DNA from: a virus
Lineage: Duplodnaviria; Caudoviricetes
Direction: 5' to 3' (one strand)
DNA length: 64,000 bases
Virus record (IMG/VR): IMGVR_UViG_3300031418_000003
Under the pieces are notes generated by a model. It saw only the letters and a program-made list of their open reading frames with translations. It searched no databases and was not told where the DNA came from. Shown here piece by piece: positions 1 through 64,000 of this stretch (its first letter is position 1; the number at the start of each line of letters is the position of its first letter). A program made the position numbers and the translations under genes.

Positions 1-886
1 CGTTGGTCAGTTGATGAATAGCGACCAAGTTAAAACCCAGGAGTGCTTGGAACAGACCAATGATGGTTGAATTAGGATCACCGGTGACATTGTTGTCACA
101 GTCTTCCACAGAGACTTTACGCGAAGTAATGACGTTACGCGTTGCGCCAAAGATAGCACGACGTGATAAACGACGCTGCATGAAACCACGCTTACCTTCT
201 TGCATATTAAAGAAGAAGTCAGCGATATCATTAAAGCTACCCTGAAGACCCCAGCGGATACTGTCATAAACAGGATCAGTTGGATCGATGTTCTTAATGC
301 TCAGCGATTTACTGCGGAAGATCAATTTACGATAAAGATCGTTGACTTCATTTTCAGTCACTACGTTACCGGTTCCGTTGGGAACAAATTCGATATCACG
401 AATGCCCGCCGGGATAACAATCACTTTGCTTGATAGGGCTTGTGATTTAAATTTATCAACAAGGTCGATCTTCTGTTTGCGTTTAAAGGATTCGTTTTGT
501 TTCGGATCCAATTCAGCAAAGTGACCCATAAAGAAAGCAAAGCCCGTGTCACCTTCGATGATGTTGGATTTTATGAAATCCTTCTCAACAGGATCCCAAG
601 TGGCATAAGCTTTGCCTTTAATGATTTCACCGTACAGACTCTTTAACTGAATCAGTGCTTTGAAATAGGTCGGGTTGAAGATGGGAAGTGTGACATCAAT
701 ATATGAAATGGTGGTATCACGTTCTGCGGTACCGACACGACCAAAGATTTCAGTAGAGTAAAGACCCTGATCATTCAAGTTACTGGTTTGTCCTTCAAAG
801 GCATCCGCAACAGTAACTGGCTTCATTAAAGCCCAGGGAACTTTATTGGGATCCAATAAAGTAAAGTTAGTGGGGTTTCTGCTCAT
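1..886 (-). CDS. Virion RNA polymerase beta-prime subunit, N-terminal part (phiKZ gp180-like); runs off the window start
   Basis: Not in the ORF track. Manual translation from ATG at 886 is open to position 1: MSRNPTNFTLLDPNK...QGLYSTEIFGRVG...VIVIPAGIRD...KRGFMQRRL...RNVIT. GLYSTEIFG resembles beta-prime GLFCERIFG and VIPAGIR resembles VLPPDLR. It is divergent from the tape-measure gene, as gp180/gp181 are in phiKZ. Confidence 0.88.
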   Translation of the reverse strand, partial: MSRNPTNFTLLDPNKVPWALMKPVTVADAFEGQTSNLNDQGLYSTEIFGRVGTAERDTTISYIDVTLPIFNPTYFKALIQLKSLYGEIIKGKAYATWDPVEKDFIKSNIIEGDTGFAFFMGHFAELDPKQNESFKRKQKIDLVDKFKSQALSSKVIVIPAGIRDIEFVPNGTGNVVTENEVNDLYRKLIFRSKSLSIKNIDPTDPVYDSIRWGLQGSFNDIADFFFNMQEGKRGFMQRRLSRRAIFGATRNVITSRKVSVEDCDNNVTGDPNSTIIGLFQALLGFNLVAIHQLTN

Positions 887-913
887 TTCTGAGTTTTCCT
901 AAAGAGGTAAAGT

Positions 914-3900
914 ATGGCCGATGATTTCGAGCTCGATTGGGGTGATGACCCCTTCGGTGGCGATATAGACTTTGATATGGATTTCGATATGGATCCGTTC
1001 AAAGGAAAAGGCTTTTTAAGATCGGTAGCAACGGGCTTCTTGCAAGGCATTGGAACAGAAACAGTAGGCAGTTCATCAGCTCGTTTTAGAACGGCACGAA
1101 CTCTCTTACCGGGTTCTTTTACCAACGCATTAGACAAAGCGTCATTTCTTAATGATCGCCTAGGTCAGCTTGCAGCGGAGTTCAGGGAAGAGAATGCCGA
1201 AGCTGCGAAATCCTTGCAAAACATTGCGACCCACATTAATCAGAAGATGGGGGATAAACTTCCCGGATTCATGAGCCAAGGGTTGGGTAATTTCAGTGCC
1301 AAAGATTTCTCTTCTTGGGAAAAACTGGAGTCACGTTCCGATCGTTTCGGTGAACGTATAGACAGTACAACTGAAAGCGATGTTGAACAAGCACTGGACA
1401 CGTCTATCAACGCCCAGGCTGGGATGTTCGCGTCATTGGGTGATTCACTCAATAGCATGACGGCAGCCGCCACGGGTGCGATACAGGCTTCTATTGGGGC
1501 TGGTAATCGTCAGTTGGTAAACATTGAAAGCGCAATGCGCGATACCCTGAGTTATTTGCGCAATGTTGATGCCAAGATCCAGCAAGCCCAGTTGAACTTA
1601 GCAGCGCGGACTTATGTTAACCAAGCCAAGTTCTACAAGTTCATGGAAGCAGGTGTTCATGCCGAAGTGGCTGAGTTAAAGAAGATCTCTAAATACTCCG
1701 GTATGAGTGACTTCGAAAAGACCAGTACCTTTACTGCTTCTAAAGCCTATATGCGCCAGCGCGTCTTTAACACGGTGGGTAAACGTTTAGGTGGACTGTC
1801 TGGTTTAATGCGCGACAAGTTCAGCGAAGAAAACCGTAAAGAAACTTACGGGGTTGTGGGTTCTCTTCTTAACAACGTCAGTGACGGGTTAAGCATGGCC
1901 GGTGATACCAACATGTCCCGTGGCATGATCGGTAACCTCATCGGTAACATGATGGCTGGCGTTGCGGTAGACCAGCTCCCTGCGTTCTTTAAACGGGGTC
2001 CGGGTAAAAAGGCAATTGACCGCCTGACCAAACTCTATCCAGAACAAGCTGGTTATATAAAGGAACAGATCGACAAACTCACAGATGTGGGTAACGTCAT
2101 TTCATACGCGTCAACGTCGGGCGTTGGGATGTTGAACTACATGGCGCAGAACTATCAGCCCATGGATGAAATGAAGTACGTTGATTACGAACATTACCTG
2201 GATGAATTACCACCGGGTAAGAAGCCGTTACCGAAAGCCGCTTGGACGGCCTTGAACGCCGCCAGTAACCGCGGTAAAGAAGCAATCAACAAACTGATGG
2301 GTGATACCACGAAAACTCGTGGAACACAATACACCCTGAAGAAACGTAATGTGAAAGATCTTAACCAACCCGGTATTTGGAAAGAGATCAACAACATCAC
2401 ACTGAACGAAGTCTTGCCTGGATTGATTTCCAAAACGAACACCCTTTTGGAACAGATGCGTACCGGTAAAGACGATGTGGAGTCGGTCAACTATAACTAC
2501 ATGCGGGGTGAGTTCCAAACGGATTCTCAACGCCGTATTTCAGTGCAAGCTGACTTGATGCCACACGGTGAGTTCCAGCGTTATGCGCAGGCTTCCTTGT
2601 CGCTGGTTGATTCAATTGACCCTGACAAAATGTTATCCCCGGCAACCCGCAAAGCTTTCGCTCAGCAGGTAGCTAAAGATATTGATTCGGAAATGGGCTT
2701 TAACCCGTATTACTATTTGGGTGACATTAAAGGAATGTCGTCGTCTGCTCAGAAAGAAGTGCACGCCGCATTAATGCGTCACTTCGGTATCACCACGCAG
2801 GATGTGGGAACCTTTAACAGTTCTGACAGTTTCCAGCGTATGAAACAGATGAGCAAGATGCCAACCAAAGAAGGTCGTGAACGCCTTAACAATGTGTCTG
2901 CCAATGCGGAGAACATCAAGGCTAACTTCCCGAATGTGGCTGAGCGTATTGACTTGTTGCGCTCTACCGGTAACGAACAGATGCTCCGTGACCTGGGTGT
3001 GATCTACACCGAGAACGGTATTGACAAAATCAATATCCAAGCCTTCCATGATCGTATCGGTCAGTATATGGATGACCCGAACAATCCAGTACTGCGCGGG
3101 GTTTCACCAGGACAGGGTAAGAAAGCACCTACTGTCGGTCCGGGGTTACGCAATATCGGTAACTCAGGCCCAACATTGAATCCGGTCGGAGATCTCAACG
3201 AAACGCTGCGTGCGCTGACAGAGAAACTCGGTGCAATACCTCAGGCTCAGGAACAAGCCCCTGCACCTCAAAATGCATCACAGGTAAACTTTGATTCTAT
3301 CACCGGTATCTTCACTGATATCAAAGAGAGCAACACCGGAATCCTGACCAGCACCAAAAGTATCGAAGGACTGATGAACTCCATGCTTGAGTTGGCCAAA
3401 GCCGGCAAGCTCATGACAGGTGCACCAAAAAGTGCAACCGCGGAACGTCAGGAAGAGTCTGCTAAGAAATCCTTCTTAGATAAAGTGAAAGGGTACATGC
3501 CAACCGGAATGCTCGGTAAAGGTATGGACTTTGTCATGAATCAGAACCCGATAGTGTTAGGTGGTATCTTAGGCTCGATCGGCGCCGCAGTGACCAGTAA
3601 GAACTGGATGCTTTCTGGTGCAATGGCAGCCGGTGGTTTAGCGTTGGGTGTCGCGATCGATCATTATCAACGCCGTAAGAACAAAAGTACCTCTGCTGAA
3701 GGTGCAGCGACTGCCCCAAGTGATGATGAAGACATCTTAGATGAAAAGGGTGAACCATTACTCAAATCAGCCAAGTTAAAAGCGGGTGAGTATTTCGACG
3801 CCGCTACACGTCAAGTCATCAAGACCTGGTCCGATATTCGCGGTCCTGTTATTGACGGGGTGACTAAAGCAGTTATTGGGGCACGTGACCTGGCTGGAAA

Positions 3901-6900
3901 GATCTTTGGTCCAGATGGTCGTGCTGTCGCGTTAAGTGGCTTACGTCGCGTTAGAGACGGCATAGTGGGCGCATATAACTTAGCTAACCCAATGGGTCGT
4001 CTGCGTTCATTAATGGACAGCGGAAAAGAACTGGTTTATCAGCAAGACGTTTACGTTAAAGGTCAAAAGGAACCTGCGTTACGCGCTACTGGATTCAAAT
4101 CTGGCAGCTACTACGTTCGTGATGAATCGGGTAACTTCAAACCAATTACGGGATGGAATGAAATTGATGGTCCGGTTTATGATGAGGAAGGTAACCAACT
4201 GGTTAGCGAAGCCGAGTACAAATCAGGACTGGTCACGTCGTCAGGTCTGGCTGTACGCAACATGGGCAGCGGTGTTGCTAGTGTGGTTGGCGGTGCAGCG
4301 GGGCTGGCTCGATCTGGCGTCAATGCCTTACTGGGAAAATTTGGTTACACAGCTCCAGGTGTTAAAACAGAACCTGGTTCCGCTGCTCAGAGTAGCCGCA
4401 GCTCATCTGGGGTTGAACATCGACTGGATCTGATTTATAAGATGTTGTCTCAGCATTTCGGTATCCCAATGGAAACAACGGGAATAACGGAATCTGTGCG
4501 CTCTGCTATTACGGGCGGTTCTGCCGGTCCCAAGATGCGCCTTAACTCATTGGCCTGGAAAAAGAAAGAGGCTGATGAAGAAGAGAAGCACAAGGTGAAC
4601 AAGGCAATCATTCAGATTGCTAAGAACACCAAAGGGATGGGTGAGGAACACGAAGATGACGGTAAGGGCAAAGGCTTCTTCGGTAAAATCAAAGACATGT
4701 TCATTGCGCTGGGTGGGTTTGGTCTGAAGTTGATCAAGAACCCAATTGGGACTATCGGCAGCATGATTTTTGGCAGCATGGTGAACTCAACTGTTCGTCT
4801 GGCGAAGATCGGTAGTGCGTTGTTCTCTGGTGTTCTGGGTGTTGCTTCTCCTATCTTCAAACTCATGAAGTGGGGGTTCAGTAAAATTGCCGCTGGGTTG
4901 TTAGGTGGTAGGGGTCGTGGTAGAGGCGGGATTGATGTCGATGTCGGTGGTGAACCGGATCAACGTGGACAATCTTCTCGCAGGCGGAGAAGGGCAAACG
5001 CCGGCGGTCGCAGAGGAAGACGCGGTGGTAGAATTGGTAGCTTTGCAAAAGGCGCCGCTTTCTCAGCCGTGGGTGCGTATGCGCTAGACTCTGTAATGGA
5101 TAATGACGAAGAAGATTATCAGAACGGTACTGAGGAATTGGAATCTGGACAACGTGATCCTGTTACGGGTCGTTATGCGACTACGTCTGACAAGATCATG
5201 GACACAGTAACCGATTGGCTCCCTCAGGGTAGCCTGGCTAAATCTGTCGTTGAAGGGGTACTCGGTCCCAAGGGATACGAAGATCTGGACAACAAAGGTT
5301 TATTCTGGACGTCTGACGGTAGCTTCTTTATGGATCGTCGTAAACGCGATGCCGCTCAGGCTGTGTTGGATGGCAAGCCGGTGATTAATAACGCACCGGG
5401 TGTTGATAAAGCTGCAACCAAACTGACCACCCAAAGAAAGATCCGTTTGGCAATGTACGGCGTTAACAACCCAGAGAGTAATCTGGCACGTCGCGTCATG
5501 GCACTGGAAAACCAGATGTATCAGTACGTGGTGATTCGGGGCGGGAACGCATCGTTGAAACCGGATACCCCAACAGCACAATTGGTGAACGCGTTTGCCG
5601 AAGGTGCCATGGACAAAGGAACTGATAAAGGTTCTGTGGGTGTGTGGTTCATGAGCCGTTTCAAACCGGTCTTTATGACGTTCAATGCGGCCGTGGCTGT
5701 TGAGAAGATGGGTGACATCGTCGAGTTCGATAACTCTAAAAGTTATGATGCAGTCAAAGTGGTTGAGAAGGTTCAACGTACTGTGGCTTCCATGAACCCG
5801 CCTCCATATTCTATCGATGTTCGTATCGACGCTAAAGAAGCGACCATGGGTCCTGAACAGACACGCGATGCGATTGCCAAACTCTTTGAGCAACTGAAGA
5901 AGGAACTTCCTGAGCCCGCGGAGCCTACCGCAGAATCTCGTACTGAAGCCGCTGAGACCCAAACCAAAGAAGCAGCTAATGCAGCACCTGCAGGAGCAAC
6001 CCCACAAGTTGCTACAGCGTCTGCACCGGGCACGGCATCTGCTGCCGCGGCAGCCTCTCAGAAAGCCGCTGACGGTACAACCGTTGCACCTGCTGATGTC
6101 ATGACCATTGACATCTCCGACATGTACCCAGGTAAGGATGGGAAGTTAGATCCATTCACCTTGGCACGTCTGGCAGTCTACGGTAACAACGCCAGTACAC
6201 CGTGGCGGTTGGAAGCTGTCTTGAAGTTGGAGCGTTATACTGAGAAGTTCATTATGATCTCAGGCAACGAAGCTCGCTTTACGGGTAAATCAGGTCAGTT
6301 GATGGAACTGTTTAAAGCAGCCTTCCATATTAACGAACGCAATACCCAATCCAAGAACAGCTGGTCATTGTGGTTCCGCGATCGTTTCTTACCAACCCTG
6401 ATGGAATACAGCAAACAGGTTTATAAACTCCGTGGTGGATTGCCGGCTAAAAACTGGCAGGGATTATCGGACACTAACCGTGCACAGATTGCTCGCACAT
6501 TAGTAAACCTGGTTGTATCGGTAGATGATAAACATGTGCCAGTGTGGACAGTAAAAGCATCACCATTCCCGGACTCTGATTCTAACTCTTACCCAGATCG
6601 TGCTGATCGTTATCTTAATGTGCTTGATGCGAAAGCTAAAGAAGCAAAAGCTAAAGATCCCGAAATGGAACAGGTGAAGAGTCAAGCTACCGATGCCGGT
6701 AAAGAAGAAGTTCTCCAACGGGCACAGTCTGCTCAGGCGAACAACGCTCGGACCCAATCTATCCTGGAGTCTGTTTATAAAACAGGTGCGACTGGATTTG
6801 GGTCAGGTGGCGGTGGAGCCATCCGTTCATTGGGCAGCAGTGGTGCAGCAGGTGGTGCTCAAGGTGGGTACTATCCAAATGCGACCATGAGTGCACCAGG

Positions 6901-8149
6901 AGGTGGAGCAGGTTCGGCTGGTTCCTTTATGGGTAAAGCTGACTCTAACTTCAACCCTGAGTTCATTAAGAAAGCGGGTGCGGATAAAGGGATTAAAATG
7001 TCACTGGCGCAAGGTGATCAGCTCATGCTGAACCATCTCGTGAAAGCAGGTTTCCGTGACAACAAAACCCTGGCTCTTGCATTGGCGATGGCACGCAAAG
7101 AAACCGGTGGATATCAGAGTACTGCTGAAGACACCAACTGGTCAGCTCCAACGTTGCTCAAGTACTTCAAGAACATCCCTGATGCGGCTACCGCACAGAA
7201 AGTTGCTGCGATGTCCCCTGTTGAACGTGCGATGTATGTTTACGGTCGTGCACCAAAAGGTCCTCAGTTAGGTAACACTAAACCAGAGGACGGATGGATG
7301 TACCGTGGACGTGGTCTGTTCCAGTTGACCGGTAAAGCCAACTACGAGGCCTTTAAGAAAGCGTCAGGTATTGATGTAGTTAGTCATCCTGAATTGGTTT
7401 CTGAAGATCCCAATGTAATGGCTCAATCGGCTGTCTGGTTCTTGAAGAACAATGCGGCAATGAAGTCAATTGCCAAGACAGGTGACTTCGACACAGCAGT
7501 AAGGGGTATCAACGGTGGTAATGCGGTTCCGGCTACGGATGAACGCCGTAACTATTACAATGACTATCTGAACAAGTTACGAAGTGGTGAATTAACAATT
7601 CCAGGTGGCACGGACAGTGCGGATGGAGCTGAACAGAATGATCAGGCAGCAATGGCTAACCAAGCCCCTGATGTTCCAGCGGCTGCAGACAAAAACGTTC
7701 CTGCTACTAAAGTTGTTAAGGGTGGGGCAACGGGCGCCCTGTTGGATCAGGCAGAGAAATCTTCTGCCCCTTCTAATGCAGGGTCCCCACCGCCTACAAG
7801 CAATGCCTCCCCGATGTCTCAGAGTACCGTGACATCCTCTGCACCGGCAGCAAGTAATGATAATGCTCCGGTAACCAATTCAAGCTCTACAGATAGCCCA
7901 GCGGGATCTCCGACCACACCTGCTACATCAGCTCCACAAAGTTCTTCCCCAGCGCCAGCATCGAACGCACGTCAAAATGCGCCAGCTGCACCTGAGCGGA
8001 CCAGAACAACCACGGGTGCGCCAGTTCCTGCTGCGCCTGTTGTTAGTGAAGTGGATAAAGCAATGGCGGATATCGGTGTTCAACAATTGACCGTCTTGAA
8101 AGAGATCAGTAAAAAGTTGGATTCTAAAACCCCTGCTGTACACATGTAA
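914..8149 (+). CDS. Tape-measure protein with C-terminal GH19 (chitinase/lysozyme-like) peptidoglycan hydrolase (phiKZ gp181-like)
   Basis: 2411 aa; GH19 signature YRGRGLFQLTGKANY (~7301), AVWF and INGG motifs; hydrophobic segments; adjacent to vRNAP beta-prime-N. Confidence 0.88.
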   Translation: MADDFELDWGDDPFGGDIDFDMDFDMDPFKGKGFLRSVATGFLQGIGTETVGSSSARFRTARTLLPGSFTNALDKASFLNDRLGQLAAEFREENAEAAKSLQNIATHINQKMGDKLPGFMSQGLGNFSAKDFSSWEKLESRSDRFGERIDSTTESDVEQALDTSINAQAGMFASLGDSLNSMTAAATGAIQASIGAGNRQLVNIESAMRDTLSYLRNVDAKIQQAQLNLAARTYVNQAKFYKFMEAGVHAEVAELKKISKYSGMSDFEKTSTFTASKAYMRQRVFNTVGKRLGGLSGLMRDKFSEENRKETYGVVGSLLNNVSDGLSMAGDTNMSRGMIGNLIGNMMAGVAVDQLPAFFKRGPGKKAIDRLTKLYPEQAGYIKEQIDKLTDVGNVISYASTSGVGMLNYMAQNYQPMDEMKYVDYEHYLDELPPGKKPLPKAAWTALNAASNRGKEAINKLMGDTTKTRGTQYTLKKRNVKDLNQPGIWKEINNITLNEVLPGLISKTNTLLEQMRTGKDDVESVNYNYMRGEFQTDSQRRISVQADLMPHGEFQRYAQASLSLVDSIDPDKMLSPATRKAFAQQVAKDIDSEMGFNPYYYLGDIKGMSSSAQKEVHAALMRHFGITTQDVGTFNSSDSFQRMKQMSKMPTKEGRERLNNVSANAENIKANFPNVAERIDLLRSTGNEQMLRDLGVIYTENGIDKINIQAFHDRIGQYMDDPNNPVLRGVSPGQGKKAPTVGPGLRNIGNSGPTLNPVGDLNETLRALTEKLGAIPQAQEQAPAPQNASQVNFDSITGIFTDIKESNTGILTSTKSIEGLMNSMLELAKAGKLMTGAPKSATAERQEESAKKSFLDKVKGYMPTGMLGKGMDFVMNQNPIVLGGILGSIGAAVTSKNWMLSGAMAAGGLALGVAIDHYQRRKNKSTSAEGAATAPSDDEDILDEKGEPLLKSAKLKAGEYFDAATRQVIKTWSDIRGPVIDGVTKAVIGARDLAGKIFGPDGRAVALSGLRRVRDGIVGAYNLANPMGRLRSLMDSGKELVYQQDVYVKGQKEPALRATGFKSGSYYVRDESGNFKPITGWNEIDGPVYDEEGNQLVSEAEYKSGLVTSSGLAVRNMGSGVASVVGGAAGLARSGVNALLGKFGYTAPGVKTEPGSAAQSSRSSSGVEHRLDLIYKMLSQHFGIPMETTGITESVRSAITGGSAGPKMRLNSLAWKKKEADEEEKHKVNKAIIQIAKNTKGMGEEHEDDGKGKGFFGKIKDMFIALGGFGLKLIKNPIGTIGSMIFGSMVNSTVRLAKIGSALFSGVLGVASPIFKLMKWGFSKIAAGLLGGRGRGRGGIDVDVGGEPDQRGQSSRRRRRANAGGRRGRRGGRIGSFAKGAAFSAVGAYALDSVMDNDEEDYQNGTEELESGQRDPVTGRYATTSDKIMDTVTDWLPQGSLAKSVVEGVLGPKGYEDLDNKGLFWTSDGSFFMDRRKRDAAQAVLDGKPVINNAPGVDKAATKLTTQRKIRLAMYGVNNPESNLARRVMALENQMYQYVVIRGGNASLKPDTPTAQLVNAFAEGAMDKGTDKGSVGVWFMSRFKPVFMTFNAAVAVEKMGDIVEFDNSKSYDAVKVVEKVQRTVASMNPPPYSIDVRIDAKEATMGPEQTRDAIAKLFEQLKKELPEPAEPTAESRTEAAETQTKEAANAAPAGATPQVATASAPGTASAAAAASQKAADGTTVAPADVMTIDISDMYPGKDGKLDPFTLARLAVYGNNASTPWRLEAVLKLERYTEKFIMISGNEARFTGKSGQLMELFKAAFHINERNTQSKNSWSLWFRDRFLPTLMEYSKQVYKLRGGLPAKNWQGLSDTNRAQIARTLVNLVVSVDDKHVPVWTVKASPFPDSDSNSYPDRADRYLNVLDAKAKEAKAKDPEMEQVKSQATDAGKEEVLQRAQSAQANNARTQSILESVYKTGATGFGSGGGGAIRSLGSSGAAGGAQGGYYPNATMSAPGGGAGSAGSFMGKADSNFNPEFIKKAGADKGIKMSLAQGDQLMLNHLVKAGFRDNKTLALALAMARKETGGYQSTAEDTNWSAPTLLKYFKNIPDAATAQKVAAMSPVERAMYVYGRAPKGPQLGNTKPEDGWMYRGRGLFQLTGKANYEAFKKASGIDVVSHPELVSEDPNVMAQSAVWFLKNNAAMKSIAKTGDFDTAVRGINGGNAVPATDERRNYYNDYLNKLRSGELTIPGGTDSADGAEQNDQAAMANQAPDVPAAADKNVPATKVVKGGATGALLDQAEKSSAPSNAGSPPPTSNASPMSQSTVTSSAPAASNDNAPVTNSSSTDSPAGSPTTPATSAPQSSSPAPASNARQNAPAAPERTRTTTGAPVPAAPVVSEVDKAMADIGVQQLTVLKEISKKLDSKTPAVHM

Positions 8150-8158
8150 GCGTAACCT

Positions 8159-8178
8159 AAGTGCCCTTCGGGGCACTT
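8159..8178. other. Intercistronic C(UUCG)G tetraloop hairpin
   Basis: aagtgccc-ttcg-gggcactt between tape-measure stop and next start; no U-tract. Confidence 0.6.
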
Positions 8179-8196
8179 AACTTAAAGGTCAAAGCC

Positions 8197-10419
8197 ATGA
8201 GCGTTACCATTGATTATAAAGACAGGAATATTGTTTCTCGCTCATTTCGTTTAATGAGTGAAGGGATTCGTGATCCAGAGAAAGTGTTAGTCCGTTCTGA
8301 CTATGACTTATATACCAGTTTCTTCTCCACTGCCATAGGGGATAGTAAATATATTAACCCCTTACCGGGTTTCAGTCGTAACACCGACCCCTATCCAAAG
8401 CCCGCAATGGAAAACCAATTGGGGAACGTGGGGCGTTACTATAAACGTATTCACCAGGACAATGCCATAGGGGTTACTCTGACCGCAGGTGTTCCTGAGT
8501 TTACTGGGATGATTACCTTTATCCTGAATATGTTTGATTATTCTGCTTCCGTTATGGCCAACAAAGGTCGTGCGCCTTCTTGGGCATTCTACATTGGACA
8601 GGCGGCGGGTGCGATTGCATTCTGGCCTGCTCAGATTGTGGCAACCTCGTTTAACTTCTTTGAGTATCTTACCAATACGCCGAAGAACAAATGGTATTAT
8701 TGTAAGCCGACCATGGGAATGTATTTCACTGCAGCCCAAGGTATCTTTAACGACCTGATGATCTCAGCAGGTTATGCGTTATCTGTTCTACCTTCTGATC
8801 GTCAGGAGCAGGGCAACCAGAAAGCCGGTGACCGTGACTTTGGTACCGGTGGGTCTAAGGGATACACCAAAGACACCGCGATGGCCAAGAGTAACATCTC
8901 TTATATGCACTCCATGTTCCCGGATGCGATTAACCCAGATGGTACAATTGATATCCTGAAAGTCTCTACCCGTGGTGTGCGTAAATTCCGTCACTTCATG
9001 AAGAAAATTCAAACGCTGGATGATCGTATTGGAATAAAAACTGTTGAGCAAAAAGACCGGGCTATCGAAGATATCTTGGATAACCTGATCAAAGACAGTG
9101 GATTCATGAATGCCAACGGAGGCAGTACTGCCGGAATCAGTACCCGTGATTACCTCATGCAGGAACTGAAGACGGTGGGTAAATCCCGTGGTATGGATGA
9201 GATCAACTATCCCGAGGTTGCTTCTTCTTATTCCAGTGCTGATGTGGGTAATAACATCAAGCCGACGAATGCTGCAGACCAATCAACCTCTGCGGTGGAT
9301 GGAAGTAAGTACGGGCAAGACCTTCAAGATAAAATGAAGGGAACCAATACCGAGAGTTTTGGTGTGGATAACTCCAGTGGTTCAGGTACGTCCTCATCAG
9401 CAACTCAGAGTACTGCGCAGTTAAGCGGTGATAACCCAACGACAATTGAGGGAGCCAGTGACGTTGACCAGAGTTCCTGGATGGGTCAGATTGGCCAGTT
9501 GTTAATGGATGGGTTCTACGGTGGCCTAGACGGCGTGACGTTCCGTACAGAGGGAACCGGGTCGGTATCTGACTCCTTCAGTAACAGCACGACACAATCT
9601 GCCATCGCCAGTACCTTTAACAGTACTGTCACCGCTGTGCAGGATTTTAAGTTTAACGTCTCTGGCGGACAAACTGGTATTGGGATCATTGATGAGTTTG
9701 TTGGAACTATTAAAGATGCAGTAACGGGTATTGCAGCAGGTTCGGTCATCGGTAACGTACCGTTGGCTTTACTGGGTAACTCCAAAGTAGATATCCCAGA
9801 ACACTGGGAAGATTCTTCCACTAACTTGCACAGTGAAAGTTTCAGTTTCTATTTTGAAGCACCTTATGCTCATCCGTATTCCATTGCCACCAATATCTTT
9901 TTACCACTCTCATTACTGATGCCGTTCATCGTACCGTTTTCAACCGGTGGGTCTACCTACACGTCCCCTTTCTTAGTTAAAGCGTTCAGTCGAGGCAAGA
10001 CCATTATTCGTACTGGTATTGTACAGAGTGCGTCGTTTGAGTTTGGTAGTGGTCCATTGGGTTGGACAACTGACATGAAGCCACGTAATCTGCGTGTTAA
10101 CTTGCAGATTGCAGATCTGGACAAAGTTATGTCGGTACCGATTACTCGTGTAACCAACCCACTTGATCTGTTGAACATTGCCAAACAGTCTTCACGTTAC
10201 TTGGGTGACACCGGTAAGTACAATGATTGGGTGAACCGTACAGCAGGTATCGACTACTTGGATACCGTGTTACGTTATAACGACCTTAACCGTCGTATGT
10301 CGCGTTTCACGGCTGATGCGAAGAACATGTTTAAACCTGCAACCATTGCCGGTGTAGTCAATGACTCCATCGTAGGTGATGTGGCACGTATCTTTACTGG
10401 TCGTCCATTGAATCGATAA
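8197..10419 (+). CDS. Putative baseplate/tail structural protein (phiKZ gp182-like)
   Basis: ~740-aa ORF (start taken at ATG 8197, MSVTIDYKD) directly after the tape-measure gene; call rests on synteny. Confidence 0.6.
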   Translation: MSVTIDYKDRNIVSRSFRLMSEGIRDPEKVLVRSDYDLYTSFFSTAIGDSKYINPLPGFSRNTDPYPKPAMENQLGNVGRYYKRIHQDNAIGVTLTAGVPEFTGMITFILNMFDYSASVMANKGRAPSWAFYIGQAAGAIAFWPAQIVATSFNFFEYLTNTPKNKWYYCKPTMGMYFTAAQGIFNDLMISAGYALSVLPSDRQEQGNQKAGDRDFGTGGSKGYTKDTAMAKSNISYMHSMFPDAINPDGTIDILKVSTRGVRKFRHFMKKIQTLDDRIGIKTVEQKDRAIEDILDNLIKDSGFMNANGGSTAGISTRDYLMQELKTVGKSRGMDEINYPEVASSYSSADVGNNIKPTNAADQSTSAVDGSKYGQDLQDKMKGTNTESFGVDNSSGSGTSSSATQSTAQLSGDNPTTIEGASDVDQSSWMGQIGQLLMDGFYGGLDGVTFRTEGTGSVSDSFSNSTTQSAIASTFNSTVTAVQDFKFNVSGGQTGIGIIDEFVGTIKDAVTGIAAGSVIGNVPLALLGNSKVDIPEHWEDSSTNLHSESFSFYFEAPYAHPYSIATNIFLPLSLLMPFIVPFSTGGSTYTSPFLVKAFSRGKTIIRTGIVQSASFEFGSGPLGWTTDMKPRNLRVNLQIADLDKVMSVPITRVTNPLDLLNIAKQSSRYLGDTGKYNDWVNRTAGIDYLDTVLRYNDLNRRMSRFTADAKNMFKPATIAGVVNDSIVGDVARIFTGRPLNR

Positions 10420-10433
10420 AAAAAAAAATAAGC

Positions 10434-10478
10434 CATAGCTCCTACTCTACCCTGATGGGTAGAGTAGGAATATGTTTG
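10434..10478 (-). terminator. Hairpin terminator (family 1) between convergent genes; identical 45-nt copy at 41974-42018
   Basis: 13-bp stem tcctactctaccc-tgat-gggtagagtagga; A-run ending at 10428 gives an offset U-tract on the minus strand. Confidence 0.8.
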
Positions 10479-11606
10479 TTAAGCGAGTTTTACTGCGTTA
10501 GGAAAGTCAGACAGAAAAAGATCAGTAGCCGATTGATCAACAAAAATACCGGATGAGCACAGCAACGGGATCAGATCTTCAGTCTCTTCCAATAACACCT
10601 TGGCGTCAGCGGAGATTGAGTTAACCAACCCTACGTTTGTTACCATGCCGAATTGAGTCGGATACTTATACCAATCTACTCCGCCCAGACTGGTGCAGAC
10701 CTTCAGCAAGTCAGTTGTCAGTTTAGGATAATCAGACGGATCAGTATCCAGAGTAAAAGCGTAGTTGGTCAACGTCTGCTCAATGGTGTTCGGATACATT
10801 GCTGCTACTTTAGCCGCACCTTCTTCACCAACGATATCAATAATGGTAACCAGGGAATCTAAGTCACCCCGCTGTGCTGAGACATTGGAATTGTTAATCA
10901 AGGCATCATGGTAGTCACTCTGGTACACATACATGCTACCGAAGTTCTGATAACCTTGTGTTAAGCTATTCTGAACTGCCTGATTCAACATCGTGTTTAA
11001 CACAGAGTTGATTGCCGCAACGTTAACCACCGATCCAAAGCCAGACGAATCATCTTTGGCCAAGAAATCAATCAGCTGGGACCCCGCGGTATATTTCCAG
11101 TCATCCGCAATGTGTAACTTAACAAAGTTACCGTCCGTATCGGCGATCACCAGACCACGCGCGATACCACCCGTCATGGCGTTCAGTTCATTGATAAACC
11201 CATCACCAATCTGGTTCTTTAGATCGCGCATAGAGTTGATGTTGAACCCCAATCCTCGCCCTGCTAAACTCAGCAGTTGATCTGTGTCCAGCTTGAAACC
11301 ATCTTTGTAAGTGACCAGACTGCTCACATCAGCCAGGTTATATTTACCGCCAGTGATGTTCTTTAATGCGTTGTTGATCCCATCAATAGCTGAAGACTTA
11401 TAGTTACTCAGGTTTTGAACAATAGCAGCCTGTGTTTCATTGACGGTTACCACGCCTGCTTGAACACTTGAAGCTATGGCTTTAAACGGATTGACTGCTT
11501 GGTTGGTTAAATTAGAAACAGTTTCGCCCATTGACTGGCTGGCTTTCTGTAAACTGTTATTAATATTAACGCCTTCAAAGATACTGGTATTACCTAAAAG
11601 AGTCAT
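10479..11606 (-). CDS. Putative virion (tail) protein
   Basis: 375-aa ORF convergent with the baseplate gene in the structural core; no catalytic motif recognised. Confidence 0.5.
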   Translation of the reverse strand: MTLLGNTSIFEGVNINNSLQKASQSMGETVSNLTNQAVNPFKAIASSVQAGVVTVNETQAAIVQNLSNYKSSAIDGINNALKNITGGKYNLADVSSLVTYKDGFKLDTDQLLSLAGRGLGFNINSMRDLKNQIGDGFINELNAMTGGIARGLVIADTDGNFVKLHIADDWKYTAGSQLIDFLAKDDSSGFGSVVNVAAINSVLNTMLNQAVQNSLTQGYQNFGSMYVYQSDYHDALINNSNVSAQRGDLDSLVTIIDIVGEEGAAKVAAMYPNTIEQTLTNYAFTLDTDPSDYPKLTTDLLKVCTSLGGVDWYKYPTQFGMVTNVGLVNSISADAKVLLEETEDLIPLLCSSGIFVDQSATDLFLSDFPNAVKLA

Positions 11607-11638
11607 AATGATACCAAAAAAATAAGAGGGTGAAGACA

Positions 11639-11664
11639 GTTACTCTACCAAGTGGTAGAGTAAC
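11639..11664 (-). terminator. Hairpin terminator (family 1)
   Basis: gttactctacc-aagt-ggtagagtaac; offset TTATTTTTTT on the minus strand. Confidence 0.75.
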
Positions 11665-11672
11665 ATATCTGA

Positions 11673-12083
11673 TTAATCCTGCGAAACTTCTCTTGGATGT
11701 TTAAGCAGAATGGTCTTCTCTGATACAGTTTGCGTCTCACCAGATTCTTTCGTGACCGTCACAACCATATCCACTTCTTTTACCTTGAGTATCTTCAGTC
11801 CCATTAGAAACTTATTATGACTCAGTGTACGCGAACAAAACAATGTACTCTGAATATTCCCTAACGCTGTGGATCGTGCTCTTTTAACTTCCATGGCAGG
11901 ACCGGAGTCGTCGGGATGCATAAGACGAAGATATTCATCAAGATAGGTTTTCCACTTCGCCTGATTAATATCAAGCTTTTCAAGAATCTTCCTGAACTGT
12001 CGGCTGGGTGCGTCAGTCAACTGTTCATAGGGCACGAAGTTCTTGTTTTTGATGTAATGCGTGGGTTTCTTTTTATCATTCAT
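11673..12083 (-). CDS. Hypothetical protein
   Basis: 136-aa ORF overlapping the stop of the upstream ORF, ending at a hairpin. Confidence 0.7.
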   Translation of the reverse strand: MNDKKKPTHYIKNKNFVPYEQLTDAPSRQFRKILEKLDINQAKWKTYLDEYLRLMHPDDSGPAMEVKRARSTALGNIQSTLFCSRTLSHNKFLMGLKILKVKEVDMVVTVTKESGETQTVSEKTILLKHPREVSQD

Positions 12084-12630
12084 GCTGTATCTCTAAGTAA
12101 AATGAAATGATATTTACCAGATCTTCGAGAAGAAGTCTATATAATAGTGTTTCGTACATTTCTGTATCGATATCACCGTATTCAGACAGATCAACTTCTT
12201 CCAGGAGTTCAATCTCTGGATTCTCATTCAACCATACATGTGCGGCGATATATGGCTTTAGTCCTTCAATGAACTTGTTCACTGATTCTTCATTGGAGTA
12301 CCATTCGTTAAAGTAGCCGCGATGTTGGGTCATGGTCAACAAGCCGCTTCTTTCTAAATCTGCTTTGGCGTACACCTTCTTCTCAAACAGCTTTAAAGCC
12401 ATCATAGAAGACTTTGTTCTTAACTCTATCTCTTTCAATGTCCCGTAAATAATATCCTCTGAGAAAGCGATTAAGGGGCTATTTACGATATTGTGAAGGC
12501 GGGTGATGAATTCTGCATGAAAGAATCCCTCCGAAAAATTCTTCTTGATTCCAACAAGGTCCTTCTTCATCTTGGCGACGCGCCGATTGCGAAAGTACGG
12601 GATCTTGTTTAACAGCTTATCTAAAAACAT
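12076..12630 (-). CDS. Hypothetical protein
   Basis: 184-aa ORF with GGAG RBS, downstream of the promoter-like motif at 12691. Confidence 0.7.
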   Translation of the reverse strand: MFLDKLLNKIPYFRNRRVAKMKKDLVGIKKNFSEGFFHAEFITRLHNIVNSPLIAFSEDIIYGTLKEIELRTKSSMMALKLFEKKVYAKADLERSGLLTMTQHRGYFNEWYSNEESVNKFIEGLKPYIAAHVWLNENPEIELLEEVDLSEYGDIDTEMYETLLYRLLLEDLVNIISFYLEIQHE

Positions 12631-12690
12631 TTATAACTCCGTGTCTATCAATTAATATTATCGAAATAGATTTCCACTGTTATCTACTTT

Positions 12691-12708
12691 GATAATATCA
12701 GTCTGAAA
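12691..12708 (-). promoter_or_regulatory. Putative phage early promoter motif
   Basis: Minus strand TTTCAGACTGATATTATC; one of 7 copies, each upstream of a minus-strand gene run. Confidence 0.65.
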
Positions 12709-12743
12709 CCATATAGGCCGGCTAAAAAGAATTGGAGTAAATC

Positions 12744-13352
12744 ATGTACGATGACGACGATGGATCAGACAACTACGCTAACAACCATGCGGAAGAAAAC
12801 AAACTTCCACAGGAAGCTGAAAAAGAGAAACTGATTGCGGACATTCAGACTATTCTGAACGGTGAGCATTCGGTGGACAGTGAGAAGAGTTTGCTTAATA
12901 TTGTCCAGAAACAACGTAAGTTAATTCTGGATATTGCGACCTCTACTTTTATCAAGAAACCAAATAATCCTAAGTTAATGGATTCCATTAACACCCTGTT
13001 AGGTCAGATGGAAAAGTCTGTGCGTGATGACCGTAAAGAGCGCCTCAAAGACCGTGAGTTGGAAGATAACAAAGCCAACTTCGCCACCTTTGTCAGTGCC
13101 CTTAACGAAGTGACCGCTGGTCGTTTGGTTATGCCTACCTTTGCTGACTTCCAGTTACCGCTGGATCCGTTCGGTGACAACAAACTGTTTGTTACTGATA
13201 ACCCAGATGAAGAAATCACCGAGGAAGAGAAATTCCAAGGTCGTCAGATTCTGGACAGTAAGAAAATCGAAGAAGCATTTGAAATTGATCCTGAACAACA
13301 GATCAACACAAGTGATGTCATGGAAGAAGAGTTCGACGCTGAAAATAGCTAA
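12744..13352 (+). CDS. Hypothetical acidic protein
   Basis: 202-aa ORF, GGAG RBS, followed by a hairpin. Confidence 0.7.
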   Translation: MYDDDDGSDNYANNHAEENKLPQEAEKEKLIADIQTILNGEHSVDSEKSLLNIVQKQRKLILDIATSTFIKKPNNPKLMDSINTLLGQMEKSVRDDRKERLKDRELEDNKANFATFVSALNEVTAGRLVMPTFADFQLPLDPFGDNKLFVTDNPDEEITEEEKFQGRQILDSKKIEEAFEIDPEQQINTSDVMEEEFDAENS

Positions 13353-13365
13353 CGACAAACAACAT

Positions 13366-13393
13366 CTCCAGAGAGCCGTGAGGCTCTCTGGAG
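13366..13393. terminator. Hairpin between convergent genes
   Basis: ctccagagagcc-gtga-ggctctctggag. Confidence 0.7.
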
Positions 13394-13400
13394 GATGACC

Positions 13401-14132
13401 TTATGACGAGTAATCGTATATGGTTTTTGGACATGGTACCCAGGTGATTTTACCGCCTTGAGTTACATTCATCTTGCTGATAGTCTCGATCGGCTCTTCG
13501 CGTCTCATTTCTTCAGGAAGTTCTTTATACACCAGGATATCGGGAACAAAGAAGCGAGTGTTTGAGTTCTTCGCCTTTGCATAGTTTTCCCAATATACCT
13601 TGTAGTCCTTACCGACTAAGAAGTCATAGATAAAGACATATTGATAATTGCTCAGCACCGTAGGCGTGATTAAATCGTACGGTGTGTTTACAAAAGATAG
13701 AGAAATGTTAAATGCAAGCGCTCCACGAATAGTCGAAGCCAACTCATCTAATAAACTCTGTGACAAAGTATAGGGATACAAGTTAACTGTTAATGAAAAT
13801 GTGGAGACCGACAGAATCTGTCCTACCCCAAACTCGACCTCACGCACCAGTTTAAACATGTTGCGAATAAGGTTGCTTGGGAAGAAGTAACACTGCGTCT
13901 CATCAGCAAAATCATCAATCGTTCTTGCCGCATACCGTGCTTCGTACCTCTCTTGTGTAATCCCCAGCTCAGGTTGATTGAAATAGTCGTAACGACGCCG
14001 TTCATAAATCGGCTTCATATTGACATCCCAATTAAACTTGGTATTTCCACTTTCTAATGCAACTTTGGTGAGAATACCACGCCGAGAATCAAACAGAGAG
14101 TCAAGGTTAGTAAAACAAGTGACTTCAGCCAT
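13401..14132 (-). CDS. Hypothetical protein
   Basis: Start taken at ATG 14132 (MAEVTCFTNLDSLFDSRRG), coupled to upstream stop; ORF track start 14144. Confidence 0.65.
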   Translation of the reverse strand: MAEVTCFTNLDSLFDSRRGILTKVALESGNTKFNWDVNMKPIYERRRYDYFNQPELGITQERYEARYAARTIDDFADETQCYFFPSNLIRNMFKLVREVEFGVGQILSVSTFSLTVNLYPYTLSQSLLDELASTIRGALAFNISLSFVNTPYDLITPTVLSNYQYVFIYDFLVGKDYKVYWENYAKAKNSNTRFFVPDILVYKELPEEMRREEPIETISKMNVTQGGKITWVPCPKTIYDYSS

Positions 14133-14607
14133 TCTGATTCCCACCCCTTACTCGTTTAACCTGGGATGACGCCTTCTCAGCTTCTATTTTCTTCGCCATT
14201 GCTACCATGATTTCGCTACGGTGTACGGCCAGGAAAAGAATCAGCTGTTCGACCTTTGAAAAGCCAACGGCGCTGAACTGGAAACTCTGCTTGAAAATAC
14301 TGTCTTTAGCAACAGCATCAAATCCCTCAGCAAACGAGTCTAAGGCAGGTTCGGTGAAAGGTTGAGAGAACATACGGAAACACAGTGCACTAAAGTAGTT
14401 ATACATCTCGCGACTTTCATTCATTCCTTCAATGAGGGCTCTAAGTCCTTCACGGAAAGAGGCCAACGAGTTTTCGAATACATAATTTTGTGCTTTTGTC
14501 CAGAACGTACTGCTGTCCCGGTTATAGACAACCTCTGTATACAACTCTTTGGTGTAGAACTCAATAAGCCGTTCAATCGGAGTGAGTACAATGACTTCTT
14601 GTTCCAT
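14125..14607 (-). CDS. Hypothetical protein
   Basis: 160-aa ORF tightly coupled in the beta-C operon. Confidence 0.65.
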   Translation of the reverse strand: MEQEVIVLTPIERLIEFYTKELYTEVVYNRDSSTFWTKAQNYVFENSLASFREGLRALIEGMNESREMYNYFSALCFRMFSQPFTEPALDSFAEGFDAVAKDSIFKQSFQFSAVGFSKVEQLILFLAVHRSEIMVAMAKKIEAEKASSQVKRVRGGNQNG

Positions 14608-14610
14608 GGT

Positions 14611-15285
14611 TTATCGTTCCAACAGGTTGTTGTCGATATGCTGACCGAGTAACAGGAAGTGAGCGGTTTGTAAAGACTTCACCCCTGTACCACGCTGCAG
14701 CGCAGATTCAGTTGTGGTCACACCGGTTGTCAGGATATCATTCTTGTACGCACGGTACGCACCTACGTCACCACCACGGGCATCAGCCAATTCCTTAGCC
14801 AAAGTCGGCAGACCCAATGACAACAGAACCTGGATCTCTGGGTTAGAGATACCGCCGGCACGAGAATCGCCTGTAGGCTGTCCTGTGAGGTCTTCGACAT
14901 TATAGTCGTGCTTGGATGCACCAAATTTCTTGGCTTGTAGCTGGCGCTGTTTACGCACCTCAGCAATACCAACCAAAGCTGTTTCTGGCGTGGTGTGTTC
15001 TAACCCAGTATCGGGGTCAGTGAAGATAACCTGTTGCTCAAGCGGAATATCCAGCGACTTAGCGAGTTTAACAGAATGATCGTAATCGATCGTTTCCCGC
15101 ATATCGAAGTTATCCACAAACATTGGGATGAATCCCATGTCGCAGATGTTATTCCAGAATTGAGCGAATTGCTCGTCCTTAAGACGAGCAAACAGTTCGG
15201 TATACACCTTGTGGTTTCCACCACCTTTCGTGAAGTCTTTAGCAAGGGCTAAGATATCACGTTCGATCTCTTTACGATTCTTCAT
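14611..15285 (-). CDS. Virion RNA polymerase beta subunit, C-terminal part (phiKZ gp149-like)
   Basis: LTGQPTGDSRAGGISNPEIQVLLSLG aligns with RpoB C-terminal [28 protein letters not shown]; 224 aa; next to uvsX as in phiKZ. Confidence 0.8.
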   Translation of the reverse strand: MKNRKEIERDILALAKDFTKGGGNHKVYTELFARLKDEQFAQFWNNICDMGFIPMFVDNFDMRETIDYDHSVKLAKSLDIPLEQQVIFTDPDTGLEHTTPETALVGIAEVRKQRQLQAKKFGASKHDYNVEDLTGQPTGDSRAGGISNPEIQVLLSLGLPTLAKELADARGGDVGAYRAYKNDILTTGVTTTESALQRGTGVKSLQTAHFLLLGQHIDNNLLER

Positions 15286-15649
15286 GTCTCTGGATCTCGT
15301 ATCCGTAGATCGTTACGGCTTTCGAGAGTTCGTTCAGTCGATTGGTTAACGCATCGATGAACATTTCTTTCTCGAAGTTCGCAAGGATCACAATTTCATT
15401 GAATTGGTTCAAATGATCATCAAGAGACCGGAGGAAAGAGGTTTTGTTACGATCATCGACATCAATGACATTGTCGAAGTTCAGACCGTAACGACCGGTA
15501 ACACTTACAACGCGCAGGTTGCTATCGCCAGAACGCTTGATTAAAAAGTTGTTCAGCTTGGCGAAGTAAGTCTCTTGGTCATTGGCGGTATGAACGAAGT
15601 CTGGCTCTGCAATAACTAAAACGGAATAATCGTAACTGTACTCTGACAT
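15272..15649 (-). CDS. Hypothetical protein
   Basis: 125-aa ORF between uvsX and the beta-C gene, coupled on both sides. Confidence 0.65.
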   Translation of the reverse strand: MSEYSYDYSVLVIAEPDFVHTANDQETYFAKLNNFLIKRSGDSNLRVVSVTGRYGLNFDNVIDVDDRNKTSFLRSLDDHLNQFNEIVILANFEKEMFIDALTNRLNELSKAVTIYGYEIQRHEES

Positions 15650-17191
15650 TTATTTCTTGTCCTTTAACCAATATGGCTTTTTACCATTCACGACGATCTC
15701 CATCAATTCGTAAACAGTCAATGTATGTTGTTTAATGTGCTCTGGGTTGTCGTGCCAGAAGTACACCGTGTTTTCCAGGACGTCATCCCAATCCAAACCT
15801 TGCTCTTTACCTTTGGCATAAAGTTCAGTCGGGGTGATGCGCCACTCTTCTGGGAAGTTTTCCCAGAACGTCTGCATGAACCAAAGCTGCCAGACAATCT
15901 CAATAGCACGCTTCAATTTAGGATCGGCATCCGGACCTTCCAGCAGATCGCGCACAGTGGTACGCATAATAGAAACATCTGGCATTAGGGCGCAGGTGTG
16001 ACGAATCGCCGAACCTTCTAAACCAAAGTACTTGTTGTCTTTCAACGAGTCGTACATTGAAAGCGATTCCAGGATACCTTCTGCTTGCCCGGCAACGAAT
16101 GCCAGATCGCCACCTGATGACCCAGACTTGTTACGGAAGACCGTAGTAAAGTACTGAACCAGTTCCGGGTTAGAGCGAGCATTTGAAGAGATCAGAGATT
16201 CTTTACCACGTGGATACATGATAGAGTGATCAGGCTGCTTCATTGGCGTGCCTTTGATGATCTCAATACCGATGTGTGGTAACTTCAACATCGCCTTCGG
16301 TGCCGCCAGCTTTTTGTTGTGACGCAGGAAGGTAGAGTCTTTCTCTTTTGGTTTTCCGTCCATGTTGATGACGTCAGCAGACTGAGCTACCCAATAAGAA
16401 CGCAGACCCACACGCGGTCCCAGGATACAGGTATCTGTCATCAGAATACGACGCAGGTTACCGATTTCCATGTCACGGGTACGTTTCTTACCGCCTTCAT
16501 CCATTTCACCTTCATCGAACTGTTTGAACATCAGGTTATCAAACAGAACTTCTGAGATAGAATCACAGATAAACAGAATAGGCTGCATGACCTGGATGAA
16601 CTTCTGGTTCTTCTCTGACCAGAACGGAGTATCCATGAACAGTTGACGATACGCTTCCTGATCAGCTTTGTCTTTGCTTTCACTCAGTGCGTGGATCGTT
16701 TTATAGATCTCGATGACTTTGTTGTGTAGTTCAGTGCCGTCAATGCCGGCGGAGTTCGGCATGTAGTGGAAACGTTTGTCTTCGATGTGTTCGGCGAAGT
16801 AACCTTCCTCATCATACAGGCGATCAACTTCTTCAGCCAGACGAGAAATATCCAGTGTGGACTCGGTGTCACCATAAAGGATAACAGAGTGCTGGAAACG
16901 GTGTAACATCTTAGCCACATCTTTAACTGTCTTACCGGTCTTTTGGGTGTTGTTACCGCCGGCTAAACCGTTGATCGGCATCAAGCCACCGTTCTGATAC
17001 CAGACGCCGTTTTTACCTTTGATCATGCTGGTCGTCAACATGTCAAAAATAGGAGAAGTATTAAAACCAATTTGTAAGTTGGACTCAGCACCGTAGTCTT
17101 TTAAGAAATTCAATGCACTCAGCATCTGTAAAACCCTTTGGTTAAATGTTATGAAACGTTTCGTATTACGCACACTAGTGGAGTTTGCCAT
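15650..17191 (-). CDS. uvsX: UvsX/RecA-like recombinase (phiKZ gp152-like); real start may be ATG 17125
   Basis: Walker A-like GGNNTQKTG, YGDTE, Walker B FICDSIS, FRNKSGSSG; jumbo-phage N-terminal motif FNTSPIFD...NGGL. Confidence 0.8.
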   Translation of the reverse strand: MANSTSVRNTKRFITFNQRVLQMLSALNFLKDYGAESNLQIGFNTSPIFDMLTTSMIKGKNGVWYQNGGLMPINGLAGGNNTQKTGKTVKDVAKMLHRFQHSVILYGDTESTLDISRLAEEVDRLYDEEGYFAEHIEDKRFHYMPNSAGIDGTELHNKVIEIYKTIHALSESKDKADQEAYRQLFMDTPFWSEKNQKFIQVMQPILFICDSISEVLFDNLMFKQFDEGEMDEGGKKRTRDMEIGNLRRILMTDTCILGPRVGLRSYWVAQSADVINMDGKPKEKDSTFLRHNKKLAAPKAMLKLPHIGIEIIKGTPMKQPDHSIMYPRGKESLISSNARSNPELVQYFTTVFRNKSGSSGGDLAFVAGQAEGILESLSMYDSLKDNKYFGLEGSAIRHTCALMPDVSIMRTTVRDLLEGPDADPKLKRAIEIVWQLWFMQTFWENFPEEWRITPTELYAKGKEQGLDWDDVLENTVYFWHDNPEHIKQHTLTVYELMEIVVNGKKPYWLKDKK

Positions 17192-17194
17192 AGC

Positions 17195-17977
17195 ATGACT
17201 ACAGAGATTATAACTCCTGAAACAGTTGAGGGGAATGAAGCCCTAACTGTCGGAGAGAAATTAGGTTCTTTCTTTAAAGAAATCAGCGTCGGCATCGATG
17301 CCTTTAATGCACGCAATTTCAACAAATCAATTCACAAGGTTGAAGGGATTGAAGTTTGGAAAAAGTTGGGGGCGGCGAATATTTATTTCGATGTCTCTAC
17401 CAAACATATCCCTGCTCCAGTAATGTTTAACCCGACCAAGATATCGTTCAGAAACTACGTTGAATATATCTTGAAAGCAGTGCCCGTTTTAAAACTGGTT
17501 GATACTCAATGTGACCAGGTTTATCGTGGATTGAAGACTATTGCTGCAACGGGTAAAGTTCCTTTTACCTTGGCCAGTAATGATACCAGCATCATGGTAA
17601 ATGAAACTCGCGCCCAGTTTGCCAATGTCCTGGAAGATTCCCGTGTCTATACCCGTGCCATTAATGACCTGTACCCGAACTTCTCTGGTGCCTATGAGCT
17701 GATGGATGAGTTCAACAAAGTGGTGGACTCTCTGAAATCACGCGATGTGGAACTCGCTGCACGCCGTGGTGAACAGGTGATCAATATCCTTAATATTCTT
17801 AAGCCGAAAATTGACGCCAGTTCTGTGATTCTTAATCCCAATCAGGTAGCACTGGTTAACAACACCGTCAGTAATCTGGTCGATAACATTACCTTTGCCG
17901 GTGTGATGTTGGCTCAGCTGAGTGACATGACTCGTGTGATGCAACTGCAAGTGCAGGAAGCAGCAAAACTGCAATAA
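17195..17977 (+). CDS. Putative head protein with candidate prohead-protease site
   Basis: Start at 17195 (MTTEIITPETVEGNE/AL) with GGAG upstream; G-X-E motif near the N-terminus; synteny with phiKZ gp152/gp153. Confidence 0.55.
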   Translation: MTTEIITPETVEGNEALTVGEKLGSFFKEISVGIDAFNARNFNKSIHKVEGIEVWKKLGAANIYFDVSTKHIPAPVMFNPTKISFRNYVEYILKAVPVLKLVDTQCDQVYRGLKTIAATGKVPFTLASNDTSIMVNETRAQFANVLEDSRVYTRAINDLYPNFSGAYELMDEFNKVVDSLKSRDVELAARRGEQVINILNILKPKIDASSVILNPNQVALVNNTVSNLVDNITFAGVMLAQLSDMTRVMQLQVQEAAKLQ

Positions 17978-17988
17978 ACAAACATAGA

Positions 17989-18015
17989 GCTTACTGGGTC
18001 AAAAACCCAGTAAGC
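17989..18015. terminator. Hairpin between convergent genes (family 2)
   Basis: gcttactgggt-caaaa-acccagtaagc; shares atagagctt..tgggtca with the 53733 hairpin. Confidence 0.75.
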
Positions 18016-18027
18016 CTTTATGCTGTT

Positions 18028-19152
18028 TTATGCTTTAAAGATGTGTGGAGAATCCAGCAGGTTCAGGCGCGCCGTTAAAGTTTTCTCGAAGCCTTGTGAA
18101 TAAGGTTTCAGAATACCTTCAACATAGCCTTGTAATGCAGGCGTCACTACTTTGTTATCTTTGCGTCCGAAGATAGCGAAGGTATCCAGATCAATTGACC
18201 AGACTTCCACACCTTCTTCCAGTGGAATCTCTTCCAGCAGTTTAATGATGCGGTCCACTTCCTGATCCAGGTAAACGAAGCACGCTTTGTTGTTCGGCGT
18301 TTCTTTGCCCATTGAAGACCAATCGTCACGACCACCGAATGAGATATAGGTGATGTTCTGATCCAGGAATGGTGGAACCAGTACACCGTTGACCAGGGTC
18401 TCTGCATAGCGAGTCAGTTCTTCTGATTCGGCAATACGTTTGGAATCAAACACAGTGCGAACCAGATCGTTTACCAGACGCAACTGACCCAACACTTTCT
18501 CTCCTGCATTTGGGAAATAAGTTGCCAGATCTTCCGGGGTAATCGGTGTGCGTTGGATTTCGATTTTGTCGTTGTTCTCATCAACGGGCAGAACTTTATC
18601 CAGGCACAGTTCCAGTTTGAAGTTACGGCCGGTTTCGGTACGGAAAGTCACGATGCCGTCAAAGTCTTTGACAATGTCGGTGTTCAATGAAACTTCTGAC
18701 ATCTCTTTGTTAACAAAGCGAGCTGTATCACGAATCGACTGACTGACTGCCGTCATCAAACCACGGATACGATCTTCGACATTGGTGAAATCAACACCCA
18801 TCAGTTCGTAGAAGGGATCAGCCTCATCAATAGTAAAGGTTGACAATGTCGCGCCAGGGCGAACACGGATCGGATAATAGACACCTGGTGCAGCCCAGAT
18901 TGAATCGCCAATTTCCGTGACCAGTTTATCGATGTTCTTGTCAAGATCCAGCAGGAAGCGATTGTAATCGTTCAGTGGGATAAAGAACAGCTGATTACCC
19001 AGGGATACTTTGTAACGATCCAGATGTTCCTGTTTTTCAACGGTGTACTGTTCAGGATTCAGCACAATCAACCGCAGGTGACGACACAACAGAACCAGGT
19101 TGTAATGGTTGTCATCTACGTAAGTAATTTCGTGTAAGTGTTTCTCATTCAT
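18028..19152 (-). CDS. Hypothetical protein
   Basis: 374-aa ORF; no motif recognised. Confidence 0.7.
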   Translation of the reverse strand: MNEKHLHEITYVDDNHYNLVLLCRHLRLIVLNPEQYTVEKQEHLDRYKVSLGNQLFFIPLNDYNRFLLDLDKNIDKLVTEIGDSIWAAPGVYYPIRVRPGATLSTFTIDEADPFYELMGVDFTNVEDRIRGLMTAVSQSIRDTARFVNKEMSEVSLNTDIVKDFDGIVTFRTETGRNFKLELCLDKVLPVDENNDKIEIQRTPITPEDLATYFPNAGEKVLGQLRLVNDLVRTVFDSKRIAESEELTRYAETLVNGVLVPPFLDQNITYISFGGRDDWSSMGKETPNNKACFVYLDQEVDRIIKLLEEIPLEEGVEVWSIDLDTFAIFGRKDNKVVTPALQGYVEGILKPYSQGFEKTLTARLNLLDSPHIFKA

Positions 19153-19170
19153 TCTCGATAGGTCCCTATT

Positions 19171-21312
19171 ATGGATTTCTTTAACTTTTCGCCAAGCGTT
19201 GAAAAGGTCGGTTCTTACTATACGGTTACGGGTATAAATTTAAACGCCCTGGAAACTGACTTACGTACTAACTTCGGGACCTCGGTTATCTTTAACCGCA
19301 TCATTATCAAAGTTAATAATCGTAAGTTTAGGATTCACCAATTCTTCATTATCGAACTGGCTTGGATTCTCGATCACTTTACTACCAACAAGAATAAACG
19401 ACAGGTGGATCGTTATCGTGTTGGGATGTACAAATACAAACAACTGTTCGATGAGGTCAAATCCAAAACATGGATTAAAACCACCTTCGAAACATTTGCA
19501 CCATATAACGTTGACAAAGCACTGAAGAACTTTAAGCTAACACCGTTTATGGATCAGCGTGAGTTCCTGGAAGATTATGCCCGTATTAAATTTGGGTATC
19601 AGCTTCGTGGTTGCTTATTGGATGCTGAACCGGGTTCGGGTAAAACGTTCACCAGCTTAGTTTGGTCAGCGATGATTTCTCCCTATAAGACAGTCATCGT
19701 AGTTCCAAAACACTTGGTGAATAATCCCTGGGTTGAGGAGATGACCAATAAGTACTTTAAGGTCGTTCCGAAGATATGGACTTCGCTGGATGGAACTAAC
19801 CCCCTTAATCACACCGACTGCGATTACTTTATTATCTATAAAGAGAATCTGCGTTCGGGGGAATACGACCCACTTATCAACGCGATCTCTAAAAACGGTA
19901 AAGAACCGATCAAGATCATTGTAGATGAATCCCACAACTACAATGAATCGAAATCACAGCAGTCTCAGGGCTTAATTCAGTTAGGCAGTCATCCGTACGT
20001 TTCTGATGTACTCTTTATGTCAGGGACTCCGATTAAAGCTCAGGGTCGTGAGACCTTTGTCTTGTTTAAAGTTATTGACAAGTATTTCGATAGCTATGTG
20101 CAAGACGACTTTAATAAAATGTACGGTCGCGACAATGCCTTCTTGAATGAAATGCTGGCTCACCGACTGGGTCGTATTAAGTTTACTATTACCAGCGTTG
20201 ATGGCATCGGTAAACCACCGGAGCCGATTATCTGGCCGGTGAGTTTCCCTGGGGCAGAACAATATACCTTGAGTGCGATTCGTGCTGAGATGATGAACTT
20301 CATTTCTGAACGCGTTAGCTTCTATAATAAGGTCATGCCGAAGTACAATGCAGATTGGCAGAAGTTTGTTGATAACTATGCTAATTGGATCAGCGGTGAT
20401 CAGTTAGAAGAAGCAGAACTCAAACAGTATGTGAACACAGTCGAGTACTTCCGTAAGTTTGGCTATAACAACTTCACGGATGCCGACAAGTCTAAGTTCT
20501 GTCACAAGGTAGAGGCGAAGATTGAGAATGAGTTACGGGGAGAGGATCTGAAGTATTTCCGTAACATCAAATCTGCCGTCAAATACTTGAGCTTGAAGAT
20601 CCGTGGAGAGGCACTGGGACGCGTCCTGTCGCGTGCAAGGATGGATGCGGTACGTGACACCATTATTCATGCTAAACTGCCTGAGCTTATCAATGCGGTG
20701 AAGAAAAAGACCCTTGTTTATACTTCCTACATTGAAGTTATTAGAACGTTGACCGAATACTTCAATCAGGTTGGCATTGGTTCTCTATCGGTACACGGTG
20801 AGAACAGTAAAGACATTGATAAAGTGGTTGAACAGTTCCGGGACGATAAAAGCATCCAGGTTCTCAATACAACCTTTAACACCTTGAAAGAAGGTTATCC
20901 GCTCATCATGGCTAACCAGATCATCATGATGAACGCACCGTTCCGTTCTTATGAAACCAAACAGACCATTGCCCGTATTCACCGTAAAGGTCAAGACGTG
21001 GAATGTTTCGTTTATTTGTTGGATCTCGATACCGGAAATGAAGAGAATATCACTTCACGTTCTATCGATATCATGGAGTGGAGTCGTGAGCAAGTTGACG
21101 TGTTGTTGGGTGGTGGAAAGTTACCTACTCAGGTTGATGGTGTTTCCCTTGCGGTTAAAGGGTTGTGGGGTTCTGCTGTCTCTGGTTTCGAGAGTTATTA
21201 TGATACCGAGATCATGGCACCCGAGAAGTTTGATGAGGCATTGTTTATGGATCACATCCACATGGATCATGACGTTGGGTTTACCAACCCTACTGTAAAC
21301 GATCTGTTCTAA
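19171..21312 (+). CDS. SNF2-like superfamily 2 helicase
   Basis: LLDAEPGSGKT (I), IIVDESHN (II), SGTP (III), LKEG (V), QTIARIHRKGQ (VI). Confidence 0.9.
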   Translation: MDFFNFSPSVEKVGSYYTVTGINLNALETDLRTNFGTSVIFNRIIIKVNNRKFRIHQFFIIELAWILDHFTTNKNKRQVDRYRVGMYKYKQLFDEVKSKTWIKTTFETFAPYNVDKALKNFKLTPFMDQREFLEDYARIKFGYQLRGCLLDAEPGSGKTFTSLVWSAMISPYKTVIVVPKHLVNNPWVEEMTNKYFKVVPKIWTSLDGTNPLNHTDCDYFIIYKENLRSGEYDPLINAISKNGKEPIKIIVDESHNYNESKSQQSQGLIQLGSHPYVSDVLFMSGTPIKAQGRETFVLFKVIDKYFDSYVQDDFNKMYGRDNAFLNEMLAHRLGRIKFTITSVDGIGKPPEPIIWPVSFPGAEQYTLSAIRAEMMNFISERVSFYNKVMPKYNADWQKFVDNYANWISGDQLEEAELKQYVNTVEYFRKFGYNNFTDADKSKFCHKVEAKIENELRGEDLKYFRNIKSAVKYLSLKIRGEALGRVLSRARMDAVRDTIIHAKLPELINAVKKKTLVYTSYIEVIRTLTEYFNQVGIGSLSVHGENSKDIDKVVEQFRDDKSIQVLNTTFNTLKEGYPLIMANQIIMMNAPFRSYETKQTIARIHRKGQDVECFVYLLDLDTGNEENITSRSIDIMEWSREQVDVLLGGGKLPTQVDGVSLAVKGLWGSAVSGFESYYDTEIMAPEKFDEALFMDHIHMDHDVGFTNPTVNDLF

Positions 21313-21318
21313 AATAGT

Positions 21319-21344
21319 TCCTACCTGCCGAGAGGTGGGTAGGA
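21319..21344 (+). terminator. Hairpin terminator (family 1 variant)
   Basis: tcctacctgcc-gaga-ggtgggtagga followed by ttatttgtatt. Confidence 0.65.
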
Positions 21345-21382
21345 TTATTTGTATTGTTACAACTCACACATTAAGGTTTATT

Positions 21383-22438
21383 ATGGAACGTTCTTTTGCT
21401 GTAGTGGCAGGCTTCGAACATGAAGCAGAATTATTGGTTGGGCTTGATGACCTGCGGGATATCACCGATCACGAAGTACCCAAAACACCTGAAGCAGTTT
21501 ATACTGAAACCGTGCTGAAGTTAGACGGTGGTACGTATGATATCGTTGATGGTCAGGAAGGTTTCCTGGATAACATCAAACGTGGAGCTACCAAAGTCTA
21601 CGAATGGATCAAGTCCATTATCAAGGCTATCAAGGAGTGGTTATTTGGCAAACCACGCCGGGAAGTAGCAGAGGTTGAGAAGTCTGTTATCAAGATCAGC
21701 AAAGAGTTGGATGAACAACTCAAAGTGGTTGATAAAGCAACATCCGAAGATATCCTTCGCACCGTTGCTGATCTCCATGTGCCAGAAGCTCAAAAGCAGA
21801 AAATCAAGCAAGCTATTCAGCGTATTCCTGCTGAGGATCGAGCTATTATTAATCAGACAACAGTCCCGACGGCTGATACTCCTTCGACTGATAAATCTGA
21901 AAAGATTATTTCTGAAATGAGTAACCGTTTAATTTCGAGAGTTAAATCAGTAAAAACGAATCTGGATGAAATTAAGCGTGTTGATCCCGAAGGCATTGTT
22001 TCTAAAGAGCTGGGTATTGACGACTTCTTAAAGAACATTGCTGATGACTCTCTGACTAGTTCAAGACTTGGGCTTGGTCTTGCAAGCAGTAGAATCATCA
22101 CTGACGTTGCCGAAGTAATCGTGAAGGCAGCCCAGGGTTACGATATTGCTCTGGCAGATGCAACCAAGCATTTAGAGAAAATGAACAACGAAGGTCCATT
22201 TGCTGTTGAGGATGAACGTTCACGTCAGGTTTCTCGTGCAGCTAAAGTTGTACTGGAATTGGGGAATGCTGCTAATAAGATGCGTGATCTGGTAGTGTCC
22301 CTTGACAGCCAGTTAATGAAGACTGCTGCTCAAATGGAAACCATTGCATTATCAGCTCGTGTTATTGAAGCAATGAAACACACCAGAGAACCGTCTAACC
22401 AATATCTACAAATGGTTCTTGATGAATTAAAAATGTAA
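21383..22438 (+). CDS. Putative internal head (ejection) protein with propeptide
   Basis: Start at 21383; acidic N-terminus with AGFE/H and GQE/G, then GFLDNIKRGATKVYEWIKSIIKAIKEWLFG, the pattern of phiKZ-family inner-head proteins. Confidence 0.65.
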   Translation: MERSFAVVAGFEHEAELLVGLDDLRDITDHEVPKTPEAVYTETVLKLDGGTYDIVDGQEGFLDNIKRGATKVYEWIKSIIKAIKEWLFGKPRREVAEVEKSVIKISKELDEQLKVVDKATSEDILRTVADLHVPEAQKQKIKQAIQRIPAEDRAIINQTTVPTADTPSTDKSEKIISEMSNRLISRVKSVKTNLDEIKRVDPEGIVSKELGIDDFLKNIADDSLTSSRLGLGLASSRIITDVAEVIVKAAQGYDIALADATKHLEKMNNEGPFAVEDERSRQVSRAAKVVLELGNAANKMRDLVVSLDSQLMKTAAQMETIALSARVIEAMKHTREPSNQYLQMVLDELKM

Positions 22439-22449
22439 ACATACTTATA

Positions 22450-22477
22450 CCTCTCTACTCCAATTGGAGTAGAGAGG
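22450..22477 (+). terminator. Hairpin terminator (family 1) between convergent genes
   Basis: cctctctactcc-aatt-ggagtagagagg; ttatttttt about 25 nt downstream. Confidence 0.75.
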
Positions 22478-22509
22478 CTTTGAGTAAAGTAAAGATATTG
22501 CTTTATTTT

Positions 22510-23931
22510 TTATCTGCCTAATTCTTTTAGGCTATATACACGAAGATTCGCGTTACTATTAGAATGGATATAATCGTAATCAGGTGTGCTAACAATCGTG
22601 CAATAACTTACACCGGCATCGTCATTGAAATCCAATGCCAGATATACCTTCATGTTATCCACTTTGTTTACGATCAAACTGTTCAGCGAGTTACGCTCCG
22701 GCATGTCATACTTCACTGACAAGTTCACAGTGACAGGTTTAACACAACCAGGGGCTTCGATCTTAATCGGAACGGTTAAGGTGTTGTTGGTAAAGTCTGG
22801 GTGAATTTTCCATTTCCCTTTTGGATCTTTCACAAAGAAGTTATCAGTGATATCAATAAATTGGTTCTTTCTGTACCAGCCGTTTTCATCCCGCTGACGG
22901 AAGAACTTATGAATGAAATCCAATCGAGCGTGTGCATCTCGAATGCGATAACTTAACCCAGGTGGATCGATGAATTCTACTAACACGGCATCTTCCGTGT
23001 TTCCTACGGTCATTGGAGCAACCAGATCTTTCTTACCAAAGACGCCAGGGATTGTGTCGACAACGCGAGCAATCTCTTTTGACTTAATAAAGTTCAAGTT
23101 ACCTGCTGACATGATGTTATACGGGTTCGGTTTATTACGTTGACAGAACGTAAATAACTTATCCAACGTCGCAATAGGTGTCTTCGTATAGAGGGACGAG
23201 TAGTAAACATCCGGTGTGGCTTTACCGTAATAGTTCTTATCAGGGTCGACCCGTCCGAACGTGTACTTGCGATACCCTAACTCATCGACATCAAGGAAGT
23301 CAGATTTATCGCCTGTGTTGAAATACCAACGTGAGGCGGTGACTAACTTGTTGAAATCGATTTCGGGATCTTTATAAGCTTTGAGATCAAGCTTATCCAG
23401 TGACACGGCTTCGGATGCTGGAAGCTCAGAGAGAGCAGTCGCAAGCTCCAGTTGCTTATGCGCAACCTTAGGACCTTCCCCACCTTTCGCATAATACTCG
23501 ATATCCAAGATGATATCTTTCTTGTGCTCTGTATACAGGGTATGAACACGTTTAAATAAGTCAGGGTCTAATCCCTCAGGGTGACGTCCTGCTGTTACCA
23601 TTTTGTGTCCTTTGACACAGTTGGTAATGACAAGCAGTTTGTTACCATCGGTCTTATTCACTAACCATTCATTAATGATCAACTCAAGTTGCAGAAGAAA
23701 TGCGGCTGTTTCATTCGGTTGGTTTAAAACGCGTCCATTATAAATATCAACCATATCCACTGGGATATTTTGATAGTTACCATTCACGAAGAAACCGTAA
23801 ACAGAGGGCGCATCTTTGATAAGTTTGCGTCTGCTTTCTTTATTGGGATCGTACGAATAACCGTGACCACCCGAAAGACCCACGTTCTTATCTTTAACGA
23901 ATGTGCTAACAATGTAATAGACAATGTTCAT
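22510..23931 (-). CDS. RNase H-fold virion protein (phiKZ gp155-like), apparently lacking catalytic acids
   Basis: N-terminal strand plus GLSGGHGY, LLVITNC, DLFKRV and KGGEGPKVAHKQLELA map onto RNase HI elements; long C-terminal extension. Confidence 0.6.
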   Translation of the reverse strand: MNIVYYIVSTFVKDKNVGLSGGHGYSYDPNKESRRKLIKDAPSVYGFFVNGNYQNIPVDMVDIYNGRVLNQPNETAAFLLQLELIINEWLVNKTDGNKLLVITNCVKGHKMVTAGRHPEGLDPDLFKRVHTLYTEHKKDIILDIEYYAKGGEGPKVAHKQLELATALSELPASEAVSLDKLDLKAYKDPEIDFNKLVTASRWYFNTGDKSDFLDVDELGYRKYTFGRVDPDKNYYGKATPDVYYSSLYTKTPIATLDKLFTFCQRNKPNPYNIMSAGNLNFIKSKEIARVVDTIPGVFGKKDLVAPMTVGNTEDAVLVEFIDPPGLSYRIRDAHARLDFIHKFFRQRDENGWYRKNQFIDITDNFFVKDPKGKWKIHPDFTNNTLTVPIKIEAPGCVKPVTVNLSVKYDMPERNSLNSLIVNKVDNMKVYLALDFNDDAGVSYCTIVSTPDYDYIHSNSNANLRVYSLKELGR

Positions 23932-23989
23932 CTGTGAATATACCTGACGTTTTTGTTATGTAACAACTAATTCACATCCTTGTCTTATT

Positions 23990-24391
23990 TTATTTCTTCA
24001 CTTTATTTTGCAGGCTTGTATTATCTTTTTTCAGTTGTGCGTTATCTTCCAGAAGTTTATGAATGGCTGAATCCATTTCTTTCAGCTTATCATTTTTCTT
24101 TTGGATCTCGGCGTACTGATCGGTATTGATGCGAAACAGCTGGTTCATGTTCTCCTGTTGTGTTCCCATGAAAGAATCGATCTTTTCAACAGAACGTTCC
24201 AGGTCAGCCATGTACCATCCAGTAACGATATACTTAGCTGTCATCGTTGCACCCAAGATTGCCATCATCAGCGCAAACAAAAGCACCTTCTTTAAAAGAT
24301 GTTCTTGTTTCTCTTCATAGGTGGTGCCCTTGGTAATGCGAATGAGGTAGCTAATAATCCTATTGGTTAGTTCCCTAAGAAAAATGTTCAT
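23990..24391 (-). CDS. Single-TM membrane protein with C-terminal coiled coil
   Basis: VLLFALMMAILGATMTAKYIV followed by a heptad-rich region. Confidence 0.65.
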   Translation of the reverse strand: MNIFLRELTNRIISYLIRITKGTTYEEKQEHLLKKVLLFALMMAILGATMTAKYIVTGWYMADLERSVEKIDSFMGTQQENMNQLFRINTDQYAEIQKKNDKLKEMDSAIHKLLEDNAQLKKDNTSLQNKVKK

Positions 24392-24441
24392 TGCTGTGGT
24401 TCCACCAAATTAATTTGCCTATTATAGCTAAAGGTTACTTT

Positions 24442-25779
24442 ATGTCAACGTCAACAGCCCTTTATAGTTGCTTTGCCGAAATTCACGACTTGATCATTAA
24501 CGGATCAAATTCTCCAATCGGAGAGCTGACAAATAAAACTCGCTCATACGCTAAAGAGCCAGACTTTTATTCCCAGCCCGATGCAGATATTGATCTGTGG
24601 GGATTCCGTGGAGTTTCGAGCACGTCGAAATACGAAAAGATTCCGACTGCCTTTGTTAAACCAGTTGTCGATATGATTTCCTGGTTATATACCCAAGCCA
24701 TCGGCAACAAAACCACAGACTCGTCCCAGTCTTGTTTGCAGTTGTTAAAAGCAACGTATACCACAAACTGGACTTGGACTGATGTTGGTGTGATGGTCAC
24801 CAACAATGCGATCTGGTTACCTTCCAGCATCACGTTCACCCTCAAGGTCGGTGACGAGACTAACGACTTCAAAATTTGGTTTGCCAATGAGTATTTCGCT
24901 GTTGAGTTCCCGTATCGCGAAATCTATGTTGTCCATCCCGTCCCCATTGCCAATATCGACGCATTGGCGAATCAGAACTTTAAGCAAGTTCTTCAGTTGA
25001 TTCAGGCACAAACCACTGCAAAAATTGAAGACCGTGTTGATGCGCTATTAGGAAAAGATTACCCTCCTTACAGTGCACGTGTTGTGTATAGTTTTGATAT
25101 TTACGATTTGGTGAACACACCAAATAAAAATACAGGTGATTGGACTGTCATCTATTATGGCAACCCGAATGACGCTGAAGAAGAAACGTATGAACAAATC
25201 AAACAGTGCATACTTTCTAATTCCCAGTACGATGAAACCAAGTGGGCAGACATTATTCCTGATCTGTTCAATCCGCTTGAATTTGCTATCGTTCCGTACT
25301 GGAATAAGATCGGTATTCAGAACGAAACCGTCGCCGGTTCTACCCTGAGTCCTATCTTTACTTATGACGGCGGTACTGATCTCCCAACGAAATACGGTGC
25401 CCTGTGGGATGCCAGTAAGATCATAAAATCGTTACAGGTCGTTCCATCTCTTTATAAGTCGGCACATATGGCTTTTGTAGGGAAACCAACTAACCATAAT
25501 GATCTGGATTTGATCACGGAAATCTTCCCGGATTACCAGCTGATTCCATCTACGGATTCACAAGCTGGCATGATGAGCAAGGCAACCTCTCAGTTTATCA
25601 AAGATCTGGAAGGTATGTTAGCAGCCGCTGAAACAGTTACCCCTGACGGTATGCCGCCGACCGGTATCCAGCGTGTGACGAAAAACGGAATGCTTTATAT
25701 TACGCGTCGTTCCTCCAACGTAAAGCTGAGCATGATTACCCGTTATCAATTCGTTAAAGATGGAATCCTGACTGAATGA
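24442..25779 (+). CDS. Putative virion structural protein
   Basis: ~445-aa ORF (start at MSTSTAL, AAGG RBS) in the structural core. Confidence 0.55.
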   Translation: MSTSTALYSCFAEIHDLIINGSNSPIGELTNKTRSYAKEPDFYSQPDADIDLWGFRGVSSTSKYEKIPTAFVKPVVDMISWLYTQAIGNKTTDSSQSCLQLLKATYTTNWTWTDVGVMVTNNAIWLPSSITFTLKVGDETNDFKIWFANEYFAVEFPYREIYVVHPVPIANIDALANQNFKQVLQLIQAQTTAKIEDRVDALLGKDYPPYSARVVYSFDIYDLVNTPNKNTGDWTVIYYGNPNDAEEETYEQIKQCILSNSQYDETKWADIIPDLFNPLEFAIVPYWNKIGIQNETVAGSTLSPIFTYDGGTDLPTKYGALWDASKIIKSLQVVPSLYKSAHMAFVGKPTNHNDLDLITEIFPDYQLIPSTDSQAGMMSKATSQFIKDLEGMLAAAETVTPDGMPPTGIQRVTKNGMLYITRRSSNVKLSMITRYQFVKDGILTE

Positions 25780-26441
25780 GTACAACCACAAATATAATCC
25801 CACAGCTGTATGCTAAAGGTTCCTTCGAGGCATACCCACCATTTGACAGTGTGGTAAGTCCGGCTGCGTTTTATACTGTACAGAGTGTTGTTACTCCGTC
25901 CCAGATGTTGGCTAGAAAAGTTGATCTGTTTAAAACGGTATGGGAACCTGCGGGTGCAACTGAAGCGGATTATCAGCAACAGTTAAACGCCCTGCAGAAT
26001 CTTGACGGTGCGATCATTATTCTTTCCAGCAAGAATGGACCTGATGTTTACGTTCCTTCAACCTACATCAAGTCCTATCCGCTGGTCGACGGTGTTATCT
26101 ATGAGCACCTGTGTATTATCACGGATTGTGGTGCAGTCCCTCCTGCTTTCAAAGATCTCTTGAATTCAGGTGTCGATCATTTCAATAACTACATGAAAGA
26201 CAACTACGGATTGACAAATCCACGCACAACGCTGGGCACTATTCAAACCCGCGGTTATGTTCCTAAAGAACAAGCCGAAGCCTGGGAGAACACCCGACAG
26301 CAACAGATCAAAAATGACCCTTCTGATTTGATTCGTTTGAATAACGCCCTGGCAACCATCGCACAACAAGCTGCTTATATCACCGAGCTTGAAGATGCAT
26401 TGAAAGCCAAAGCTACCGCCACTGAAGAAACAAAAAAATAA
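25776..26441 (+). CDS. Putative virion structural protein
   Basis: 221 aa, ATGA overlap with the upstream gene, C-terminal coiled coil. Confidence 0.55.
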   Translation: MSTTTNIIPQLYAKGSFEAYPPFDSVVSPAAFYTVQSVVTPSQMLARKVDLFKTVWEPAGATEADYQQQLNALQNLDGAIIILSSKNGPDVYVPSTYIKSYPLVDGVIYEHLCIITDCGAVPPAFKDLLNSGVDHFNNYMKDNYGLTNPRTTLGTIQTRGYVPKEQAEAWENTRQQQIKNDPSDLIRLNNALATIAQQAAYITELEDALKAKATATEETKK

Positions 26442-26450
26442 ACAAGATCA

Positions 26451-26480
26451 ACTCTACTCTCCCGTTTGGGAGAGTAGAGT
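26451..26480 (-). terminator. Hairpin terminator (family 1) between convergent genes
   Basis: actctactctccc-gttt-gggagagtagagt; offset ttattttttt on the minus strand. Confidence 0.78.
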
Positions 26481-26487
26481 ATCTTTA

Positions 26488-27111
26488 TTATAGGTTAAAT
26501 ATTTTTGGCGTGATCTGTTCTAAACAGATAGAACGAACCTGAAGTTTATCACCTTTCATGATATTCCATCCGCCACAGATTCCTGACTCAAGCCAGAGAT
26601 TGTCACCGATTGTATATCGTTCATATAAACCAAACGAAATAGAATCGAGTGCTTTAAAGATTGCCTTTCTTACTTTGTTAGGTTGCTTCACGATTTCTTT
26701 AAAATGGTGAGTCAACATCCCCTGCCTGATAAACCCTAAGAAACAGTCAAAGTGACTTTCATTAGGTTTCAGTACACCTACATCTTTCCATTGAACAAAC
26801 AAAGTAATCCGTTTATTCAGCGCATGACAGTCTACCTGTACACCACGCTTATCGGCAGTCATAAAGATCACCGATGATTTAAACACTGAAGCAGCCACAC
26901 GTTCCCACAGCCCACATTCGACATAAGGGTTGTTACGTTCCGGCTTTACTGCAACTGGCAGTATGACTAATGGAGCATTGTCAGATGTTCTAAAAGCCTC
27001 ATAAAAGTAACCTTTGCGAATATCCAAATGTTGGATAGATTTTTGAGTAATAACTACTTCACGAAGTTTAGGAATGGGCTTCGTGATTAACGTACCTGGA
27101 TGCGTGTACAT
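26488..27111 (-). CDS. Hypothetical protein
   Basis: 207-aa ORF, last gene of a minus-strand operon. Confidence 0.65.
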   Translation of the reverse strand: MYTHPGTLITKPIPKLREVVITQKSIQHLDIRKGYFYEAFRTSDNAPLVILPVAVKPERNNPYVECGLWERVAASVFKSSVIFMTADKRGVQVDCHALNKRITLFVQWKDVGVLKPNESHFDCFLGFIRQGMLTHHFKEIVKQPNKVRKAIFKALDSISFGLYERYTIGDNLWLESGICGGWNIMKGDKLQVRSICLEQITPKIFNL

Positions 27112-27131
27112 TAGTGTCGGTCCTGTAAAGG

Positions 27132-27824
27132 TTAAGCCGAAGGTTGTGAAACTTTACCCGTTGATGTTGCGAGGTCTGCCAAACCAACAGAATTTACTCC
27201 CTTAGCGTTTACACAGTTGAAAACAGTTCGGCGAGGATTACCTTTATCGCGATCTGATTCCTGCACATAAGAACGTTCGTCCTTATCAGCTTGGGAATAA
27301 ACCAGCGCGCTGATCTGCATAGTAAAAGAACGCACCCCTTCAAACGAACCCAGGGACTCATGGTAAACACAAGTATCACGACCACGTAATGTATGCTTGA
27401 TAACACTACTCGCGATTGTGTTGCTTTCTGTGAACTCTGGTGAGACATCTGGAATGATGTTAGCAATTTTGTTGATATCCACGACATCGCCGATGTCAAC
27501 AGTACGGATAAAGGTACGTTCCCGATTGGCACGCAGACCCAGTTCAGGAATAAAGCCATTCACATGCAACAACACCGGTGAATGTTCCTTGATGTTCGCT
27601 TCGCCAGGTTTGCTTGACCAGGTTTTCCAGTGGAAGGTCAGACGAATCTGGATAAACTCTTTGGGATCGTAAAGATGTTTGGACTTATCGGGGATCAGCT
27701 TAAACAGGTTGGTTTTAAAGCGGTTGAGTACTTGGTTGATTTCGTACCCGTATTCGTTGGGATTGGAAATGGTATTACATTTGTCCAAAGAGAGACGCAG
27801 TGCCCCAATGAGTGTATCGATCAT
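27132..27824 (-). CDS. Hypothetical protein
   Basis: 230-aa ORF, ATGA-coupled. Confidence 0.65.
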   Translation of the reverse strand: MIDTLIGALRLSLDKCNTISNPNEYGYEINQVLNRFKTNLFKLIPDKSKHLYDPKEFIQIRLTFHWKTWSSKPGEANIKEHSPVLLHVNGFIPELGLRANRERTFIRTVDIGDVVDINKIANIIPDVSPEFTESNTIASSVIKHTLRGRDTCVYHESLGSFEGVRSFTMQISALVYSQADKDERSYVQESDRDKGNPRRTVFNCVNAKGVNSVGLADLATSTGKVSQPSA

Positions 27825-28324
27825 AATGAATCCTTGATATTGCGTGAGAAAAGTGCGTAGTGATTTAATTTAACTTTAACTGACTTATCTTTATAAATGG
27901 TCAGCTGATCTTTGTGAAGATAGAAGGTGATCCCATCCTCGGTATTCCCGATGGAATTGCGAACAACATCAGGTAGTAATTCCCTGACAATGGTGATGGC
28001 TTTGTTACGTTTATTATTGGAAAGCCTGCCGTCATCAAAATCTAACAGATTGGCAAATACTGCATGGATGGTTGACAAACGTTTATCCACTTCTGGAAGA
28101 GTGTGTAACTGCATGGCTACTGCTTTGCCTTTACCTGAGTAAGGAAAGACTACCAGCAACGCATCTTTACGACCGTGATATTTAACTACCATCACATCGT
28201 CAGATAATACAGTTACAATTGGATTCTGGTTGGCAAAAATAACCATCCGATTCCACCCTTCTTCTTCCGCATTCTCAGGTGCAGAGAAACACACCAAACC
28301 ACCTTGCTTAAGGTAAATTTCCAT
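27821..28324 (-). CDS. Hypothetical protein
   Basis: 167-aa ORF, TAATG-coupled. Confidence 0.65.
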   Translation of the reverse strand: MEIYLKQGGLVCFSAPENAEEEGWNRMVIFANQNPIVTVLSDDVMVVKYHGRKDALLVVFPYSGKGKAVAMQLHTLPEVDKRLSTIHAVFANLLDFDDGRLSNNKRNKAITIVRELLPDVVRNSIGNTEDGITFYLHKDQLTIYKDKSVKVKLNHYALFSRNIKDSL

Positions 28325-28815
28325 TACGACACCATAATAGTGATTTGAGAGATACCGCCTGTTACCGGAATACTTGTTACGGTAAACCCGTCGTCAATTC
28401 CGATAGATTGCAGTGAAGCACTGACGAAGTTCTGAATACGGCTGGAGATATCGTCAGAATACATGACGTCTGCATTCATCGCAAACATGTCGATCGCCAT
28501 ATTGCAATCATCAGCAGCTGCCTGAATCAGATCGTTAATGACTGAGCCGTTGTAGTTTTCACCATCGATCAGTTCCTTTACTTCATAGGTAGGAGGAAGC
28601 ATCTTACCTTCAGAGAAATGGCTCAGACCATATTTGATCTGTGCTTTCTCAACAGGACCGGTTGAGGTAAACGTAACAGAATGTTCGATAATACAGCTGA
28701 CGCGAGCACCTGCCGGCGCCAGTTCTTGAACACGGCTTTTCTCAGCACGAACCACTTGAACCAACTGAGTCAGATAGTTGCGCACGTCTAAAGAGTCTAC
28801 TAATAAATTGGTCAT
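28324..28815 (-). CDS. Hypothetical protein
   Basis: 163 aa; first gene after the promoter-like motif; AGGA RBS. Confidence 0.7.
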   Translation of the reverse strand: MTNLLVDSLDVRNYLTQLVQVVRAEKSRVQELAPAGARVSCIIEHSVTFTSTGPVEKAQIKYGLSHFSEGKMLPPTYEVKELIDGENYNGSVINDLIQAAADDCNMAIDMFAMNADVMYSDDISSRIQNFVSASLQSIGIDDGFTVTSIPVTGGISQITIMVS

Positions 28816-28858
28816 GACAGATTTTCCTAAAGTAAATTAATTGTGAGTGTTACAAAGT

Positions 28859-28876
28859 AATAATATCGAACTAAAA
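28859..28876 (-). promoter_or_regulatory. Putative early promoter motif (degenerate)
   Basis: Minus strand TTTTAGTTCGATATTATT. Confidence 0.5.
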
Positions 28877-28937
28877 AGAAATGTAACTAAACATGCAAAA
28901 ACTTAAGGCAGGTTTCCCCACCTTAAGTTTAGGTTAC

Positions 28938-29795
28938 TTATTTACTTTTCTTGTCAGAACTCAGCTGCTCTTTCTGCTCAGCTACGTTCTCTTTAGCTTC
29001 CTGCTCGTTCTCTTTAGCAACGTCGACTGGGTCCTGAGTTGCGTCAGCAGAATTTGACTGACCAGTAGGACCATTGTCAGACGGACCCGGCTGAGCTGGG
29101 GTCTTCAGTTCCCGCTGAGTGCTTTCCGGATTGGCCTGATCGCTTTCGTTTGATGCTGGAGTGTTTTCTGAAGTCACTTGAGTTTTCCCTTCTGATTTGA
29201 GATCCACTTTAGAATCCATTTTAGAAGTGGATTCGGATGGAATGGTTGTTTCCTCTTTACCTTTCCCAAGGTAAGCAATCAGGAAACGACCAGCAACGAT
29301 CGGATGATCGATGTCTACATGACCAACAGCCTTCGAGTTTGAATCCGGCTTACCATAAATGGTCGGCACGAAAGAATCTTCAGGGAAAGAATAACCCGTC
29401 AGTTTCAAACCTTCAGAGATGTTGGAATCTTTCTCTACGACCAGATAACGACTTTTGTTTTCTTCGACGTAGAGTAAAGCTGGAATACTAACCAGATCCA
29501 GAGCAGCGATCTGTTCTGCGCCCTGCTGGTTAGCACGAGAAAGTGCGTCAATTGTTCCGGTATTGAAGCCAATGCTGCTGACCCAGTTGCCGCGTGCTTT
29601 AGCAGAAACTTTAACGGTGTATTTACCGGTTTTCAGGTCACGGTTAAACGGACCGAATACAACTTCTGACTCTTGCAGATCTTTGTATTTCTTTTCCGCC
29701 AGAGCGATATCTTTCTGATTACCTGATTTGCGGGCAGCATTAAGTTGCGCGTTAGTAAACAGATCAAGGAGATACTGATTAATAGTCTTAGACAT
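28938..29795 (-). CDS. Protein with N-terminal domain paralogous to that of the giant repeat protein, plus low-complexity S/T/E/Q/P tail
   Basis: DIALAEKKYKDL...PALLYVEENK...GHVDIDHP aligns by eye with ELALSKQRYDGL...PTLLYLKSEK...GTVTITDP of the 53848 ORF. Confidence 0.6.
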   Translation of the reverse strand: MSKTINQYLLDLFTNAQLNAARKSGNQKDIALAEKKYKDLQESEVVFGPFNRDLKTGKYTVKVSAKARGNWVSSIGFNTGTIDALSRANQQGAEQIAALDLVSIPALLYVEENKSRYLVVEKDSNISEGLKLTGYSFPEDSFVPTIYGKPDSNSKAVGHVDIDHPIVAGRFLIAYLGKGKEETTIPSESTSKMDSKVDLKSEGKTQVTSENTPASNESDQANPESTQRELKTPAQPGPSDNGPTGQSNSADATQDPVDVAKENEQEAKENVAEQKEQLSSDKKSK

Positions 29796-29908
29796 TATCT
29801 TTGTTCCATAGGAATGAGTGATTAATTTTCCCTACGAGAGAGAAAATTATAAATACCTTTCATAAAATGCCAGGTACCGTACTTAACAAAAAAAAATAAA
29901 CAAAGAGA

Positions 29909-29936
29909 TAATCCACTCCCAATCGGGAGTGGATTA
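29909..29936 (-). terminator. Hairpin terminator
   Basis: taatccactccc-aatc-gggagtggatta; offset ttattttttttt on the minus strand. Confidence 0.78.
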
Positions 29937-29939
29937 GTA

Positions 29940-30386
29940 TTACTCATCATTGTCCAGATTGCCAGGGAAGTAGTCAGCAGTGATGCGACCACCACACATA
30001 CCGACATAGGCAGTCATGATACCTGCACCTGATGCAACCATTGCAGACTGTGGTGCTGCTTTCAGAAACGGCGCAGCCATGGTCAGCGCTACACCGCCAG
30101 TAACCGCAGCAACGGCTGCAGATTTCTTAGAACCGGTTGGAGAAATCAGTTCCAGACCCACAGCCAGCGTCAGACCAATTACACCACCGACCAGGTTGCG
30201 GTTGTCTTTCAGGTAGTTGCCGGTTTTGACATGAAGCAATTTAGCATCAGCCAGTACCTGGTTAACCACTTTATCAATGTCTGTCAGTGGTTCACCGACC
30301 GCTGCCATTTTGATAGCAAGCAGTTTATCGGCGATTTCTTTATCAGTCAGTTCGTTCAGGTCGATAGCTTCGTTGTTGTTTTCCAT
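29940..30386 (-). CDS. Gly/Ala-rich hydrophobic (glycine-zipper-like) membrane protein
   Basis: Start at 30386 (MENNNEAIDL, AAGGA RBS); three G/A-rich hydrophobic segments; has its own promoter motif and terminator. Confidence 0.6.
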   Translation of the reverse strand: MENNNEAIDLNELTDKEIADKLLAIKMAAVGEPLTDIDKVVNQVLADAKLLHVKTGNYLKDNRNLVGGVIGLTLAVGLELISPTGSKKSAAVAAVTGGVALTMAAPFLKAAPQSAMVASGAGIMTAYVGMCGGRITADYFPGNLDNDE

Positions 30387-30441
30387 TTTGAAATCCTTTA
30401 TTAAATAAATGAGAGAGAACATTATTGTTCATATACACTTA

Positions 30442-30459
30442 AATAATATAGGTCTCAAA
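30442..30459 (-). promoter_or_regulatory. Putative early promoter motif
   Basis: Minus strand TTTGAGACCTATATTATT followed by taagtgtata. Confidence 0.6.
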
Positions 30460-30474
30460 TAGGATGCAACTGAA

Positions 30475-31062
30475 TCACGAAGCGTTTAACTTACCTGTAC
30501 GATGATGGTTACGACAGACGGAGACATAAGTATCATTCCCACCTACTTCAACCTGCTTGCCTTCTCTGACTACCCTTCTATTCTCATCTAGCCGTAGAAC
30601 CATGTTGGCACGTTTACCACACCAACAGATCGTTCTAATCTCAACCAGGCGATCTGCCTGCGCAAATAACGTATTCGATCCCTCAAATAAGTTACCTTGA
30701 AAGTCCGTCCGTAGACCGTAAGCCATTACTGGGATGTTCAGGATGTCAACCACTTCAGTAAGCTGGATAGCTTGTTCTTTAGTGATGAACTGAACCTCGT
30801 CAATAAAGATACAGACGATCTTTGGATTCTCCGCCCACATGTCACCAATAAAGGTATACAAGTCCTGTTCAGGAGAAAACAGAATACAAGGCGTTTCATT
30901 ACCCATACGAGAACGAACCACCGCCTCACCTTCACGGGTGTCAATACTTGGCTTTAACACCAAAGTCTGCATACCCTGTTCGAGATAGTTGTGGTTGTCC
31001 TTTAATAGGAGTGCGGACTTTCCCGCGTTCATGGTACTGTAGTGAAAATGAAGGGAAGCCAT
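30475..31062 (-). CDS. tdk: Thymidine kinase
   Basis: YSTMNAGKS, IFIDEVQF, YGLRTDFQGNLFEGS, CWCG and YVSVCRNH motifs. Confidence 0.96.
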   Translation of the reverse strand: MASLHFHYSTMNAGKSALLLKDNHNYLEQGMQTLVLKPSIDTREGEAVVRSRMGNETPCILFSPEQDLYTFIGDMWAENPKIVCIFIDEVQFITKEQAIQLTEVVDILNIPVMAYGLRTDFQGNLFEGSNTLFAQADRLVEIRTICWCGKRANMVLRLDENRRVVREGKQVEVGGNDTYVSVCRNHHRTGKLNAS

Positions 31063-31074
31063 ATGGATCCTTAA

Positions 31075-31350
31075 TTAATGATAAATAAGCCAAAGAAATT
31101 GTGCAGGTATCCCAATCAGAACCATGTAGTTAAGAAAAGGTTTCTCTAACATATTGTCTTTGAACTCAAAAATTACTTCAAAAAGTCTTGCAACCAGAGC
31201 GCCCAAAGTAAAGTAGGCAAATATCTTGTAATTAAGGACCAACGCAAGTGTGACAACCATTACAATGAATATCAACGCGAATAAATTGTCTTGGGTGAAG
31301 AGGGTCTTTCTTCCACCGTCCTTTACTGCGGTCAATCGTTTAAACAACAT
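31075..31350 (-). CDS. Small multi-TM membrane protein
   Basis: 91 aa with about 3 hydrophobic segments; GGAGG RBS. Confidence 0.65.
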   Translation of the reverse strand: MLFKRLTAVKDGGRKTLFTQDNLFALIFIVMVVTLALVLNYKIFAYFTLGALVARLFEVIFEFKDNMLEKPFLNYMVLIGIPAQFLWLIYH

Positions 31351-31514
31351 GTCACGCCTCCTCTCGGAGGTTATTGCCCTCTACCAGCTGCATACTGCGC
31401 CTCGATATGGCTAAAGCATATTAATCGAGATCAGGGCTGATATCCGTTGCATGATAATTGTCAGATTCCTTTCTACCCTTTCACATTTTTAACAAAAAAA
31501 AATAGAGGAAGACA

Positions 31515-31540
31515 CTACCTCAGGGATATCCCTGAGGTAG
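31515..31540 (-). terminator. Hairpin terminator
   Basis: Perfect palindrome ctacctcagggatatccctgaggtag; offset tatttttttt on the minus strand. Confidence 0.75.
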
Positions 31541-31547
31541 CACCTAA

Positions 31548-33113
31548 TTACTGATAGTTCTGATTAGAACGACCCATGACATTATTGATCTTGCCCAGAG
31601 TTTTCGCAGTTGCCCACGCACCCTCAAGCGCAATCATTGTTGCAGCAGCATTGTCAAATACAGCGGTCGGTTTATCAGAAACCTCGCCGGTAACCAAATC
31701 AACATATTTACCGTACTCAGCATCGCCAGGGCGAAGGTTAGTCAGGTGCATATATTGCTCGGTCAGTAGATCAGAAAGATCAATCCGCAGTTGTTCAAGT
31801 TCCTCATCAGATTGTTCGGGTTGCTCTGAGACGAACTTGCTGGCTTCCATATAACCGTAACCAATGCCCGGAAGGACACCGTACTGAAGACCTGTGCGGG
31901 CTGCCTTCATCACATCTTCGTAACGATAATAACGTTCGGATGCATCCGAATCAGTCACGCCAGTTACTTTGATAGTAATGTTGTTTGCACGCAGGCGACC
32001 GATACGATCATGCAGACTACGGCCAATCACGGTAGCGCGATCAACCACAGTCATCGCTTCATAGCGTTCGTCCAGAGGTTTCAGAATCTTCTCCAGAACT
32101 TCGCTCACCCCTTCCTGCTCTGCATTTACATAAACGCCGCGAGCATTGATGATGAACTTGGCTTTGTTTGGATTGACATCAGAGTCTGTAACCGTCCGCA
32201 GATCAAAGATAGGTTGAGTCCCTACCAGTGCACCCAAATCAGAGAACAGCGATGTACCGAGTTTGCCCGCTGCGTGTAACTGCACTGGCAGAATAGCAAA
32301 ACGCTTCAGGTCATTGTTGAACTGATTGATTTGCTGCAGAGCGTTGTTCTCAAAGTTACGCGCAATCAGAAGTGTCAGTTTGTTAAAGTCTTTGTTGGTG
32401 ATCGTAGAGAGCGACTCGCCCGTCACCGTCCGAATAGAATCATCAACGATAACCACATTAAGACCATCAACCGGCGCTTTTAATCCTGCCGCACCAAACT
32501 GATCATTCATGCCATCGAGAGCAAATACGCCTGGGAAGAAAATGTCGTTGGTCAGATCAATCTCATCTTCTTTCAGTGCCGGGACTTTAACCAGACGAAT
32601 GTTTGGTTTGTCATACTTGCTAAAGATTTCCAGCACCTTATCAACGATGGTTTCTTCGTAGTTTGAAGATGTCATCAACATGCTGCGAAACTCTGGTGTC
32701 CCCACTTTACATGGAATGATCAGAGATTCTAAATGACCCTTGACATCCCGCATCAGACTATCCAGATAACGCAAGTTCTTAAAGGTCAAACGATCTTTGA
32801 ACTTGGTATACAGTTGATAAGTCTGAAACACAGTGGTGGTTGTACCATCGCCGACTTCGTTATCAGTTTTGATTGAAGGTTCGGTAATGATCTTCGCGAT
32901 CAGGTTCTGACGAGCTTCGTTGAAGTCCAGCGCCTTCGCTACACTGACGCCGTCCTTGGTAACCTTAGGAATGTTGGTCTGATTGATTACCACATAACGG
33001 CCATTTGGACCCATGGTAGAACACACAGACTCAAATGCACATTGAACTACCTTATCAACGATTTCACGAGTTTCGTCTTTGGCAGTAAAAGTCTTTTCCA
33101 GTAATACAGACAT
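31548..33113 (-). CDS. groEL: GroEL-like chaperonin
   Basis: STMGPNGRYV, VTKDGVSVAK, VGDGTTTT, GVLPGIG, VFDNA; no GGM tail; no GroES gene nearby. Confidence 0.93.
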   Translation of the reverse strand: MSVLLEKTFTAKDETREIVDKVVQCAFESVCSTMGPNGRYVVINQTNIPKVTKDGVSVAKALDFNEARQNLIAKIITEPSIKTDNEVGDGTTTTVFQTYQLYTKFKDRLTFKNLRYLDSLMRDVKGHLESLIIPCKVGTPEFRSMLMTSSNYEETIVDKVLEIFSKYDKPNIRLVKVPALKEDEIDLTNDIFFPGVFALDGMNDQFGAAGLKAPVDGLNVVIVDDSIRTVTGESLSTITNKDFNKLTLLIARNFENNALQQINQFNNDLKRFAILPVQLHAAGKLGTSLFSDLGALVGTQPIFDLRTVTDSDVNPNKAKFIINARGVYVNAEQEGVSEVLEKILKPLDERYEAMTVVDRATVIGRSLHDRIGRLRANNITIKVTGVTDSDASERYYRYEDVMKAARTGLQYGVLPGIGYGYMEASKFVSEQPEQSDEELEQLRIDLSDLLTEQYMHLTNLRPGDAEYGKYVDLVTGEVSDKPTAVFDNAAATMIALEGAWATAKTLGKINNVMGRSNQNYQ

Positions 33114-33154
33114 GGTTGATCCTTATTTCTCTAAAGTAATGGGGGCGGGTAAAT

Positions 33155-33550
33155 TCATTCTGCTACAGGGAGCATGCGATCATCAAAGTCAGCTTGTTCA
33201 CGGTGGAACAGTTGACCTGTTGTGGTATCTTTATAGACAACCCTTGATGTTCGACTAATGCCAAACAGTCTGGCATTATAATCGACACCATTAAAGTTGA
33301 CCTTCCATTCATATACTAAAAGGTCACCTGGACCCTGATGGATAGTGAACTTTTCATGTCGAGAGTGTCCAGCGCCGATACTGAGTCCTAACTCAACAAA
33401 GTAGTCAGGAATGCTGCGCGGATATTCGGGTTTGGCAATACCGATTAATTCGTAGGTGCCGCCTTTCCCGTTACAGGTGAAAAGCTTCTTACTTACGCTG
33501 TCTTCGGACATCCAGTTTGTTTCCATAACCAGGCGTAGAACACTGGCCAC
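33155..33550 (-). CDS. Hypothetical protein
   Basis: ORF between the membrane gene and groEL; real start may be the downstream Met (MSEDSV). Confidence 0.6.
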   Translation of the reverse strand: MASVLRLVMETNWMSEDSVSKKLFTCNGKGGTYELIGIAKPEYPRSIPDYFVELGLSIGAGHSRHEKFTIHQGPGDLLVYEWKVNFNGVDYNARLFGISRTSRVVYKDTTTGQLFHREQADFDDRMLPVAE

Positions 33551-33720
33551 CCAACGATCAACCCGATGGTGACCCCAACGTATTTAAGGTGCTGAGTAAA
33601 TCCCTCACGTTTACGGTAAGGTTCACCACAACACCACATGAATTTCAACCAGGTCAAGCAACCGGTTGAAAACCACATCATGATTATAATTACTGCTGTA
33701 GTCAAAAGGATATAGCTCAT
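33493..33720 (-). CDS. Small two-TM membrane protein
   Basis: Start at 33720 (MSYILLTT, GGAG RBS); first gene after a promoter motif. Confidence 0.6.
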   Translation of the reverse strand: MSYILLTTAVIIIMMWFSTGCLTWLKFMWCCGEPYRKREGFTQHLKYVGVTIGLIVGWPVFYAWLWKQTGCPKTA

Positions 33721-33767
33721 TATTTTTATTTCACTCCAATAAAACATTATCGTAAGTTATACACCTA

Positions 33768-33785
33768 GATAATATCTGCCTGACT
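33768..33785 (-). promoter_or_regulatory. Putative early promoter motif
   Basis: Minus strand AGTCAGGCAGATATTATC followed by taggtgtataac. Confidence 0.6.
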
Positions 33786-33815
33786 TATTTTTAAAGACAA
33801 AAATAATAGAAAAGA

Positions 33816-33839
33816 AGTAAGGGGCAATTGCCCCTTACT
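33816..33839 (-). terminator. Hairpin terminator
   Basis: agtaaggggc-aatt-gccccttact; T-rich run downstream on the minus strand. Confidence 0.72.
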
Positions 33840-33846
33840 CTCTAAC

Positions 33847-34221
33847 CTAATACCACATCTTCTCAGGGTAATGAAGGAACAAGGAATAGCGGAAGATCAT
33901 GAATGTGATTATTAACAACACCGCTCTTACCACATGGGCATTCATTCCCCTCAACCACGGTACTTTGTTACTTATATAATCCCGTGTTGTTGGGGACCAC
34001 AGCAGGATAGCCGTTCCCGCAACCAATCCCCAGAACACCACGACAAGATAATTAGCAACAAAGGGATGAACCATCAAAGCAGACGTCATCGCAACTGGAA
34101 TCAGTCTGCCTCTTAAGATACTCACCTTTCGCTCAAGTAATTCACAGAGCCATCCCCAGGCAAGTACATAAAGGATGAACCCCATGATTTCCCAGCCGAA
34201 GCTAAATATGAATGTCTTCAT
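33847..34221 (-). CDS. Multi-TM membrane protein
   Basis: 124 aa, about 4 hydrophobic segments. Confidence 0.65.
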   Translation of the reverse strand: MKTFIFSFGWEIMGFILYVLAWGWLCELLERKVSILRGRLIPVAMTSALMVHPFVANYLVVVFWGLVAGTAILLWSPTTRDYISNKVPWLRGMNAHVVRAVLLIITFMIFRYSLFLHYPEKMWY

Positions 34222-34526
34222 GCTCTCCCTTTGCGCCGTTTACCGGGTTTCTTTTTCTTGGCTAACTCTGCATAAGAACCCAGAGACTTAACCTGTTTAA
34301 CAAAAAGCTTTCGCTGTTTCTCATTATATTCAATTACGTCCAGTTCACGAACCAGTGTTCCATGGATGTTAAAGAACTTGGTTCCCAACTTGATTCCCTC
34401 GGGATCAACATGGACTGCTGATCGGGAACCGGCTAACACGATGAAGTTAGGTTCAGCACGAACTGCCCAGAATGCATCGTTGTGTGGAGACTGATCGGTT
34501 GGTGCGAGATTAAACGTTCTTTCCAT
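34218..34526 (-). CDS. Hypothetical protein with basic C-terminus
   Basis: Start at 34526 (MERTFNL) with AAGGAG RBS inside the DHFR 3-prime end. Confidence 0.6.
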   Translation of the reverse strand: MERTFNLAPTDQSPHNDAFWAVRAEPNFIVLAGSRSAVHVDPEGIKLGTKFFNIHGTLVRELDVIEYNEKQRKLFVKQVKSLGSYAELAKKKKPGKRRKGRA

Positions 34527-35244
34527 TTTCTTTCTCCTTCTCTTTCTTGATTTCAGCGGCGATGCCTTCTGGCTCGCGATGGATGTATTCGATCTGCATG
34601 ACATCGGAATCGGCACGCTTAGCGGTTTCTTCGGTCACGTCCCAAATCTCAAACTTGGGTTCCAGGTATTTGGTTTTGTCCCGGTAGATCAGATCAAAAT
34701 CTTTCAGGTCCAGATGAACAAACGTATCTGCTTCAAACTCACCATCAAAGGTAGTTAGGTAGATGCGTGAAGTGACTTCCATGAATGCCTGATAAATCTG
34801 GGCACCACCGATGACCATGACTTCCCCACCTTGGTGGAATTTACCTAAGCCGGCTTCGATAGCTTGCTTTGCTTTCTCTGGGGATTGAGCCAAAAGAACA
34901 GTTGGCATATTTTCAGCCTTGTTCTCCCGTTGTGATAACCAAGCACTCATAAAGACGTTGATGTCGTTCTTGACTGCCTTACAGTTAGCATTACTAATAA
35001 TAATATTAGCACGCCCCGGTAAAGGTTTACGACCAATGCTGACCCAGGTATTGTAACCCATGACAACGATCTTGCCTTTGGTCTTCTCTTTGAACCATTC
35101 CATGTCGGTTTTATTACTGACTAACCCTTTCCATGGCAGACCATTTTTGAAACCAATGGCACCGCGATTATCAACTGCCATAATCAACGAGAAAGTGGTA
35201 TATTGCACTGGATTAGAGATTTTGTAAAAAGCAAAATTGTTCAT
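34510..35244 (-). CDS. folA: Dihydrofolate reductase
   Basis: IMAVDNRGAIGFKNGLPW, DMEWFK, VVMGYNTW, KPLPGRANII, VIGGAQIY, FEADTF. Confidence 0.93.
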   Translation of the reverse strand: MNNFAFYKISNPVQYTTFSLIMAVDNRGAIGFKNGLPWKGLVSNKTDMEWFKEKTKGKIVVMGYNTWVSIGRKPLPGRANIIISNANCKAVKNDINVFMSAWLSQRENKAENMPTVLLAQSPEKAKQAIEAGLGKFHQGGEVMVIGGAQIYQAFMEVTSRIYLTTFDGEFEADTFVHLDLKDFDLIYRDKTKYLEPKFEIWDVTEETAKRADSDVMQIEYIHREPEGIAAEIKKEKEKENGKNV

Positions 35245-35252
35245 AATGTTTC

Positions 35253-35753
35253 CTATAGCTCTTTAGCCATGTAGATTTCAGTGGTGGAGTAACTCAGAGC
35301 TTTGTAAAACTCTTGAGCCGCAGTGTTTTTACCGAGAACAGAAAGACGCATGGCACGACAGTCCATTTTCTTAGCGATGCTCTCAGCTTCTTTCATAAGG
35401 TGAACGCCATAACCTTTGCGTTGGTATTTCTTCTTAATATGAAGAAACCCAAATAACGCTAAGCGATAGCCATTCGAATCGACAGGACGCACCAATGTAG
35501 TCCCGATAACTTCTTGTGTACTAGGGTTAGTAATAAAGACCAGATATGCACCCGATGTGACAAAGTCAGCCAGGCGGTTCTGTTTACCCACCCCCATGTC
35601 TTTCTCAAACTGAAGATGACGGAATTGTGCTTCATGATCAACCAGGTCATTCATCAGAGTTAAGAGTTCAGACTCCCAATCACCCGCGATGCCCTTGACT
35701 ACATCTTCGTTGGTGACAATCCAGGTTACGGCACGTTTATTTGGCATTATCAT
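35253..35753 (-). CDS. GNAT-family N-acetyltransferase
   Basis: Motif A LHIKKKYQRKGYGVHLM; NTAAQEFYKALSY. Confidence 0.88.
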   Translation of the reverse strand: MIMPNKRAVTWIVTNEDVVKGIAGDWESELLTLMNDLVDHEAQFRHLQFEKDMGVGKQNRLADFVTSGAYLVFITNPSTQEVIGTTLVRPVDSNGYRLALFGFLHIKKKYQRKGYGVHLMKEAESIAKKMDCRAMRLSVLGKNTAAQEFYKALSYSTTEIYMAKEL

Positions 35754-36414
35754 CCCGCCCAGATAAATCCATGATCATGCTACCGAGTGCGTTAACAGAC
35801 CTGAATTTGTTTTGATGTTTGTAAGCTTCATAGTTACACAATTCCTGATACACCAGAACAGATTCATTTGGATTGTGAACAGTATGAAGATCACCGAAAG
35901 GGTTATCATCCAGCAACAGAATCTCGTAATCAGAATACAGCGATTTCAGGTAATCAATTTTATTACGATGCTGGGTATTGTTGATGAAATGAAGATCATC
36001 GATGTGCTGAGAAAAATTAACGCGATCTAACCAATCGGTCGTGTTCTCAAATACGTCCCGTTCACCATTCCGATGAGTACCGATGATAGTTTTCAGATCA
36101 CCACCTAACGCATCGCGTAAGCGGGCAATCATCTCACCCAGTTTACCATCGGTGATTAAACTGGTAGGTTTGACAGTATTGATATAACTGCCTTCCTGAA
36201 TAATCTCTTTATTGATGATATCGCGAAGATGTGGAGGATAAAGCATGGTGGAATGTTTACCATCTTTACGGTTAGCGTGCACGGAGTCATAGACCCATTT
36301 CAGGTCATCCCAGGCTGCTTTGTCGTAGAGCTTACGACGTAAACGAATAACCACTTCTTCTTGGGTATCACACAGGGTGTCATCCATGTCCAACACTAAC
36401 AGTACTTTACTCAT
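35737..36414 (-). CDS. HAD-superfamily hydrolase (5-prime-nucleotidase-like)
   Basis: VLDMDDTLCDT (motif I), LLLDDNP (motif IV); start at MSKVLL. Confidence 0.78.
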   Translation of the reverse strand: MSKVLLVLDMDDTLCDTQEEVVIRLRRKLYDKAAWDDLKWVYDSVHANRKDGKHSTMLYPPHLRDIINKEIIQEGSYINTVKPTSLITDGKLGEMIARLRDALGGDLKTIIGTHRNGERDVFENTTDWLDRVNFSQHIDDLHFINNTQHRNKIDYLKSLYSDYEILLLDDNPFGDLHTVHNPNESVLVYQELCNYEAYKHQNKFRSVNALGSMIMDLSGRDDNAK

Positions 36415-36517
36415 TATTATCTCGCTTAAACAAAAAAATTTATATGGGTAAACATTCAATTGCACCGACAGTTAAGGAGTAATTCCCTAAGTTGCCGATG
36501 CAATTGATTTCGTTTCA

Positions 36518-36847
36518 TTAAGCCGCCATTACGATGCTGTTGAATGCAGCTGCAGTAGCTTCATCCCAAACACCAGTAGCACGCAGGCCTTTCATGTTGT
36601 TAACTTCAGCCAGGTCGTTATACCAAGCCTGGAAAGTTTCAACGCCAGAAGCAGTGATGCGAGTGCGGAACAGTGGCAGGGCACCGAACACTTTACGGGC
36701 CAGAGTTTTCAGAACAGCCATTGCAGTGTAGCCAATGGTTTCTTCTTTAGTAACGTTAGCATCGAACTTAGACAGAGTCTTCAGCATGAATGCAACGCCG
36801 TCGTTGTTACGGGTATTGAAATGGTTTACTTCAGCATAGTTGTACAT
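36518..36847 (-). CDS. Small protein with peptidoglycan-binding (PG_binding_1-like) motif, no catalytic domain
   Basis: GVETFQAWYN...GLRATGVWDEATAAA; own promoter motif; codon usage typical of high expression. Confidence 0.6.
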   Translation of the reverse strand: MYNYAEVNHFNTRNNDGVAFMLKTLSKFDANVTKEETIGYTAMAVLKTLARKVFGALPLFRTRITASGVETFQAWYNDLAEVNNMKGLRATGVWDEATAAAFNSIVMAA

Positions 36848-36891
36848 AATGATATCCTTAAATTTAATTAAACAGTTTATGTTTATACACT

Positions 36892-36911
36892 GTAATTATA
36901 TATGTCTGAAA
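36892..36911 (-). promoter_or_regulatory. Putative early promoter motif
   Basis: Minus strand TTTCAGACATATATAATTAC followed by agtgtata. Confidence 0.55.
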
Positions 36912-36935
36912 TCCTTTCCAACTAAATCTGAACCC

Positions 36936-36963
36936 TCCTACTCTCCCGTTAGGAAGAGTAGGA
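36936..36963. terminator. Hairpin (family 1)
   Basis: tcctactct...agagtagga; offset ttattatttttt lies on the + strand. Confidence 0.65.
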
Positions 36964-36975
36964 AGATGAGACTTA

Positions 36976-37359
36976 TTATTTTTTACAATCAGCAATTAAT
37001 GATATCAAGCAATTGTAGGTATTAATCCCCCACAACCCATCCTTCTGTGGTTTACGGAAATGTACAGTACCGTGTTGTTCCTTCACTTTATAATAGAGCG
37101 CACTGTACCACTGTTGAAAGACATCAATGCCATTCTCCCAATAACCACTCTCAGGCAAAGGAGGGAGCCGAAGTTCGTCAGCAAATACTTGACGGGCAGG
37201 AGATAGATGCATCCTGATAAACTGGTTAAGTGCACTGAGTGTCTTAGGACCAAACATTCCATCAACGGAGATCGTTGGATAATACCCAACAATTTCAGCA
37301 TTGATTAAAGCTTGAATGGTACCCACACCGGCAATATTAATAATGTCTTGACGTTTCAT
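36976..37359 (-). CDS. Small protein with two PG_binding_1-like repeats, no catalytic domain
   Basis: IQALIN...ISVDGMFGPKTLSAL and GIDVFQQWY...KDGLWGINT. Confidence 0.65.
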   Translation of the reverse strand: MKRQDIINIAGVGTIQALINAEIVGYYPTISVDGMFGPKTLSALNQFIRMHLSPARQVFADELRLPPLPESGYWENGIDVFQQWYSALYYKVKEQHGTVHFRKPQKDGLWGINTYNCLISLIADCKK

Positions 37360-37377
37360 AATACTCTCTCGGTTAAG

Positions 37378-37409
37378 AACTTCTACTCTCCCGATGGAGA
37401 GTAGAAGTT
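37378..37409. terminator. Hairpin (family 1)
   Basis: aacttctactctcc-cgat-ggagagtagaagtt immediately after the thyA stop. Confidence 0.72.
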
Positions 37410-37416
37410 AGATATG

Positions 37417-38637
37417 TTAAATAGCAATCGGGAATTTGATTCGTTCACCCATCAACAGTTCAAATGCATCTGTGACAGGCATGAAGTCAGTATGATGGTA
37501 AGTATAGAGATCCTGTTTCTTATTCAGATCCAGCTTGAACTCAAGATCATCATACTCGCCTGTTGCCCAGCGACGTTGAAGTTCTTTGATACCTTCCAGA
37601 TGGTTGGTGTAAACATGTGAATCCCATCCCCAATAATTGACATAACGAGGAATCATATTCAGCTGTTGAGCGAACATCATCAACAACGCAGAATACATAT
37701 TCATGTTAGCCGGCTGACCCAGTACCCAGTCATTGCTGCGCATCGTAAAGCTGATGTCCAGGTAATGAGTTGGGATCCGATGAAGAATTAGATCGTTCAT
37801 TACATTATCGATCGAGGTTTCTTGTCGCTCTCTGGATACTAGGGATGCATGATTATTCTTAGGAAGAAGTGCAACGCGTTCTTCATGGGACAGCTCCCAT
37901 GTATAGAAACCGAAGTTAAAGTGACATGGAGTTAAAGCCATATTTCCTTTAGCGGCATTCTCACGAGGAGAGATCTTTGGATCCGGTAAGAACGATGGGT
38001 TCCAGCAATCCACAACCACACGACGACTGTTAGGATCACGTTTAAGAACATCAAACGCATACTGGAGCTGATCAAAGGTTGTGCCGTCAGGATTAGGCCA
38101 GTTACGCCACTGCACGCCGTAAACTGGACCCAGCTCGCCATTTGGTACCTTTTCGTCAATGAAATTAGGAATCTGGTTTTTGTCCAGGAGTTCATCAATT
38201 TCTTCAACGGGGACGATCGCCATTGCCGCCATCATTTCAGTGACAGGCACGCCGCGATTATTAGCGTGTAATTTCAAACGTTCAACACGGTTCAATTCGA
38301 TCTTGTTGACCATGTCATCTTTGGTAGCAAAGCCATTCCAGAATGGGCAGCCGTTATCTTTCAGATATTGGATATTGGAACTACCCGACATCATCCAGAT
38401 CATTTCCGTGATCGGTTGAGTGAAGTTAAAATAGCGCCCAAACATCAGTGGATAGTTCTCACGGAGGTCGTGCGTGTAATGAATGTTTGGTAAGGAGATA
38501 ACGCCCGTTCCAGTACGATCACCACGGCGCTGTCCATTCTCAATGATATTGGCCAATTGTTCCATGTACCACTGTTCGTATTTATTTTTCACGTTTATAC
38601 TTTCTCCAATCTTTGTAAGCAGCTTTTGTAATTTCAA
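37417..38637 (-). CDS. thyA: Thymidylate synthase with two insertions
   Basis: DRTGTG, ELGPVYGVQWR, DPNSRR, MALTPCH, RSNDWVLGQPAN, HVYTNH. Confidence 0.95.
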   Translation of the reverse strand: MKLQKLLTKIGESINVKNKYEQWYMEQLANIIENGQRRGDRTGTGVISLPNIHYTHDLRENYPLMFGRYFNFTQPITEMIWMMSGSSNIQYLKDNGCPFWNGFATKDDMVNKIELNRVERLKLHANNRGVPVTEMMAAMAIVPVEEIDELLDKNQIPNFIDEKVPNGELGPVYGVQWRNWPNPDGTTFDQLQYAFDVLKRDPNSRRVVVDCWNPSFLPDPKISPRENAAKGNMALTPCHFNFGFYTWELSHEERVALLPKNNHASLVSRERQETSIDNVMNDLILHRIPTHYLDISFTMRSNDWVLGQPANMNMYSALLMMFAQQLNMIPRYVNYWGWDSHVYTNHLEGIKELQRRWATGEYDDLEFKLDLNKKQDLYTYHHTDFMPVTDAFELLMGERIKFPIAI

Positions 38638-38815
38638 TGATAATGGGTAGGAATACCCACACCAATCCTAAAAACGTGGCCAGATAAATATATTTCAATT
38701 TAGTTGACCAGAACCCATCATCCATGAACGGCCAAAGAAACGTTAGCACGATCGCAAGTGTTATTGTCATTGCAACACAGCTATCAATAAGTTCCTTGGT
38801 ATACCGGCTGATCAT
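38582..38815 (-). CDS. Small two-TM membrane protein
   Basis: 77 aa, two hydrophobic helices, basic C-terminal tail. Confidence 0.6.
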   Translation of the reverse strand: MISRYTKELIDSCVAMTITLAIVLTFLWPFMDDGFWSTKLKYIYLATFLGLVWVFLPIIIEITKAAYKDWRKYKREK

Positions 38816-38816
38816 G

Positions 38817-39041
38817 TTAAGGTCCTTTTAACGTAGAGGGCTTAGTGTTGTCATCCCAGCCGAGAATGTACCCATATATTCCGCAGAATGCAGAGAAAAG
38901 GATTTTGGTAACTATTCTTACTATGGATTCATATTCTTCGGTGCCCGATACCACTATTCCCAGAATAGCAACTAGTACAATCAGTAACACTATGATATTC
39001 CGAGCTTTCACAGCGATATCGCGTTTACTTCCTTTATTCAT
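38817..39041 (-). CDS. Small two-TM membrane protein
   Basis: Start at 39041 (MNKGSKRD; ATGA overlap, AAGGAG RBS). Confidence 0.6.
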   Translation of the reverse strand: MNKGSKRDIAVKARNIIVLLIVLVAILGIVVSGTEEYESIVRIVTKILFSAFCGIYGYILGWDDNTKPSTLKGP

Positions 39042-39256
39042 TTCTTTATCTCCTTGCGATAAAGAACGATCCAGTGGATGAACCCAATCCCGATTACACC
39101 TAACACAACAGGACCGACTTCTTCCAGCATAATTAATGTCCAATCACCATCTGCTTTCAATAATCCGATTAACAAGATAGCAATCCAAACAGCGGCAGTA
39201 GCCCAATACATTTTAACAAGTAAAACGTGAAGCGCTTCTTTCATTAATGCTTTCAC
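39038..39256 (-). CDS. Small two-TM membrane protein
   Basis: 72 aa, two hydrophobic helices. Confidence 0.62.
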   Translation of the reverse strand: MKALMKEALHVLLVKMYWATAAVWIAILLIGLLKADGDWTLIMLEEVGPVVLGVIGIGFIHWIVLYRKEIKK

Positions 39257-39261
39257 AAGGG

Positions 39262-39486
39262 CTACCCTTTAGAAGTGCGAGGGACAAGCACAACGCACGA
39301 TAAAAGAAAGTGAAGCACAAAAGAGATCCCTACCGCACTTACGATATACGGTGCGAAGACCTCAAACAGATGAAGACCTTGTGCTTCATTACCGTCCCTG
39401 ATCATAATCAGTAAAAACGTTCCCAACGCAGCAATCACATACACCGAGATAAAGAACCCGTTAACGAACTGTCTTAATTTATCCAT
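39262..39486 (-). CDS. Small two-TM membrane protein
   Basis: Start at 39486 (MDKLRQF); two hydrophobic helices. Confidence 0.62.
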   Translation of the reverse strand: MDKLRQFVNGFFISVYVIAALGTFLLIMIRDGNEAQGLHLFEVFAPYIVSAVGISFVLHFLLSCVVLVPRTSKG

Positions 39487-40003
39487 TGACAACTTCTCCG
39501 ACCAATTCAGGTTTACGATAAGTACGATATTCGCCAGAGATGATTTTCTCCAGGTCTACCGGACCGTCTTTGAGGTGATCCCAACACACATTGATATAAC
39601 GTTCATCTTTAATGATGTCGGTATGAGTATGGCCGTGGACTTGACGCTTACCACGCAGTTGCGACGGATGCATGGGAATATGATCAAACCAGATACCGCG
39701 TTTGTGCTTCCACGCGACCTGAACATCATCATATACTTCCAGTACATCACGAATATCATTCGCGCGTTCCAGATCGTGATTACCAGGAACCAATACCTTT
39801 CTTCCCGGAAGCTTCTTAATGAGCAGAAGCCCTTCTTTGAATAAGGCAATATCCCCTACCAGAATAATTGTGGTACGTGGAGTAACGACTTTATTCCACG
39901 TATCCATAACCAACTCTTGATATTCCTTTAAGTTGGTGAACCCTCGCTCTCGTAGAGCCTTAGGGTGATCAAGATGGAGATCGGCCCATGTAACAGTATT
40001 CAT
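39479..40003 (-). CDS. Calcineurin-like metallophosphoesterase
   Basis: ADLHLDH, VGDIA, GNHD, HIP, HGHTH. Confidence 0.92.
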   Translation of the reverse strand: MNTVTWADLHLDHPKALRERGFTNLKEYQELVMDTWNKVVTPRTTIILVGDIALFKEGLLLIKKLPGRKVLVPGNHDLERANDIRDVLEVYDDVQVAWKHKRGIWFDHIPMHPSQLRGKRQVHGHTHTDIIKDERYINVCWDHLKDGPVDLEKIISGEYRTYRKPELVGEVVNG

Positions 40004-40015
40004 AACTACTCCAAT

Positions 40016-40456
40016 TTATTTTCCGTATGATCTGAGCTCTGGTACAATTAAACCCTCGGTTACCCATTGCCAATTACGCAGTCCCACTTGACGATCATAA
40101 GAGTTACTCTCCGGGTCATAGGAACATGCGCCAATTACGTGTTCTTTGGCGTCAGCTAAATCTATAACAAAAATATAGCTGCGTTTGGCTAACCCACCAG
40201 AATCATCTTTGGCCAACACATTCGCGTAATAAGCGTTATACTCCTGCCCCTTCTTTAAAATAACTTCCAGAGCTTTGGCGTGAGAGATTGCGCGCTTACG
40301 TTGGATGTTCTTCACTGGACCATATCCGGTGTGAGTAGCAAAGTTTGATTTCAGTTGCACCAGTCGATCAATACAACGAGAGATCAACTTAGCCTGGTCC
40401 AGAATACGCTTCTCTGCTAATTCAATAGGGTTGAGTAAATGAGGGATACCTTTCAT
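40016..40456 (-). CDS. Hypothetical protein
   Basis: 146-aa coupled ORF. Confidence 0.65.
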   Translation of the reverse strand: MKGIPHLLNPIELAEKRILDQAKLISRCIDRLVQLKSNFATHTGYGPVKNIQRKRAISHAKALEVILKKGQEYNAYYANVLAKDDSGGLAKRSYIFVIDLADAKEHVIGACSYDPESNSYDRQVGLRNWQWVTEGLIVPELRSYGK

Positions 40457-40824
40457 ACTTTACCTCCGTAGGTATAGATGTTAAATAAATCCTCCGGCAG
40501 CTCTTGAGAGCGAATCATACCGAAAGCGACACACTTAATAAACGTTGGCTTATAATCACTCAACAACTCATTAAAGTCAGTGAGTAATTCATGGGTTGCA
40601 CGGAAATCACTTCCGCCCTGCAAAGCTTCCAGGATTTCAACCCCTTCTTCTTCGAATGCAGTGATTTTCCATAACAGGTACATTACCGTAAAGAAGTTGA
40701 ATGACAGAATCCATTTCCATTTGGATTTACTCATTGCCGCCAGAAACTCCTGATTAACTTTCACCAGGTTATCATACACTTCGTTTGCCGTGATGATGCG
40801 TATCTTTATTTCTTCTTCACTCAT
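40453..40824 (-). CDS. Hypothetical protein
   Basis: 123-aa coupled ORF. Confidence 0.65.
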   Translation of the reverse strand: MSEEEIKIRIITANEVYDNLVKVNQEFLAAMSKSKWKWILSFNFFTVMYLLWKITAFEEEGVEILEALQGGSDFRATHELLTDFNELLSDYKPTFIKCVAFGMIRSQELPEDLFNIYTYGGKV

Positions 40825-41230
40825 TCTTAAATATTCCTGTTTCAGTTGAGTTTAATAACTTAGTCCAGCGTTGACAGAACTTATCAAAGTCTTCATCCGC
40901 TGCTTTAACAAAGAAACCCACAGGCAGTGAGCGTTGCTGTTCATACCGTTTAACAAGCTCATCCAACTCTTTAATGAATGTAGGAAACCCGGATTTATTA
41001 GCGATAGTAACAAGAAGAAGATCCCACAGATTCCACCACTTAACTTTGCAAATCTGGTCATCCATGGTAGCTTGGACCTCCTTCCTAACAGCGTTAAGGT
41101 AGGTGAGACGATTACAACAGTTGATGAACAGCGGACTTGCTCGCATTTTTTCATAAGACCCATACAAGGCAAATACTGCTGAGTCGTAATCTTTCATAGG
41201 AAGACTATCACGCGGAGCTTCAATTATCAT
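40817..41230 (-). CDS. Hypothetical protein
   Basis: 137 aa; first gene after the promoter motif at 41273. Confidence 0.65.
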   Translation of the reverse strand: MIIEAPRDSLPMKDYDSAVFALYGSYEKMRASPLFINCCNRLTYLNAVRKEVQATMDDQICKVKWWNLWDLLLVTIANKSGFPTFIKELDELVKRYEQQRSLPVGFFVKAADEDFDKFCQRWTKLLNSTETGIFKNE

Positions 41231-41272
41231 AAGTATTTCCTTAATTTAAAATCATTGATTGAATTACATGTT

Positions 41273-41290
41273 GATAATATTAGTCTGAAA
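41273..41290 (-). promoter_or_regulatory. Putative early promoter motif
   Basis: Minus strand TTTCAGACTAATATTATC. Confidence 0.65.
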
Positions 41291-41363
41291 TTCCTTCCAT
41301 ATAAAATGAAAAGAATCGTTTGGATTAATAAATCTTTAAGTTTCAGCCATAGGTAAAAAGTTT

Positions 41364-41969
41364 ATGATCATTGTATCAGGCACCAACAGCAAAAAGATCA
41401 ATGACCCTGTATTTTTGTCAGCACGCAAATTTATGCAAGATCGTCTTGCCAAACTTGAAGCTCAAGGTCCGAGTGTGCTGCTTGACCTTGAGAAGGAACG
41501 CTACACAGGGTTAACAGCGAAAGATGTACAGATTGAACCCCCCGTGACATTTACTGCTGAGAACAACATTGTCCGTTGTTGCTTTGTTTCTCGTAAGACT
41601 GGTTTCTTCCGAGCAGACATCGAAGTTGAACATGTCGATATCGCAGCCATTTTTGCTGAGTTCTCTGTTGGGGTGACAGAATACACGGATACGGACACAC
41701 TGGTAAATAAAGTCAAATCCGGCGACCAAACCGAAGGGATGGTATTTGTTCGTGATCAGCAAGTCTATGGTATTGTGCTGGCTGAAGCTAACGCGACACC
41801 AGAAAACGCAATGCGAATCATGGGTGACATTTACTGGGATAAGATTACAGTAAACACACTTGACGCGATTGATAATACAACCCAGAGTGGTGGAACCTTC
41901 TCTGTTGAAGCGATCAACATTGATACAACCCAGGGTAATCTGTACATTATTGAACAGCTCAAAAAATAA
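41364..41969 (+). CDS. Stand-alone paralog of the N-terminal domain of the giant repeat protein
   Basis: KINDPVF...QDRLAKLE..GP...RYTGL...SRKTGFFRADI vs VINDPLF...QDRIAKLE..GP...RYDGL...SRKTGFARVDI (53848 ORF). Confidence 0.8.
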   Translation: MIIVSGTNSKKINDPVFLSARKFMQDRLAKLEAQGPSVLLDLEKERYTGLTAKDVQIEPPVTFTAENNIVRCCFVSRKTGFFRADIEVEHVDIAAIFAEFSVGVTEYTDTDTLVNKVKSGDQTEGMVFVRDQQVYGIVLAEANATPENAMRIMGDIYWDKITVNTLDAIDNTTQSGGTFSVEAINIDTTQGNLYIIEQLKK

Positions 41970-41973
41970 TAAT

Positions 41974-42018
41974 CATAGCTCCTACTCTACCCTGATGGGT
42001 AGAGTAGGAATATGTTTG
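41974..42018 (-). terminator. Hairpin terminator (family 1), identical to 10434-10478
   Basis: catagctcctactctaccctgatgggtagagtaggaatatgtttg at both loci; convergent genes on both sides. Confidence 0.8.
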
Positions 42019-42019
42019 C

Positions 42020-42478
42020 TTAGGCGAACAGCGATTGCATTTCCTGAATCATGAACTTGTTAACCTCTTCGTACTGAATCGGCTCCCATTTAATCTCTGT
42101 CATCAGGCTAGTTGGACGGTATCCCTTTTCCAATACCAGGAAAATGGTGAACGGTGATCTCTCGTTGACCCAGTGAGTATGCTTGAACCAATTACCTTCT
42201 GCCAACAAAGGCCAGTAGACTTGGTGCATGCTGTCATCTGTGCGTACCCCGACGGAGATGGATTCACCGTGGAAGTACTCTTCACCCTGGTTACGCAGCT
42301 TTTTGACGAACCCGCCGTTGGTTGGAGACATCATGATCAGGTGTGCCATGTCCCGATGCTGGAAGATATCATGCTTACGTGTAATCGCCAGTGCATCGAT
42401 ATAGTTCACGTTCTCTTTCGTGTCTTCTTTACCGTCGGGAATACCACGGATATTGCCAAATAAAAATTTAGAGATCAT
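42020..42478 (-). CDS. Hypothetical protein
   Basis: 152-aa coupled ORF. Confidence 0.65.
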   Translation of the reverse strand: MISKFLFGNIRGIPDGKEDTKENVNYIDALAITRKHDIFQHRDMAHLIMMSPTNGGFVKKLRNQGEEYFHGESISVGVRTDDSMHQVYWPLLAEGNWFKHTHWVNERSPFTIFLVLEKGYRPTSLMTEIKWEPIQYEEVNKFMIQEMQSLFA

Positions 42479-42918
42479 TCATTTTCTCCAACCACATTGG
42501 TGCGATCGTTAATCTCACGGACAACTTCTTCACTGGAGATTTCTTTCCAGATATCGAGATTAACAACACGAGGATTACTGATAACAAGCAATGGCGGCTT
42601 GCCCGGTAAATGGTCAGGATAGTTCTTCATGACATAGGCATAACCCAGCCAATGAAGATTATCCAGTTGATCGCGAAGATCCTTAAGTTTATCGCATCGC
42701 CCAGACACCTGATAATTGTCCATCAGTTCTTCAAGGCTTTTGTCGATCGGTTTAAGTAGTTTGATATTCGCTTCATCATTGTTGTTAATATCAAAACCAA
42801 CCGCCTCTTCATCCACAGATAACTCTGAATGACCGACAAAAAGTGCACTGATAGGACGCCCTCTTCCTGCACCGTGAGTTACGACGATACCTAAGATAGC
42901 TTCGTATTCTGTTTCCAT
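42475..42918 (-). CDS. Hypothetical protein
   Basis: 147-aa ORF. Confidence 0.65.
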   Translation of the reverse strand: METEYEAILGIVVTHGAGRGRPISALFVGHSELSVDEEAVGFDINNNDEANIKLLKPIDKSLEELMDNYQVSGRCDKLKDLRDQLDNLHWLGYAYVMKNYPDHLPGKPPLLVISNPRVVNLDIWKEISSEEVVREINDRTNVVGENE

Positions 42919-42927
42919 GCCAAATCC

Positions 42928-43710
42928 TTACAATCTATTTATGTTGAAAGCCATAAGGTTGTTATTCGCAACCCAGACCATGTTTTTGATCGACGCTTCA
43001 GTTCCTTCGGTAATGTCCCCTTTGGCCTTCATGTTTTCGATGAAAGCAACCAGGTCCTTTTGCCAGTTAGGTTTGAGGCGTTGACTAAATTTACTGGTAT
43101 GCATCTGGCCGTCTGTTGAACAGTTCAGATCAAAACAAATGTACCCAGTGGTGATGTGATAATACCCATAGATCAGTAAATGATTATCAGGGATCTCCGT
43201 TCTGACTCCACCGAGCACTACCATATCAGACGTGGCGTGAATGGCGTTCGTCGACCTGAAAGTAAGTTCATTTGTAATGTTGCCCACAATACCCGCACCT
43301 TGCACATAGGTCTGTTCAAATCGACCTTCAAAGTCACGACGACAATATTTAAGCGGACACCCGTTACAGTCATTACTGGCGAACTTATTCCAGTCGATGA
43401 TGGGATATAAGTTACCATTGAACAAGAAGTCTGTTCTGGCCGAACCCAATCCCTTTACCATTTTCTCGTAGACATCTTCGGGAAGATGATGCGTCCAGAT
43501 ACTTTTATCTTTGGTTGTAGCGAGTCGGACATCGGTGCGGATAATATAAACCCCACCAATACGTTCCCAAAGTTTAGCTGTCAGTACCCTGGGCGTTAAT
43601 GGGATTTCAACTTGATGGGCATAATCTCCACCACCTCGAATCAAGACACGAAACCACTGACCGGTTTCATAATCCTGTCTCAACCAATCCTGCATCGCAT
43701 TAGTAGTCAC
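42928..43710 (-). CDS. Hypothetical protein
   Basis: 260-aa ORF containing CNGCPLKYC. Confidence 0.65.
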   Translation of the reverse strand: MTTNAMQDWLRQDYETGQWFRVLIRGGGDYAHQVEIPLTPRVLTAKLWERIGGVYIIRTDVRLATTKDKSIWTHHLPEDVYEKMVKGLGSARTDFLFNGNLYPIIDWNKFASNDCNGCPLKYCRRDFEGRFEQTYVQGAGIVGNITNELTFRSTNAIHATSDMVVLGGVRTEIPDNHLLIYGYYHITTGYICFDLNCSTDGQMHTSKFSQRLKPNWQKDLVAFIENMKAKGDITEGTEASIKNMVWVANNNLMAFNINRL

Positions 43711-44104
43711 GATCTTTCCCCTCTAACAGATCACGCGCAAACCGAACACAATCTTTGGCTTGCACAATAAACCCGGAGGGCATATGGATGTGGATAAGTC
43801 GATGATCAAAGTTTAGATGCATGAGTGTCTCATACATGTGACCTGAAGTGCTTTCCATGAGACGACGATTAACAGAGTTAGGTAGTGCGGGGAAGTACAG
43901 AACTTCCTGTGGTTGATTTTGATGGAAGTACTTAACGAAGTTCAACTTCTTAATGTCGTCCATCGTTTTTGGGAAACCTGCAATATCGGGAGCAGGGGTC
44001 AGGATAAGTTCGTTCTGGTAAGGAATATCTTTACCATCAGAGCGCAGTAATACACGAGACCATACCTGAGTGATCTTGTTGTATTTGAATTTGTATTGAT
44101 CCAT
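43700..44104 (-). CDS. Hypothetical protein
   Basis: 134-aa ORF preceded by the TTACTTTAGAGAAA leader. Confidence 0.65.
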   Translation of the reverse strand: MDQYKFKYNKITQVWSRVLLRSDGKDIPYQNELILTPAPDIAGFPKTMDDIKKLNFVKYFHQNQPQEVLYFPALPNSVNRRLMESTSGHMYETLMHLNFDHRLIHIHMPSGFIVQAKDCVRFARDLLEGKDRDY

Positions 44105-44134
44105 AAATATTTTCTCTAAAGTAAGAGGGGTTAC

Positions 44135-44278
44135 TCACCCCATTTTGATAATGATAGTTGTCGTACTAGGGAATAAACTGTCGATATAAGGGGGAATGGT
44201 GAATAACATGATGAAAAGAATAAAGAATATCAAAAATAACAACTTCTCTTCACGGATGAATTCAAAGAACTCTTTCAT
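44135..44278 (-). CDS. 47-aa single-TM membrane protein (below ORF-track cutoff)
   Basis: Manual translation MKEFFEFIREEKLLFLIFFILFIMLFTIPPYIDSLFPSTTTIIIKMG; GGAGA RBS; fills the gap in the operon. Confidence 0.7.
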   Translation of the reverse strand: MKEFFEFIREEKLLFLIFFILFIMLFTIPPYIDSLFPSTTTIIIKMG

Positions 44279-44281
44279 TAC

Positions 44282-44539
44282 TTATCTCCAGCGAGGTTCA
44301 TCGTCACAAGTGTACAGATACTCAGTATTTGTGCCGTGTTGTGTTACAGGTACCTTGCCGACCAAAATAGTACGAGTATATTCCACCTCCCGAGTTTTAT
44401 CAGTTTTAACACAGTGTTGTTTTTTCATCTCTTTGCTGTCAGCAATTCCCCCTGCAATAAAAGCAATGCAGAATACGATAAAGAACCACGCCAAAGAGCC
44501 GATAAAGATTCCGTCTTTGAAACGAAGTATCTCTAACAT
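44282..44539 (-). CDS. Small membrane-anchored protein with two-Cys exported domain
   Basis: N-terminal TM, then CVKTD...YTCDD. Confidence 0.65.
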   Translation of the reverse strand: MLEILRFKDGIFIGSLAWFFIVFCIAFIAGGIADSKEMKKQHCVKTDKTREVEYTRTILVGKVPVTQHGTNTEYLYTCDDEPRWR

Positions 44540-44937
44540 TATTCCTCCACGTAGTCAGGTTCACATGCTGGATGCCAGAACCATTTACGAGAAATGAACT
44601 GGCCTTTGTATACATGTTGACGAGTAAAATCACTCAAGTTAATTCTGAGACGGTGGGTCAGTGGTGAATTAATGAACTCACGACGGATAGCACGCTTGAT
44701 GATATCGATCTCTGGTTTTGCATCAGGATACTCTTCCAGGAACAAATCCAACCAGGCAACCACATCGGCACGATCACCCCAGATGGTGCAAGTGTGTTGA
44801 CCGCCGTTGTTAGGATAACCTGACATATCAATCAAACGCGTCAGGGTATCTTGACCATAATACATCTGACGAAGTGCAAATGGCATGTGGCTGGTTTTAT
44901 GATGTTCAGGTGCGCTTAATACAACGGTGACTTTCAT
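44539..44937 (-). CDS. Hypothetical protein
   Basis: 132-aa coupled ORF. Confidence 0.62.
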   Translation of the reverse strand: MKVTVVLSAPEHHKTSHMPFALRQMYYGQDTLTRLIDMSGYPNNGGQHTCTIWGDRADVVAWLDLFLEEYPDAKPEIDIIKRAIRREFINSPLTHRLRINLSDFTRQHVYKGQFISRKWFWHPACEPDYVEE

Positions 44938-44940
44938 CGT

Positions 44941-45396
44941 TTATTCCTTATAGAAACGATCACGAATGGCATTGACAGCAGAATCAGGATCCAGCATAAT
45001 TTCAGCAAGCTTGCCCTGACCGTATTTGATAACTGAAAGAGATTCAATATCAGCACCACTCAATAGGTCTGTCATGTGACCTACCTGATAAATGATGTTA
45101 CCATTGCGAATCATCAAGTATTCACTGCTGACCGTATCGTTATCGGTAACAAGATCAGAAACCATTTTCACCGGCATCTTTAATTCGATATCCGGTTTCT
45201 GTCCAATCTTACCGAACAGATATGTGATGGTTGTTTTCTTTTGGCAGACCAACACTTCTTTCTTGTGGTCAACCGTTTGTGCGTAATATAACACTTCGTT
45301 GTTCTTGCAACGATTACCAACGTTATCCAGTGGATCACCGTTAGCGTAAGAAACGAATGATGTGGCTAACAGAAATAATAAAATAAACTTTTTCAT
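44941..45396 (-). CDS. Exported (Sec signal peptide) periplasmic protein
   Basis: MKKFILLFLLATSFVSYA/NG signal; two Cys in the mature part. Confidence 0.7.
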   Translation of the reverse strand: MKKFILLFLLATSFVSYANGDPLDNVGNRCKNNEVLYYAQTVDHKKEVLVCQKKTTITYLFGKIGQKPDIELKMPVKMVSDLVTDNDTVSSEYLMIRNGNIIYQVGHMTDLLSGADIESLSVIKYGQGKLAEIMLDPDSAVNAIRDRFYKE

Positions 45397-45404
45397 GGAA
45401 CCTC

Positions 45405-45695
45405 TTATACGGTGATAAGTTTTGAACTAATAGCAGCTTGTTGAAGAATAGCGTCGTTCATCTCCAACATCTTTTTCGCCAGATCGTAAATCTTCATACC
45501 CTCAGAAGTAGGGTTCTTATTGCGACCAGTACGTTCGAACAGGGGAAGACCCAATTGTTCTTCCAACCGTTGCATCTGCTGGGATAATGCAGACTGGGTA
45601 CGTTCGGCAACTTCTGCAGCAGAAGCAAAGTTACCCAGATCAACAATAAGAACAAAACTACGCAACAGGGCAGTATCAATATTAACAAATGGCAT
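45405..45695 (-). CDS. HTH-only LysR-family protein, LrhA/HexA/PecT-like DNA-binding domain
   Basis: LLRSFV..DLGNFASAA...RTQSALSQQMQRLEEQLG..LFERTGRNK..T..G; 96 aa; no effector-binding domain. Confidence 0.88.
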   Translation of the reverse strand: MPFVNIDTALLRSFVLIVDLGNFASAAEVAERTQSALSQQMQRLEEQLGLPLFERTGRNKNPTSEGMKIYDLAKKMLEMNDAILQQAAISSKLITV

Positions 45696-45704
45696 TACAT
45701 TACC

Positions 45705-46289
45705 TCAATTTAGGGATTTTAAAATTTCAGGACTGAAGTCGTAAATAGGGCGACTGGTCTCAGACTGATATCCGCATGTCTCTAACTTTTGGAGAATAGC
45801 GGTATTCAATTTATCAACAAGCAGTGCCTTCTCTGTTTTATCGAATATCCTTTTATCTGGATTATCCGATAGCCATTGATTAGTTCGATTAACAGCATAT
45901 CCTTCTGATGAGCTATAGTCGGAAGGAAGGGGAATAAGTTTATCAAAGTTGAAATATTCACTCATTTCTTCTGACATCGAGAGATAAACGCTACTGTATT
46001 TACCTGGCTTTATTTCTAAGCTCTTTAAGCATTCAAGAGGAATATCTTTATATTTTTGGTCATCCCTGATTTTGTTCTGGAGTTCGTCGGTTAATAGAAT
46101 AGTAAGTTGTTCGCCAGTAAACAACATACCGTCTTTATTACGGATAAGAGTGTGTGCAAGGTCGCCCAGCGAATTTACAACAGCAGCGCTATGTTCACGT
46201 AAAAATATAGGATGGGTGATGTTGTAAACCTCATCCCTTTCCTGCTGAGTTAATGGTTCGGAATAATAACCAATAATTGATTTACTCAT
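45705..46289 (-). CDS. Hypothetical protein, family A paralog (directly upstream of LysR-HTH 2)
   Basis: MSKSIIGYYSEPLTQQERDEV resembles the N-termini of 47015-47491 and 48008-48508. Confidence 0.65.
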   Translation of the reverse strand: MSKSIIGYYSEPLTQQERDEVYNITHPIFLREHSAAVVNSLGDLAHTLIRNKDGMLFTGEQLTILLTDELQNKIRDDQKYKDIPLECLKSLEIKPGKYSSVYLSMSEEMSEYFNFDKLIPLPSDYSSSEGYAVNRTNQWLSDNPDKRIFDKTEKALLVDKLNTAILQKLETCGYQSETSRPIYDFSPEILKSLN

Positions 46290-46296
46290 AACAACC

Positions 46297-46740
46297 TCAG
46301 TTAAACAGGTACTCTAATTTAGAAGGACGATACTGACCTTTAGAAACGTGATTCAACTTAAAGTTATAGCGGTTCACGAAGATGCGGCTATAATGATGAA
46401 TGAGTTCTTCGGAGACAGTAACAACAGGACGATCATGTTCGAGTAATTCCAACATGGAATCAATCAGCCGAACACCAATACCATTTCCCTGGTAATCAGG
46501 GTGAACCCGCACACAACGTAGCTTGGTTTCATCAGTGGTTGATTTACCCAATGCCACACCTGCGATATGCTGACCATCACGGGCAATCAACAGCTTATCA
46601 TTCCCAGTCATCAGACCAGGAACGACTTGATTGACATACCAATATGAAACATCAGGGTAGAACTGATCCAGGGTCGCAATAAACGGCAACACTTGAAACG
46701 CTGCGGTCATTGAAGTTTCGGTGTGAATAGCAACACTCAT
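46297..46740 (-). CDS. GNAT-family N-acetyltransferase
   Basis: IAGVALGK, KLRCVRVHPDYQGNGIGVRL (motif A), PVVTVSEE, LEYLFN. Confidence 0.85.
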   Translation of the reverse strand: MSVAIHTETSMTAAFQVLPFIATLDQFYPDVSYWYVNQVVPGLMTGNDKLLIARDGQHIAGVALGKSTTDETKLRCVRVHPDYQGNGIGVRLIDSMLELLEHDRPVVTVSEELIHHYSRIFVNRYNFKLNHVSKGQYRPSKLEYLFN

Positions 46741-47018
46741 TTGATATCTCGGGTTACAGTGATGAGTTCATCGTTCATCTGAATAAGAACTTTGGCTTTC
46801 TCGTACACAACTTTCCCAAGATCCGTGAGGGCGCCTTGACGATGAAAACGTTGCATCAGAGGACCACCAATAATCTCTTCCAGATTCGTTATATGTGTGG
46901 CCAGCGAGTGTTGGCTTTTGCCAAGAATAAGAGCCGCCCCCTTATAGGAGCGACCCTCAACAACGGCCACAAATGTTCTCAAATACTTAATTGAGAGATT
47001 TGCGAAGTTGGTTTTCAT
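46737..47018 (-). CDS. HTH-only LysR-family protein (divergent)
   Basis: YLRTFVAVVEGRSYKGAALILGKSQHSLATHITNLEEIIG..L...LTDLG; 93 aa; no effector-binding domain. Confidence 0.82.
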   Translation of the reverse strand: MKTNFANLSIKYLRTFVAVVEGRSYKGAALILGKSQHSLATHITNLEEIIGGPLMQRFHRQGALTDLGKVVYEKAKVLIQMNDELITVTRDIK

Positions 47019-47491
47019 TCTTCCAGCGGTTCCTGTTCCAGGTATTCATTAACTTCTTTTACCAGGTCAGAATCTTCGATTGGGAACACCCAGGTGACAG
47101 TTTCCAGATTGAAGTCAGCTTTGGTAATAATCTGTTTTACCGTATCTGAGTATCTCAGGATATAGAGACCGTCGGTACTGACGGAGACATTGATGTCTTC
47201 TGGACGGATATCTGGACCTAGTCGAATCGCATATCGCTTGTACCATTCATCTGCGACATATTTTAGATGTTTATCCAGCCCATCGATGCCGCCAGGGTAT
47301 GTACTGCCATCGAATACCGGGCTAACACCATTAAGGAAACCGGAGACGTTATTGAGCAGCTCTACCTGAAGTTCTTTGGCGATAGCGTTACGCTCTTTTT
47401 GCGCGTAAGCGGGTTTCAAGACTTCTTGAATCTCTGTACGTTCTTCATCGGTGATGGGAAGAGAATAATGAACGATTGTTTTCTTAGTCAT
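47015..47491 (-). CDS. Hypothetical protein, family A paralog (directly upstream of LysR-HTH 1)
   Basis: MTKKTIVHYSLPITDEERTEI; ATGA-coupled to the LysR-HTH gene. Confidence 0.65.
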   Translation of the reverse strand: MTKKTIVHYSLPITDEERTEIQEVLKPAYAQKERNAIAKELQVELLNNVSGFLNGVSPVFDGSTYPGGIDGLDKHLKYVADEWYKRYAIRLGPDIRPEDINVSVSTDGLYILRYSDTVKQIITKADFNLETVTWVFPIEDSDLVKEVNEYLEQEPLEE

Positions 47492-47585
47492 GATAACATT
47501 CCTTATTACGGGTTGATGGAACTGACATTTATTCTAAACATGTCAACGGTTGTTGATTTTTATTTCTTAAAGATAAGATGAAAGT

Positions 47586-48005
47586 TTATTGCACTTCGTT
47601 ATTGAAAAAGCCTTTCCATTCACCCGTCGGATTCACACAATCAAAATCTTTCATTTGATTAATGTACAATGCAACAGCAGCAGGAGTTGCGATGGTACCA
47701 GACCAATCACTGCGGTCTAATACAGCGGCACCCACATTGCGAATAATAGCATGCCCGTTGTCAGCCATATAAACACAACCAACCAATACACCATTGACTT
47801 CTTCTACGCCAGTGGAGAGATTAACGTCATAACCACTACCATACCCGTCTTGGAGTAGAGGATTACCGAAAGCGTCTTTGATCCTTTCCAGTAACGCCTC
47901 CAATGAGAAGTCACGACGATCCACTTTAGCAATAATGCCAACAGTATCTTCCTGACCTTCGTTAGGTTCCAGGTCTTTAATTAAGAAAGCAAGTTCAATA
48001 GCCAT
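47586..48005 (-). CDS. Hypothetical protein
   Basis: 139-aa ORF. Confidence 0.65.
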   Translation of the reverse strand: MAIELAFLIKDLEPNEGQEDTVGIIAKVDRRDFSLEALLERIKDAFGNPLLQDGYGSGYDVNLSTGVEEVNGVLVGCVYMADNGHAIIRNVGAAVLDRSDWSGTIATPAAVALYINQMKDFDCVNPTGEWKGFFNNEVQ

Positions 48006-48007
48006 GA

Positions 48008-48508
48008 TTAATCCTTAAAGCGGTGAATTGGGAAATTACTTTTCTTTAGCAGTATACTGTTAGCCATAGATATGGCCTTAACAATATCATCGGTCCCGTT
48101 AAATGTACGAGCGGGAACACAGTAGAGACTTTTATCCCGATCAAATACACGCTGAATATCAGGAGAGTATTCAAACGTGAAAGTAAGTGTTCCGACAACT
48201 TCAACTTTGAAAACACCTCCAGAAGCCAATTCGACGGGACTGGTGCGCGCGCTGAGGAATTGACTCTTCCAATTATGGACTCCCTCGTGAATCAACTGCG
48301 ACAATTTCGAGTGGTATGAATCAGGGTTAAGCGTACTCCTGATTGCATAAAACTTTTCTTTAGCTTCTTCAAGATAAAGGCTCAGAACACGTACCGATTT
48401 GTCAACAGCTTCAGTAATATCGTTGTTGTCGATGATCTCGTAGATTTCGCGCCTCTGCTCGTCGTTCTCAACAGGAAGTAAAAACAACTCAATATTTTTC
48501 TTAGCCAT
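48008..48508 (-). CDS. Hypothetical protein, family A paralog
   Basis: MAKKNIELFLLPVENDEQRREIYEI; FEYSPDIQRVFDRD...P. Confidence 0.6.
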   Translation of the reverse strand: MAKKNIELFLLPVENDEQRREIYEIIDNNDITEAVDKSVRVLSLYLEEAKEKFYAIRSTLNPDSYHSKLSQLIHEGVHNWKSQFLSARTSPVELASGGVFKVEVVGTLTFTFEYSPDIQRVFDRDKSLYCVPARTFNGTDDIVKAISMANSILLKKSNFPIHRFKD

Positions 48509-48512
48509 GGTA

Positions 48513-49124
48513 TCATCCCTTCACAATAGGTAAATTTTTAAGGTCAGCTCGACGATGCTGGGTGATGTTGATTTCTTTATTACCTTCACGAGTTTTGATA
48601 AGATAACGACCATCGCGGTAATCGGTGATAATGATCCCATCGATCATGCCGTGTTTACCCACATACAGTGCCTGTTCTGGATGAACACATTTATCGCTAC
48701 TCTGATAAACACTGGCTTGTTTCTTGGTCAGTCCTACTTGTTCCATAAAGATTTTTGTATCGCGCTCCAGTGCGTATTTAAACCGATCCATGGCATCTTT
48801 CAGTACATCCAGATTACCATCGAAGGTACTCGTTCTTGCGTGGTACAAGAACGTGGCATTTGGGTAAGACAAACGGACAAAATCACTGTTCTGAGGAAAT
48901 AAGGCACAACTGGACGCACAGTACCCACGGGATACAATTGTAATGGGGACATCAAGAGCAATGAGTGAGTCAAGAATTGCCTGTTTGTAAGACACTGCTC
49001 CTCCCGGACCCATCATGTAAACTAAAGTTGGTTTACGTTCGAGGGAGTCAATACGATTAAAGAATCTTGGGCCGGTGTCTTTGTTAAACCCACCCATTAA
49101 ATCTAATACGTTATAATCAGGCAT
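48513..49124 (-). CDS. clpP: ClpP-like serine protease
   Basis: GPGG, YCASS (Ser), FLYHAR (His), SDKCVHPEQAL (Asp), GMIDGII; first gene after a promoter motif. Confidence 0.8.
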   Translation of the reverse strand: MPDYNVLDLMGGFNKDTGPRFFNRIDSLERKPTLVYMMGPGGAVSYKQAILDSLIALDVPITIVSRGYCASSCALFPQNSDFVRLSYPNATFLYHARTSTFDGNLDVLKDAMDRFKYALERDTKIFMEQVGLTKKQASVYQSSDKCVHPEQALYVGKHGMIDGIIITDYRDGRYLIKTREGNKEINITQHRRADLKNLPIVKG

Positions 49125-49164
49125 TAAAAATTTCCTAAAGTAAATAAATGGATTTGTACAAGTA

Positions 49165-49182
49165 GATAATGTCAGCCTGAAA
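49165..49182 (-). promoter_or_regulatory. Putative early promoter motif
   Basis: Minus strand TTTCAGGCTGACATTATC followed by tacttgtaca. Confidence 0.6.
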
Positions 49183-49367
49183 AGATTTACACCTGAAAAA
49201 CAAAAAGGATGATTACTACGTAATCGCTAATTATACAAATCCTCCCTACCCTCACCTTCGGTAACATCCTAAGTAAATAATATAACTCTTCCTAGAAAAT
49301 AAATTATTAGTTGAAGTGTAATCATTAGCTAACCAAATTTAACTTACACCACAGGACTTCTATCACG

Positions 49368-50078
49368 ATGGCTTACACTACTTTTGACACCAACAAAAAC
49401 GATCAATTAAAAGAACACATGTTCTTCGGTCAGAACGTTAACGTTTCCCGCTATGACCAGCAGAAGTATGAGATCTTTGAAAAGCTGATTGAAAAACAAC
49501 TCTCTTTCTTCTGGCGTCCGGAAGAAGTCGATGTCTCTAAAGACCGCATCGATTACCAGAACCTGCCTGATCATGAAAAGCACATCTTCATCTCTAACCT
49601 GAAATACCAGACCCTGCTGGATTCCGTACAGGGTCGTGGTCCTAACGTGTGTCTGCTTCCGATCGTCTCCCTGCCAGAGCTGGAAACCTGGATTGAAACC
49701 TGGGCGTTCTCTGAAACGATTCACTCACGCTCCTACACGCACATCATCCGCAACATCGTCAATGATCCGTCGATCGTCTTTGATGACATTGTCGGTAATG
49801 AACACATCGTGGCGCGTGCTGCCGAAGTCAGTAAGTATTATGATGAACTGATCAACCTGGTTCAGCTGTGGCAGCAGTTCGGTGAAGGTAATCACGTCTT
49901 CAACGGTGAGAAGGTTCGTATCACTCTGCGGGATTTGAAGAAGAAACTTTATGTCTGCCTGCATTCCGTTAATGCCCTGGAAGCCATTCGTTTCTACGTA
50001 TCGTTCGCATGCTCATTCGCCTTTGCTGAACGTTCACTGATGGAAGGCAATGCCAAGATCATCAAACTGATCGCCCGT
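49368..50078 (+). CDS. nrdB: Ribonucleotide reductase class Ia beta subunit, exon 1
   Basis: [42 protein letters not shown]; ends at KLIAR (CGT). Confidence 0.96.
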
Positions 50079-51067
50079 TAAATCTAGCGGCCTTAGGTAG
50101 TGATGCCTATTGAATAACACTGTTAACTCAGGGGAAGTCTCACGTAGACAATCCTGATCTATTTAACTTCTACTTCTCCATGTTATGCATGATACTTTTA
50201 ACTGGAGATGAATTGATGCACAATTATTATCCTGTGTGGATATCTGAGCATTATTTAGTCTACCCTGATGGAAGAGTATGGTCTGAACAAAACCAGATCT
50301 TCTTAAAGAAAACATTGAGTAAATTTTCCGGTTATTATATATTTGGAAAGAATGTTACTAAAGTAGTTGGTGGGTCTCCGACTCTCCATCGTATTTTAGC
50401 TCATTGTTTTAAAGGTGGGATCCCGGAAGGAATGGTTATAGACCATCTTGATGGAAATAAACTGAATAACGATCTTGATAACATTGAGATAATTACTCAC
50501 ACTGAAAACACAAAACGTGCTTATGAGAAAGGATTGGCCAAAGGTAAGAAAGGTCATGAGAATTCGGGCGCTAAGTTATCAGAGGTGGAAGCGATTAGGG
50601 TATTTGAGTGTCTGCAAAGAGGATGGTGCAATAATTCCATCGCTAAGCAGTTCAAACTTCATCCGAGATATGTTTCATTATTGAGACACGGTAAACGTTG
50701 GAAGCATCTTCATGACTTCTACGGTCCGTTCGGTGAATCTATTCCTATCGATAAGTTTGTTGACAAATACGTCATATACTTAAAGATGAAAGATACTCAT
50801 ACCAATAAAGAAATCGCTAAAGCTGCACAAGTTGACCAAAGCACAGTTTCACGCTGGCGCAGTGGCCATACAAGAAGTTAAGTAGTGCAACGATCATCGA
50901 AACCACATCTTAATGGATGGAAGGGAGTAGAGTAGGGCACAAGCCAATGGTGCTCGAAAAGCAGTGGGTCTCAGTAATGAGATCGTGATATGATCTGGTC
51001 TGCATGGCGACATGTAGCAGTTCTTAAGAGAACGGGGTAGGTCTTGCGAACCTATTCGAACATAACG
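50079..51067 (+). mobile_element. Group I self-splicing intron (989 nt) in nrdB
   Basis: Exon 1 ends in U and the intron ends in G (ACG/GAC). Splicing restores IAR/DEALH and a 376-aa NrdB. P4-like tcagggga/aatcctga and P7-like gatcat/atgatc elements are visible. Confidence 0.9.
50216..50881 (+). CDS. Intron-encoded HNH homing endonuclease with C-terminal HTH domains
   Basis: LHRILAHCF, IDHLDGNKLNNDLDNIE...EN; GHENSGAKLSE and two HTH-like segments; GGAGA RBS. Confidence 0.9.
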   Translation: MHNYYPVWISEHYLVYPDGRVWSEQNQIFLKKTLSKFSGYYIFGKNVTKVVGGSPTLHRILAHCFKGGIPEGMVIDHLDGNKLNNDLDNIEIITHTENTKRAYEKGLAKGKKGHENSGAKLSEVEAIRVFECLQRGWCNNSIAKQFKLHPRYVSLLRHGKRWKHLHDFYGPFGESIPIDKFVDKYVIYLKMKDTHTNKEIAKAAQVDQSTVSRWRSGHTRS

Positions 51068-51487
51068 GACGAAGCGCTTCATATGACCGGTACTCAGCAC
51101 ATGCTGAACCTGATGTGGACAGGTCAGGATGATCCGGAACTTCAGGAGATCGCTGAAGAGTGTCGTGAAGAAGTTCAGGCCATGTTCAAGCTTGCTGCAG
51201 AGCAAGAGAAAGACTGGGCAGACTACCTGTTCGAAGGTGGCTCCATGATCGGGCTGAACAAAGATATCCTCTGTCAGTATATCGAATACGTCACCAACAT
51301 CCGTATGGGTGCAGTTGGTTTGGATCTTCCGTACAAGACCAAGTCTAACCCAATCCCGTGGATCAACAGTTGGTTGGTATCTGATAACGTACAGGTGGCT
51401 CCGCAGGAAGTTGAAGTGTCATCTTACCTGGTAGGTCAGATTGACTCTGACGTTGACGCCGATGATTTTAAAGGTTTCGACCTGTAA
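51068..51487 (+). CDS. nrdB: Ribonucleotide reductase beta subunit, exon 2
   Basis: [42 protein letters not shown]. Confidence 0.96.
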
Positions 51488-51500
51488 TTAATCCTGATGT

Positions 51501-51525
51501 GAGAGTTGGGTAACCCCCAACTCTC
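51501..51525 (+). terminator. Hairpin after nrdB
   Basis: gagagttggg-taacc-cccaactctc. Confidence 0.6.
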
Positions 51526-51580
51526 CATTATGAAAATTCTATGCTCAGTATCAATTTGACTTACCGGCAAAAGAGGATTT

Positions 51581-53728
51581 ATGACTAATGAAATACTGGT
51601 GTCCGTGAATAATCGCGACATCTATTTTAGAACAGACGGTGCAATCAACGGTGATGTGGTTACCGTAGCATCGATGATCGTTTGGAGTGACGATAAGACA
51701 CCTATTGAAGATCTCACTATCTCTGATCAATTTATTTCGGGTAACTATCTCCCAGTGGGTGACTTACGTGCAACTAACCGTTTCTATGATCTTCAAACAG
51801 GCATCTACTGGTTTGATGTGAAGCTCAAAGATATCATCGAGGAAGCACACGTCATTCTTCAGACCACCGGTACGGCTAACGGCTCTGCTATTCCAGTTCG
51901 GTTTGAATTTAATCTTGTTGGTCCTTCTCCGTTGGTGGTTTCTCCTGTGTCCTTTAATGGAAACAAAATGGAGTTTGATGTTTCTGCTAAGCAAGGGAAG
52001 CTGCTACGGTACCCGTTAGCACTGCTGGCATCCCGTGAGATTGATGGGAATGCGGATGCGCCTGCCAGCAAAGAAAAGAAGATTCCGTATTCTTTCTATG
52101 TGCCGATTAGTAACAATGATCAAAACACTTATGCGGTTATGGGTCAGGCAGAGGTTGACGGTCTGAAGTATAACTTTGTGGCGAGGGCATCGGTTAAGAC
52201 CAATGACGGAACAGTTACTGTCGAACAGATTGGCGAAAACTTGTTGGCGGTTGACGTTAAGCTTAGTAACGTAAGTACGCATATTGGTATCGGATTACCG
52301 CTTAAGTTTCAATTCTCCAATGGAACCTACGGAATTGTTAACCAAGTACAGAATTTCTCTGTACAAGGTGACACTGTTCATTTTGAATTCCTGGTTAATG
52401 ATATTAAAGATCAGGAGCAAGTTACCGTTGCTTTTCACTTAACTGAAGGTGACAATCAGAACGCCCCGATTTTCTTTAAAAGTAGCACCCCTGTTAAACG
52501 TTGGAATAACGGCCAGACCAAGATCAACGTTGTGGTCGATTCCCATACCTTTAAACGTACGCTGCAATCTTTGTACATGTCGGTATTTTGGGAAGACGGG
52601 ACGCCGGTGACCGGCTTTAAAGTAAAGAACGTGAAACCTGATGCGGAAGTGGGTGGCCGTGGCAACCGTATCATTATTGCCCGCAGTGTCTCGCTGAATA
52701 TCCATCAGCGTAATACATTGACCTTAACTGGCGATATCGATCTTTCACCGTTTGGTATCGAAGAAGTCGTTCCTTTCTCCGAATCGATTACTGTTGGCAG
52801 CGACGTCCTCCCGGCTCGTATGTTCAGTGGCCATGGTTTGGTGGTTGGGGATAAGGTCTTTATCCAACTGGCTCCTCGTCAGAATAACGGCAATATCTTT
52901 AAAGACGTCAAGATCAAGTCGGTGAATAAGATCACGACTGTTCCTGATCTTCAGTACGACACTGAACAGGGTATTGTTGGATTTACAATCCCCAACACAG
53001 CGATTAAAGTAGTAGACGATCGTGCTGATATGGCGATTGAATTCTTGTTTACAGGAGAGAAGGATTACTCGTTCTCCTATAAAGGTTCAATCAAGGTTGA
53101 TGTCCCTTATTCTATTACAGTAGATAAGCCTGTTTGGGGGTATCGTCGGGATTCGTTGACCGATCAAGTTTATATCGATGCTACCTGGGTGCTGCGTGGT
53201 AATGACGGACATTATCCTAACATCGCCAACATGACCCAATTTCGTGTCAATGGAATGGATTCAGTCTATACACAGAAGTATAACTCCGGATACGGGGCAT
53301 TGGTCGTTTCCTTCCCTGTGGATTTAAAGAGCGGAAATAGCCTGTATGTGGACGCTGTGGCATCGGCATCAGGATTAGGTACGTTCTTACACCTTCCTGC
53401 CATTGATGCCCGTTACCGTGAGCCTGGGACCGCTGTTTACGTTGATCATGAATTCATTGGGGATAAACAGGTTAAAGTCTTCTTTGATATTCAGGGTTGG
53501 GGATCTGAACCGCCGTTTGAAGTTCAATTGGATGATCAATCCTGGAACCGCCAACAAGGGGTTAAACTTGGAAAGACACGTTCTGAGTATGACAACAAGA
53601 AAGGTCGGTTAACCGTGGTGTTTGATATTTACGATATCAATGCCCCGGTATTCTCAGCCAGCACTGAGATGAAGTTTGACTTTGCAGACACAACAATTTA
53701 TCCGATCAGTTTCTCCTTTACCAAATAA
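51581..53728 (+). CDS. 715-aa beta-strand-rich protein, putative tandem beta-sandwich virion/tail accessory
   Basis: V/T/F/Y-rich alternating pattern throughout; directly upstream of the giant repeat gene. Confidence 0.55.
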   Translation: MTNEILVSVNNRDIYFRTDGAINGDVVTVASMIVWSDDKTPIEDLTISDQFISGNYLPVGDLRATNRFYDLQTGIYWFDVKLKDIIEEAHVILQTTGTANGSAIPVRFEFNLVGPSPLVVSPVSFNGNKMEFDVSAKQGKLLRYPLALLASREIDGNADAPASKEKKIPYSFYVPISNNDQNTYAVMGQAEVDGLKYNFVARASVKTNDGTVTVEQIGENLLAVDVKLSNVSTHIGIGLPLKFQFSNGTYGIVNQVQNFSVQGDTVHFEFLVNDIKDQEQVTVAFHLTEGDNQNAPIFFKSSTPVKRWNNGQTKINVVVDSHTFKRTLQSLYMSVFWEDGTPVTGFKVKNVKPDAEVGGRGNRIIIARSVSLNIHQRNTLTLTGDIDLSPFGIEEVVPFSESITVGSDVLPARMFSGHGLVVGDKVFIQLAPRQNNGNIFKDVKIKSVNKITTVPDLQYDTEQGIVGFTIPNTAIKVVDDRADMAIEFLFTGEKDYSFSYKGSIKVDVPYSITVDKPVWGYRRDSLTDQVYIDATWVLRGNDGHYPNIANMTQFRVNGMDSVYTQKYNSGYGALVVSFPVDLKSGNSLYVDAVASASGLGTFLHLPAIDARYREPGTAVYVDHEFIGDKQVKVFFDIQGWGSEPPFEVQLDDQSWNRQQGVKLGKTRSEYDNKKGRLTVVFDIYDINAPVFSASTEMKFDFADTTIYPISFSFTK

Positions 53729-53732
53729 CCAA

Positions 53733-53763
53733 TAGAGCTTCTGGGTCAGACCCAGAAGCTCTA
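53733..53763. terminator. Hairpin (family 2)
   Basis: tagagcttctggg-tcaga-cccagaagctcta. Confidence 0.7.
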
Positions 53764-53847
53764 GTTATAATGTAAGGTGTTTCGAATCTTTTGCTTTAGT
53801 AATTTAATCGACCTTAGAATATTTTCATGTAATAGGAGATCTGCTAA

Positions 53848-56800
53848 ATGGCAGAGTTGATCAAAGTTAATAAGAAAGTTATTAACGATCCGCTGTTTAC
53901 GCCAGTGATTAAGTATCTTCAGGACCGTATCGCCAAATTAGAAGTTACGGGACCTGCAGATGAGCTGGCGTTATCGAAGCAACGTTATGACGGACTGGTT
54001 GCAGGCGATCTTGTTATTGAGAGCGCTGTTACGTTTCCAGATGGGGCTATTCGTGTCTGTATCATTTCGCGTAAGACGGGCTTTGCTCGTGTCGATATTG
54101 ATATTGCACAAGTGGCGATGGATGATATCTTAACTGACTTTGCTGTTCCCCTGGTAGAGATCGATGATGCTGATGCCCTGAAAGTATATGTGAAAGCATT
54201 GGCTGAACCGGTTGAACCTACCTTACTGTATCTGAAGTCTGAAAAGACTTATGGCGTATTGATTACTCAGGAACAGGCTAAGACCCACGAAGGCGCAATG
54301 ACAGCGTTCGGTGACTTGTTCTTTGAGAACTACGTTATCCAGCGTGAAAGTGAAAACTCCATCGATTGGGAATCACTGGAATGCGGTACAGTTACCATTA
54401 CTGATCCGTCATTCGGTCGGGGCGTTTATCCGCTGTTCATTTATGAGTTAGTGTTATCCGAAGCCCAGCTTCCGGAGATCACCTCTAACTTGCCAGCATC
54501 TGTTACCAGTCGTCGCGGAGAATCGTTTACGATTCCTAACACGTACACGTTTTCTGGTACGCAGGATATCACCACAGTCGCTACTGTAGAACTGAGCACT
54601 AAAGCTGGTTATGCGATTCTTGATCGGTCAGCTGATCTCCTTGAGATTGATGGCAACACGATCTATGGGTCGGCCAGCAAAGAGGTTACGGATCAGATCG
54701 TTGTTCGTGTTACCTATGACTGGAACGGTCGGTTGGTTCACAAGAACTTCTATATCGACTTGCTGATTGAAAAGGATCTTCCCAACGACCTGACAATCAC
54801 CTCAGTACCTTCTGACGTTGAAGTGGGTAACGGGAATACGGTTGAAACTGTATTGACTGCCACCTATAAAGGTGATGTGGTCGAGATTCTGATTCCGCCA
54901 GCTACACTCAAGTCTCAGGACAACCGCACCAATCTCTCCTACGTTAAAACCAATAAAGACTTGTCGATGGTTTACCGTGGTGTGGCGAATGGTCAGTTTG
55001 CTGGTGATATCCAGAAAGTCAACGCCCTGTGCCAAGGTGAGTTCAGTTACAGCGATAACGGCACTATTGTTAAGGCTACTGGATTTATCAATATCGTCAT
55101 CGTTAAGCCAGAGGTCCTGCCGACATTCAGTGTCACCGACGTTCCAACGTTCCTGCAAGGTTACAAAGGCGATACGGGTAGCTACAAGCCAGTCATCAAG
55201 TACGGTGATAAAGTTATCCCGCTTACTGACGTAGGTGTCTCAACAGGTGTTCAAGGTAGCAAGCATCTGATCGATGTTACCTCTGTTAATAACAACACCG
55301 GTGTGAGTTGGAAAATCGTTGAGGATTCAAATACCCCAGGGTTAGCGGTGCGCGATACCTTTACCCAGACTTACTCCTGGACGTCTGAAACGGGTGCCTA
55401 TTACAGTAAAGATTTTGTCATCTCTGTTCAGGCTAATCTTGATTCAATCATCAGTGTGGTTCCGGCTGGACAACAACCGCGCCAGGTGAAACGTTATCAA
55501 ACTGGCGGACCGACTTTTGATGTCGTGGTTAATGGAACGGTTGATAATACTGTCATTCGTACCTTGACTGTCGACGACCTCAAAGATCCGAGCGCAACTA
55601 ATGTTCAGTACATTATCAATGCCAAAGATCAACCTAACCGTTGGATGGTTATTCGGGCAGAAAAGACCGAGGTTACTTACAGTGCTAACTTTACCTTTAC
55701 TATCTTTGTAGACGGTAAAACCAAAACACTGCACTTCACCCAACAGTTTATCATCGAGAAGTATCCTGCTTCCTCTGGTGGTGGCGTTCCGCCTGTGGAT
55801 CCAACCAATCCAAATAACCCAGGTGGTGGTGTTGTGCCCGGTGAGGAAGGGACGGGTAACGGTGGTCCAGAAGGTCCGGTGAACGCAGACGGTGAATATG
55901 ATCCTACCCTGCCAGGCGGTGAGCAGAACGCTAATAGTCCTGGTGAAGGTGATGGTCCTTATAACACCGATATCACTGCTGTTCCTACGTCATTTACAAT
56001 GGCGGGTGATTCTGATAAAGCTTATCAGATGAGTTTCAAGATTTTCAAAGATGTCACTGACATTACTGCCGATGCCAAGATCCTGGATAATTTCACCATA
56101 GTACCAGAGTTCGTCACCATCAAAAGCATTGAGTACGATGCCAGCACTGATAGCTATGTCTTGAGCTACTTTAAAGACAAAGGCGGTAAGTCCCAAGGCG
56201 GGATCTTCCTCGTTGAGAAAACGTCGACTGATCCAATCGATAAGAAAAATATCGCACGCCTGTGGTTAAATGTTGACATCAAACAAAAGACCGTCTTGAA
56301 GTTGATTAACCCACCAAGTTCACTGGCGTTAAAAGTGGATGAAGCGAAAGCCCTGCCAATCTCTGTTGAGTTCAGTGGTAAGCCGGTTGCATTAAACGAC
56401 GCTAACCTGACGATCGCTATTCGCCAACCTGCTGGTAAACAACTGCTGACAACCATCACTGACATCAGTGATTCAGCCATTACGTTCCTGAACAACACCT
56501 GGGCTCAAGTGGGCGGGAATTACGGTGAGTCTGTGCCAGTGGTGTTCACGTATGTGGATCCGGCTACCGGGACCAGTTATACTCAGACACTGTCTCTAGC
56601 ATCAACAACCGCTTACCCCAATATGGAAGTGGTGTATGATGCAGCGCAGATCATCGATGCCAAGATCTGGGACACCGGCGCATTCCCGGTTCGGTTAATG
56701 GCGGGCAGTAAGGACTGGACAAGTGCCATCTCCTCAACCCAGCTGACCACCGGTAATAAGTATGTCAGCATCAAGAACCTGACTTGGGAAGTGATCAACG

Positions 56801-59800
56801 CTGATAAAACAGCAACTTCACAGATTGTTGGATTCAAGATCTACTACACCGTTGGCACCAGTGTTAACCAATCTCTGTCTGCAGACTTTAAGTTTAACTT
56901 AGCAGCCTGGGACGGCGTTACCTTTGCCGCCAGCAAGTTTGAGCCCGATGAGATCATTGCCTCATCAGGTGATTCCGGGACTATTGCAGCGTCGTTTGTC
57001 TATAAAGGAAAAGATGCAACTGAGTTTACCCAGTTTGAGAAAACCCTTTCTACAATTCCGGATACCGTAGACTTGGGGATGGTTGGTTACGATCCGCAGA
57101 TTGGTTTGATGATTCCGTTTACTTTAAAACGGGGCGGTACAAGTGTGATGAAGCTTGTCTTCTCAGCACCGGGTGCACCATCAATTCAGACAACGATCAA
57201 CATCAATACCGATGTGGCTTGGCCCGATGACATCAACATCCTTTCTCAGGGAAGTAACATTCGTGGTTATTATCAGGATAAGGTAAACTTTCCACTGAAG
57301 GTATTGGTTGCGCAAGATCCAGTTGATCTGACCGATGCCAACATGGAAGTCACCCTGAGCAGTGGAACGGGTGATCCAATCACGCTGGACAATATCCTGG
57401 CAGATGGGCTAGACGTGTTGTTAGCGGCCGGCGGGACACTTGGAACCAGTTATAACTATACCGTTGATATTGGTCTGAAATATACCAATCAAACCACCGG
57501 TAAAGTGTATACCAAAACTATAACTGTTCCTGCAACTATTCGTGTGCCTGCTGTGACGGTGAGTAACAACCCGGTGATTGTTGCCAACGTGTTCGACCAT
57601 AATACCATCCCGGTTACTCTGGCAGATGAACGTGGACGCTCTGTTCCTATCACTTCGTACGATACAAGTGGCGCAGGTTCAAATGTCATGTTCATGGTCC
57701 CGAATATCTGGTACGTAACCAACGGCCTCACGACCGGTCCAACTACCGGTGAATTGCCATTGCGGTTAGGTTACAGCATGGGCGGAGCCGATTACACCAT
57801 TGATGTCAGTGAGAAGTTCACCATCAATAAGTGGGACGGGATCTATTACCGAGCGACTACGACCACCACTAAACTGGAAGGCAATGCAGGGGATGTCGGT
57901 ACGATTCCATTTGTGTTTAGCTACCAGGGTTGGCCGGCAACCGGTTCTACATTAGACCTGACACGTTCAACGGTTCCGAACAATATCAATCTCGGCAGTC
58001 TGGACCAAGATGGGAAATTGAATTATACCCTGGCCGGTCAAGCCGATCTCGACTTGGTGTTGTGTTTTGTCCGCCCGAACCCAAGCACGCCGCAAGTTGA
58101 AGGCCGCGATTTTGCCAAGGTGAAACTCCCTGTCTCGACGAAGTCCAGTAACCTGCCGTTTACCTTGGTCAGCAATGACGATGCGATTACGTTGGACTGG
58201 AGTAAGTCTGGTACCATTAACGTTAAATTGAAGTACGGTGAGAACGAGGTTCCTGCAAACACCCCTGGGTTGAAGTTTACCCTGGCTAATGCGGATTACC
58301 ACGGCATCACGATTACTGGTACGACCAAAGACGGGATTGTGGTTAAAGCTACCCGGTCTGATGTCGCAGGGTCGACTACGGTCTATTCTGAAAACATCAC
58401 GGTCAGCTATGAAGTGGGTGCACCTGATCCGAAGACAGTTTCGTTTGATGCGAAAGCCACTGTCAGTATGGGTCCGGTAACGATCAGTAAAAATGACAAG
58501 GTCACTACGGCTATCTGGAATGTGGCTGCTTTCAGGCAAGTACCTTCCTTCAACGGTACCGAGCTTTCTACTGTTGATCATTTTGAACTCACTAATGGCA
58601 CCACCAGTAAGTACATCGAGATCATCTCCGCGAAGAACTATGAAGTCATTGGTGCTGAACCTGCCACGACGACACAGCAAGTTCCGACCACGCTGTATTA
58701 CAAAGTGGACAGTACGCCTGATCTTCAGGTATTGAATTTCACGGCGGATTACCAGATCGCTGGTTCTACTTCTGTTCGTTTTAAAGTCACTGCTAGTCCA
58801 ACCAAGCTTGAAGGGTCATTGGACAACGATGTTTCTGTTACCGTCACGCCTGTCTATAAAGACAAGAATGTGGGTGGTAGTGCGAAGTTCAAACCTGACC
58901 TGTCAACTATTCCACCACAACTGACACTCAAAGAGTATAAGGTTGTCGGAAACAACTATGTCATTACCTTCACCGGTGCAAAAGCTGGCGTGAGTAAAAT
59001 GACACTGGTGTTCTGGTCTCCTGATGCTGGCACAGCTCCACAGCCGCGTGATGTGGCTTCGTGTGATGTTGATGTTCAGGTAATGGGTGAGTTGGGTATT
59101 GAAATTGGTAACCGCGATAACTTGATCACAGGCAAGAATGCCGATACTGGCACTTACGCTATGCAGATCCTGTTTGGTGGCATTCCAATCGATGCACAAG
59201 CGGCTATTGCAGCGGGAACTTTAACGGCAACGCGGGAAGTAGGTGCAGCAAGTTCAACCAACGCCAACGTGTTGACGCTGAACACCTGGGCACCGGAAGC
59301 ATTTGACTACACCCTTACAGGTTGTGTTCAACCTAATGCTACGGTTAACGTCTCTGATTTCATCAACCTATCATACACCTACGGCGGAACTAAGTATACA
59401 GCCCGTGTGGAAATTCCACTGAAGTATACGTCATCGATTCCAACGTTTGACAAATGGCCAGCGGGTGCATTGCAGGTCTTCTCTAAAGGAAGTCTGAACC
59501 CAACCTCAGTGTGTGACGGTGTAAATATCGCACCTGGTATCGCCTCTATCTCCAACTACGGTGACACGGACGATACCTACATCACCTTGGGCGGAAGTGC
59601 GAAAACGTATGAAGTCATTTGGGGTGAAAAAGCTCAGATTACGCATAATGTTTCAACTCGCATTGTGGGGCAGTATCGTAACTGGCCTTGGTCAGCAATT
59701 GTGGATGCACCATTTACTATTGCAGCCTGGGATCAGCGTACATGGGCGCCGAAGATCAACCTTACCTCCTGGGACACTTATCCGGGTCTTGACGGCACAT

Positions 59801-62800
59801 CAACATTGAACCTTGTGTTGACTGCGATGTACAAAGCCCAGATCTATTCGTTTGGTTCCCGTGGAAATAGCTTTGATCCGTCTGTTACTGATTTGAAAGG
59901 GTTAATTGATGTGGCTTATGCAAGCACACCAAACCTGACGACTCAGTACTACACCATCAGTGCGAAAAGTGTTGGACAAGCCACACTGCGTTTAGGGTGG
60001 GATAGAACCGACGGTAATAAACCGGGCGAGCTTGATAAAGATTATGGGTTCACTGATTTCACCGTGAACATTCACCAAAACTCTTTAACGGGCGATGGGG
60101 GTAGTGGATTAAGTGGTGGTAACGGGGATACCGTTTCAGGTCCATTGGTTGTTCGACTGGCGAGCAATAATTCACAAATCCAGAACATCAATAGTAACCT
60201 GGTGATTAAGACCGTCGATGAATCAGTAATGAAAATTACTGGCTTAGCCGCTTCTACTATTACGGTTCAAATCACCGCACCTGTAACCCAAGCAGATGGA
60301 CCGGTCACGGTTCCAATGACCTTTACGTACACGGATCCAAATACCGGTTATGTGACGCGTGGGACATTCAACTACCCAGTGACCTTGAAGCGTCCTGCTG
60401 ATTGGCCGGTGGTAACTCAGGCGGTGTCTAACACAACGATTCTGAAGTTGTGGGATTACGGTCCTAACCCATTCAAAGTTACCTCGAGTGGAACAGATGT
60501 CACCAGTCAGGTAGTACCGACCAGTTGCGTGGATGACGTTGTTGGAAACGATGGAACAACCTCCAACTACATGCAGTTGTCCTTGGATCAACCGGTAGCC
60601 GGAACCTGGTTCTGGATCACTAAGAAGAATGTGAGTTCTTCTCGTCAGACGCGTGTTACGAAATGGAAATTAAACGTTCCTTATCGTGGTGGCACTGTTT
60701 CTGTTGATGGAAGTTTCACGTATGTCCGTGAAGGGGATGGTTCTAATCCAACGCCTGAATTCCAGGGCTCTACTGTAGCCGCGGCTACTATGATCAAGAA
60801 CGTGGGTGATCAGGTAGAAGTTCCGTTCAAACTGTTGTGGCGTAACTACAAGTACAGTAAGGGTGTCTTCCAGCCTACGCTGTCAGGTAATAGTACCGTT
60901 AAATTCAGTGATTACTTTAAAGTGGTGAGTCAGCGTTATGACGATACGGATGGAACAACGTATCTGAAGATCGAAGCAACGCAGGTTTACGAAGGCTCAA
61001 TGATCTTTGTGTGGGATAAAGCTGATGCCAGTGCAACCCCAACCGAGGGTGTGGATCGTGTTTCAATCTCAGCAAGTTTCTACAGTCTGGTCGTAACCCC
61101 AATTGCTAAGACATGGAACATTTGGGACAATGCGCGTCTTAATACGTTAGTTAGTATTAAAGACGGGACCACTGAGATTTCAGGACAGTGTCTGGTAAAC
61201 GCGATTAACAGTACTTTGTTGGTTGCAACTTCGACTGGAATTAACCCAAACATCCAAGCTTACTCTGATACAGCTATTGCTGAACAGACGGTTAACATTA
61301 CTTTCGATATTCAGTTACCTGCAGCTTACGGTAACCGTGTCATCAAAGTGATCATGCCAGAGAAGTTCAACGCCTACGACGGCAATGAATTTGTTCTTAC
61401 GCCGTTCGGTAATCAGGATCAACAACCTCGTCCATTGGGTACCGCAACTTCCCTGAGTGCAAGCACGATTAAATTCAGAGGAACAGGCGTCTCTACTACA
61501 CCTGGATATACTGCAGTTACCACGGCGGACTATGTTGCCCTCAATGGTGCTGGATTTACATTCGACAGCAAGGGTGTGAGTGGGGCAGCCAACGTTTGGT
61601 ACCTTACCTTCAGGAAAACAGGTGATCAGTTTGTGGGGACGGTTAAACACCCTATCCACTACACCGGTCCAGGTTTTGACAAATGGCCGAAAGGAACGTT
61701 GGGTAAGAACTACATAGAGTATCCACAAGTGGTGACCTTCTATGAAAACGTTCTGCGTATCTATCCTGATGACAAAGTTCCTGATCCAGTTTCAGGTGCA
61801 TTCAATGCGACTGTAGCTGTTCCAGTGAAGTTCAGTGTGGGTCTCAATATCGATGCCAACATCCAGCTTGCTAATGCAACCGGAATGACTGAGTCGATTG
61901 TCGGATCTACCATGGCTGGATTGGTAAGCTATTCAGGTAACTCAACAACGGGTGTCAATCTGCATATCGATTACGATAACCGTGGTGATGATATCACTGT
62001 TGATGTGCCGATGCGTGCCAGCATTAATAAGAATGTGAACAATTACGCAATCAGCGGTAATCGTGATTGGACGCAGAAAGTTACCATCAAAGGGTCGAAG
62101 CAAGGTGATACGACTACTGCAACCAATGTGACGAGTCCGTCTACCTCGGTGTGGGCAGTTGGAGCATTGCCGTTCACCATCGTGAATAACGGAACTGCAG
62201 TCCCGACCAGTAAATTCAAATCAGTCACTATTGATAACAACGGTTACATTCGTGTTCCGGAAACAAACCCAGGCTTTACTTCTCGGACTTGGGAGTGTTA
62301 CAACGGTGACAAAGCAGCAAGTCAACACACCGTGACCTTTACGGTAGTGTTTAATGACGGGTATAAAGATATCACGTTCACGCAGAGTGTGGTGTTTAAT
62401 ATCGCAGCTTACGACGGCGTTGATTTGAAGATCACCATGCGTAACTTGTCCGACTTCAACAGTGGGATAATTGCAGGCATTGGTGGTGGTGGGAACTACC
62501 TCGACTTCACAGGGACCTATCGAGGCGCGTTGCTGAATGGCGGTAATGATTTTGACCCGACTAACGGACGCTTTAAAGTCTGGGCGGCGAAATCTAATGT
62601 GCCGGCGTTTGACATTGCTAACCCAACGGGTGTGACCCAAGGCAGCACAGGTTCACCGCTGTATTACTATCAGCGTTACACCTATAAAGCGATTGGCGCA
62701 GACATGGAAACCAGCCAAACAGGTTATCTCGTTTACGGCCTTCGGGCTAAAGAGAATGATCCAGCGGCGGTTGAAGGCAAGGACTTCATTAAAGTCCCAA

Positions 62801-64000
62801 TGCCGTATTACGTGTTTAACACCTCTCGTCTATATGTCAACAGTGCTGACAGTACATTAACTGGGAAATACGGTGACGGAACGGCCAATGGAACCACTAT
62901 TCGGCTAGGTTACAGTATTCGTCGGGGTATCAGCGGTGTTCAGAACAATACAGGCGGTAGTGCCGCACTGGGTTCTGCTACTACTGACCCGAATTTGCTG
63001 TTTGTTAGCTACGCTTCAAATGTTGGGTATGAGCCTGTCTGGTTCCTGAACGAGTTAACGTCTGCTCCTCAGAAAACAACCCGCGTTAAGTTTACCGTTA
63101 ACCCAACTGCCGCAGTCGAGCTTCAGTCGTCGTTCTACGTTGACGTGACCCAAATCTCTAACTACGCGTTCCCGACTGTCAGCAATCTGAACACAGTGGA
63201 AACCACTATCAACCAGAGTGGAACACTGCCGTTTAAATTGACTGATGATGCAGGTAACGATATCACAAATCAAGCAACAATATTTGCGGTATCTGCAAAC
63301 GACTATATCCAACTGAAAGACGGTAAGTGGTTCTGCTATAATGCTCGTACTGGCGACACAACCACCAAGGTTACGTTGACCTATGCGATCACCTATAAAG
63401 GAAACGCACTGAAAGTCGAACAGGAAGTCACCTACTTGGTTAAAGGGTATACCGGACAACCAACAGCGGGTGATGTGAAAATCGTTAATGCAGCAGTGTG
63501 GGATAAAGGTACCGCTGTACCGTTCACGGTCTACATGAACAACAATCCGGTACCGGCATCGTGGATCACGGGAATCACCGGGAACTCTGCCAACGGTCGA
63601 GTAACAGTTCCTTCTCTGGCTAACCCATGGAAAGTCATTGCGGGGGATACCACCAAAGCTGTTTCTGATACAGTCTCGTATGTTGTAACAGTCAGCAACG
63701 GCACCTTGACCTGGACAGTGAATCAGGATGTGATCTTTAATATCGCGCAGTATGACGGTATTGAGTTTAAGATGAAGATCACAAACCTTGCGACCACCGG
63801 TGACTTGGTTCAGGTAGCGCGGAAAGATGGATTTAACACCACGCCTCCAACACCAAGTAATGTCACTGCGGCGCTGCAGGGTACGTACCGTGGTGAGATC
63901 ATTACTGCAAGTCCTGGCTTCACCAGGAAAGATCTGATCACCATGAAGAACATGAGTGGGATCAGTTTAAACAATGGCTCAACCGGAACGAAGACCTGGA
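53848..64000 (+). CDS. Giant (>3384 aa) tandem beta-sandwich (Ig-like) repeat protein, putative long fibre/adhesin; runs off the window end
   Basis: AGGAG RBS and ATG at 53848 (MAELIKVNKK). The sampled lines translate without stops, and the ORF track lists no terminated ORF from this start. Recurring motifs I(W/F)D, GxD(I/V/W)T, xA(W/Y)DG, LSTIP; P/G/N-rich linker at ~55770-55970. Confidence 0.85.
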   Translation, partial: MAELIKVNKKVINDPLFTPVIKYLQDRIAKLEVTGPADELALSKQRYDGLVAGDLVIESAVTFPDGAIRVCIISRKTGFARVDIDIAQVAMDDILTDFAVPLVEIDDADALKVYVKALAEPVEPTLLYLKSEKTYGVLITQEQAKTHEGAMTAFGDLFFENYVIQRESENSIDWESLECGTVTITDPSFGRGVYPLFIYELVLSEAQLPEITSNLPASVTSRRGESFTIPNTYTFSGTQDITTVATVELSTKAGYAILDRSADLLEIDGNTIYGSASKEVTDQIVVRVTYDWNGRLVHKNFYIDLLIEKDLPNDLTITSVPSDVEVGNGNTVETVLTATYKGDVVEILIPPATLKSQDNRTNLSYVKTNKDLSMVYRGVANGQFAGDIQKVNALCQGEFSYSDNGTIVKATGFINIVIVKPEVLPTFSVTDVPTFLQGYKGDTGSYKPVIKYGDKVIPLTDVGVSTGVQGSKHLIDVTSVNNNTGVSWKIVEDSNTPGLAVRDTFTQTYSWTSETGAYYSKDFVISVQANLDSIISVVPAGQQPRQVKRYQTGGPTFDVVVNGTVDNTVIRTLTVDDLKDPSATNVQYIINAKDQPNRWMVIRAEKTEVTYSANFTFTIFVDGKTKTLHFTQQFIIEKYPASSGGGVPPVDPTNPNNPGGGVVPGEEGTGNGGPEGPVNADGEYDPTLPGGEQNANSPGEGDGPYNTDITAVPTSFTMAGDSDKAYQMSFKIFKDVTDITADAKILDNFTIVPEFVTIKSIEYDASTDSYVLSYFKDKGGKSQGGIFLVEKTSTDPIDKKNIARLWLNVDIKQKTVLKLINPPSSLALKVDEAKALPISVEFSGKPVALNDANLTIAIRQPAGKQLLTTITDISDSAITFLNNTWAQVGGNYGESVPVVFTYVDPATGTSYTQTLSLASTTAYPNMEVVYDAAQIIDAKIWDTGAFPVRLMAGSKDWTSAISSTQLTTGNKYVSIKNLTWEVINADKTATSQIVGFKIYYTVGTSVNQSLSADFKFNLAAWDGVTFAASKFEPDEIIASSGDSGTIAASFVYKGKDATEFTQFEKTLSTIPDTVDLGMVGYDPQIGLMIPFTLKRGGTSVMKLVFSAPGAPSIQTTININTDVAWPDDINILSQGSNIRGYYQDKVNFPLKVLVAQDPVDLTDANMEVTLSSGTGDPITLDNILADGLDVLLAAGGTLGTSYNYTVDIGLKYTNQTTGKVYTKTITVPATIRVPAVTVSNNPVIVANVFDHNTIPVTLADERGRSVPITSYDTSGAGSNVMFMVPNIWYVTNGLTTGPTTGELPLRLGYSMGGADYTIDVSEKFTINKWDGIYYRATTTTTKLEGNAGDVGTIPFVFSYQGWPATGSTLDLTRSTVPNNINLGSLDQDGKLNYTLAGQADLDLVLCFVRPNPSTPQVEGRDFAKVKLPVSTKSSNLPFTLVSNDDAITLDWSKSGTINVKLKYGENEVPANTPGLKFTLANADYHGITITGTTKDGIVVKATRSDVAGSTTVYSENITVSYEVGAPDPKTVSFDAKATVSMGPVTISKNDKVTTAIWNVAAFRQVPSFNGTELSTVDHFELTNGTTSKYIEIISAKNYEVIGAEPATTTQQVPTTLYYKVDSTPDLQVLNFTADYQIAGSTSVRFKVTASPTKLEGSLDNDVSVTVTPVYKDKNVGGSAKFKPDLSTIPPQLTLKEYKVVGNNYVITFTGAKAGVSKMTLVFWSPDAGTAPQPRDVASCDVDVQVMGELGIEIGNRDNLITGKNADTGTYAMQILFGGIPIDAQAAIAAGTLTATREVGAASSTNANVLTLNTWAPEAFDYTLTGCVQPNATVNVSDFINLSYTYGGTKYTARVEIPLKYTSSIPTFDKWPAGALQVFSKGSLNPTSVCDGVNIAPGIASISNYGDTDDTYITLGGSAKTYEVIWGEKAQITHNVSTRIVGQYRNWPWSAIVDAPFTIAAWDQRTWAPKINLTSWDTYPGLDGTSTLNLVLTAMYKAQIYSFGSRGNSFDPSVTDLKGLIDVAYASTPNLTTQYYTISAKSVGQATLRLGWDRTDGNKPGELDKDYGFTDFTVNIHQNSLTGDGGSGLSGGNGDTVSGPLVVRLASNNSQIQNINSNLVIKTVDESVMKITGLAASTITVQITAPVTQADGPVTVPMTFTYTDPNTGYVTRGTFNYPVTLKRPADWPVVTQAVSNTTILKLWDYGPNPFKVTSSGTDVTSQVVPTSCVDDVVGNDGTTSNYMQLSLDQPVAGTWFWITKKNVSSSRQTRVTKWKLNVPYRGGTVSVDGSFTYVREGDGSNPTPEFQGSTVAAATMIKNVGDQVEVPFKLLWRNYKYSKGVFQPTLSGNSTVKFSDYFKVVSQRYDDTDGTTYLKIEATQVYEGSMIFVWDKADASATPTEGVDRVSISASFYSLVVTPIAKTWNIWDNARLNTLVSIKDGTTEISGQCLVNAINSTLLVATSTGINPNIQAYSDTAIAEQTVNITFDIQLPAAYGNRVIKVIMPEKFNAYDGNEFVLTPFGNQDQQPRPLGTATSLSASTIKFRGTGVSTTPGYTAVTTADYVALNGAGFTFDSKGVSGAANVWYLTFRKTGDQFVGTVKHPIHYTGPGFDKWPKGTLGKNYIEYPQVVTFYENVLRIYPDDKVPDPVSGAFNATVAVPVKFSVGLNIDANIQLANATGMTESIVGSTMAGLVSYSGNSTTGVNLHIDYDNRGDDITVDVPMRASINKNVNNYAISGNRDWTQKVTIKGSKQGDTTTATNVTSPSTSVWAVGALPFTIVNNGTAVPTSKFKSVTIDNNGYIRVPETNPGFTSRTWECYNGDKAASQHTVTFTVVFNDGYKDITFTQSVVFNIAAYDGVDLKITMRNLSDFNSGIIAGIGGGGNYLDFTGTYRGALLNGGNDFDPTNGRFKVWAAKSNVPAFDIANPTGVTQGSTGSPLYYYQRYTYKAIGADMETSQTGYLVYGLRAKENDPAAVEGKDFIKVPMPYYVFNTSRLYVNSADSTLTGKYGDGTANGTTIRLGYSIRRGISGVQNNTGGSAALGSATTDPNLLFVSYASNVGYEPVWFLNELTSAPQKTTRVKFTVNPTAAVELQSSFYVDVTQISNYAFPTVSNLNTVETTINQSGTLPFKLTDDAGNDITNQATIFAVSANDYIQLKDGKWFCYNARTGDTTTKVTLTYAITYKGNALKVEQEVTYLVKGYTGQPTAGDVKIVNAAVWDKGTAVPFTVYMNNNPVPASWITGITGNSANGRVTVPSLANPWKVIAGDTTKAVSDTVSYVVTVSNGTLTWTVNQDVIFNIAQYDGIEFKMKITNLATTGDLVQVARKDGFNTTPPTPSNVTAALQGTYRGEIITASPGFTRKDLITMKNMSGISLNNGSTGTKTW

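Follow-up and report, generated by a model that had tools for sequence, protein, structure and literature searches.

Isolated winged helix-turn-helix (HTH) heads of LysR-type transcriptional regulators (LTTRs) are known as laboratory truncations of 87-96 aa, including BenM_DBD (4ihs/3m1e), CbnR_DBD (5xxp) and the DNA-binding domains (DBDs) of AceR, YhaJ, MetR and CysB. BenM_DBD (4ihs) and CbnR_DBD (5xxp), of 87-93 aa, were crystallised on operator DNA and bind DNA alone; as a rule, a head on its own has a weaker hold on DNA than an LTTR tetramer. In LrhA of E. coli/Salmonella (7yhj) and in its orthologs PigU (Serratia), HexA (Pectobacterium) and PecT (Dickeya), the winged HTH is followed by a linker helix, and in LrhA by an effector-binding domain (EBD) that allows tetramers to form; flagella, RcsA/capsule, RpoS turnover and CRISPR-Cas expression all belong to the regulon of LrhA. 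Three other kinds of protein are relevant here: VqmA-Phi of vibriophage VP882 is a full-length, ligand-sensing phage homolog of a host transcription factor; the H-NST proteins, encoded by pathogenicity islands, are natural short forms of H-NS and antagonise it, presumably by interfering with the complete protein of the host; and the Aca proteins are anti-CRISPR-associated HTH autorepressors, none of which, to our knowledge, is a LysR-type head. Gp53 of PhiPA1019 is reported to be a phage transcription factor that reprograms the host (PMC13650114). LrhA/PigU have been reported to control CRISPR-Cas, flagella and rcsA (PMC10810281, PMC12968389), and of nine LrhA DNA-binding residues that were mutated (F28, R37, T38, Q39, S40, Q44, R48, R63, and K65), seven gave impaired activity (PMC12968389). 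Our literature search found no prior description of phage LysR/LrhA heads like the two reported below; the initial annotation of this DNA likewise knew of none for the module that it proposed.

We analysed a 64,000-nucleotide stretch (the window) of the 266-kb genome of a jumbo phage, from a group of giant, leaf-dwelling, phiKZ-like phages of lytic type, in which one operon carries two stand-alone LysR-type heads, HTH1 and HTH2. The reading frames named in the initial annotation are all present where it had placed them, and the whole operon lies on the minus strand. It runs from the ClpP-like gene (48513..49124; 203 aa), the first gene after a conserved intergenic region (49125..49367) that separates the operon from the divergent nrdB, through A3 (48008..48508; 166 aa), the uncharacterised gene X (47586..48005; 139 aa), A2 (47015..47491; 158 aa), HTH2 (46737..47018; 93 aa), a GNAT acetyltransferase gene (46297..46740; 147 aa), A1 (45705..46289; 194 aa), and HTH1 (45405..45695; 96 aa), to a gene directly downstream of HTH1 (44941..45396) for a 151-aa protein with an N-terminal signal-peptide-like segment. 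The start and stop codons of HTH2 overlap A2 and the GNAT gene, respectively, by 4 nt.

Residues 10-66 of HTH1 and 11-68 of HTH2 match the Pfam family HTH_1 (PF00126) above the gathering score (E 2e-19 and 3e-12), and in neither protein does Pfam find the LysR substrate/effector-binding domain (PF03466). Both proteins end 10-20 residues past the linker helix, and no effector-domain remnant was found in the 266-kb genome, the LrhA model matching only through its positions 6-90; the claim that the two genes encode a LysR HTH plus linker helix and nothing more is thus upheld. In the AlphaFold2 model of HTH1 (pLDDT 94), three helices and a wing formed by a beta-hairpin are followed by a long helix (residues 64-95) with pLDDT above 90 over most of its length; the model superposes on the crystallised DBD fragments of BenM and CbnR with an rmsd of 1.3-1.5 A and a TM score of 0.80-0.90. 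HTH1 therefore shares size and fold with the engineered DBDs, but differs from them in being a natural gene product under purifying selection; and it differs from LrhA in having no EBD, so that neither an EBD-EBD interface nor a tetramer can form, in its diverged linker, and in being the gene of a lytic-type jumbo phage that belongs to a separate clade. HTH2 is a paralog of HTH1 (33% identity, E 1e-16) with a rewritten recognition helix, and an N-D motif in the linker is present in every phage HTH member aligned.

The likeness to LrhA/HexA/PecT noted in the initial annotation proved to be real. The best NCBIfam family for HTH1 is LrhA (NF011673; 83 bits vs 66 for the runner-up), and so is the best PDB match (7yhj; 73 bits vs 43 for the runner-up); residues 2-81 align without gaps to Salmonella LrhA at 53% identity. 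The 83 bits come from a head only and lie below the curated LrhA equivalog cut-off of 530 bits, which is set for the full-length protein (the Salmonella reference protein scores 600 bits on this model). For HTH2, LrhA ranks only sixth on NCBIfam (37 bits). The phage makes LTTR heads devoid of an effector domain, as had been proposed, and one of them is LrhA-type. The likeness is concentrated in the recognition helix, where 12 of 13 residues of HTH1 are identical to LrhA, compared with 6 of 22 in the linker helix. All nine mutated LrhA DNA-contact residues are identical in HTH1, and eight or nine of them in each of the ten phage HTH1 orthologs checked; HTH2 keeps two. The complete nine-residue signature is confined to 21 of the 149 closest non-phage representatives, namely enterobacterial LrhAs and their closest kin. 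For comparison, a Cupriavidus genome with 134 LTTR candidates contains one LrhA-like gene (83 bits, 54% identity), the next candidate reaching 56 bits (40%).

HTH1 is present as a version of 96-105 aa in all 14 related jumbo-phage loci (for example, gp203 of AH04, an isolated phage whose host is Erwinia billingiae), and HTH2 in 8 of the 14, with lengths of 93-113 aa; none of the 14 has a full-length LysR gene at the locus, and the short form is kept across loci diverged to 53% identity. The dN/dS values are 0.06-0.22 for HTH1 and 0.04-0.15 for HTH2, which is 88-98% identical among close relatives. Judged by these comparisons, both are functional genes under purifying selection and not recent truncations. 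In a quick maximum-likelihood tree of the DBD (90 columns, deeper forks unresolved), the phage HTH1 and HTH2 sequences form one clade (SH-aLRT 90) that is separate from the enterobacterial LrhA clade (97) and not nested within it; the phage heads also share about 50% identity with LrhA-like LTTRs from a wide range of proteobacteria, Cupriavidus and Variovorax among them. The capture must therefore be old, from a donor that may not have been the present host. HTH2, which groups with HTH1 in the phage clade, goes back to an older duplication within the phage lineage.

The reading we put forward, whose chances we judge to be about even, is that HTH1 is an effector-blind dimer competing with host LrhA for its boxes. 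Two copies of HTH1 would pair by their linker helices, in the way known from isolated LTTR DBDs, and would read the same DNA boxes as host LrhA (also called PigU, HexA or PecT). Having no EBD, HTH1 could not assemble into the tetramer with which LTTRs span two sites and touch RNA polymerase, and so would be a constitutive, signal-blind occupant of LrhA sites, blocking LrhA-dependent activation and imitating LrhA repression where simple occupancy suffices. By this pattern of conserved residues, the phage probably occupies the sites on the host chromosome at which LrhA controls motility, capsule and CRISPR. HTH2 has kept the scaffold and the linker helix with altered DNA-reading residues, and these changes suggest another target, or a role as partner of HTH1. 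An action on the host is plausible for HTH1 also from the gene content, because the phage genome encodes phiKZ-type split RNA polymerase subunits, which makes it improbable that phage promoters are activated by an LTTR head. HTH1 would then resemble VqmA-Phi and Gp53, as a phage copy of a host-type regulator predicted to be able to act on host promoters; unlike VqmA-Phi, it is LysR-type and has lost the sensing domain altogether.

A narrower form of this occupancy, which we consider unlikely, is that HTH1 serves as a transcription-level anti-defence factor, locking host defence genes controlled by LrhA/PigU in a state that favours the phage. It might stand in for PigU where PigU represses type III/I-F CRISPR-Cas, as in Serratia, or keep LrhA from activating cas genes, as in E. 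coli. Reportedly, it is mainly the RNA-targeting type III systems that can harm nucleus-forming jumbo phages. If HTH1 does act in this way, it would be a case of immune evasion through regulator mimicry.

The main rival, which we consider less likely than host occupancy, is that HTH1 and HTH2 descend from an LrhA-like head and regulate phage genes, either as Aca-like autorepressors or timing switches of an accessory (possibly anti-defence) operon, or acting on the divergent nrd operon. HTH1 has in common with Aca its small size, its HTH and its conservation in an operon of short accessory genes with a rapid turnover: as around Aca regulators, the HTH genes persist amid small genes that vary between close relatives, which in the 14 loci are family A, X, those for 114-aa, 121-aa and 158-aa proteins, and the ClpP-like gene. 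The age of the phage clade and its separation from host LrhA fit this explanation as well, and so does the region between the operon and nrdB, which averages 88% column identity over six phages, AH04 among them, contains invariant stretches of about 75 nt, and holds a unique 15-bp palindrome (49211-49225; 6-nt arms GATTAC/GTAATC, 3-nt spacer). However, the half-site centres of the palindrome are about 9 bp apart, compared with about 11 bp in LTTR boxes; the 266-kb genome has a single copy of it, and no box of the LrhA type was recognised on the phage. The phiKZ-type RNA polymerases of the phage also argue against it, since we know of no LTTR that activates such polymerases, and regulation of phage genes does not require that the exact nine-residue LrhA signature be kept in both lineages. 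Searches of Pfam, PHROGs and NCBIfam found no known anti-defence family among the neighbours, and neither an acr gene nor an operator was identified. Several general observations count against host occupancy: any regulator that works, on phage DNA too, should have a conserved DNA-reading helix; isolated heads tend to bind less strongly than tetramers; the phage clade is old and lies outside enterobacterial LrhA; and the operon stands in the classic LTTR position, divergent from nrd across a conserved intergenic region.

Site occupancy had been offered in the initial annotation together with a second mechanism, the poisoning of host LTTR tetramers, for which we see little probability. In this mechanism, HTH1 would form heterodimers with host LrhA through the linker helix and act as a dominant negative, the mixed oligomers being unable to tetramerise or to bind paired sites. 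The linker helix needed for this is present and confidently modelled, and among five LrhA interface residues tested, two are identical in HTH1 (R17 = R12, N85 = N80) and one is conservatively replaced (R79 to K74); but the other two, D14 and F84, are replaced by A9 and M79, the helix as a whole retains only the 6 of 22 identities given above, and within the phage clade it is conserved in a distinct form of its own. Selection thus appears to act on DNA reading and not on the LrhA interface, and because the recognition helix is nearly identical to that of LrhA and the linker, the dimer interface, is not, the sequence pattern favours occupancy of sites over poisoning. In this respect HTH1 is the reverse of H-NST: each is a global regulator cut short in nature and carried horizontally, but H-NST keeps the oligomerisation part without the DNA-binding part, whereas HTH1 keeps the DNA-binding head with a diverged dimer helix.

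The proposal that a family A gene and an HTH gene constitute a two-gene functional module (partner or antidote), duplicated as a unit, is not supported by the comparison of loci, and we now consider it very unlikely. Within the window, each HTH gene does lie directly after a family A gene, A1/A2 and HTH1/HTH2 are both pairs of paralogs, and the 4-nt overlap of A2 and HTH2 recurs in the five close loci having both genes (L004-L007 and L088). Among the 14 loci, however, A1 is found between GNAT and HTH1 in only three (the window, L005, and L006): in L004 and L007 the A1-type genes adjoin the ClpP-like gene, and elsewhere the slot upstream of HTH1 is filled by a 114-aa protein gene, GNAT, or other small genes. 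A2, whose conserved position is upstream of HTH2 or of GNAT, is present without HTH2 in AH04 and L003; L092 and L097 have HTH1 alone, with family A undetectable in L092; and L091 has the order HTH2-GNAT-HTH1 with no detectable A member. In the tree, the HTH2 of L091 falls among those of the other loci, so that the HTH genes seem to have duplicated before family A arose, which further weakens the case for joint duplication.

Family A itself is clade-specific, and of its three suggested members two are secure. A1 has no match in Pfam, PHROG or NCBIfam; it aligns with A2 pairwise over the N-terminal 56 aa only (E 2e-6), orthologs bridge the two over 128-139 aa (E 5e-7), and profile-profile comparison (hhalign) gives 96% probability (E 2e-9, 142 columns), so A1 and A2 are, by these alignments, clearly homologous. 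For A3 the evidence is suggestive of a distant member: its match to the A2 profile in hhalign has a probability of 51-77% (E 2e-5 to 1.5e-4, about 145 columns), the N-terminal motif M-x-K-K-x-I ... P ... E-I is common with family A, and the profile comparison with A1 is not significant. A2 has orthologs at 43-56% identity in AH04 (gp201), L003-L007 and L088; its AlphaFold2 model (pLDDT 82) is mainly helical, without a fold match in PDB or AFDB, and in BFVD matches uncharacterised phage proteins only.

The gene between the two HTH genes is, as first annotated, a GNAT (PF00583, E 3e-8, above the cut-off; also PF13673 and PF13508; phrog_13728, E 1e-49). It is 84-95% identical in all related loci, and its homologs in 201phi2-1, RSL2, AH06, Kc263, and Proteus phage 10 (44-65% identical), phages absent from the HTH1 tblastn matches in the phage collection, mark it as a widespread phiKZ-like phage gene and not a part of the module. 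X has no family match (Pfam, PHROG, NCBIfam), its sole homolog found being a 138-aa gene in L007. The ClpP-like gene (PF00574, E 2e-8) is present in the window, L004, L091 and L092, and missing from the corresponding position in AH04, L005-L007 and L088. Orthologs of the 151-aa protein (53-92% identical) follow HTH1 immediately in L004, L005, L088, L091 and L092; in L003 the ortholog is two genes further downstream. The operon carries family A, X and the ClpP-like gene as accessories that vary between loci, not as obligate partners.

That the short genes are functionless remnants of recently truncated full-length LysR genes has next to no chance of being right: short LrhA-like database entries are often fragments or frameshifts (for example, a 117-aa fragment in Candidatus Regiella), but the constant lengths in 14 loci (96-105 and 93-113 aa) with dN/dS of 0.04-0.22, and the lack of effector-domain similarity anywhere in the genome, speak against it, the flanking genes abut or overlap the HTH genes and so leave no room for a truncated-LysR remnant, and a recent truncation is ruled out by the conservation data.

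In the Enterobacterales, LrhA/PigU/HexA/PecT is a master switch that governs motility, capsule/exopolysaccharide, virulence enzymes, RpoS levels and, according to recent work, CRISPR-Cas expression. If HTH1 does compete with LrhA for its sites, this would be a compact and testable case of a virus rewiring a host regulon by competition for transcription-factor sites, and HTH1 would be the mirror image of the truncated antagonists of the H-NST type. Should HTH1 act on phage genes instead, no earlier LysR-derived regulator would be on record for a phiKZ-like phage with RNA polymerases of its own. As a natural "DBD-only" LTTR, HTH1 offers a means of asking what an LTTR head can do without its tetramerising sensor domain.

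HTH1 (96 aa; 45405-45695, minus strand) and HTH2 (93 aa; 46737-47018, minus strand) consist of a LysR-type winged helix-turn-helix (HTH) head and a linker helix. Pfam HTH_1 is matched above threshold in both and is their sole Pfam match, and the match to PHROG 3736, a family of full-length LysR proteins, is confined to about the first 80 positions; the two proteins are 33% identical. In the HTH1 model (pLDDT 94), three helices and a two-stranded wing are joined by a single long helix that runs to the C-terminus; the model superposes at 1.3-1.5 A on the crystallised DNA-binding fragments of BenM and CbnR bound to DNA. No effector-domain remnant was found in the whole phage genome (the LrhA family model matches positions 6-90 only), and the genes beside HTH1 and HTH2 abut or overlap them, leaving no space for one, so the initial annotation was right to describe both as HTH-only. 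Head-only orthologs of the same or nearly the same length are present in 14 loci (HTH1, 96-105 aa; HTH2, 93-113 aa): the window, Erwinia phage AH04 (where gp203 is the HTH1 ortholog), the related phage loci L003-L007 and L088-L090, and the more distant L091, L092, L097, and L099, in which HTH1 is down to 53-57% identity. In pairwise comparisons, HTH1 has a dN/dS of 0.06-0.22 and HTH2 one of 0.04-0.15. A recent nonsense truncation is ruled out by the near-constant lengths in the 14 loci, the low dN/dS, and the lack of any remnant.

By sequence comparison HTH1 is LrhA-like, as had been proposed: LrhA, a host LysR-type regulator (LTTR) with orthologs PigU (Serratia), HexA, and PecT, is both its top NCBIfam family (83 bits vs 66 for the runner-up) and its top solved structure (7yhj, 73 bits vs 43). 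HTH1 shares 53% identity, across 80 ungapped residues, with a Salmonella protein scoring 600 bits against the LrhA equivalog model; the recognition helix of HTH1 matches that of LrhA at 12/13 positions, and the linker helix at 6/22. In a 2026 study (PMC12968389), nine residues of LrhA (F28, R37, T38, Q39, S40, Q44, R48, R63, and K65) were linked to Pcas binding and mutated, and activity was lost or impaired in seven of the mutants. At a fixed offset of five, HTH1 has the identical residue at all nine positions, and eight or nine are identical across ten phage HTH1 orthologs, while HTH2 keeps two. This signature is not generic: it is complete in only 21 of the 149 nearest non-phage cluster representatives, made up of the LrhAs of enterobacteria (at 72-99% identity to Salmonella LrhA) and of the proteins that come next in likeness to LrhA. 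One LrhA-like gene stands apart (83 bits vs 56) among the 134 LTTR candidates of a Cupriavidus genome. A class-level search of 400 genomes with the LrhA model gave two matches.

A quick maximum-likelihood tree places the phage HTH proteins in a clade of their own (SH-aLRT 90), apart from that of the enterobacterial LrhAs (97); this phage clade also takes in HTH2 and a few further short proteins. We infer that the LrhA-like head was captured long ago, because the phage clade is separate in the tree and HTH1 is ~50% identical to LrhA-like regulators of many proteobacteria, not of enterobacteria alone (our pattern-based genome scan relied on exact-word matching and is biased towards Burkholderiales). 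HTH2 is a duplicate that arose inside the phage lineage, its DNA-reading residues being altered afterwards. No relative of HTH1 came up in a scan of IMG/VR. On 11 contigs there is a 91-aa LrhA-like protein consisting of the head alone (P0029; L098:4001-4276), which groups in the phage clade; the one context examined differs from the phage loci and looks bacterial, with YetF/DUF421 and porin genes among the neighbours. LrhA-like head-only proteins may exist on other mobile elements too. Candidatus Regiella insecticola encodes a 117-aa N-terminal LrhA fragment (P0025) whose identity to Salmonella LrhA is 78% across 100 aa; in this reduced symbiont genome it may be either a gene in decay or a further natural case of a head-only protein.

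The phage genome around the window (266,753 bp, with direct terminal repeats) encodes split RNA polymerase subunits of the phiKZ type: tblastn placed homologs of 201phi2-1 gp107 and gp129 (phiKZ-type split RNA polymerase beta/beta' pieces) at G000:C1:213760-215130 and 200557-202356. The 201phi2-1 chimallin (nuclear shell protein), used as a tblastn query, had no match at E < 1e-3. The phage DNA occurs in phyllosphere and plant metagenomes, and the only named relative is AH04 (Meadowvirus), with 81% nucleotide identity confined to the GNAT gene, which encodes a 147-aa acetyltransferase. The two HTH genes lie in a compact minus-strand string, whose upstream 243-bp region is common with the divergent nrdB. 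The string opens with a ClpP-like gene (48513-49124), followed by A3 (48008-48508), X (a 139-aa protein; 47586-48005), A2 (47015-47491), HTH2, GNAT (46297-46740), A1 (45705-46289), HTH1 as the eighth gene, a 151-aa protein with a signal-peptide-like N-terminus (44941-45396), and more small genes. A sigma-70 promoter scan of the operon gave fewer sites than in shuffled controls and no clear promoter.

The initial annotation read these genes as a duplicated module of a family A protein (A1, A2, or A3) and an HTH protein, which comparative synteny contradicts. HTH1 is present in all 14 loci, and the gene directly upstream of it is A1 in only three (the window, L005, and L006); elsewhere it is a 114-aa protein (L003, L004, L089, and L090), GNAT (AH04, L007, L088, L091, and L099), or another small gene (L092 and L097). 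In L004 and L007, A1-type genes adjoin either the ClpP-like gene or the intergenic region. A2 precedes HTH2 wherever both are present, but in AH04 and L003 it stands without HTH2, directly before GNAT; its place upstream of GNAT is taken in L089 by a different, 158-aa protein, and L091 has the order HTH2-GNAT-HTH1 with an unrelated 141-aa gene upstream. Complex prediction for A2 and HTH2 scored 0.01 (against a mark of 0.32), too low to inform either way. The 158-aa protein, which at its N-terminus is similar to the glycine-rich loop of protein kinases (G-x-G-x-x-x-x-V-Y), was seen in relatives (L004:2175-2651, L005:950-1426, L088:7513-7989, and L089:62-538) and is absent from the window. The 151-aa protein downstream of HTH1 is conserved (53-92% identical), is the immediate neighbour in most carrier loci, and is linked to HTH1 more tightly than any family A gene.

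Within family A, homology between the A1-type (194-209 aa) and A2-type (157-164 aa) proteins extends along the entire A2 length (BLAST bridges, E 5e-7; hhalign 96%, E 2e-9), whereas profile comparison aligned A3-type proteins with A2 over ~145 columns at 51-77% probability and not at all with A1; we lean slightly towards counting A3 as a member. A family A profile search of 5.8 billion proteins returned 14 clusters, all of 158-209 aa without Pfam domains, several from related loci or 143-266 kb contigs. Fold searches with the A2 model (pLDDT 82, largely helical) gave nothing above background, either in PDB, by Foldseek and VIA-align wide, or in AFDB clusters; in BFVD its matches were all uncharacterised phage proteins, and an Atlas feature search gave no match.

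Conservation at the locus is highest for GNAT, which keeps 84-95% identity throughout the loci even with neighbours down to 41-57% (in L091, for example, 86%, against 41% for the ClpP-like gene and 57% for HTH1). Its homologs are found in 201phi2-1, RSL2, AH06, Kc263, and other jumbo phages (44-65% identical), none of which is among the HTH1 tblastn matches, and also in RSF1, Proteus phage 10, and Sinorhizobium phage Phosso. Being widespread in phages without HTH genes, GNAT was rejected as part of a module; it has the appearance of a near-core acetyltransferase in phiKZ-like phages, and is an older phage gene, which the HTH genes later came to flank. The stretch from nrdB to thymidylate synthase (42900-49124 in the window; also L003-L007, L088-L092, L097, and L099) is a hypervariable island of small genes, in which the ClpP-like, A1/A3, X, and 114-, 121-, 68-, and 56-aa genes are variably present among close relatives, a pattern typical of accessory or counter-defence regions. 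nrdB itself is split in the window (49368-51067), in L091 (1794-3891), where an HNH_3 gene occupies the gap, and in L092 (3335-4738; 237+137 aa), where the gap has no called gene; it is intact (376 aa) in AH04, L088, and L097, consistent with a mobile intron polymorphic within the clade.

HTH1 keeps the DNA-reading surface of LrhA, has a diverged dimer helix, and lacks the tetramerisation domain; an isolated LTTR head with its linker helix is the very fragment employed in structural work as a dimer able to bind DNA. Read most economically, HTH1 would act as a homodimer competing for LrhA boxes on the host chromosome. An LTTR activator acting on phage promoters would be of little use to a phage that has RNA polymerases of its own. 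The main rival suggested is a repressor directed at the phage itself, in line with the divergent-operon position, the variable accessory-island surroundings, and the intergenic region between operon and nrdB (49125-49367). Nucleotide identity across six phages, AH04 being one of them, is 88% in this region, and stretches of ~75 nt are invariant, a conservation far above that of the flanking proteins (down to 43-80% identity in these phages). The region might carry divergent promoters of the phage, an operator, or a leader RNA. It also contains an AT-rich TATATTATTTAC motif and a palindrome unique in the genome (GATTAC, 3-nt spacer, GTAATC; 49211-49225), which we rejected as an LTTR box, its spacing being wrong. 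Poisoning of host LrhA subunits through the linker helix, the other action first envisaged, is disfavoured by the divergence of that helix (6/22).

As a competitor for host LrhA boxes, the HTH1 dimer would occupy them independently of any signal and would build no tetramer, the form that LrhA requires for activation. The targets of LrhA-family regulators include flhDC, rcsA, and secondary metabolism; in addition, PigU represses Serratia CRISPR-Cas (PMC10810281), and LrhA activates that of E. coli (PMC12968389). Literature searches yielded work on LrhA and PigU, but we found no description of a phage-borne or natural LysR protein reduced to its DNA-binding domain, or of a head-only LrhA; AH04 gp203 carries no annotation beyond "HTH transcriptional regulator". 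HTH1 would be a variant both of phage copies of host regulators and of naturally truncated regulator antagonists.
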